Positions 1 to 17,445 of a stretch of DNA of 17,445 nt are shown here, piece after piece (the stretch's first letter is position 1; every line of letters begins with the position of its first letter). The notes under the pieces were generated by a model. It had not been told where the DNA came from. It ran no database searches and saw only the letters and a list, made by a program, of their open reading frames with translations. The DNA comes from Promethearchaeota archaeon (GTDB lineage Archaea > Asgardarchaeota > Hermodarchaeia > Hermodarchaeales > Hermodarchaeaceae): positions 1 through 17,445 of the forward strand of contig JBHLPR010000048.1 in NCBI GenBank assembly GCA_048939245.1, given 5' to 3'. A program made the position numbers and the translations under genes.

Positions 1-991
1 CGTTTTGTATCTGCGACAATGCCTGATTGGGCTTCAAGGATTTGTGTACTCTCCTGCAGTGCAACAGCAAGCGCCACTAATTCTCCTTTCAAAGTCATAA
101 GGGCTACCAAATCACCTGGCCTAATATCATCATGAAGCTTCAAGACACCCGTCACCGCAAGATTTGCACCATGGCAGATTGCATCAATCGCGGTATCTCG
201 AATAACTATCTGCGGTAGATGCTGAACCCCCTCCTCTAATGGACGGATATATAGACGAAGCATTCGATCATTCTGTTCTTCCTTCCAAAAGTGGTAGGCA
301 TCAATTACATCATGGAGTGTAGCTAAAGTAGTATCCTCTTTGAAAGGCCCCGTACGCGTTCGACGCAGCTCTGCCATATGAGCCCCGCCTCCAAGAACCT
401 CACCAAGATCGAAGACTAATTTCCGTACATAGGTGCCAGCCTGACAGCCTACCCGAAAGAGAACATTCTGTTCGTCGATTTCAAGAATATCGAGATAGTA
501 GATTTTTCGAGTACGCACCCGGCGTTTTACCGAGGACCGTACTGGAGGGCGTTGATAAATGGTCCCGACAAATTCCGCAGTGGCAGCATGAATTTTCTTA
601 GGTGTTTCTTGTTGGTGTAGTCGCATGATACAGACGTATTCTTTTCCTGATGTCAAAAGGGCATTAGCAATTTTTGTGGCATTCCCGAGCATGACCGGCA
701 GGACACCTGTCACTTTAGGATCCAGCGTCCCAGAATGTCCTGCCCGGTCCAGCTTTAGAATTCGCTTTACCCAAGATACTACTTCATGGCTGGTCGGTCC
801 GGGGGGCTTTTCCGGGTTTGAAAAAGGCTGAACGCCCCTTAAACCAAACTATCCAGATTGATGATTCCATCCTGAAATAATTCGGGGATGGATCGTTCTT
901 TAGGGACTCGACCATAAGCCGGATTCGTGGTATCCTCGGCGCGAATTATCCATTTCCGCTGCTTATCGGCAGGTAACTGCGACTTTGTCAG
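1..991 (-). CDS. cbf5: H/ACA RNA-guided pseudouridine synthase Cbf5 (TruB family with PUA domain). Two exons (991-851 and 809-<1); the 3' end runs off the window.
   Basis: Manual translation. Exon 1: (L/M)TKSQLPADKQRKWIIRAEDTTNPAYGRVPKERSIPELFQDGIINLD. Exon 2: KPPGPTSHEVVSWVKRILKLDRAGHSGTLDPKVTGVLP...KEYVCIMRLH...IYQRPPVRSSVKRR...CQAGTYVRKL...HMAELRRTRTGPF...DTAIDAICHGANL...TLKGELVAL, open to the window edge. GAGGAGG Shine-Dalgarno (SD) at 1007-1001 precedes CTG at 991. The gene is absent from the ORF track. Confidence 0.95.
810..850 (-). other. 41-nt archaeal bulge-helix-bulge (BHB-type) intron in cbf5 pre-mRNA
   Basis: Minus-strand sequence: CTGG AT|A GTTTG GTTT AAGGGGC GTTCA GCCTTTT T CAAAC CCGG AA|A AG. 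The central helix is CUGG/CCGG, the 3-nt bulges are AUA and AAA, and the intron stem is GUUUG/CAAAC with an inner 7-bp hairpin. Cutting after the second nucleotide of each bulge joins GAT to AAG in frame. The unspliced RNA has an in-frame TAA at 841-839. Confidence 0.88.
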
Positions 992-1039
992 ATCTGAAGT
1001 CCTCCTCAGTTCCTTAAATAGGAGTGATTATTACTTCTA

Positions 1040-1306
1040 TTATTTCTCTTTCATAAAGGGAGTGAGTTTTGCTTCTTTGATGGCTTTCACGATAGCGGGA
1101 TCTTCTGCCCCCGCCTTAATGTTGATTTTCTTTGTGGTCGGATTCAAATGGTCAACATTTGAACGTCGACGCCTGACGCTACTCACTTCTTGGGGTCCAG
1201 AAATAACGACGAAGTTCTTATCCACGCGTTCAACAACAACACATTTTTTTCCGGCCTCTCGACCGTGTGTTTTCACACAAATTCTTCCAACTTCAACTAA
1301 ACTCAT
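1040..1306 (-). CDS. rpl14e: 50S ribosomal protein L14e
   Basis: EVGRICVKTHGREAGKKCVVV...VRRRRSNVDHLNPT; usual position between cmk and cbf5; GGAGGT SD. Confidence 0.95.
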   Translation of the reverse strand: MSLVEVGRICVKTHGREAGKKCVVVERVDKNFVVISGPQEVSSVRRRRSNVDHLNPTTKKINIKAGAEDPAIVKAIKEAKLTPFMKEK

Positions 1307-1359
1307 GGAAATTCAACCTCCACCGGTTGACGGTCAGCTGGTGTGTCGCCACTCCAGCC

Positions 1360-1914
1360 TCATTCGGATGTCGTCCCGGAGGACGTAAGATACGCCTTTA
1401 CCACTGCAATACATATATTTATCGTAGCAACTGCGTTGAACCCGTCGGTATTCAATACGATATCGAAAAGGCGTGTATCTGTGACATCAATGCCATAGAA
1501 TTCTCGGAACCGGGATAATTCACTTTGCTCACGGATTTGGGTTTCTTTCAAAATTTCTTCATAGTTCCGCGATTCCCGGTTAGCAATACGCAGAGCCCGG
1601 ACTTCTAGGGGTGCACGAAGATAGAATGTCAAGTCTGCTTGTCGGCGCACCACCCAGCCAGCGATGTAGGCGTCTATAACTACATTACCACGTTCAGCTT
1701 CTTTCTGTGTGCGATTATCGATTTCTTGGTCGATTTGTCGATTTTCTTCAGCAATCTTGCTGAGTTCGGTTAAGGTGATGCCTCGTTCTTCCGCTAGCTG
1801 GCGGAAAATCATTCCTGCCGACACGTAGCGGAGATTGAACGCCTTAGCTAGCCCTTGAGCGACAGTGGTAGTACCTGCTCCGTGTAACCCGCTGACCGCG
1901 ATTGTCAAGCCCAT
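1360..1914 (-). CDS. cmk: Cytidylate kinase (archaeal type)
   Basis: P-loop-like IAVSGLHGAGTTT, VSAGMIFRQLAEERG, APLEVRALRIANRE, FYGIDVTD; conserved synteny. Confidence 0.93.
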   Translation of the reverse strand: MGLTIAVSGLHGAGTTTVAQGLAKAFNLRYVSAGMIFRQLAEERGITLTELSKIAEENRQIDQEIDNRTQKEAERGNVVIDAYIAGWVVRRQADLTFYLRAPLEVRALRIANRESRNYEEILKETQIREQSELSRFREFYGIDVTDTRLFDIVLNTDGFNAVATINICIAVVKAYLTSSGTTSE

Positions 1915-1936
1915 GGCATCACACGCGCATTTTTCA

Positions 1937-2587
1937 TTAATAGCCGGTGGTCATGGAGGTACCCAAGAATTTCTGGATAACCATATTCATGGTAAAGCTA
2001 CAGATGATGTACCAATAAATGTAGAAGAGACCCATTCCACCTAAAGGTACACCGGGATAATATAGTCCAGTAGTAATCCATTGACCATACTGCCATCCAA
2101 ACCCCAGACCAAAACTACCTAAAATTTGTGCAAAGTTGACCGGGGACCAGATAACCGGGGCTGGAACTGGATCCGGAGGAAACGCAACACCCGGGTCAAT
2201 AAAAACACCATTCATAGTCGTATAAACTAGAATGAAAGGAATAATGGTAATCATCATGGGAAGAAAGGACTGCTTACTCACATCCCCTTGCAGTTTCACG
2301 ATGTATCGTTCACGGCGTTTAATTTTTAGTTCCAGTTTTCGTTTGGCTTTTGGATTGGTTTCCTCTCTGACCTTTTTTTTCATTTCATTGTATTTGTTAA
2401 TTTCTTCACGGGAGCGTTTCAGCCGATCGTAATCAATGAAATGTCGATTCACTAGGTTTGAGATCAAAGAGATAATAATACTAATTATCATCACAACGAT
2501 TGCGGACAAAGGGGGAAACGCCCACGGTCCTAGTGCCGCTCGAATGGCTACGGCAATATCAACAAGAATATTCTGCACGGTTATCAC
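1937..2587 (-). CDS. DUF106 membrane protein (Oxa1 superfamily, EMC3/TMCO1-like insertase)
   Basis: TM1, a basic coiled coil, TM2 (SFLPMMITIIPFILV) and a C-terminal FYIYWYIICSF motif; sits directly after adk with a GTGA overlap. Confidence 0.88.
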   Translation of the reverse strand: MITVQNILVDIAVAIRAALGPWAFPPLSAIVVMIISIIISLISNLVNRHFIDYDRLKRSREEINKYNEMKKKVREETNPKAKRKLELKIKRRERYIVKLQGDVSKQSFLPMMITIIPFILVYTTMNGVFIDPGVAFPPDPVPAPVIWSPVNFAQILGSFGLGFGWQYGQWITTGLYYPGVPLGGMGLFYIYWYIICSFTMNMVIQKFLGTSMTTGY

Positions 2588-3171
2588 ACTTTCAACAGTA
2601 ACTTAGCAAAGGCAGTTGCGGCTTCCTCTGCTTTACCCTCTACATTCTTAAGAATCAGTACGGTTGCACCGGTTAGTGTCCCCACCGCCACTGCTGCTGA
2701 GCGACAGAGCAATTGATGGGCAGCAATATTATCCACTAATTGTTCATCCCGTGTCCGTGTCGGATCTTTTGCCCGTCGAGAAGCAATATTGGCAGGATCC
2801 GCTTCCACCAAGACAATTGAGGCTGGGCGAATCGCTTCTGCTACCCACTTCGGAAGGCCAATTAAAAAGCCTCCATCCGCGGTTTGAATCAATGTATGCG
2901 TGTCTACGATAACGACTTGCGTTTTACTCATTGCTGCGATACGTTCACCTGCCAGCTTCTGTACTTCGCGTTGCTTTTTAACGGGAAGCCGGCGGAGCTC
3001 GTCACGATTCTCTACAAGCCGTTTCTTTTGGGCGATTTCAAACATCACTGAACCATAGGTAATCAATGACACGTTGAGACGATCTTCAACCATACGAATT
3101 GCATCTGTCACCACCGTGGTTTTTCCGACACCAGGGACACCACTGACCACAACGACCTTACGCACTTGCAA
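2584..3171 (-). CDS. adk: Adenylate kinase (archaeal type)
   Basis: VVVSGVPGVGKTTV, YGSVMFE, RDELRRL, IVDTH, GLP, RRAKDPTRTRD. Start moved to TTG at 3171 behind GGAGGT; GTG at 3165 is an alternative. Confidence 0.95.
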   Translation of the reverse strand: MQVRKVVVVSGVPGVGKTTVVTDAIRMVEDRLNVSLITYGSVMFEIAQKKRLVENRDELRRLPVKKQREVQKLAGERIAAMSKTQVVIVDTHTLIQTADGGFLIGLPKWVAEAIRPASIVLVEADPANIASRRAKDPTRTRDEQLVDNIAAHQLLCRSAAVAVGTLTGATVLILKNVEGKAEEAATAFAKLLLKV

Positions 3172-3262
3172 TGGGTTAACCTCCACTGAAATACTGGCAC
3201 AGTTCACTGTCTTAACCTTAAGAGCTTTTCGAGCGCACAATCGAAAGCCTAATGTCCACAGG

Positions 3263-4813
3263 TTATTCGACACCCAACAGGCCACGCATCATCGGATGCA
3301 TCTCACCTAACTGCTCCTTCGCTAAGATCTCGAAATACTGCCGCATAATGCCGACGGATAGTAATATCCCTATGCCGGTGGTGAGGGCGCCGAGAAAGTC
3401 AGCGAAGGCGGCGAGGGCGCCGACAATGATTCCACCGAGGATGGCCACGGTGGGGATGTAGCGGTTGAGGATTTTTTCGATAACTTGGGGTGATCGGCGG
3501 AAGCCGGGGACTTGCATGCCAGCGCCGATGAGTTGTCGGGAGACGTCACGGGGTGAGATACCGGAGACATCGATCCAAAGGCGAGCGAAGGCAGCACAGA
3601 AGACCATGAGGAGTACAGCATAACCGATGGCTCTGACCCAGCCTATGGGAGCTCCCCCAGGGAGTGTCTCGAATAAGGAAAGGATGCCGATGGGGGGAGT
3701 GAGGAACCAGACGAAGGTGAGTGGTTCGGGGACAAGATAGTTGCCTCCACCTTCAGGAACGGCATATCGGGCGAAGATACCAAACCAGAAGTTACCTTGG
3801 AGGGCAGGAAGTTGTACCCAGAGGATTTGGGTAATGAAAAGAATATTCGCATAGAGGGCTTGGGTGAAGATTACCGGGATGTTCGAGACATAGAGAAGTT
3901 TAATGGGGTACTGTCCCCGGAAGCCACGGTAGCGGGCATATTGGAGAGGAATATTGACACGGTAGGATTCCATGAAGATAACGAGGACGAAGGTCATGAA
4001 TGTGGTAAAGAGTCCGAGCATGCTGGCTCTGGGATTTTGTGGTCTAAACCAGATGGTCACGGGGTCGGCGATGAAGCCTGTTTCATCCAGTGGATTGTAG
4101 ATTACACTTGGATCCCAGCCGTTAGCAGACCAACCACCTAGGTTTTGTAAGATAAAGGGGACGATGCCTTGATAGCCAATGGGAGCAGTGGGAATATCTC
4201 TGGTTTGGGCAAAAGAGATGGAGAACATGCCCCAGAGGATTTGGGTGCAGACGTTGGCCATGATAAAGAGGCTGACCCCGCTACCTAGACCCCACCCTTT
4301 CTGGATGGTTTCATCCATCATAATTACTACAATGCCTGCAAACATGAGTTGAATGAAGACGAGGATTGCGCCACCGTAGTCGAGCTGACTGGGAACCTGT
4401 CCGTAAGCACCGGCAAAGATGTAAGCGAAGGCTTGAAAGGCTGTCATAAATACAGCGAGAACCTTCTGGGCACCCGTATAGAGCGAACGCTGATAGGGAT
4501 CAGACATATCGACGCGGATGAGTTGGGAGCCGACGAGGAGCTGCATGATGAGGCCGGCAGTGACGATTGGGCCGATGCCGAGTTCCATGAGAGTGCCCCG
4601 TGAGGAGGCGAGGATGGTGCGGAGCCAGAAGAAGTAGTCAAAGCCTAAGTCTTGGTTAATGCCATAGAGGGGCAGGCTAGCCATGAGGAGGTACAAAACA
4701 AGGATTACTGCGGTCCAGATGAGTTTTTCACGGAAAGAGACCTTGCGGTCGGGTGCCTTGACCTCTGGCATGACGCGAATTATTGGACGTAGTGCGTTGA
4801 GAAACCGACTCAT
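3263..4813 (-). CDS. secY: Preprotein translocase subunit SecY/Sec61-alpha
   Basis: EKLIWT...LPLYG, GTLMELGIGPIVTAGLIMQLL, KGWGLGSGVSLFI, YPIKLLYVSNIP, GIGILLSV; follows rpl15. Confidence 0.98.
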   Translation of the reverse strand: MSRFLNALRPIIRVMPEVKAPDRKVSFREKLIWTAVILVLYLLMASLPLYGINQDLGFDYFFWLRTILASSRGTLMELGIGPIVTAGLIMQLLVGSQLIRVDMSDPYQRSLYTGAQKVLAVFMTAFQAFAYIFAGAYGQVPSQLDYGGAILVFIQLMFAGIVVIMMDETIQKGWGLGSGVSLFIMANVCTQILWGMFSISFAQTRDIPTAPIGYQGIVPFILQNLGGWSANGWDPSVIYNPLDETGFIADPVTIWFRPQNPRASMLGLFTTFMTFVLVIFMESYRVNIPLQYARYRGFRGQYPIKLLYVSNIPVIFTQALYANILFITQILWVQLPALQGNFWFGIFARYAVPEGGGNYLVPEPLTFVWFLTPPIGILSLFETLPGGAPIGWVRAIGYAVLLMVFCAAFARLWIDVSGISPRDVSRQLIGAGMQVPGFRRSPQVIEKILNRYIPTVAILGGIIVGALAAFADFLGALTTGIGILLSVGIMRQYFEILAKEQLGEMHPMMRGLLGVE

Positions 4814-4901
4814 GCCGTTTGCCCCAAACTATTCCGTGTTTTCAGTATATCCGTTTCGAGATTGAATTGCGGAAGGTCTTGCTGTTTAATTATGTTTTGG
4901 T

Positions 4902-5570
4902 TCAGGTCTTTGCTTTTCCTTTTGTAGCTGTCGCTCGTTTCGGTTTTTTCTTTGCCTTCGATGCAGTTTTTTTCTTCGTAGTGGTCTTTTTCTTTGTAAC
5001 CTTTTTCGTGGGTTTAGCTTTGGCAGATGTTTTTCGTTTCGTTTTCGTTTTAGGAGCCCGTTTTGGTTTGCTTTTAGGAGCAGCTTTGGGTGCCTCTTTC
5101 AATGAAGGCGCAAGGTGTTTGGTTGGCTCCTGAACCGTGCCTTTAATTTTTCCTCCAGCCGCTTTAATTTTCTCCGCAGCGCGGTGGGTGAAAAGGGGAG
5201 CTGAAATTGTGATGGGCACGGAAATCTGTCCTGTCCCGAGCACCTTATCATAACCATGTGCAGCTAAATCAATCGTGAGCGGTGTGCCCTTTGCAGGAGC
5301 TTGACCCTCTGTAAATCGTGGAAGGTTCCGTGCGATGTCACCTACATTAATTGTGGCATGGTCTTGCCGGAGTTTGCTATGGCGATGAAACCCGTGTTTT
5401 CCGAACCGCTCGGGATCGTGAGCCGTGACATAGGTCCAATCATGTTTTTTGCCACCGGTTTTACCTTTACCCCCGCGTTGACCACCTTTGCGGTGTTGAC
5501 CAATTCGGCCATACCCGTGGGTACGACCGCCGCGCAGGCGACGAACCCGTTTATCTTTGCGTACTGACAT
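4902..5570 (-). CDS. rpl15: 50S ribosomal protein L15 (uL15) with a Lys/Ala/Thr-rich C-terminal tail of about 80 aa
   Basis: RRLRGGRTHGYG..HRKGGQRGGKG, FGKHGF, INVG, GYDKVLGTG, AAEKIKAAGG. Start probably ATG at 5570 (5576 also possible). Confidence 0.95.
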   Translation of the reverse strand: MSVRKDKRVRRLRGGRTHGYGRIGQHRKGGQRGGKGKTGGKKHDWTYVTAHDPERFGKHGFHRHSKLRQDHATINVGDIARNLPRFTEGQAPAKGTPLTIDLAAHGYDKVLGTGQISVPITISAPLFTHRAAEKIKAAGGKIKGTVQEPTKHLAPSLKEAPKAAPKSKPKRAPKTKTKRKTSAKAKPTKKVTKKKTTTKKKTASKAKKKPKRATATKGKAKT

Positions 5571-5590
5571 ATTCATCTTCTCCAAATTTC

Positions 5591-6130
5591 TTAGCGTTTC
5601 TGAAGTTGGATCTCCAAGATGCCATTATTATAACTGGTCTTAGCTGATTGCATATCAACTGGAACCGGCAGATCAATGTCTTTGGCATATTGTCGTTTGG
5701 TGGATTCAACCTGAATCGTGACTTTATAATCAGTGACTTTGACATTAATTTCGTTTCGTTTCACACCGGGTAACTCGGCAATGATAATGACCTTGTTATC
5801 TTCTTCCATTACATCGATGAGGGGTTCACGTTTTTCTCGCACTACTGGCGGGGCTCCATCTGGGTTGAGGTTGCCGAAGGGGTTCAAGCGCATCTTGCCA
5901 TCAGACCCGATACCTGCTGAGAAACCCCAGACCATGGGATTCTTTTGCAATTGCTTAATGATTTCTTCAAGTTGATGTTGTGCATCGGGTCCAAACATGT
6001 CTTCGGGATTAACATCAGAGAACATTTTCATGATTTCTTCAAACATTCGTTGGATGGCTTCAAATTGAGCATCGGTGGATTCATCATCCCACCAGCGTTT
6101 GCGTTTCCGTCGATCATCTTCTTCTGGCAT
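5591..6130 (-). CDS. hsp20: Archaeal small heat shock protein (Hsp20/alpha-crystallin family)
   Basis: VWGFSAGIGSDGKMRLNPFGN, REPLIDVME, IIAELPGVKRNEI, AKTSYNNGILEIQL. Confidence 0.93.
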   Translation of the reverse strand: MPEEDDRRKRKRWWDDESTDAQFEAIQRMFEEIMKMFSDVNPEDMFGPDAQHQLEEIIKQLQKNPMVWGFSAGIGSDGKMRLNPFGNLNPDGAPPVVREKREPLIDVMEEDNKVIIIAELPGVKRNEINVKVTDYKVTIQVESTKRQYAKDIDLPVPVDMQSAKTSYNNGILEIQLQKR

Positions 6131-6162
6131 TGTTAATCATTCCTAGTTTCGCATCATTCCTC

Positions 6163-6657
6163 TTATGACATTCGTTTGAGGAGGGCGTTAATTTCTGCGC
6201 CGCGATAACCTAATTCACCCTTTTGTTGGATAGTTCGCTTAAGACTTCCACGGAAACCTTTCGAAGGGGGGCGAAGCCGAAAGACTTTCTTTAGTTTGGG
6301 TAAAGCAAGAGCTTCTTCCTTCTGAGCCACGAGAGCCTCAGCATATTCATCGATGGTTTTGTATTTGGAGTGCTTAGCCACATATTCATCCGTGACTGAT
6401 TTATCTCCAATAAGACGCCCTCGTTTTCGTAAAAGACGTGACAAGGTGGGGGCATCAATTTCGCCCCAGGTGATAGCGTCCTTTGCTTTCTGAAACATCC
6501 CCAGATAGGTTGGACGTTTATCCAGAACCACCGCATGATTCACCCGAGAGAGGCTTAATGTCAATAGGGTGTCTTTTGCTTCTTGGCGTAGCCCAATACT
6601 ACTGCGTAATCGGATGACAGCCACCAGTTCTGGTTTGGATTGGGGTTCTTTTGACAT
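6163..6657 (-). CDS. rpl30: 50S ribosomal protein L30 (uL30, long archaeal form)
   Basis: AVIRLR, DTLLTLSL, ITWGEID, VFRLRPPSKGF, GELGYRGAEINALLKRM. Start at 6657 or 6666. Confidence 0.96.
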   Translation of the reverse strand: MSKEPQSKPELVAVIRLRSSIGLRQEAKDTLLTLSLSRVNHAVVLDKRPTYLGMFQKAKDAITWGEIDAPTLSRLLRKRGRLIGDKSVTDEYVAKHSKYKTIDEYAEALVAQKEEALALPKLKKVFRLRPPSKGFRGSLKRTIQQKGELGYRGAEINALLKRMS

Positions 6658-6658
6658 C

Positions 6659-7321
6659 TTATTCATCTCTCCGTGTCCAATCTTGGGGGGTCATAATTTG
6701 ATTGGTTTTTTTCAGCGCATTAAAGACCGATTGCGCAAAGTTGAGAGTAGTTCGTGTATGACCGCGTGTTCGTGACCAGACATCATGGATGCCCGCTAGC
6801 CGTAAGACGACTTTGATCGTATCTGCCGTGACGAGACCAACGCCCTTTGGGGCAGGAAGAAGGCGGATTCGAACACTTCCAGTTTTGCCATTGACTTCAA
6901 AGGGAACTGAGTGGGGATCCTGGCAGCCGCATTCCCAACTTCCACAGCCACGACGAACTGAGATAAGATTCAGTTTTGCTCGCAGGATAGCTTTGCGGAT
7001 AGCGGGTCCGATTTCGGGGGCCTTGCTTTCACCAATTCCTACAAACCCATTTTCGTTGCCAACGATTACTGTAGCTTTGAACCGTGATTTTTCTCCTGCA
7101 TCGGTCTGTTTCTGAACCAGATTAATATCAATGACCTCTTCTTGAAGGTCAGGGAGCAAGACATCAATGATTTCAGGTTCTTTGATTGGTAAGGCTAGCT
7201 GGAATAAATCCTCCAAAGAAGTAATTTCGCCAGCCTTAACTTGGCGTCCGACCGTCGTGACCGGTTCCCATTCTTCAATATTAAATTGGCGTGGACGTCT
7301 TTGTCGACTTGATTGACTCAT
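6659..7321 (-). CDS. rps5: 30S ribosomal protein S5 (uS5)
   Basis: [44 protein letters not shown]. Confidence 0.98.
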
Positions 7322-7926
7322 TTTGTTGACCTCCCACTTTTGAATTTGGCTTCGATATTCTTCTTTGTTGCATCATACATGCTGGGAAGTTGGGTAAGAT
7401 CGACGCGGCCCTTGGACACTTTTCCAAACTGCCGTTGGAAGGAGGAGGGCTGGTTTTTGCTCAAATCCTTGGCATAACCTGAGATGTGTTCGCCTTTGAT
7501 ACGCTTTTCTGTTGGAAACATCTTGTCAGAACAAGGGATTGAAAGCCCTGCGTCGATAGCGCCTTTGACTGCGGAGAAGATTCGTGACCCGGGAATCGGT
7601 TGAATTAAGCCTATATCAGCGATTGCGTCAGTAATTCCTGACTGGATTGCCCGTTGACCTGCTAGGAAGCCGGTGAGATAGGCTGCGGGGATATTTTTGA
7701 CTCCCGCTTTCCAGCCAAACTGGTCAAGTTGTCGCGAATCAGCAACTGCGATAGCTAGATCGCCTTCTGGTAATGCGTCCATAATCTGGACAATGATTCG
7801 TGTTCCGGTTTTTCGAACGACTAACCGTGGTCGACCAGAGTGTACCATTCGGCGTCGTGCAAGGTAATCGGTTTTACTTTCACGACGTCGCCGGAAGGGA
7901 ACTTTGTAGCGTGGTCCATGTGCCAT
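7318..7926 (-). CDS. rpl18: 50S ribosomal protein L18 (uL18)
   Basis: [42 protein letters not shown]. Confidence 0.98.
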
Positions 7927-7930
7927 TTCT

Positions 7931-8380
7931 TTATCGCCTCTTCATTTTGTGTTCTTTGATGTACATGTCGACTCGTCGAATGGATGTGAATACACCACCT
8001 TTCGCGAGCCTGTATAAGCGTCGATAATCCCGGGGCTTGATAATTCGTCGAGCTCGAAGTTTCTTGAGGTGTCGACGGATTGCACGAATTTTAATCATCC
8101 AGCGTTCCTTTGACGAGAGTTTAGCTGTGTATTTGCCCTTTCGACTCCCCGGTCCTGAGCGAAGGCCTCGTTTCTGTTTTTCATGCACCGCTTTAGCGCG
8201 ACCGCGACTCACTCCTTTAATCGGGACCTTCTGAATAGCACCTTCATGAATTAATCGGCGGATATCATCCCGGCGAATCGCTAACGCTACATCGTCTAGT
8301 CGATCAGGGTCGATCCAAATGCGGTTTTCGCCGACTTTTAGGATGCGGGCAGCCAATTTTCGTTGGGGATTTACATTCAT
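7931..8380 (-). CDS. rpl19e: 50S ribosomal protein L19e
   Basis: QRKLAARILKVGENRIWIDP, GPGSRKG, WMIKIRAIRR, YRRLYRLAKGG. ATG at 8380 behind AGGTGA. Confidence 0.97.
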   Translation of the reverse strand: MNVNPQRKLAARILKVGENRIWIDPDRLDDVALAIRRDDIRRLIHEGAIQKVPIKGVSRGRAKAVHEKQKRGLRSGPGSRKGKYTAKLSSKERWMIKIRAIRRHLKKLRARRIIKPRDYRRLYRLAKGGVFTSIRRVDMYIKEHKMKRR

Positions 8381-8395
8381 GGTTTTACTCACCTG

Positions 8396-8842
8396 TTAGA
8401 GGATTTCTTCGGTGTCAAGATCGAGAAGTTCTCGAACTTCGGATTTCAGTTGTGGATTGAGAACGCGGAGACCAAGGTCGTCTGCGCGGTCAAGCATTGC
8501 GAGTCGTTTACGATCACCCACTTGGTGTGCTATTCGAATGACGTGGACTTTCGGATGGAGACCTTCCATTTCTTGGAGATTATGTACTAGTACTTCTTTC
8601 ATGCCTGAGGGGTGATAGTCTCGAAGCTTAGCTGGGCTGCGGTAGCCGATGCCAGGCATTTTCGGCTGTGCCTTTTCGCGTTTACGAATCATGGAATCAA
8701 TACCTTTGGGACGCCGCCAGCCTGTGTCTAAGCGTTTATATCGCCAACTTTCCGGACGTCGAAACTTGGGTTTTCGTTGATTCTGCATTCGTTTCTTGAA
8801 AAGCGCGCGTTGCAATTTTTTGATGTGTTTACTCTTTTTCAT
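8396..8842 (-). CDS. rpl32e: 50S ribosomal protein L32e
   Basis: KPKFRRPESWRYKRL..WRRPKGIDS, GYRSP, HPSG, RIAHQVG, VLNP. Confidence 0.97.
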   Translation of the reverse strand: MKKSKHIKKLQRALFKKRMQNQRKPKFRRPESWRYKRLDTGWRRPKGIDSMIRKREKAQPKMPGIGYRSPAKLRDYHPSGMKEVLVHNLQEMEGLHPKVHVIRIAHQVGDRKRLAMLDRADDLGLRVLNPQLKSEVRELLDLDTEEIL

Positions 8843-8863
8843 TCTCTGTCACACCCAAGTTGG

Positions 8864-9427
8864 CTAAATCTTCCAGTGTCGTTCACCCAGTTGTTTTTCG
8901 AAAACGTAAATTCCATCATGGAACTTACGAGGGTCTTTTCGGCGTAATTTGGTCGAGTGTTGAATGTTTGCCGCAGTTTGTCCAACTAGTTCAATGTCGA
9001 TTCCTTCAAGGATGACATCGTCGCCTTGCACGGTGACCTTCACGCCTGGGAGAATCTTGGCATATCGAGGGGCTTTCTCGCCGTAGAAGTTTTCCACGAT
9101 AAGGCGATCGCCTTGGACTTTGACTGTTGGCGGAAAGTGGGCAAAGACGACTTTCATTTTGTATAGTACGCCGTGAGTTACACCAAGCATCATATTTTCA
9201 ATGTGGGACACAACGGTGCCAACTAACGCAATTTGCCGGCTGCGAGGGTAGTCCACTGAGACTACGACATCATTCCGGTATTTTCTGATGTCAACATCTA
9301 CATGGCTGAAGTCGCGAACAAGTTCACCTTTTGATCCCTGCACGGTTACCAGTTTATCTTTAATCGTCACTGTGGTCCCTTCGAGGATTGGAAGCGATTT
9401 TTCGAATTGTGTAGTTTTTGGTGGCAT
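8864..9427 (-). CDS. rpl6: 50S ribosomal protein L6 (uL6)
   Basis: HIENMMLGVT, AHFP, ENFYGEK, VGQTAANI, KDPRKFHDGIYV. Confidence 0.97.
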   Translation of the reverse strand: MPPKTTQFEKSLPILEGTTVTIKDKLVTVQGSKGELVRDFSHVDVDIRKYRNDVVVSVDYPRSRQIALVGTVVSHIENMMLGVTHGVLYKMKVVFAHFPPTVKVQGDRLIVENFYGEKAPRYAKILPGVKVTVQGDDVILEGIDIELVGQTAANIQHSTKLRRKDPRKFHDGIYVFEKQLGERHWKI

Positions 9428-9448
9428 GTTCTCTTTCCGCTCCTTACT

Positions 9449-9841
9449 TTAGTAGACGTACGCGATCAGTCGTCCTCCATGACCTTGTTCAGCGGCTTCT
9501 CGATGTGTCATGAAGCCTTTCGGAGTTGAAACAATGAGAAAGCCAAATGCCCGAGATGGTAGAAACCGTTTTTCCCATTCCTCAAAGTCATGACGTTTTA
9601 CAGGATGATGGGGGCTAATAACTCCACATTGATTGATTCGACCCAGCAGTTCTACGCGTAGCATTCCAGCTTTTCCATCGTCGATAAATTCGAATTCGCC
9701 GACATAGCCCATACGCTGCATGATACGTAAGGCTGCACCTATTTTCTTCGAGGCGGGGGCGATAATTACCTCAGATTTACGAAGGAGCTCATGATTCATG
9801 ATGGTTGAAAAAGCATCAGCCAATGGATTCTTCACGGTCAT
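9449..9841 (-). CDS. rps8: 30S ribosomal protein S8 (uS8)
   Basis: [61 protein letters not shown] at 9841 behind GAGGTGA. Confidence 0.98.
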
Positions 9842-9855
9842 TGTCCTTTTCACCT

Positions 9856-10005
9856 CTAACTAAATTTACGAAAACCGAGTTCTTCTGCAACTTCGCGGAA
9901 GCATCGTCGGCATAGGTTAATGTTGTAGCTGCGTATGATAGCACGGTGTGTTCCACATCGCCGGCAGGTTCGGTATCCCTTACCTTGTTTTTTCTCTTTT
10001 GACAT
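9856..10005 (-). CDS. rps14: 30S ribosomal protein S14 (uS14, zinc-binding, 49 aa)
   Basis: Manual translation, below the ORF-track cutoff: [54 protein letters not shown] overlap with the rpl5 stop. Confidence 0.97.
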
Positions 10006-10667
10006 CAGAATTCATCCTCCAGGTCAGGTGTGGTGAATTGGATTCCCAGTTCTGTTGAGAGAACAGACATTGCTTCATCAGGAGTAATTCGGTGACGGCG
10101 GGGAACCTTGTGGCGTCCACGTCGTCGGCGGTTAATCCGATAGCCTGGGCGTTCTGTACAGATACAAACGTCCATTCCAAAGATGCCAAGATTCGGGTCG
10201 TATTTGACTCCGGGAATCTGAATGTGTTCGGAGATTCCGAAACTTAGATTACCGGCGTGGTCGACCGAACTAACGGGTATTCGGAAGTCTGTGACATCTA
10301 GGGCACGTTTGGCAAACTCTTTGGCTTTTTCTCCACGGAGGGTGACTTTACAGCCCATGGGTTCTCCTTTTCGGAGACCAAAGTCTCGATTGGTCCGTTT
10401 TGCTAATACATCTGCGGGTGTTTGCCCGGTGAGTTCTTCAAGAATCGTTTTGGCTTTCGACAGAGGTTCTCCAGCCGTTCCCAATGACATATTGACAACG
10501 ACTTTGGAGATGTAGATCTGCCGCATCACATTTTCCTTTTTTGCCTTGGGCTTGGGAGCAGGCTTAGCTGGGGCTGGTTTAGAAGCGGACTTGGCAGTTT
10601 TTGCCTTTGTGGATGCTTTTTTCTTCGTTGGGCTTTTAGGTTTAGCAGTGTTTTTTGTCGTTGACAT
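10005..10667 (-). CDS. rpl5: 50S ribosomal protein L5 (uL5) with a Lys/Ala/Pro-rich N-terminal extension of about 44 aa
   Basis: NVMRQIYISKVVVN, FGLRKGEPMGCKVTLRG, GNLSFGISEHI, YDPNLGIFGMDV. Confidence 0.97.
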   Translation of the reverse strand: MSTTKNTAKPKSPTKKKASTKAKTAKSASKPAPAKPAPKPKAKKENVMRQIYISKVVVNMSLGTAGEPLSKAKTILEELTGQTPADVLAKRTNRDFGLRKGEPMGCKVTLRGEKAKEFAKRALDVTDFRIPVSSVDHAGNLSFGISEHIQIPGVKYDPNLGIFGMDVCICTERPGYRINRRRRGRHKVPRRHRITPDEAMSVLSTELGIQFTTPDLEDEF

Positions 10668-10669
10668 GA

Positions 10670-11410
10670 CTAGCCAGCCTCCGGAATGGATACCAAGGAT
10701 TGGTCTTTACCGAGTGGGAAGACATAGCGAATCGCTGTCAGAATCGTCTGGTCCTTAGTGGTTTGGATGGTACCCAGTCGATTCTCTGGATCAATTTTGA
10801 TGAGTTTCCCTACATTGCCGGTGTGATCTCCACCGGTGATTACAGCGGTGATTCCTTTCTTCAGGGGAATATGTTCCTGTATGGTTTGATCCGGTAATTT
10901 GAGGAGGAGTGTATCACCGGGACGGTAGGGTTCCTTGGGTTTAGCTTTCGGATCTTTAACTTGAAGGAGAATGGTACGGCCATCGTGTAGGTGGAGCTGA
11001 ATGTTTCCCTTAGCGACCGTCTTTTTACCTGTGATTTTGCAAGGCTTGAGGTTTAGTTCTTTCTTGGGAATTTCAAAGAGTCGAAGCAGGTGTTGGGAAT
11101 CAGGGACCACCCGGACCTTTGTTTTGGTTGCAGCAATCTCGATGACATCCATGAGGCCCACGGGGTATTTGTAGTCTTTTCGGATGCGCCCGTCCACTTT
11201 CACGTGTCCTTGTGAGAGGATGCGTCGGGTTTCTCCAAGCGTGGTTGTAAGTTGGAGCATATCTCGGACGATGACGCCTAATGGGATGCCTTCTTGAAGG
11301 GAATGGGGACCTGGGTTGGCACGGATGGTAAAGGGGTGAACCTTACGTTTTATTTGCCAATGGCCAGGTGCAGCCAATCGCTTCATGTGTTTTCTAGGAC
11401 CTTTTGCCAT
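10670..11410 (-). CDS. rps4e: 30S ribosomal protein S4e
   Basis: GPRKHMKRLAAP..W, PGPH, VKVDGRIRKDYKYPVGLMDVI, QLHLHDGRTI. Confidence 0.98.
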   Translation of the reverse strand: MAKGPRKHMKRLAAPGHWQIKRKVHPFTIRANPGPHSLQEGIPLGVIVRDMLQLTTTLGETRRILSQGHVKVDGRIRKDYKYPVGLMDVIEIAATKTKVRVVPDSQHLLRLFEIPKKELNLKPCKITGKKTVAKGNIQLHLHDGRTILLQVKDPKAKPKEPYRPGDTLLLKLPDQTIQEHIPLKKGITAVITGGDHTGNVGKLIKIDPENRLGTIQTTKDQTILTAIRYVFPLGKDQSLVSIPEAG

Positions 11411-11414
11411 GTGT

Positions 11415-11801
11415 TTAATCCTCCTTTTTAGTCAGACCGGCTCGGGCGGCGGCTTTTCGATCGATGATGGCCTGACGGGTTTTATCGATGTTGAGTTTGG
11501 TAATCATGACATTTTCTGGGCGGATGGGAAATGGAACCGCCGAGCCATCCACCTTTTCGAGTGTGATGTTTTCGATGCTCAGTTTGAGGTGCTTCATGTC
11601 GATTTCAAGCACATCGCCTTCTGAGTCGCGGAATGCCCCGCGGGTAATTAGGACGGTGTCACCTTTGTGTACGGGAATTCGTTTGATGCCGTGTTTGTCC
11701 ACAAGTTCTGGTGCGAGCTTCGCTGTGAGTTGTTTATGGCGACGATGCCAGGGTGCAGTGTATCGGGCTTTTCGTTGTTTCTTAGGTTTTCGTGAAGTCA
11801 C
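11415..11801 (-). CDS. rpl24: 50S ribosomal protein L24 (uL24)
   Basis: SRKPKKQRKARYTAPWH, PVHKGDTVLITRG, PIRPENVMITKL. GTG start. Confidence 0.97.
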   Translation of the reverse strand: MTSRKPKKQRKARYTAPWHRRHKQLTAKLAPELVDKHGIKRIPVHKGDTVLITRGAFRDSEGDVLEIDMKHLKLSIENITLEKVDGSAVPFPIRPENVMITKLNIDKTRQAIIDRKAAARAGLTKKED

Positions 11802-11814
11802 TTCTTTTCAGCTC

Positions 11815-12237
11815 CTAGACGATGATACTCGCCACGCTGGCGATTCGGGGCCATCGTTCAGCGGCTTCGCGAGCGATGGGACCACGGATTTCTGAGCCTT
11901 GTGGATCTCCTGTTTCTGAGGTGATGACGATAGCATTATCTTCAAAGCGAATCCATTGACCACCTTTCCGGCGGTAGGGTTTGCGTTGGCGGACAATGAT
12001 TCCACGAAGGACTTGGCGGCGCATTTTGGGGGTTCCAGCCTTACAGGCGACCACTACCATATCCGCTACACTGGCAGCGGGTTGGCGTCGGAGTCGACCA
12101 TGATACCCAATGACGGAGATAATTTCCACTATCCGTGCTCCACTGTTATCTGCAACCGTTAATCGAGCGCCTGTGGGCAGCCCACGAGTAATGCGCGTTC
12201 GCGCAACACCTGCCGTCTTCCGTCCGCGTTTCACCAT
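11815..12237 (-). CDS. rpl14: 50S ribosomal protein L14 (uL14)
   Basis: [43 protein letters not shown]. Confidence 0.98.
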
Positions 12238-12581
12238 TAATCTGTCTCCTCCTTGCGTTTGATTCGCTCCACAACGACATGGGAGACGGTTTTGCTAATT
12301 TGACGGCATTCAGCGATTCGGACGGTATCTCCCACTTCAAGAGGAATACATGGGGGATGATGCGCTGCGGTCATGGAGTGGCTGCGGGCATATCGACGGT
12401 ATTTTTTGATAAACCGTAGATAATCACGGCGAACAGTCACTGTACCCTTCATCTTGGTACTAGCAACCACGCCTTCGAGTGTACGTTCTCGGACAGGGAG
12501 TGTCCCGTGAAAGGGGCAGTTGGGATCTTCACATTCCTGTTCGGGTGGCTTGACTTTTAGACCAATATCACGAGCTACCAT
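12237..12581 (-). CDS. rps17: 30S ribosomal protein S17 (uS17)
   Basis: [37 protein letters not shown]. Confidence 0.98.
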
Positions 12582-12856
12582 CGTAGTTTTTTCGCCCTCC
12601 TTAAGCGTTCTGCGGGATGCCCGACTAGAGCGTTCCCCTCAATGTCAGCTGTTCTGCCATTGGGGAGAGATAGTTCAAAGAGGCTGGAGACCTTCGGAAT
12701 CTGTCGACTTCGAAGTCCATCCGAAAGTGTAAGCATATTCTCGGTATCGTCCACAATGACGCCAGAAATTCCGCAAAGATTAGGATTGGTGGCGTGCTTA
12801 ACTGCAGCAGACAAGCCGATCAGGGGTTGGAGTGTGAGTCGAAGGTTGTAACGCAT
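12575..12856 (-). CDS. rnp1: Ribonuclease P protein subunit Rpp29/Pop4
   Basis: LIGL, GISGVIVDDTENML, IPK, IEGNALVGHPAERL; usual position before rps17. Confidence 0.92.
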   Translation of the reverse strand: MRYNLRLTLQPLIGLSAAVKHATNPNLCGISGVIVDDTENMLTLSDGLRSRQIPKVSSLFELSLPNGRTADIEGNALVGHPAERLRRAKKLRW

Positions 12857-12858
12857 AC

Positions 12859-13092
12859 TTATTCGCCTCCTCGCGAGCTTTCTGCAGCAGCGCGATATGC
12901 CTCTTCATTATTCACCGTAAGTATCCGAGCAATGTTTTTCCGAATCCCACGAATCACACCCGGATTTTCCATGCCTGCTCCAGACATCATGGCGGCACGT
13001 TGTTTTGCTAGCTCAGCACGAAGTTCGTCTAGCTTGCGATTCCGTTCGTCAAGATTCATGTTCCGAATTTCTTCCATTGTAAGTAACGCCAT
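12859..13092 (-). CDS. rpl29: 50S ribosomal protein L29 (uL29)
   Basis: EEIRNM, KLDELRAEL, ENPGVIRGIRKNIARILTV. Confidence 0.96.
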   Translation of the reverse strand: MALLTMEEIRNMNLDERNRKLDELRAELAKQRAAMMSGAGMENPGVIRGIRKNIARILTVNNEEAYRAAAESSRGGE

Positions 13093-13112
13093 AGCCCACC
13101 TGCCTCCTTACC

Positions 13113-14309
13113 TCACTTCTTCGAAGACTTCGTAGATTTCGAAGTCTTCTCTTTCGAATCCTTGGTCTTCTTGTCCTTTTTTGGAGCCTTTGTCGTTTTG
13201 GCTTTCTTTGTAGTCTTGGCTTTGGGTTTCTCTGCCGCCTTCTTCTCTTTCGCCTTGGGCTTAGCCTCAGCTTTTTCTTTCTTCGCCTTTTTCTTGGGTT
13301 CCGCTTTTGGTTTGGCTTTAGGTTCAGCTTTCGCTTTTTTCGCCTTGGGTTTCTCTGCCGCCTTCTTCTCTTTCGCCTTGGGCTTGGTTTTTTCCTTCTT
13401 TGCCTTGGGTTCAGCTTTCAGTTTTTCGGGTTCTTTTTTCTTGGGCGGTTTCGTTTCAGGTTCCTTCTTGGGTTCCGCCTTCGGCTCCTTCGGAGCTGGT
13501 GTTTCTTCAGGTGCAGGAACCGCTTCGGGTACTGGCTCAGAGGGTGTTTCTGGTGCTTCTTCCGGAGGTTTCGGTACTTCTGGTTCAGCTGGTTCGGTCC
13601 CTTCATCCATGAACTCTTCTATCGAGGGAGCTTCTTCGATGGGTAGTTCTTCTTCGACCACTTCAATTTCCTCACCTTCGGGTGCGGGTGCAGGAACCGC
13701 TTGCACCTCAACTTCTTTGTGAACAATCACAGGATGATCCGGTGCCACAGCATCTGGTAACATGATACGGACTTGGACGCCTAACACGCCGGGTTTCATC
13801 ACCGCAAAAGCCCACCCATGACTCACGGCGCTACGAATTGGTTCACCGGTCTTAGCCACGAAGCCACTGCGGAATTTTTGATACCGAGCACGGCGACTAG
13901 TAAGTTTACCAGCGATGGAGATTTCCACGCCCTTTGCCCCAGCCCCAATGATTCGGCGAAGGACCCCATAGGCGGCACGGCGAAAGTGGTCACCACGTTC
14001 GAGCCGTTGGGCTAAGCGTTCGGCCATAATGGGACCGTTCAGTTCGGGTACTTCGACTTCATTCACTTCAATTTGGGGTGCTTCCAACCCGAAATCCTGT
14101 TCTAAGGTTTCGGTTAACGCGCGCACGGTGGTGCCCCGGCGACCAATAACCATACCGGGACGTGCCGCATAGACAACAACCCGCATCCCCAACGGGGTTT
14201 TTTGGAGGTCGACACCAGCATAACCTGCACGGCGAAGCTCCTGGCGTAAAAAGTCATTCACTTTGACTTTCAGTAATCCGCGATTGATGAAATGATCTTC
14301 TGCTGGCAT
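13113..14309 (-). CDS. rps3: 30S ribosomal protein S3 (uS3) with an acidic-then-basic low-complexity C-terminal tail of about 200 aa
   Basis: AGYAGV, RPGMVIGRRG (KH domain), LERGDHFRRA, GAKGVEISIAGKL, KPGVLGVQVRIM. Confidence 0.98.
   Translation of the reverse strand: MPAEDHFINRGLLKVKVNDFLRQELRRAGYAGVDLQKTPLGMRVVVYAARPGMVIGRRGTTVRALTETLEQDFGLEAPQIEVNEVEVPELNGPIMAERLAQRLERGDHFRRAAYGVLRRIIGAGAKGVEISIAGKLTSRRARYQKFRSGFVAKTGEPIRSAVSHGWAFAVMKPGVLGVQVRIMLPDAVAPDHPVIVHKEVEVQAVPAPAPEGEEIEVVEEELPIEEAPSIEEFMDEGTEPAEPEVPKPPEEAPETPSEPVPEAVPAPEETPAPKEPKAEPKKEPETKPPKKKEPEKLKAEPKAKKEKTKPKAKEKKAAEKPKAKKAKAEPKAKPKAEPKKKAKKEKAEAKPKAKEKKAAEKPKAKTTKKAKTTKAPKKDKKTKDSKEKTSKSTKSSKK
13222..13385. repeat. Perfect 41-bp direct repeat inside the rps3 tail (13222-13262 and 13345-13385)
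   Basis: TTGGGTTTCTCTGCCGCCTTCTTCTCTTTCGCCTTGGGCTT occurs twice, 123 bp apart, and encodes KPKAKEKKAAEKPK on the minus strand. Confidence 0.9.
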
Positions 14310-14311
14310 GT

Positions 14312-14773
14312 TTACTCCTCCGTTAAGACAATCTCAATATGCACCATCTGTTCATTGAATTTCGTCGATGAGCCCCGAGCCCGTTCAATAAAGCGCTTAA
14401 TCAGCCGACCCGGATACGATGAAATGTGCGTAATGCGGAGCCGGTCCAAGTCTAATCCCTTATAATCCGCGTTATTCTCCGCGTTTGCTAACACCCCTAA
14501 AATGACCTTCGAGGCCTTCACGGGGTACCGTCCCGAATCCGCTTTATGCAACCCCTTGCGATGCCCGACCTGCTTATCATAGCGTCGATAGGGCACCGCT
14601 TGGCGCATAGCAATCACCGCTTCAAGATAGGCTTTCGCTGCTTCCAAGCGGAGGCCACGTAATTCGTTACAAATTTCCCGCGCAGCTTTGGGGGAAATCC
14701 GAACCTCGCGTCCGCTCGCCCGAGCCGTCTTGTCGGGATCCAGACCAATGATCGAATAGCCGAAATTGGGCAT
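14312..14773 (-). CDS. rpl22: 50S ribosomal protein L22 (uL22)
   Basis: RISPKAAREIC, VPYRRY, GRYPVKA, NAENNADYKGLD, RARG, HIEIVL. Confidence 0.98.
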   Translation of the reverse strand: MPNFGYSIIGLDPDKTARASGREVRISPKAAREICNELRGLRLEAAKAYLEAVIAMRQAVPYRRYDKQVGHRKGLHKADSGRYPVKASKVILGVLANAENNADYKGLDLDRLRITHISSYPGRLIKRFIERARGSSTKFNEQMVHIEIVLTEE

Positions 14774-14903
14774 AGGGTATCCAACCTAGATGGTTACAAC
14801 ACTCACTTTGCAGGTTGCAGCAGCAAGAACGAGAATCACAGGAACCCTCGGCGCTGGTCCGCACTCCCAAACAACGTGAGAGCGAGGAGAGGGATGCCAT
14901 GTA

Positions 14904-14922
14904 CCCTATATAAGAATTCTGC
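14904..14922 (-). promoter_or_regulatory. Putative TATA-box promoter of the rpl22-led operon
   Basis: TTATATAG at 14913-14906 on the minus strand is the only strong TATA-like element in this intergenic region. It predicts a transcription start near 14884 and a leader of about 110 nt. Confidence 0.6.
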
Positions 14923-14944
14923 TCATCGCGACACCCGACAGCTC

Positions 14945-15079
14945 TTATTCTAAGACAAACGGCTTAGACCCAGTCAAAATTACCTCAGGAAGCACTTCAC
15001 GATGCTTTTGAAGAAACGCCACATCCGCCTTCTTATCCCGCCCCGAATCTGGCAACAACTCCGGAATCGCCTCCACTCG
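14945..15079 (-). pseudogene. Stranded original 3' end (44 codons plus TAA) of the trm112-like gene
   Basis: Translates as RVEAIPELLPDSGRDKKADVAFLQKHREVLPEVILTGSKPFVLE*, with 31/44 aa identical to the C-terminus encoded at 16877-16734. Homology stops abruptly at about 15080, and the 5' two-thirds of the gene is missing here. Confidence 0.92.
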
Positions 15080-16877
15080 GTAAATGCTGGCTTTGTGTGG
15101 TGTTCATAGGGCATTCACGAATAAAACTAATGGTATCCTTGAAACCAATCAATATGTGGAAACCTGAAATAGATGGAAAAGCTGTTTCAGATATTAATCA
15201 ATTGGCATCAATCATAGATCGCGAATATGCTTGCCTAAAGAAATACAAGATTTTTAACCAATTACTTTCCCATGCGAAATGTCATTTAATGCTATATCAG
15301 AAGCTATGTAAGCGACAATCACTCGAAAAAGGTGAAATTTCTCGTCTCGCTCGCGAGTTACATGTAAAAAGATTGTTGGTCTCAGCGTTTATTACAAAGG
15401 CTGGTCGACCACGACTTTACTTCTATATTCAACGATGCATATCTAAAACGAAAATATCCACTATCCTTAGAAACCTTCTAAGGCAAACCAATGGAATTTC
15501 CTCGCTGAGCAGGCTCAAGGAAAGACTTGAAACATATTTTTTTATTGACGCGCTTATTGAAAGCAGAACTTACTCACGTCACATAATCCGGTGTAAGAAA
15601 TATTTCGCAGCTCTTCGGGAACTACAGGAAGGAGGGTGTTACAAAGCTGTTTCAAAAACAGTAAAAGTGGAATATTCGAGAGTAATCTGGTGGCTTAGAG
15701 GACAGAAGCCATACTTAGTCGAGCTAGCAAGTCGAATTCCAAAAAAAGTCCCGAAAAAGGGTTACAGATGGCTACCTACTAAAATGGCCATAAATTCTCA
15801 ACCACTAAAGTTAATCGAAGTTCCTAAACAAGTGATTAAATGGAGTCAAATCTCCGCAGTAATCAAAAAGCTTAGACCATTAAAACCAACAGATAAGGCA
15901 CTGAAGATTTTCGGATCAATTTGCCCCGAGTCAGCTTTTAGCTATATTTTGGGAATCATGGTAAGTGATGCAAGTAAACATAAGGATAGTAAATCGTCTA
16001 TAAGGATCGCACTAGGATTATCTAAGAATTATTCTTGGAGTAAACGTGTTGGTAATGCAACATGCCATTATTTGGGGAGACTAGGTATTCGAGCAAAAAG
16101 GGGTAAAGACACTTCATCAAACAAAGGAGATAAATCTAGGTATTTTTGGTATTCAGAACGATCTCCGCTCATAAAATGGATTAATCAAGCCTGTTTAGGC
16201 TTAAACCCAAAACATAACACAACCAACCAAGCAATCATGGCTAATTGGCTGCTAGATGCACCTAGGTCTATTCAAATCAAGTTCTTACAAGGATTAAATG
16301 ACGGAGACGGTTATGCAAGTGTGAAGGCAAAAGCTCTTGGAAACGCATGTCCACCAAATACATTATTAGTGAAAAAAATCCTGAAGGGTCTTGATATTGA
16401 TTCTAAAGCGTATCCAGACAAACTACTAATTAAAAGAAATCAAAGTATTATCAAGGCTACAAATCTTCCATTCTTTCTTCACGCTACAGAGAGGCAAAAC
16501 AATGCCGAAAAAATTGTGAAAATGATCAAGGTGAGAAAGAAAACAGGGAATACCTTTGATGCGTTAGTACAACAAAAGATTAAGAAGTGGTCAAAAAACG
16601 GTCTTTCAAGTGGAGCAATTTCAGAACGCTTCTTCGATGAAACTGGTAAGTCATTTTCAATAACTCAAATACGATATTATGTTAACAAATTTAGAGAAGA
16701 ATAGTTGAAGAAATACAACTTCGTTACATTGAATTATTCATCCTTTGGTAACGTAAAGGGTTTGGATTCATACAGTATTATTTCAGGAAGAGTATCTTTG
16801 TGTTTCTTTAGAAAGGTTATATCCGCGTTTTTATCTCGACCTGAATCAGGAAGTAATTCGGGAATCGTTTCAACCCG
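15080..16877. mobile_element. Free-standing homing endonuclease cassette carrying a replacement 3' end of its host gene
   Basis: A visibly AT-rich block containing a LAGLIDADG ORF plus a recoded trm112 3' end. It is bounded by the point (GS^RVE) where the two copies of the trm112 tail begin. The right boundary is approximate. Confidence 0.8.
15130..16704 (+). CDS. Double-motif LAGLIDADG homing endonuclease-like protein with a long N-terminal region and a C-terminal HTH-like segment
   Basis: Motif 1 FSYILGIMVSDAS (about 15937-15975) and motif 2 FLQGLNDGDG (16282-16311), about 115 aa apart; very basic; no intein splicing motifs. Start is uncertain (GTG 15097, ATG 15130 or ATG 15154). Confidence 0.85.
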   Translation: MVSLKPINMWKPEIDGKAVSDINQLASIIDREYACLKKYKIFNQLLSHAKCHLMLYQKLCKRQSLEKGEISRLARELHVKRLLVSAFITKAGRPRLYFYIQRCISKTKISTILRNLLRQTNGISSLSRLKERLETYFFIDALIESRTYSRHIIRCKKYFAALRELQEGGCYKAVSKTVKVEYSRVIWWLRGQKPYLVELASRIPKKVPKKGYRWLPTKMAINSQPLKLIEVPKQVIKWSQISAVIKKLRPLKPTDKALKIFGSICPESAFSYILGIMVSDASKHKDSKSSIRIALGLSKNYSWSKRVGNATCHYLGRLGIRAKRGKDTSSNKGDKSRYFWYSERSPLIKWINQACLGLNPKHNTTNQAIMANWLLDAPRSIQIKFLQGLNDGDGYASVKAKALGNACPPNTLLVKKILKGLDIDSKAYPDKLLIKRNQSIIKATNLPFFLHATERQNNAEKIVKMIKVRKKTGNTFDALVQQKIKKWSKNGLSSGAISERFFDETGKSFSITQIRYYVNKFREE

Positions 16878-17240
16878 TGAACCGATTGGATAGAACCGTT
16901 GACATTTTTCGCATCTCAGTGCTCCTACCTGCACCTCTAGCCCGTGGAAGTATTCCACTAGGGGCATCAAATCTTGGGGATTTGGTTTTTTCTTCGAGAG
17001 CGCCGCAAACACTTTTCGCGCCTTGATTAACCGTTGATCAAAGACCTTCTCTTTGGACAGATTGTGCACTGGTTCTAACGATGGCTCACTCAACACGCCC
17101 CGCTGATAATGCATCACCAACTCCGCCGCTAACCCCTTCTTGTCCCGTAACCGATTCCGCTTCACATCCACCACATAGGTCGTCAACGGATGCTCCTTAC
17201 AAATCGGACACGCCAAAATATTCAACAACCACGGCTTCAC
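16734..17240 (-). CDS. Trm112-like methyltransferase activator (zinc-binding, long form, 168 aa)
   Basis: (M)KPWLLNILACPICKEHPL...EVQVGALRCEKCQRFYPI...IPELLPD..RD...FLKKH...KPF. GTG at 17240 behind GAGGTG. Confidence 0.87.
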   Translation of the reverse strand: MKPWLLNILACPICKEHPLTTYVVDVKRNRLRDKKGLAAELVMHYQRGVLSEPSLEPVHNLSKEKVFDQRLIKARKVFAALSKKKPNPQDLMPLVEYFHGLEVQVGALRCEKCQRFYPIGSRVETIPELLPDSGRDKNADITFLKKHKDTLPEIILYESKPFTLPKDE

Positions 17241-17280
17241 CGACAGCACCTCAATACGCAAAGTGTGTACCCAACCTACA

Positions 17281-17302
17281 CTTAATAAAACTGCCTTTTT
17301 TC
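17281..17302 (-). promoter_or_regulatory. Putative BRE/TATA promoter of the trm112-like gene
   Basis: Minus strand AAAAAAGGCAG-TTTTATTAAG, about 40 nt upstream of GTG 17240. A short inverted repeat AAGTGT/ACACTT (17261-17283) lies just downstream. Confidence 0.55.
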
Positions 17303-17370
17303 AGACGCCTTTGGACACTGCTCTCATCAAAAAATGGATATCGACTCTTTAAGGATTTAAGTAGTAGATT

Positions 17371-17445
17371 CTATGACGACTCATGCACTTTCTCAGAGTC
17401 TGCCAAAGTTATTCTCTGGTTACGTCGAATCCAATACACATAAGC
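17371..17445 (-). CDS. Possible 3' end of an upstream gene (partial, product unknown)
   Basis: Open frame AYVYWIRRNQRITLADSEKVHESS* from the window edge, resembling the end of a TM helix followed by a basic tail. Too short to be sure. Confidence 0.3.
   Translation of the reverse strand, partial: AYVYWIRRNQRITLADSEKVHESS

What the first reader, a model, noticed from the sequence alone, without database searches (positions are those of the whole stretch)
810..850. mRNA intron of tRNA-splicing (BHB) type in cbf5, located in motif I rather than at the catalytic Asp
Seen: a 41-nt insert breaks INLD^KPPGPTSHE, adds a TAA and shifts the frame. It folds as a 4-bp helix (CUGG/CCGG) flanked by two 3-nt bulges (AUA, AAA), with intron stem GUUUG/CAAAC and hairpin AAGGGGC-GUUCA-GCCUUUU. 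The canonical endonuclease cut positions independently give the exact in-frame junction. The exon-side helix is only about one pair (U-A), so the motif is a relaxed BHB/BHL type. Known: cbf5 is the classic case of an archaeal protein-gene intron in Sulfolobales and Desulfurococcales, as I recall next to the catalytic GTLD Asp codon. That region is uninterrupted here, and this intron lies 29 codons upstream of it. Inference: an independent intron gain in the same gene in another lineage, possibly Asgard, suggesting selection for coupling Cbf5 expression to EndA/RtcB splicing. Automated annotation would call this a frameshifted pseudogene.
Basis: partly seen in the sequence, partly recalled or inferred. 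Interest (0 to 1): 0.85.

Follow-up and report, generated by a model that had tools for sequence, protein, structure and literature searches.

The report
tRNA-type intron splitting Asgard cbf5
The only gene found for the RNA-modifying enzyme Cbf5 in this Asgard (Hermodarchaeota-type) archaeon is broken by a 41-base insert shaped like a tRNA intron, at a different site from the one archaeal case in print, so its messenger RNA very probably has to be cut and rejoined by the tRNA-splicing enzymes.

Summary
On the minus strand, 41 nt (850..810) separate ...INLD from KPPGPTSH... of cbf5, add an in-frame TAA and shift the frame.

The insert is conserved:
- All 14 genomes of the genus that hold the gene have it at exactly this site (40-43 nt), as do 4 further metagenome sequences.
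- It is absent from the sister genus, and no insert at this site turned up in the other Asgard genomes I could read.
- Every copy either shifts the frame or carries in-frame stops, while both exons are under purifying selection.

The RNA shape is a relaxed bulge-helix-bulge (HBh' type). The 4-bp helix H is paired in 18 of 18 sequences. Intron helix h' has three covarying pairs. There is no exon helix h. The standard cut rule gives the exact in-frame junction.

The genome encodes a two-subunit EndA with the loop lysine linked to relaxed substrates, and RtcB.

The known crenarchaeal cbf5 intron lies in the catalytic Asp codon, which is intact here. That classical site is occupied in three other Asgard families.

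The claim that selection couples Cbf5 to splicing has no support.

This scan has already reported the same intron in other genomes of the genus. I found no paper on it.

The parts
1001..1005 (-). Shine-Dalgarno-like GGAGG, 9 nt upstream of the probable start codon of cbf5
   Evidence: Sequence. GAGGAGG or GTGAGG stands at the same place in relatives.
989..991 (-). Probable CTG start codon of cbf5. No ATG, GTG or TTG lies in frame between the upstream stop (1030-1028) and the conserved LPADK segment.
   Evidence: In relatives the homologous codon is ATG or GTG (L008-L016). It is CTG in five genomes, this one included.
851..991 (-). cbf5 exon 1 (47 codons, ends INLD)
   Evidence: DKCLD domain, E 7.5e-8. 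72-89% identical across the genus. Median dN/dS 0.12.
853..856 (-). Exon strand of central helix H (CUGG = Leu codon CUG plus the first base of the Asp codon)
   Evidence: Pairs with 815-812. Invariant in 18 of 18 intron-bearing sequences, while the neighbouring third codon positions vary.
850..852 (-). 5' bulge AU|A. The predicted cut lies between 851 and 850.
   Evidence: Geometry. The middle base varies U/C among relatives.
810..850 (-). 41-nt BHB-type (HBh') intron
   Evidence: Present at this site (40-43 nt) in 14 of 14 genus genomes that hold the gene and in 4 more metagenome sequences.
845..849 (-). Intron helix h', 5' strand (GUUUG)
   Evidence: Pairs with 820-816. 94% of cells paired, and 3 of 5 pairs covary (U:A to C:G).
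822..840 (-). Inner hairpin AAGGGGC-GUUCA-GCCUUUU
   Evidence: 93% of cells paired in 12 sequences, 3 pairs with changes on both sides. RNAalifold predicts it.
816..820 (-). Intron helix h', 3' strand (CAAAC)
812..815 (-). Intron strand of central helix H (CCGG)
   Evidence: Relatives have CCAG, CCGG or CUAG, and all of these pair with CUGG. 100% of cells paired.
809..811 (-). 3' bulge AA|A. The predicted cut lies between 810 and 809. No exon helix follows, so this side is really a single-stranded stretch.
   Evidence: invariant AAA, and exon helix h of only 1 pair.
3..809 (-). cbf5 exon 2 (KPPGPTSHE..., 269 codons; it runs off the contig end, so the last codons of the gene (about 20, judged from full-length relatives) are missing)
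   Evidence: TruB_N, TruB_C_2 and PUA domains. Pyrococcus Cbf5 2aus, E 5e-108. Median dN/dS 0.05.
720..722 (-). Catalytic Asp codon GAT (GTLDP), the site of the classical cbf5 intron. Uninterrupted here.
   Evidence: Sequence. Position of the classical intron from PMC2738675.

Best explanation
The 41 nt at 850..810 (minus strand) are an archaeal tRNA-type intron inside the cbf5 coding sequence.

Proposed mechanism:
1. In the pre-mRNA, exon bases CUGG (Leu codon plus the first base of the Asp codon) pair with CCGG near the 3' end of the intron and form the 4-bp helix H.
2. The 5' splice site lies in a 3-nt bulge (AU|A) closed by intron helix h' (GUUUG/CAAAC) and an inner hairpin.
3. The 3' splice site (AA|A) follows H with no exon helix behind it. 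This is the relaxed HBh' form.
4. The host's two-subunit splicing endonuclease (catalytic alpha plus a beta subunit lacking the catalytic His) cuts both sites.
5. RtcB joins the exons to give ...AAT CTG GAT|AAG CCC..., which restores motif I (INLDKPPGPTSH). The intron is probably released as a 41-nt circle.

Without splicing, only a short peptide of about 50 residues can be made.

The intron was most likely gained once, in the ancestor of this Hermodarchaeota genus and a related metagenome lineage, after the split from the intron-less sister genus. It is separate from the classical cbf5 intron in the catalytic Asp codon.

Shown: the anatomy, the conservation, the covariation, and the presence of the enzymes. 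Inferred: the cleavage, the ligation and the circle.
For: 1. Borders. Exon 1 and exon 2 match Cbf5 up to and from the D|K junction.

2. Conservation.
- Insert of 40-43 nt at the identical site in G000, G001-G012 and G014. That is 14 of 14 genus genomes holding the gene.
- Also in 4 further distinct metagenome sequences.
- None in the 4 genomes of the sister genus.
- None among the other 144 archaeal cbf5 loci fetched and compared.

3. It cannot be read through. Lengths 40, 41 and 43 shift the frame, and all 42-nt copies carry in-frame stops. Meanwhile the exons have no stops, with median dN/dS of 0.12 and 0.05.

4. Structure.
- H is paired in 100% of cells, and the intron strand varies only by pair-keeping transitions.
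- h' is 94% paired with 3 covarying pairs.
- Sliding the 3' partners by 1-3 columns drops pairing to 55% or less.
- RNAalifold finds H, the bulge, h' and the hairpin on its own.

5. Exon constraint. The Leu codon inside H is CUG in 18 of 18 sequences, although third positions next to it vary and median dS is above 1. The intron-less sister genus uses AUC, CUC, AUA or GUG there.

6. Cut rule. Cutting after the 2nd bulge base gives the in-frame junction here. It also gives G|AY in 5 of 5 classical-site Asgard introns, which matches the published position (PMC2738675).

7. Chance. 0.05% of shuffled inserts show the motif in the exact register.

8. Enzymes.
- Two EndA paralogues.
- The 186-aa one is closest to the Aeropyrum catalytic subunit 3p1z_B (E 2.6e-44). 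It keeps Tyr/His/Lys and aligns K41 with the loop Lys44.
- The 199-aa one has lost the catalytic His.
- PMC5829648 reports that only such enzymes, together with the epsilon2 type, cut HBh'/hBH motifs, and that Asgard archaea carry this type.
- RtcB is present.

9. Single copy. No second cbf5 in the assembly.
Against: - No RNA evidence.
- The exon helix h is missing (1 pair), so this is not a strict BHB.
- The window's own sequence does not fold into the BHB as its minimum-energy structure: z-score 0.26, and the constrained BHB fold lies 4 kcal/mol above the minimum. Only 8 of 18 relatives give all nine pairs unconstrained.
- The sequences are close kin, so covariation counts overstate independence.
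- The loose motif alone is frequent.
- The MAG is 88% complete, so a second, intact cbf5 cannot be fully excluded.
Confidence: 0.85

Rival explanations
1. cbf5 is a decaying pseudogene, and the 41 nt are a disabling insertion.
For: The insert shifts the frame and adds a stop. Gene finders would call two fragments. The start codon is also non-canonical.
Against: - Same insert at the same site in 14 species-level genomes and 4 more metagenome sequences.
- Exons free of stops, with dN/dS of 0.05-0.12.
- No other cbf5 in the genome.
- Compensatory changes inside the insert.
Confidence: 0.02
2. The ribosome skips the 41 nt (translational bypassing, as in phage T4 gene 60), or another recoding event restores the frame. 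No RNA splicing takes place.
For: A stop codon lies close behind the break and a hairpin sits inside the gap. This superficially resembles a bypass element.
Against: - No matching take-off and landing codons: GAU before the gap, GAA/AAG after it.
- Gap length varies from 40 to 43 nt.
- The conserved pairing is between exon CUGG and the 3' end of the insert, with 3-nt bulges. That is the EndA substrate shape and is not needed for bypassing.
- The same genomes are rich in tRNA introns and carry the broad-specificity EndA.
Confidence: 0.03
3. The gene is expressed as two separate polypeptides (a 47-residue N-terminal piece and the rest), or only from an internal start, and the insert is just a spacer.
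For: An internal GTG ORF exists (713..3).
Against: - That ORF starts after the catalytic Asp, so it lacks both motif I and the Asp.
- No start codon or ribosome-binding site stands at 809.
- The break falls in the middle of the conserved DKPPGPTSH motif.
- The spacer reading does not explain the BHB pairing or the frozen CUG codon.
Confidence: 0.03
4. Assembly or binning artefact: the 41 nt are not in the real genome.
For: The source is a fragmented MAG (122 contigs).
Against: Independent assemblies from many studies carry homologous, diverged copies at the same site.
Confidence: 0.01

Closest known systems
Classical cbf5 pre-mRNA intron of Crenarchaeota (Aeropyrum, Sulfolobales, Desulfurococcales; Watanabe 2002 as cited in Yokobori 2009, PMC2738675)
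   Same: Same gene. Same kind of short, ORF-less insert (published range 16-44 bp). Exon-intron borders of BHB type. A host with a two-subunit EndA. The insert breaks an essential motif, so it must be removed.
   Different: - Site: motif I (D|K), 29 codons upstream of the catalytic Asp codon that the classical intron splits. That codon is intact here.
- Lineage: Asgard (Hermodarchaeota-type) rather than Thermoprotei.
- Motif: HBh' without an exon helix. The classical site can form a strict BHB using the exon helix GGGA/UCCC, as seen in the Asgard examples.
- Splicing has been shown experimentally for the crenarchaeal intron, not for this one.
Non-canonical (HBh'/hBH/BHL) introns of archaeal pre-tRNAs cut by (alpha-beta)2 EndA with the L1 (Crenarchaea-specific) loop (PMC5829648, PMC3241643)
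   Same: Same predicted substrate shape: a 4-bp H, 3-nt bulges, and one flanking helix missing. Same predicted enzymes. The host alpha subunit keeps the loop lysine.
   Different: The substrate is an mRNA with no tRNA body around it. The exon half of H is built from codons (CUG G).
Classical-site cbf5 inserts in other Asgard families
   Same: Same phylum, same gene, same kind of insert (29-41 nt). The same cut rule gives an in-frame junction.
   Different: They sit in the catalytic Asp codon (G|AY), as in Crenarchaeota, and mostly have a 4-5 bp exon helix. I found no paper describing them. None of these genomes has the D|K insert.
HAC1/XBP1 mRNA splicing in eukaryotes (Ire1 endonuclease plus a tRNA ligase; from my own knowledge)
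   Same: An mRNA cut by a protein endonuclease at stem-loop sites and rejoined by a tRNA-type ligase (RtcB in metazoa). The unspliced message gives a different or truncated product.
   Different: Different endonuclease family and recognition motif. The eukaryotic case is regulated by stress. Nothing here shows regulation.

Membership tests
Archaeal BHB-type (EndA-dependent) intron | Central 4-bp helix H formed by one exon strand and one intron strand | tested here: met
   CUGG/CCGG. 4 of 4 pairs here and 100% of cells in 18 sequences.
Archaeal BHB-type (EndA-dependent) intron | Two 3-nt bulges on opposite strands, whose cut positions yield the precise exon junction | tested here: met
   AU|A and AA|A give CTG GAT|AAG, in frame. 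The same rule reproduces G|AY in 5 classical-site introns. Note that the 3' bulge is not closed by an exon helix.
Archaeal BHB-type (EndA-dependent) intron | Flanking intron helix h' | tested here: met
   GUUUG/CAAAC. 94% paired, with 3 covarying pairs.
Archaeal BHB-type (EndA-dependent) intron | Flanking exon helix h (needed for the strict hBHBh' form) | tested here: not met
   Only one U:A pair, and it is lost in relatives that have C there. The motif is therefore the relaxed HBh' form, which is itself a recognised class (PMC5829648).
Archaeal BHB-type (EndA-dependent) intron | Host endonuclease able to cut relaxed motifs: (alpha-beta)2 type with the L1 loop lysine | tested here: met
   Two paralogues. 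Alpha keeps Tyr/His/Lys and K41 aligns with Aeropyrum K44. Beta lacks the catalytic His. Assembly into a heterotetramer is inferred.
Archaeal BHB-type (EndA-dependent) intron | RNA ligase RtcB present | tested here: met
   PF01139 match at E 3e-169 on contig C53.
Archaeal BHB-type (EndA-dependent) intron | Spliced transcript and excised (circular) intron observed | not testable with these tools
Classical crenarchaeal cbf5 intron | Lies between the 1st and 2nd letters of the catalytic Asp codon | tested here: not met
   GAT at 722-720 is uninterrupted, and the insert lies 29 codons upstream.
Classical crenarchaeal cbf5 intron | Host gene is cbf5 (archaeal dyskerin homologue) | tested here: met
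   DKCLD, TruB_N, TruB_C_2 and PUA domains. Pyrococcus Cbf5 at E 5e-108.
Translational bypass element (T4 gene 60 type) | Matching take-off and landing codons flanking the gap | tested here: not met
   GAU versus GAA/AAG, with gap length varying 40-43 nt.
Group I / group II intron or intein | Ribozyme-sized RNA or an in-frame protein-splicing domain | tested here: not met
   41 nt with a stop and a frameshift. No Rfam match. A true intein does occur elsewhere in cbf5 of two relatives.

The most novel reading that the evidence does not exclude
cbf5 is not a random victim. BHB introns have entered it at least twice (motif I here; the catalytic Asp codon in Crenarchaeota and three other Asgard families). 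This could be because splicing of its mRNA works as a switch that ties production of the tRNA/rRNA pseudouridine synthase to the capacity of the EndA/RtcB tRNA-splicing system, an archaeal counterpart of HAC1/XBP1-type mRNA splicing. A related possibility is that the classical-site intron predates the split of the TACK and Asgard lineages, which would make it a very old mRNA intron.
Probability: 0.1. Interest if true: 0.85.

Novelty: new member of a known kind. Interest (0 to 1): 0.55.

Why it matters
Splicing of an archaeal coding sequence by the tRNA-splicing enzymes is documented in print essentially for one gene at one site: cbf5 at the catalytic Asp codon, in Crenarchaeota.

- A second, separately placed intron in the same gene, in the archaeal group closest to eukaryotes, shows that protein-endonuclease mRNA splicing is neither a crenarchaeal oddity nor bound to one site.
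- Conservation across a whole genus, with compensatory changes and a frozen exon codon, shows that the coding sequence itself is under selection to stay spliceable.
- On the practical side, annotation pipelines will call this essential gene a frameshifted pseudogene or two fragments in every genome of the genus. That distorts completeness and gene-content estimates for Asgard MAGs.
- It gives a compact natural substrate of about 75 nt for testing how Asgard EndA handles a motif without a tRNA body.

Tried and rejected
I did not try another route.
- Single-sequence folding of 795-870 gave a different minimum-energy fold (z-score 0.26). It is not informative on its own. The enforced-constraint energies are unreliable for rows with non-canonical pairs.
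- Donor search. blastn-short of the intron against the whole assembly found only chance words of 11-19 nt. No tRNA-intron or other copy that could be its source.
- Small-RNA function. No Rfam match. By eye, no C/D boxes, and no ACA box conserved across the alignment.
- Other D|K-site introns in the phylum. Five genomes with two matches in the phylum scan turned out to be contig-end fragments or duplicate contigs, not splits. The phylum scan lists only its best 150 rows. Absence elsewhere therefore rests on those rows and on the 144 other loci.
- Order of events. The tree places all intron-bearing rows in one clade, but weakly (77/54). The alternative that unites the two named genera is not rejected (p-AU 0.13). 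One gain is favoured, but gain plus loss is not excluded.
- Naming the three Asgard families with the classical-site intron. I could only infer that f12 is probably Atabeyarchaeia, from a closed genome of 2,808,651 bp compared with 2.81 Mbp in PMC11291895.
- Literature. No paper in the searchable library holds cbf5, intron and Asgard together. The 2026 preprint on Asgard tRNA introns and the Atabeyarchaeia paper do not mention cbf5.

Full report
**What is there**

The window is contig C44 of an 88%-complete MAG (2.52 Mb, 122 contigs). Its left end carries, on the minus strand, the tail of the usual archaeal ribosomal-protein cluster. In order this is secY, an AAA_17 kinase-like gene, an EMC3/TMCO1-like gene, a cytidylate kinase, an 88-aa ORF, then cbf5.

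cbf5 reads ...PELFQDGIINLD up to base 851 and KPPGPTSHEVVSWVK... from base 809. The 41 nt between them (850..810) bring an in-frame TAA and shift the frame.
- Exon 1 hits the DKCLD domain. Exon 2 hits TruB_N, TruB_C_2 and PUA.
- Exon 2 aligns without a gap to Pyrococcus Cbf5 from K53, the Lys of motif I (E 5e-108).
- Exon 2 runs off the contig end.

**Whose genome**

Same-genus species representatives are MAGs titled Candidatus Hermodarchaeota or Promethearchaeota. The host is therefore an Asgard archaeon.

**Conservation**
- Every genome of the genus in which cbf5 is assembled has an insert of 40-43 nt at exactly the D|K junction. That is G000, G001-G012 and G014, 14 of 14. G013 lacks the gene in its assembly.
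- A metagenome scan added four more distinct sequences. Two of them, L122 and L123, come from a more distant lineage.
- The four genomes of the sister genus have no insert.
- None of the other 144 archaeal cbf5 loci fetched and compared has one at this site.
- Inserts of 40, 41 and 43 nt shift the frame, and all 42-nt inserts carry in-frame stops. Both exons are stop-free, with median dN/dS of 0.12 and 0.05.
- The assembly holds no second cbf5.

A pseudogene, an assembly error and read-through are thus excluded for practical purposes.

**Structure**

In an alignment of 18 distinct sequences (A2):
- Helix H (exon CUGG with intron CCAG, CCGG or CUAG) is paired in 100% of cells.
- Intron helix h' is paired in 94%. 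Three of its five pairs change on both sides (U:A to C:G, with U:G or C:A intermediates).
- Sliding the 3' partners by 1-3 columns drops pairing to 11-55%.
- RNAalifold predicts H, the 3-nt bulge, h' and the inner hairpin without being told. The hairpin also covaries.

A further sign of selection lies in the exon. The Leu codon that forms three of the four H bases is CUG in 18 of 18 sequences. Meanwhile the third positions of the flanking Asn and Asp codons vary, and median dS is above 1. In the intron-less sister genus the same residue is encoded by AUC, CUC, AUA or GUG.

There is no exon helix h next to the 3' bulge (one pair at most). The motif is therefore the relaxed HBh' form.

The standard geometry cuts after the second base of each bulge. 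I derived this rule from the canonical 37/38 tRNA case, from my own knowledge.
- Here it gives CTG GAT|AAG.
- It also reproduces the published G|AY junction in five classical-site introns (PMC2738675).
- Only 0.05% of shuffled inserts show H plus a 5-bp h' in this register.

Caveats:
- The loose motif is common when any length is allowed.
- The window's own sequence prefers another fold, in which the intron pairs with the C-rich start of exon 2.
- The sequences are kin.

**Enzymes**

The genome has two EndA paralogues.
- The 186-aa protein is closest to the catalytic subunit of the Aeropyrum heterotetramer (3p1z_B, E 2.6e-44). It keeps the Tyr/His/Lys triad. It aligns through the Crenarchaea-specific (L1) loop, with K41 opposite K44.
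- The 199-aa protein has lost the catalytic His.
[quoted passage not shown] That paper also reports that Asgard archaea carry the (alpha-beta)2 type with L1.
- RtcB is present.
- ARAGORN finds only 22 tRNA genes, 13 of them with introns. This fits a genome in which many tRNA genes are heavily interrupted.

**Relation to the known case**

[quoted passage not shown] Here that codon (722-720) is intact and the insert lies 29 codons upstream.

Three other Asgard families carry inserts of 29-41 nt exactly at the classical site. This holds in 8 of 8 genomes checked. There, H is C[A/U]CU with [G/A]G[U/A/G]G. The exon helix GGGA/UCCC is supplied by the Gly and Pro codons of GTLDP, so most of these are strict BHB motifs. 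cbf5 has therefore been hit at two sites within Asgard archaea. The classical site looks pre-adapted by its coding sequence. The motif-I site depends on a broad-specificity enzyme.

**History**

On a Cbf5 tree the intron-bearing rows form one clade, sister to the intron-less genus, but with weak support (77/54). The alternative grouping is not rejected (p-AU 0.13). One gain is the simplest reading.

**What is not shown**

Nothing supports the idea that the intron exists to couple Cbf5 to the splicing machinery. dnaG in the same genome is broken by a similar small insert, and earlier notes of this scan list more such genes. That argues for general spread of these introns.

**Novelty**

I found no paper that mentions a cbf5 intron in Asgard archaea. 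This scan has already reported the same intron in several other genomes of the genus, so this window adds another member rather than a first sighting.

Noticed in passing
window 989-991 (minus strand), with GGAGG at 1001-1005: cbf5 has no ATG, GTG or TTG start in frame. The codon homologous to the ATG or GTG start of relatives is CTG here and in four other genus members, 9 nt behind a strong Shine-Dalgarno-like site. This is probably a rare CTG start.
   Followed up: partly
L027:1560-1680, L030:1450-1540, L111:465-560, L112:440-560, L113:920-1010 (minus): Three other Asgard families carry a 29-41 nt BHB insert in the catalytic Asp codon of cbf5 (G|AY). The genomes are G024, G034, G128; G029, G039, G041; G037, G312. 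This is the same site as the classical crenarchaeal intron. Most have a 4-5 bp exon helix made of the Gly and Pro codons of GTLDP. I found no paper describing this.
   Followed up: partly
L114:129-2591 (minus; G006); also G011:C9 and G295:C74: In two members of the genus, cbf5 carries an intein of about 530 residues with a LAGLIDADG homing endonuclease, in addition to the RNA intron. It lies between TruB_N and TruB_C_2 (Intein_splicing E 3.6e-14, LAGLIDADG_3 E 2.4e-18). That gene would need both RNA splicing and protein splicing. A distant Asgard genome (G295) shows a similar split near residue 130.
   Followed up: partly
own genome, contig C76, about 5066-5095: dnaG is interrupted after GQTEGL by a roughly 28-nt insert with stops, before (L/I)GEDLDLRELQ. 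I confirmed only the interruption.
   Followed up: partly
own genome (whole assembly): ARAGORN finds only 22 tRNA genes, 13 of them with introns, in an 88%-complete genome. Many tRNA genes are probably hidden by non-canonical or multiple introns.
   Followed up: no
L150, L152, L158, L160, L161, L163, L164 (18 nt); L171, L174 (39 nt); L185, L186, L187, L195, L196 (21-33 nt): Metagenome cbf5 loci of unknown lineage (55-61% identical) have in-frame inserts at or next to the catalytic Asp. They are possibly classical-site introns whose length is a multiple of three.
   Followed up: no
window 780-860 (minus strand): In this genome the start of exon 2 is unusually C-rich (AAG CCC CCC GG). It can pair with the G-rich arm of the intron hairpin, giving a fold 4 kcal/mol below the BHB fold. 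Relatives have CCT CCA/CCT here and lack this competitor.
   Followed up: partly

Follow-up and report, generated by a model that had tools for sequence, protein, structure and literature searches.

A LAGLIDADG endonuclease cassette at a replaced trm112 3' end in an Asgard archaeon: a probable case of homing without splicing

Introduction

How might a homing endonuclease gene settle at a conserved cellular gene, outside any intron or intein, and still leave that gene with an in-frame end? Homing endonucleases in conserved cellular genes are thought to need an intron or an intein. The question is raised by a 17,445-nucleotide stretch of DNA (hereafter the window) that forms the end of contig C44 in a 2.5-Mb MAG of Hermodarchaeia, Asgard archaea. 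An original prediction, made from the sequence alone, proposed that the C-terminus of a trm112-like gene exists there twice, once on each side of a LAGLIDADG open reading frame, and that this frame belongs to a mobile element which cuts trm112 and avoids damaging it by supplying its own C-terminal coding sequence.

Here we show that one of the two gene ends is native and the other foreign, that relatives carry empty alleles with a single end, and that duplicated 3' ends beside related endonuclease genes recur at other host genes. We then weigh the mechanisms that could have produced this arrangement and compare it with known systems.

Results and discussion

A duplicated gene end surrounds a free-standing endonuclease gene

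The right end of the window contains, in order, trm112 (minus strand), a large plus-strand ORF, a 44-codon orphan (minus strand), rpl22 and rps3. Pfam searches assigned the plus-strand ORF to LAGLIDADG_3 (E 9.7e-5) and the minus-strand ORF to Trm112p (E 2e-9). The features of the locus are as follows.

16897..17240, minus strand: native 5' body of trm112, with a GTG start at 17240 (TTG at 17261 possible); Pfam Trm112p, NCBIfam Trm112_arch over aa 99-133, GC3 0.60, about 91% nucleotide identity to the empty allele L112
16734..16896, minus strand: foreign, element-borne trm112 3' end, in frame and with its own stop, 83/132 nt identical to the empty allele; it comprises about 19 nt before the junction (16896-16878) and a 47-codon duplicated tail (16877-16734)
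16705..16733, no strand: AT-rich 29-bp spacer separating the converging stop codons
15130..16704, plus strand: free-standing double-LAGLIDADG endonuclease gene, 524 aa, recognised by Pfam, family alignment, AlphaFold and Foldseek
15937..15972, plus strand: LAGLIDADG motif 1, ending VSDA; the Asp at 15967-15969 is invariant in 22 sequences
16282..16311, plus strand: LAGLIDADG motif 2, FLQGLNDGDG, last Asp at 16306-16308; the Gln, both Asp and the final Gly are invariant in 22 sequences
15080..15129, plus strand: left end of the element and endonuclease leader; identity to the empty allele sets in abruptly at 15079/15078
15079/15080 (plus or minus 1 nt): junction between element and orphan
14945..15079, minus strand: displaced native trm112 3' end (orphan), 44 codons and a stop, 124/132 nt identical to L112
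14904..14920, minus strand: TATA-like motif, conserved upstream of rpl22 and not disrupted by the insertion; a promoter role is presumed
14312..14773, minus strand: rpl22 (Pfam Ribosomal_L22), heading the downstream run of ribosomal protein genes

Read on the minus strand, the tails at 16877-16734 and 15079-14945 are 72% identical over 43 aa (tblastx-style E 2.6e-22), which bears out the predicted duplication around the LAGLIDADG ORF. Aligned in register they share 86/135 nt, with 32, 39 and 15 of 45 identical at codon positions 1, 2 and 3, and their local alignment score is 167, against a shuffle maximum of 50; an exact-seed repeat finder caught only a 15-nt piece of the duplication. The orphan lacks a start codon and an upstream frame. 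Between the trm112 stop and the end of the plus-strand ORF at 16704 lie 29 bp; the endonuclease start was placed at ATG 15130 (524 aa) because homologs begin there. An intein had been excluded by the opposite orientation and this spacing, and the Pfam search agrees: no HINT domain was detected at E<=1.

The product of the translation-related gene trm112 (window 16737-17240) has 168 aa; as in other Asgard homologs, an insert of about 90 aa separates the domain halves and a conserved tail follows. The junction falls within the Trm112 domain match, in a conserved motif; the most conserved part of the match is the N-terminal motif. The proposed target is indeed conserved, though not essential in Haloferax: Trm112 is a methyltransferase activator whose loss there leads to small colonies and is not lethal (PMC6144793). 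Further along the operon, rps3 (window 13113-13722) carries a long C-terminal extension, acidic and then Lys/Ala/Pro-rich, for a total of 398 aa (436 aa in L114).

A native orphan and an imported attached end

Comparison with the closest empty allele (L112, JGI) separates the two tails: the orphan matches it at 124/132 nt (94%), the attached tail at only 83/132 (63%), from which it follows that the orphan is the native end and the attached one is imported, in agreement with the proposal that the element supplies its own trm112 C-terminal end. Base composition divides them in the same way, with a GC3 of 0.28 in the attached tail, close to the endonuclease gene (0.31), and of 0.52 in the orphan, close to host genes (0.48-0.60). 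The trm112 body is about 91% identical to L112 up to 19 nt before the junction and then switches sharply, the first diagnostic mismatch lying at 16896, about 19 nt upstream of the duplicated part. The predicted tail coordinates stand, and the foreign segment begins correspondingly further upstream than had been supposed. Since identity to L112 switches at these points, we place the bounds of the cassette at 15080 and about 16896; it is AT-rich, 1.8 kb long, and adds 1798 bp.

Relative to the empty allele the attached tail has a pS of 0.94 and a pN of 0.18, that is, saturated synonymous sites and few amino-acid changes. This is the pattern expected of a long-separated but working gene end, and it indicates purifying selection. 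We also considered directed recoding for immunity; identical codons numbered 12, with 11.1 expected (3 and 4.1 near the junction), showing no excess recoding, and deliberate recoding is unsupported because the synonymous differences match chance under saturation.

Relatives carry empty alleles and independent data span the junctions

All 13 trm112 loci from other genomes of the family have one tail and no endonuclease, with rpl22 next in 12, and empty alleles also occur at L112-L116. None of the 13 carries both tails without the endonuclease, an outcome that had been named as contrary to the prediction. As anticipated, the tail of the empty allele is of the orphan type in most relatives and lies about 170 nt upstream of rpl22, and the TATA-like motif follows the trm112 stop in 11 of 13 aligned empty alleles. 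Same-genus empty tails are 0.70-0.85 identical to the orphan at the nucleotide level, compared with 0.60-0.69 to the attached copy. The search for a same-species empty allele found none, the closest being 91-95% identical in nucleotides; runs containing 40% of the words, considered as same-species empty alleles, hold pieces of the element instead, and element-skipping contigs came only from a more distant relative. Another locus, P0198, was suspected to be occupied and turned out to be empty. Among relatives, the trm112-rpl22 interval of G006 is about 270 nt longer (L009 1060-1500), and in G008 trm112 is not followed by rpl22 (L014 330-1833).

Misassembly had been raised as a possible cause of the arrangement. 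A second assembly, GCA_016550425.1, covers window positions 14730-17445 at 99.4% identity and spans both junctions, with no difference across 14730-16704, and 15079/80 and 16877 are each bridged by Logan contigs of two studies (runs X1, X2 and X3); the arrangement is thus no misassembly. X2 is the safer independent witness, as X1 could be related to the source sample. Over window positions 14730-16704 there are 0 differences from L063 in 1975 nt, where about 10 would be expected (neighbouring DNA differs by 0.5%), and 12 differences cluster upstream of trm112; the identical stretch hints at recent spread between strains within the species.

The endonuclease belongs to a patchily distributed family

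In 22 homologs of about 520 aa, both LAGLIDADG motifs are kept and D277 and D390 are invariant. The AlphaFold model (pLDDT 91) has a mostly helical, HTH-like N-terminal half, LAGLIDADG helices at 263-275 and 376-390, and three C-terminal HTH-like helices. All 33 Foldseek matches in the PDB at E<=0.001 are LAGLIDADG-fold proteins, among them PI-SceI, I-DmoI, PI-PfuI and WhiA (TM 0.6-0.66 by target for I-DmoI), at modest E-values and only 10-18% identity to characterised LAGLIDADG enzymes. The modelled protein thus shows the marks of a double-motif LAGLIDADG enzyme, namely acidic-ended helices and an alpha/beta core fold. A PDB profile search returned nothing meaningful, including no solved relative for the large helical N-terminal region.

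The family profile gathers 343 representatives at E<=1e-10. Across a sample of 201 genomes of the phylum, the family is present in 12/18 genomes of the host family, in 21/43 of one other family, where members are often longer proteins, and in one further genome; the host genome has five copies. Presence is patchy, with 0-11 matches per genome and varying sites. Pairs of endonucleases have pN/pS values of 0.22 and 0.44, consistent with purifying selection. No relative of the endonuclease was found in viral contigs, and a scan of genome contigs with the single protein gave no match.

Duplicated 3' ends recur at some, not most, other sites

Beyond trm112, a duplicated gene end accompanies a family member at four host genes. 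At ino1 the duplication spans about 19 codons and the endonuclease is co-oriented (G005, G006, G008). The endonuclease is convergent at the gene for a ThrRS editing domain (6-7 codons; G000 C51 and G011), at an Fe-S/CCG gene (15 codons; L091/L092) and at an acyl-CoA dehydrogenase gene (21 codons; L165). Both ThrRS-site orphans are followed by the context found after the stop in empty alleles. The G000 C51 locus (about 5300-5345, L032) is a second family cassette in the same genome, its orphan reading SGRSID and a stop, and G011 C12 (L037) has its own variant of the ThrRS-site orphan.

Of about 13 Hermodarchaeia sites examined, 3 show clear duplication, as do 2 distant loci. With a p floor of 0.01 over about 70 tests, the stop-anchored scan detected no orphan at the response-regulator, TtcA-like, GTPase, GGGR-ending or fae-hps 3' sites, and weak matches at L040, L111 and L178 were counted as chance; a convergent-only, long-match test is blind to ino1 and to the 6-codon ThrRS orphan. 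The expectation that homologs would be flanked by duplicated 3' ends was therefore realised at these four genes but not at most sites tested; given so low a share of clear duplications among the Hermodarchaeia sites, we regard 3'-end replacement as one mode of the family and not its rule.

Two further loci deserve mention. Upstream of fae-hps in G017, beside a co-oriented endonuclease, lies a 32-nt, 81% copy of an internal fae segment (L039/L097, about 575-610 and 2352-3542); the first 60 fae codons have a GC3 of 0.32, compared with 0.47. Tentatively, this locus may represent a 5'-end replacement. In other genomes, different family members adjoin the 3' end of fae-hps (L042, L059). The 3' half of an Arf/Roc-like GTPase gene is 94-99% identical among several species and differs in its last 10 or so codons; many MAG contigs break inside this gene, and several genomes have a convergent family member there (L135-L143, L151, L157, L090; G000 C90/C18). 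Homogenisation driven by homing, with repeated end swaps, could possibly account for this pattern.

Element states at ino1 and trm112 suggest invasion, decay and loss

The ino1 site presents the element in several states. The endonuclease gene is intact in G005 and frameshifted in G006; G008 carries a mini-cassette with both ends and both tails preserved but most of the ORF gone; in the element-less alleles of G001 and G012, a patch of element-type sequence precedes a host-type end (ino1 loci: L064, L065, L067, L069, L070). G005, G006 and G008 share the same right junction and differ in their orphans. Two genomes whose orphans match at 51/63 have attached tails that match at 62/63; in G008 the shared tail (97%) sits on a body about 80% identical to that of G005, and across hosts the attached tails are 97-100% identical. 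Near-identical tails and a single right junction in divergent hosts show that a fixed cassette moved laterally. In G000, contigs C72 and C119 both break at the ino1 site.

The nearest relative of the window's endonuclease, P0002 (56%), also converges on trm112. Its trm112 tail is different but likewise AT-rich (GC3 0.21), and 22 of the 24 nt just before the junction are shared with the window, the best among 15 alleles. The P0160 allele of trm112 joins an attached-type tail (37/43, as against 29/43 to the orphan) to a body whose closest matches are in other species, and 28 bp downstream lies a convergent gene, a candidate element. The contigs of the two other trm112-associated elements, that of P0002 among them, lack the upstream flank and hence the orphan region. 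A quick tree clusters the enzymes according to the gene they adjoin (support 100 for the trm112 pair, 99 for GTPase and 100 for ThrRS editing), and those at GGGR sites form their own clade. Vertical descent of old insertions could partly explain such site clades, which makes ino1 the stronger evidence of spread.

An element-less trm112 allele in G004 is 27-30/30 identical to that of its sister G003, falling to 21, 18 and 21 per 30 nt in a divergent patch that spans about 90 nt around the junction and lies nearer in sequence to the attached copy of the window. It is a candidate scar matching those at ino1. The patches at both genes may reflect loss of the element by recombination between its two tails.

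A probable homing mechanism and its rivals

These observations are probably best explained by a splicing-free homing element that cuts the empty trm112 allele and is copied in during repair together with its own gene end. The LAGLIDADG enzyme would cut at or near the motif where the duplication starts (codons for YPIGS-RVE). Repair templated by an occupied allele would then bring in the endonuclease gene together with the element's version of some 53 terminal codons, beginning about 19 nt upstream of the junction, so that trm112 stays in frame, presumably encoding a working hybrid Trm112, and the native end is stranded beyond the endonuclease gene. An occupied allele should resist re-cutting because its site sequence differs. 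Elements would later decay, and recombination between the tails would leave a short foreign patch. The insertion leaves the rpl22 promoter motif, on the far side of the orphan, unaltered; the ribosomal operon should therefore escape harm, which would account for the tolerance of an antisense insertion at its head. Being antisense to the host gene at trm112 and at three other sites, the endonuclease would need its own transcript; a sigma-70 promoter scan, a model not suited to archaea, performed at chance level.

The same anatomy could also result from a single event without any cutting, if DNA from a distant donor with an endonuclease gene just downstream of its trm112 had been taken up through homologous recombination within trm112 at one end and illegitimate joining at the other. 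Many family members do lie just past a stop codon with no duplication, and the cassette could first have formed in this way. As an account of the locus such passive transfer is unlikely, since it leaves unexplained the one ino1 junction in three host backgrounds, the clades that track insertion sites, and the recurrence at five genes with conserved acidic residues. Integrative elements restore the 3' ends of their target genes, and the two tails might accordingly be attachment-site duplications made by a recombinase acting in trans. We consider this very unlikely: the cassette has no recombinase, its tails are only 64% identical, the absence of relatives from the viral contigs speaks against it, and the foreign sequence begins before the duplication, as in gene conversion.

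The several HTH-like modules, the presence of WhiA among the Foldseek matches and the purifying selection in endonuclease pairs would all suit a domesticated, WhiA-like DNA-binding regulator beside an incidental duplication. WhiA has lost its acidic catalytic residues; here they are invariant, and with the patchy, multi-site, AT-rich occurrence of the family and its frameshifted and deleted copies, they render this idea extremely improbable. Hardly credible, finally, is an assembly chimera, or a bulge-helix-bulge intron whose removal would join the orphan tail to the body. Introns of this type are a known setting for archaeal LAGLIDADG genes (PMC13565253), yet junction pairing is no better than in shuffles (8-23% of which are as good), the ORF runs antisense to trm112, the attached tail is conserved and keeps the frame, and Rfam and tRNA scans of the window gave no match, in keeping with the earlier view that no splice structure removes the insert; a chimera is contradicted by the bridging of the junctions in independent data.

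Relation to known systems and significance

The closest parallel to this probable homing cassette is provided by the mobile ORF elements (mORFs) of fungal mitochondria, described from Allomyces macrogynus atp6, Glomus sp. atp6, atp9, cox2 and nad3, Rhizopus atp9 and Mortierella cox2, with an endonuclease reported as biochemically shown to drive mobility (PMC3630166). In both, an endonuclease ORF lies between a foreign in-frame C-terminus and the displaced native one, with no splicing, and the contrast in identity to relatives is alike: 94% native and 63% foreign for the trm112 cassette, 91-98% and 64-81% for mORFs (PMC3630166). mORFs are mitochondrial and co-transcribed with the host gene, sometimes in phase, whereas the trm112 cassette lies in a cellular archaeal chromosome, with its endonuclease antisense (co-orientation being seen only at ino1); the enzyme is a 520-aa HTH-rich protein, and across the sites the replaced lengths range from 6 to about 50 codons. 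Given these differences in host, orientation and enzyme architecture, the cassette works like an mORF but is not a member of that group.

Intronless homing by free-standing endonucleases such as T4 SegF, SegB and MobE is documented mainly in phages (PMC13565253). The cassette resembles it in having a free-standing gene beside a conserved target, putative immunity via sequence difference, and co-conversion of flanks, and differs in its discrete boundaries and cellular host. Phage intronless-homing enzymes are GIY-YIG or HNH proteins and, to our knowledge, typically come without a duplicated gene end. Among archaea, the Haloferax glycosylation islands contain free-standing LAGLIDADG genes, likewise outside introns and inteins (PMC5867893); they belong to a different Pfam family (PF03161), have flanks without protein-coding similarity and show no gene-end replacement (PMC5867893). 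PI-PfuI, I-DmoI, I-Tsp061I and WhiA share the double-motif core fold, but unlike archaeal intein and intron enzymes the trm112 endonuclease has no splicing domain or intron and has a large helical N-terminal region. We found no description of a gene-end-replacing endonuclease in archaea, within a literature whose subscription papers were incompletely covered, and the design itself only in fungal mitochondria, by an incomplete search.

A wider reading is possible, though we lean slightly against it: that gene-end replacement is the general way of life of an undescribed, actively spreading Asgard family of large HTH-LAGLIDADG enzymes. Each clade would home to the end of one conserved gene, swapping 6-50 codons across species; loss would leave an immune patch, and sites without orphans would be late or short-tail cases. 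If so, these elements would keep rewriting core-gene ends without splicing. The family points to a third route, neither intron nor intein, in an archaeal chromosome, and its empty, occupied, decaying and scarred alleles can be compared, making the invasion-decay-loss cycle testable for an element that does not splice. It further implies that interspecies gene conversion occurs in Asgard archaea and that core-gene ends there may be of foreign origin, a possible source of misleading phylogenies and of breaks in MAG assemblies, and it offers a panel of new putative long-site nucleases whose targets can be read from their junctions.

Further members of the family

Longer members (600-1500 aa) with a repeated N-terminal helical module of 200 aa occur in another Asgard family and in Hermodarchaeia (L163-L182; P0016-P0158). 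In two G000 copies (C18:182-1711 and C117:37-1458) the 5' halves are GC-richer and strongly C/A-skewed and the 3' ends AT-rich, whereas the trm112 copy is uniformly AT-rich. Family members also occur as tail-to-tail pairs 14-19 bp apart (G011 C42 and G004 C125; L048/L056 and L053/L057). At L038 (G004 C144) a member lies between a TtcA-like gene and a 136-nt segment that is 97% identical to G000 C49:5379-5514 and is perhaps a structural RNA gene.

Follow-up and report, generated by a model that had tools for sequence, protein, structure and literature searches.

A probable LAGLIDADG homing element that carries a substitute 3′ end at a trm112-like gene of a Promethearchaeota archaeon

In a metagenome-assembled genome of a Promethearchaeota archaeon (2.52 Mb, 44% GC), the 3′ part of a trm112-like gene has very probably been the homing site of a mobile element of about 1.8 kb, which combines a LAGLIDADG endonuclease gene with a diverged version of the last 47 codons of its target. 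The element extends from position 15080 to 16877 of the window, with probable co-conversion up to approximately position 16937. The window, by which we mean the whole stretch of 17,445 nt that was analysed, is mostly occupied by the archaeal ribosomal-protein operon, whose genes from uL22 to SecY are encoded on the minus strand. The trm112 element is an archaeal case of a known homing-element design. An earlier note, made from the letters of this DNA, had described the two versions of the gene end and assigned one of them to the inserted element; this observation is real and the core inference correct, whereas the claims on codon style and on the target need correction.

Organization of the trm112-like locus

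The trm112-like gene is encoded on the minus strand by a full frame of 175 codons (17261..16734), the product of which matches the Pfam family Trm112p (PF03966) with an E-value of 2e-9 and 37.7 bits, the cut-off being 22. The true start of the gene is probably the GTG at position 17240, which agrees with the MKPWLL start of the relatives. The protein contains the cysteine pairs CPIC (residues 18-21) and CEKC (residues 117-120). Since it scores 40 bits with the NCBIfam model Trm112_arch, below the equivalog cut-off of 77 for archaeal Trm112, and since it comprises an insert of approximately 90 residues as well as a tail of approximately 47 residues, trm112-like is the safe name.

Codons 1-108 (16938..17261, minus strand) represent the native 5′ part of the gene, which is 81% identical at the DNA level to the alleles of the closest relatives (L007, L008 and L009) and shows the G-ending codon style described in the earlier note (G3 0.53). 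The following codons 109-128 (16878..16937, minus strand), including the second CxxC pair, are A/T-ending, have codons in common with a second element described below, and probably represent a co-conversion tract. The attached replacement tail of 47 codons plus TAA (16734..16877, minus strand) is joined to them in frame. Beyond a spacer of 29 bp (16705..16733), which separates converging stop codons, lies the free-standing, double-motif LAGLIDADG endonuclease gene on the opposite strand (15097..16704, plus strand; longest frame 535 aa). Its start is likely the ATG at position 15154, yielding a protein of 516 aa, in agreement with the public record P0003. The leader of the endonuclease gene (15080..15153, plus strand) reaches to the outer end of the element, and the boundary 15079/15080 is its fixed junction. 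On the other side of this junction we find the orphan native trm112 tail, an open frame of 44 codons plus TAA without a start codon (14945..15079, minus strand), followed downstream by the uL22 gene as synteny anchor (14312..14773, minus strand; NCBIfam uL22_arch_euk, E 2e-55). The GC content of the endonuclease frame is 0.37 versus approximately 0.5 in the flanks, and no Rfam matches were obtained in the window. As the endonuclease gene lies past the stop codon of an intact 175-codon trm112 frame, restoration of the host gene takes place in the DNA itself, and neither an intron nor an intein is necessary.

The same arrangement is present in the public assembly GCA_016550425.1, which matches window positions 14730-17445 (2716 bp) with 99.45% identity. 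None of the 15 differences between the two falls into the endonuclease gene or into either tail.

Origin of the two gene ends

Homologues of trm112 were collected from 13 genomes that belong to the same genus and family; 12 of the contigs extend beyond the stop codon. In 12 of the 12 relatives whose contigs reach that far, trm112 is followed by uL22 without an endonuclease gene, with a gap of 150-190 bp (435 bp in one relative; 166-170 bp for the three nearest, L007-L009), and ten metagenome contigs display the same empty arrangement. The distance between the orphan stop codon and uL22 amounts to 171 bp, which is the native spacing. Moreover, the orphan is identical to L009 at 113, to L070 at 109 and to L008 at 106 of 132 nucleotides (80-86%), whereas the attached tail matches all relatives at 77-90 of 132 nucleotides (58-68%). 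The CGA codon for R129, at position 15079, is the exact point from which orphan and relatives are similar. Synteny, the distance to uL22 and the DNA identity to the nearest relatives thus identify the orphan as the host's own tail, as the earlier note had proposed.

A maximum likelihood tree of the 132-nt tails is weak in 15 of its 20 inner branches and informative only for branch lengths and for the grouping of the L096 orphan with L010; it assigned terminal branches of 0.82 to the attached tail and 0.12 to the orphan, with a median of 0.07. Instead of grouping with the uninvaded relatives, the outcome named beforehand as speaking against a native orphan, the attached tail is placed on a long isolated branch. 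Its donor lineage was not found among the relatives compared. The lack of stop codons and frameshifts in the orphan had also been taken as a sign of recent insertion; the frame is indeed open, but an open fragment of 44 codons says little about recency.

A second element at the same junction

A protein search with the endonuclease yielded one homologue with 56% identity, all others being at approximately 40%. The contig that encodes the 56% homologue, L063 (1845 bp), has the same layout and comprises the endonuclease gene, a spacer of 40 bp and a converging trm112 end with A/T-ending codons. On L096, a contig from another metagenome, the N-terminal part of a near-identical endonuclease gene that has the same leader is followed by an orphan tail and then by uL22. 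The orphan of L096 starts at the same codon as the orphan in the window and is identical to the empty-site allele of G011 at 124 of 132 nucleotides. The attached tail and the orphan of this second element, the endonuclease protein of which is 53-56% identical to that of the window, come from two different contigs and samples. Judging by these contigs, two diverged elements occupy the same junction in two host lineages, the own tail of each host being kept as an orphan.

The two attached tails show the lowest G3 of all 26 tails (0.14 each) and are each other's best or near-best match at the DNA level. The recoded fraction between them is 0.44 versus approximately 0.70 for native pairs at that protein identity; the attached tails have more codons in common than expected from their protein distance. 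The proposal that the attached tail belongs to the endonuclease element is thus borne out by a second, diverged element with the same junction and an AT-ending tail of its own.

The endonuclease

The endonuclease contains the motifs ILGIMVSDA (D291) and LQGLNDGDG (D404), and both aspartates are invariant in 17 homologues; the frame and the catalytic residues are intact. The Pfam model LAGLIDADG_3 recognized the second motif only, with 23.0 bits at a cut-off of 22.5. There was no NCBIfam match, and no relevant PDB match was obtained by sequence or family-profile search. A fold search was therefore needed, which gave stronger evidence than the marginal Pfam score; an AlphaFold model was built from the 17 homologues (pLDDT 90.1). 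The model comprises approximately 270 aa of N-terminal helical modules and a C-terminal nuclease core, and it indicates the pseudo-dimeric alpha-beta-beta-alpha-beta-beta-alpha fold of LAGLIDADG enzymes. With Foldseek its C-terminal half matched I-DmoI with a target-normalised TM score of 0.62-0.67, as well as PI-SceI, I-Tsp061I and I-SceI. Since the non-catalytic relative WhiA was matched likewise, the fold alone is no proof of activity.

Recoding and codon style of the attached tail

The duplication of the tail is far beyond chance (tblastn E 7e-21), and the counts given in the earlier note were all reproduced. Attached tail and orphan are identical at 31 of 44 aligned residues, 21 of which are encoded by different codons. 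Within the first 16 codons past the breakpoint 15 residues are identical and 12 of those are recoded, and G-ending codons number 22 of 44 in the orphan and 6 of 44 in the attached tail. At the DNA level the two tails agree at 85 of 132 positions, the longest identical run being 8 nt. The attached tail retains 19 of the 19 invariant tail residues of the trm112-like family; dN between the tails is 0.24, and dS is saturated, as between genera.

The codon style of the attached tail had been called foreign. When compared with a genome baseline of 1140 long ORFs (mean GC3 0.40, mean G3 0.17), the attached tail is ordinary in G3 (0.15), while its GC3 of 0.28 lies within the lowest 9% of 47-codon windows; the GC3 of the endonuclease gene is 0.31. 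The native trm112 itself is the codon outlier, with a G3 of 0.53 in the 5′ part and of 0.50 in the orphan, considering that only 0.1% of the host windows reach a G3 of 0.49. The style is hence foreign relative to trm112 only, but not when measured against the genome. Composition ties the attached tail to the endonuclease gene and gives no mark of foreignness to the genome; the foreign origin of this tail rests on phylogeny and synteny. A log-likelihood test of the endonuclease-gene style versus the host codon style did not discriminate between the tails, with -0.06 per codon for the attached tail and -0.02 for the orphan.

The description of the tail as heavily recoded holds for the 16 junction-proximal codons. 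Among 36 native pairs with 14 or more of these 16 residues conserved, recoding stayed below 80% throughout (mean 42%), a soft control as these pairs are related to one another. It does not hold for the whole tail, where 23% of the native-native pairs with 29-33 identical residues are recoded to the same or a greater extent. Within the attached tail the excess next to the junction over the remainder is not significant (12 of 15 versus 9 of 16; Fisher p = 0.25). The codon divergence of the whole tail stays within the range of native species pairs and therefore does not demonstrate selection for recoding; either selection or simply the distance of the donor lineage may account for it.

The switch in composition does not coincide with codon 129, where it had been located. 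The drop starts near codons 109-115, the sliding G3 falling from approximately codon 111. In line with this position, the identity to L009 decreases from 0.81 over codons 9-108 to 0.57 over codons 109-128 and is 0.61 in the tail (Fisher p = 2e-4), although native pairs likewise dip over codons 109-128, to 0.65-0.83. In a hand count from the alignment, 28 of 33 positions in codons 119-128 agree with L063, and over the last 54 nt L063 is the best match with 42 of 54 identical positions versus 31-41 for the native alleles. Moreover, both invaded alleles encode RFYP, whereas the nearest native alleles encode RWYP or RWFP. Based on the early drop in composition and on the codons in common with L063, the left half of the target that had been predicted from the window (TATCCAATCGGTTC) is probably co-converted element sequence common to the second element and not native. 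The empty sites of L008 and L009 approximate the native target better than the sequence proposed at first.

A patch without an endonuclease gene in L007

The allele L007 (genome G004) is approximately 92-94% identical to L009 (genome G003) over more than 2 kb, with the exception of trm112 codons ~122-152. This patch includes a run of 21 codons, every one of them with a synonymous change, and differs at four residues only. L009 is native in style; the L007 patch is nearly devoid of G-ending codons and equidistant from all other alleles. It reaches from codon 129 approximately 21 nt to the left and approximately 72 nt to the right, and no trace of an endonuclease gene was seen in L007. The patch fits either loss of an element by recombination between attached tail and orphan or short-patch conversion of a cut site. 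The asymmetry of the patch resembles that of the conversion tracts of the yeast element WHO6, which extend 5-14 bp to one side and 106-306 bp toward the stop codon (PMC7282813). This scar marks the site as a hot spot of recombination, and any hindrance to excision of the element would not be absolute.

Proposed mechanism and alternative explanations

The region around the target is the most conserved part of the protein, with G127, S128, R129 and P134-D139 being invariant. We propose that the enzyme would cut element-free alleles in the conserved stretch at approximately codons 125-135 (PIGS-R-V/I-E-x-IPELLPD). An invaded allele would serve as template for repair of the break, the homology arms being the 5′ part of trm112 on one side and the orphan tail plus uL22 on the other. 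Repair would copy the substitute tail and the endonuclease gene into the recipient and push the recipient's own tail downstream. Since almost all wobble positions beside the junction are changed in the substitute tail, the rebuilt gene would probably no longer be cut; the hybrid allele differs from the native proxies at 7-8 of the 22 nt around the junction. The tails share no identical run beyond 8 bases and would moreover offer little homology for deleting the element, and hindered excision is thus a reasonable inference. The predicted immunity to cleavage has an experimental precedent, as the 3′ end carried by WHO elements confers resistance (PMC7282813).

The architecture would be the same if the recoding had no protective role, the attached tail representing nothing more than the native gene end of a distant and AT-richer donor lineage, with protection due to the split site or to a few key bases. 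We regard this as possible, though clearly the less probable reading. It gains from the native pairs that equal or exceed the whole-tail recoding at similar protein identity and from the non-significant excess next to the junction, as well as from the second element, where attached tail and orphan differ at 1 of the 11 nt right of the junction. However, the duplication places a near-copy of the right half-site beside the retained left half, so that an unchanged tail would rebuild a cuttable site. The level of recoding in the first 16 codons exceeds that of every native pair compared, and the three element-derived versions, those of the window, of L063 and of the L007 patch, all change most wobble positions there. 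Furthermore, the 3′ end of WHO elements provides allele-specific resistance (PMC7282813), which again favours a protective role of the substitute tail.

The remaining explanations are far less probable. The tail of trm112 might have been duplicated in tandem in place, the endonuclease gene being inserted later and one copy diverging locally, without horizontal transfer of a tail. The same conserved motifs are indeed encoded in both copies, but dS between them is saturated while the native flanks remain 81-86% identical to the sister species. The second element with the same junction in another host and with a host-specific orphan, and the likeness of the two attached tails in codon choice, further render this scenario very improbable. 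Elements integrated by a recombinase also rebuild the 3′ end of their target, and part of it remains as a duplicate. Integration by a site-specific recombinase at an attachment site overlapping the gene end, as for e14 or phage 21 in icd or for tRNA-gene elements, would accordingly produce a similar picture; yet the 1.8-kb insert encodes a LAGLIDADG protein only and no integrase, and with 8 nt as the longest identical run the two tails contain no identical core repeats, so that we consider this origin highly unlikely as well. An assembly chimera might be suspected in a metagenome-assembled genome, in particular as copies of the endonuclease are often found at contig ends. This is the least probable of all alternatives, considering that the independent public assembly shows the identical arrangement over 2716 bp and that two other metagenomes each show one junction of a related element. 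Insertion of a homing element with its own gene end hence remains the reading that we prefer.

Relation to known homing systems

The closest parallel is provided by the WHO elements of Torulaspora and Lachancea, which home into FBA1 (Coughlan et al. 2020, PMC7282813). The unit of these elements consists of an endonuclease gene and a resistance-conferring 3′ end of FBA1, and allele-specific cleavage has been demonstrated (PMC7282813). As in the WHO system, a gene of the LAGLIDADG type travels together with a diverged 3′ end of the target that replaces the end of the recipient, the old end persists as a stranded fragment and provides a homology arm, and the 5′ and 3′ parts of the gene are discordant in their history (PMC7282813). 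Short, asymmetric gene-conversion patches at a site without the element are likewise common to both (PMC7282813). The WHO proteins resemble inteins, contain a zinc finger and are active during meiosis in the nucleus of a eukaryote, and their genes form tandem clusters (PMC7282813). In contrast, the trm112 element encodes a free-standing double-motif enzyme with N-terminal helical modules, resides in an archaeal chromosome, converges on its target and is present as a single copy at the site. Cleavage and resistance have been shown for WHO6 (PMC7282813), whereas the trm112 element is known from its sequence and a structural model.

Mobile endonuclease ORFs of fungal mitochondria, found in atp6 of Allomyces macrogynus and in atp6, atp9, cox2 and nad3 of Glomus, represent a further parallel (PMC3630166). 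Here as well, a foreign C-terminus is inserted together with an endonuclease ORF and the native C-terminus is found downstream; the native copies are 91-98% and the inserted copies 64-81% identical to the sister species (PMC3630166), compared with 80-86% and 58-68% for orphan and attached tail at the trm112 locus. The fungal ORFs reside in an organelle, are in many cases in frame with the host gene or transcribed together with it, and belong to the LAGLIDADG or GIY-YIG type (PMC3630166); the trm112 element differs in that it lies in an archaeal chromosome and that its endonuclease gene is on the opposite strand.

With the intron-less homing of the phage T4 Seg and Mob enzymes and of F-CphI, the trm112 element shares a free-standing enzyme and the absence of an intron or intein. 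In the phage systems the element-free allele is cut and flanking markers are co-converted. The phage free-standing endonucleases differ in that they usually lie between genes, without a duplicated gene end, and belong to the GIY-YIG, HNH or other families.

No published description of tail-swapping homing in archaea was found in the literature searched. The trm112 element would mean that homing with a spare gene end, without an intron or intein, operates in archaeal chromosomes, after having been described for yeast WHO elements by experiment and for fungal mitochondria by description. It would explain why the two ends of a conserved gene have different histories, and it provides a concrete enzyme-target pair together with candidate sensitive, resistant and scarred natural alleles.

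Related endonucleases at other genes

The family of the endonuclease is represented five times in this genome, and in relatives of the same family up to ten places per genome match it. The available loci tip the balance slightly toward a radiation of this one family of free-standing LAGLIDADG genes within Promethearchaeota, its members swapping the tails of several conserved genes, among them trm112, an inositol-phosphate synthase-like gene and probably further ones, with intact, degenerate and empty stages of homing as well as recoded scars being visible. If true, recoded scars such as the 21 codons in L007 would generally, and detectably, give rise to mosaic evolution among the core genes of archaea. 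A scan of the genome contigs with an alignment of the endonuclease returned only paralogues of approximately 39% identity, none of them at trm112. As a separate observation, many copies of the endonuclease are located at contig ends.

The inositol-phosphate synthase-like gene is found in several of these stages. In the genomes G005 and G006 its attached tail is A/T-ending, the endonuclease gene has the same orientation, and the orphan agrees with the empty site of G002; empty sites are present in seven relatives. In G008 the tail and the leader of the element are kept and the endonuclease gene is mostly deleted.

The four other copies of the endonuclease in the genome studied here show no long duplication in their flanks. 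Very short duplicates were found at two copies by anchoring on the stop codons. At C51, the attached SGRSID followed by a stop codon is repeated just past the start of the endonuclease gene, with 5 of 6 codons changed, and at C55 the six residues RFAQLL are repeated. The C51 repeat, anchored on the stop codon, has a chance probability of approximately 1e-6 by a rough calculation; it fails the generic alignment test, which very short orphans cannot pass. This test, a local-alignment scan of the flanks of 22 endonuclease copies, was clearly significant for trm112 and the synthase-like gene only. The flanks of L039 and L047 scored somewhat above their shuffles.

Codon style and local irregularities of trm112

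The native trm112-like gene, consisting of the 5′-part (codons 1-108) located at 16938-17261 and the stranded tail at 14945-15079 on the minus strand, is extremely rich in codons ending in G (G3 of ~0.5), while the fraction ending in C (C3) is ~0.1. In contrast, the long open reading frames of the same genome show an average G3 of only 0.17. This G-ending style of trm112 is shared by the close relatives (loci L007-L014).

Alignment of the trm112 codons ~122-152 of locus L007 (G004:C131), which harbors no endonuclease gene, with those of locus L009 (G003:C19) revealed a patch of ~90 nucleotides with 21 consecutive synonymously changed codons. Outside of this patch the two loci are 92-94% identical. 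Probably, the patch is a scar that was left at the target site when the element invaded in the past or when a break was repaired. Moreover, in locus L078 (JABAOF010079646.1) a gap of two Ns at ~835-842 replaces ~16 trm112 codons, exactly corresponding to the target region of the endonuclease. The gap may have arisen because a polymorphic insertion disrupted scaffolding, or it may be a masked stretch.

Other gene ends adjoining members of the endonuclease family

The 3′-end of a gene resembling inositol-phosphate synthase is occupied by the same LAGLIDADG endonuclease family, co-oriented with the gene, in the relatives G005 (C212; loci L052 and L097), G006 (C14; L098) and G008 (C1; L103). In G005 and G006, the attached tail has the AT-ending codon style and the orphan tail matches the empty site of G002 (C3; L099). 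In G008 the element is degenerate, the endonuclease gene being mostly deleted, and in G012 and G001 the synthase-like gene carries tail codons of the element style without an endonuclease gene.

Two further endonuclease copies of the window's own genome (G000), on contigs C51 and C55, each converge on a gene end, and a very short duplicate of this end is found just past the endonuclease start. The C51 duplicate (L002:1404-1424 and 3188-3211) encodes SGRSID followed by the stop codon, and 5 of its 6 codons differ between the copies. That of C55 (L005:1382-1399 and 3337-3354) encodes RFAQLL, 3 of the 6 codons being different. Locus L045 (G052:C61) harbors a distant member of the family (28% identity), on both sides of which the initial 89 codons of a gene resembling a carboxylase are present (~1187-1453 and 3553-3819; 94% protein identity between the copies). 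Here, the duplicate represents the gene head, not the tail.

Contig ends and the uS3 gene

Endonuclease copies are often located no more than a few hundred bases from the end of a contig (C117, C18 and C119 of G000, and many contigs of relatives). The synthase-like gene of G000 leaves its contig at residue 318, just short of the tail targeted in relatives. Both observations would be accounted for if the assemblies broke at polymorphic insertions.

The family model matches only the first ~220 of the 398 codons of the uS3 gene (13113-14309, minus strand). In the remainder the AT skew is extreme, with plus-strand values of -0.6 to -0.9, which suggests that the protein has a long C-terminal extension of low complexity.
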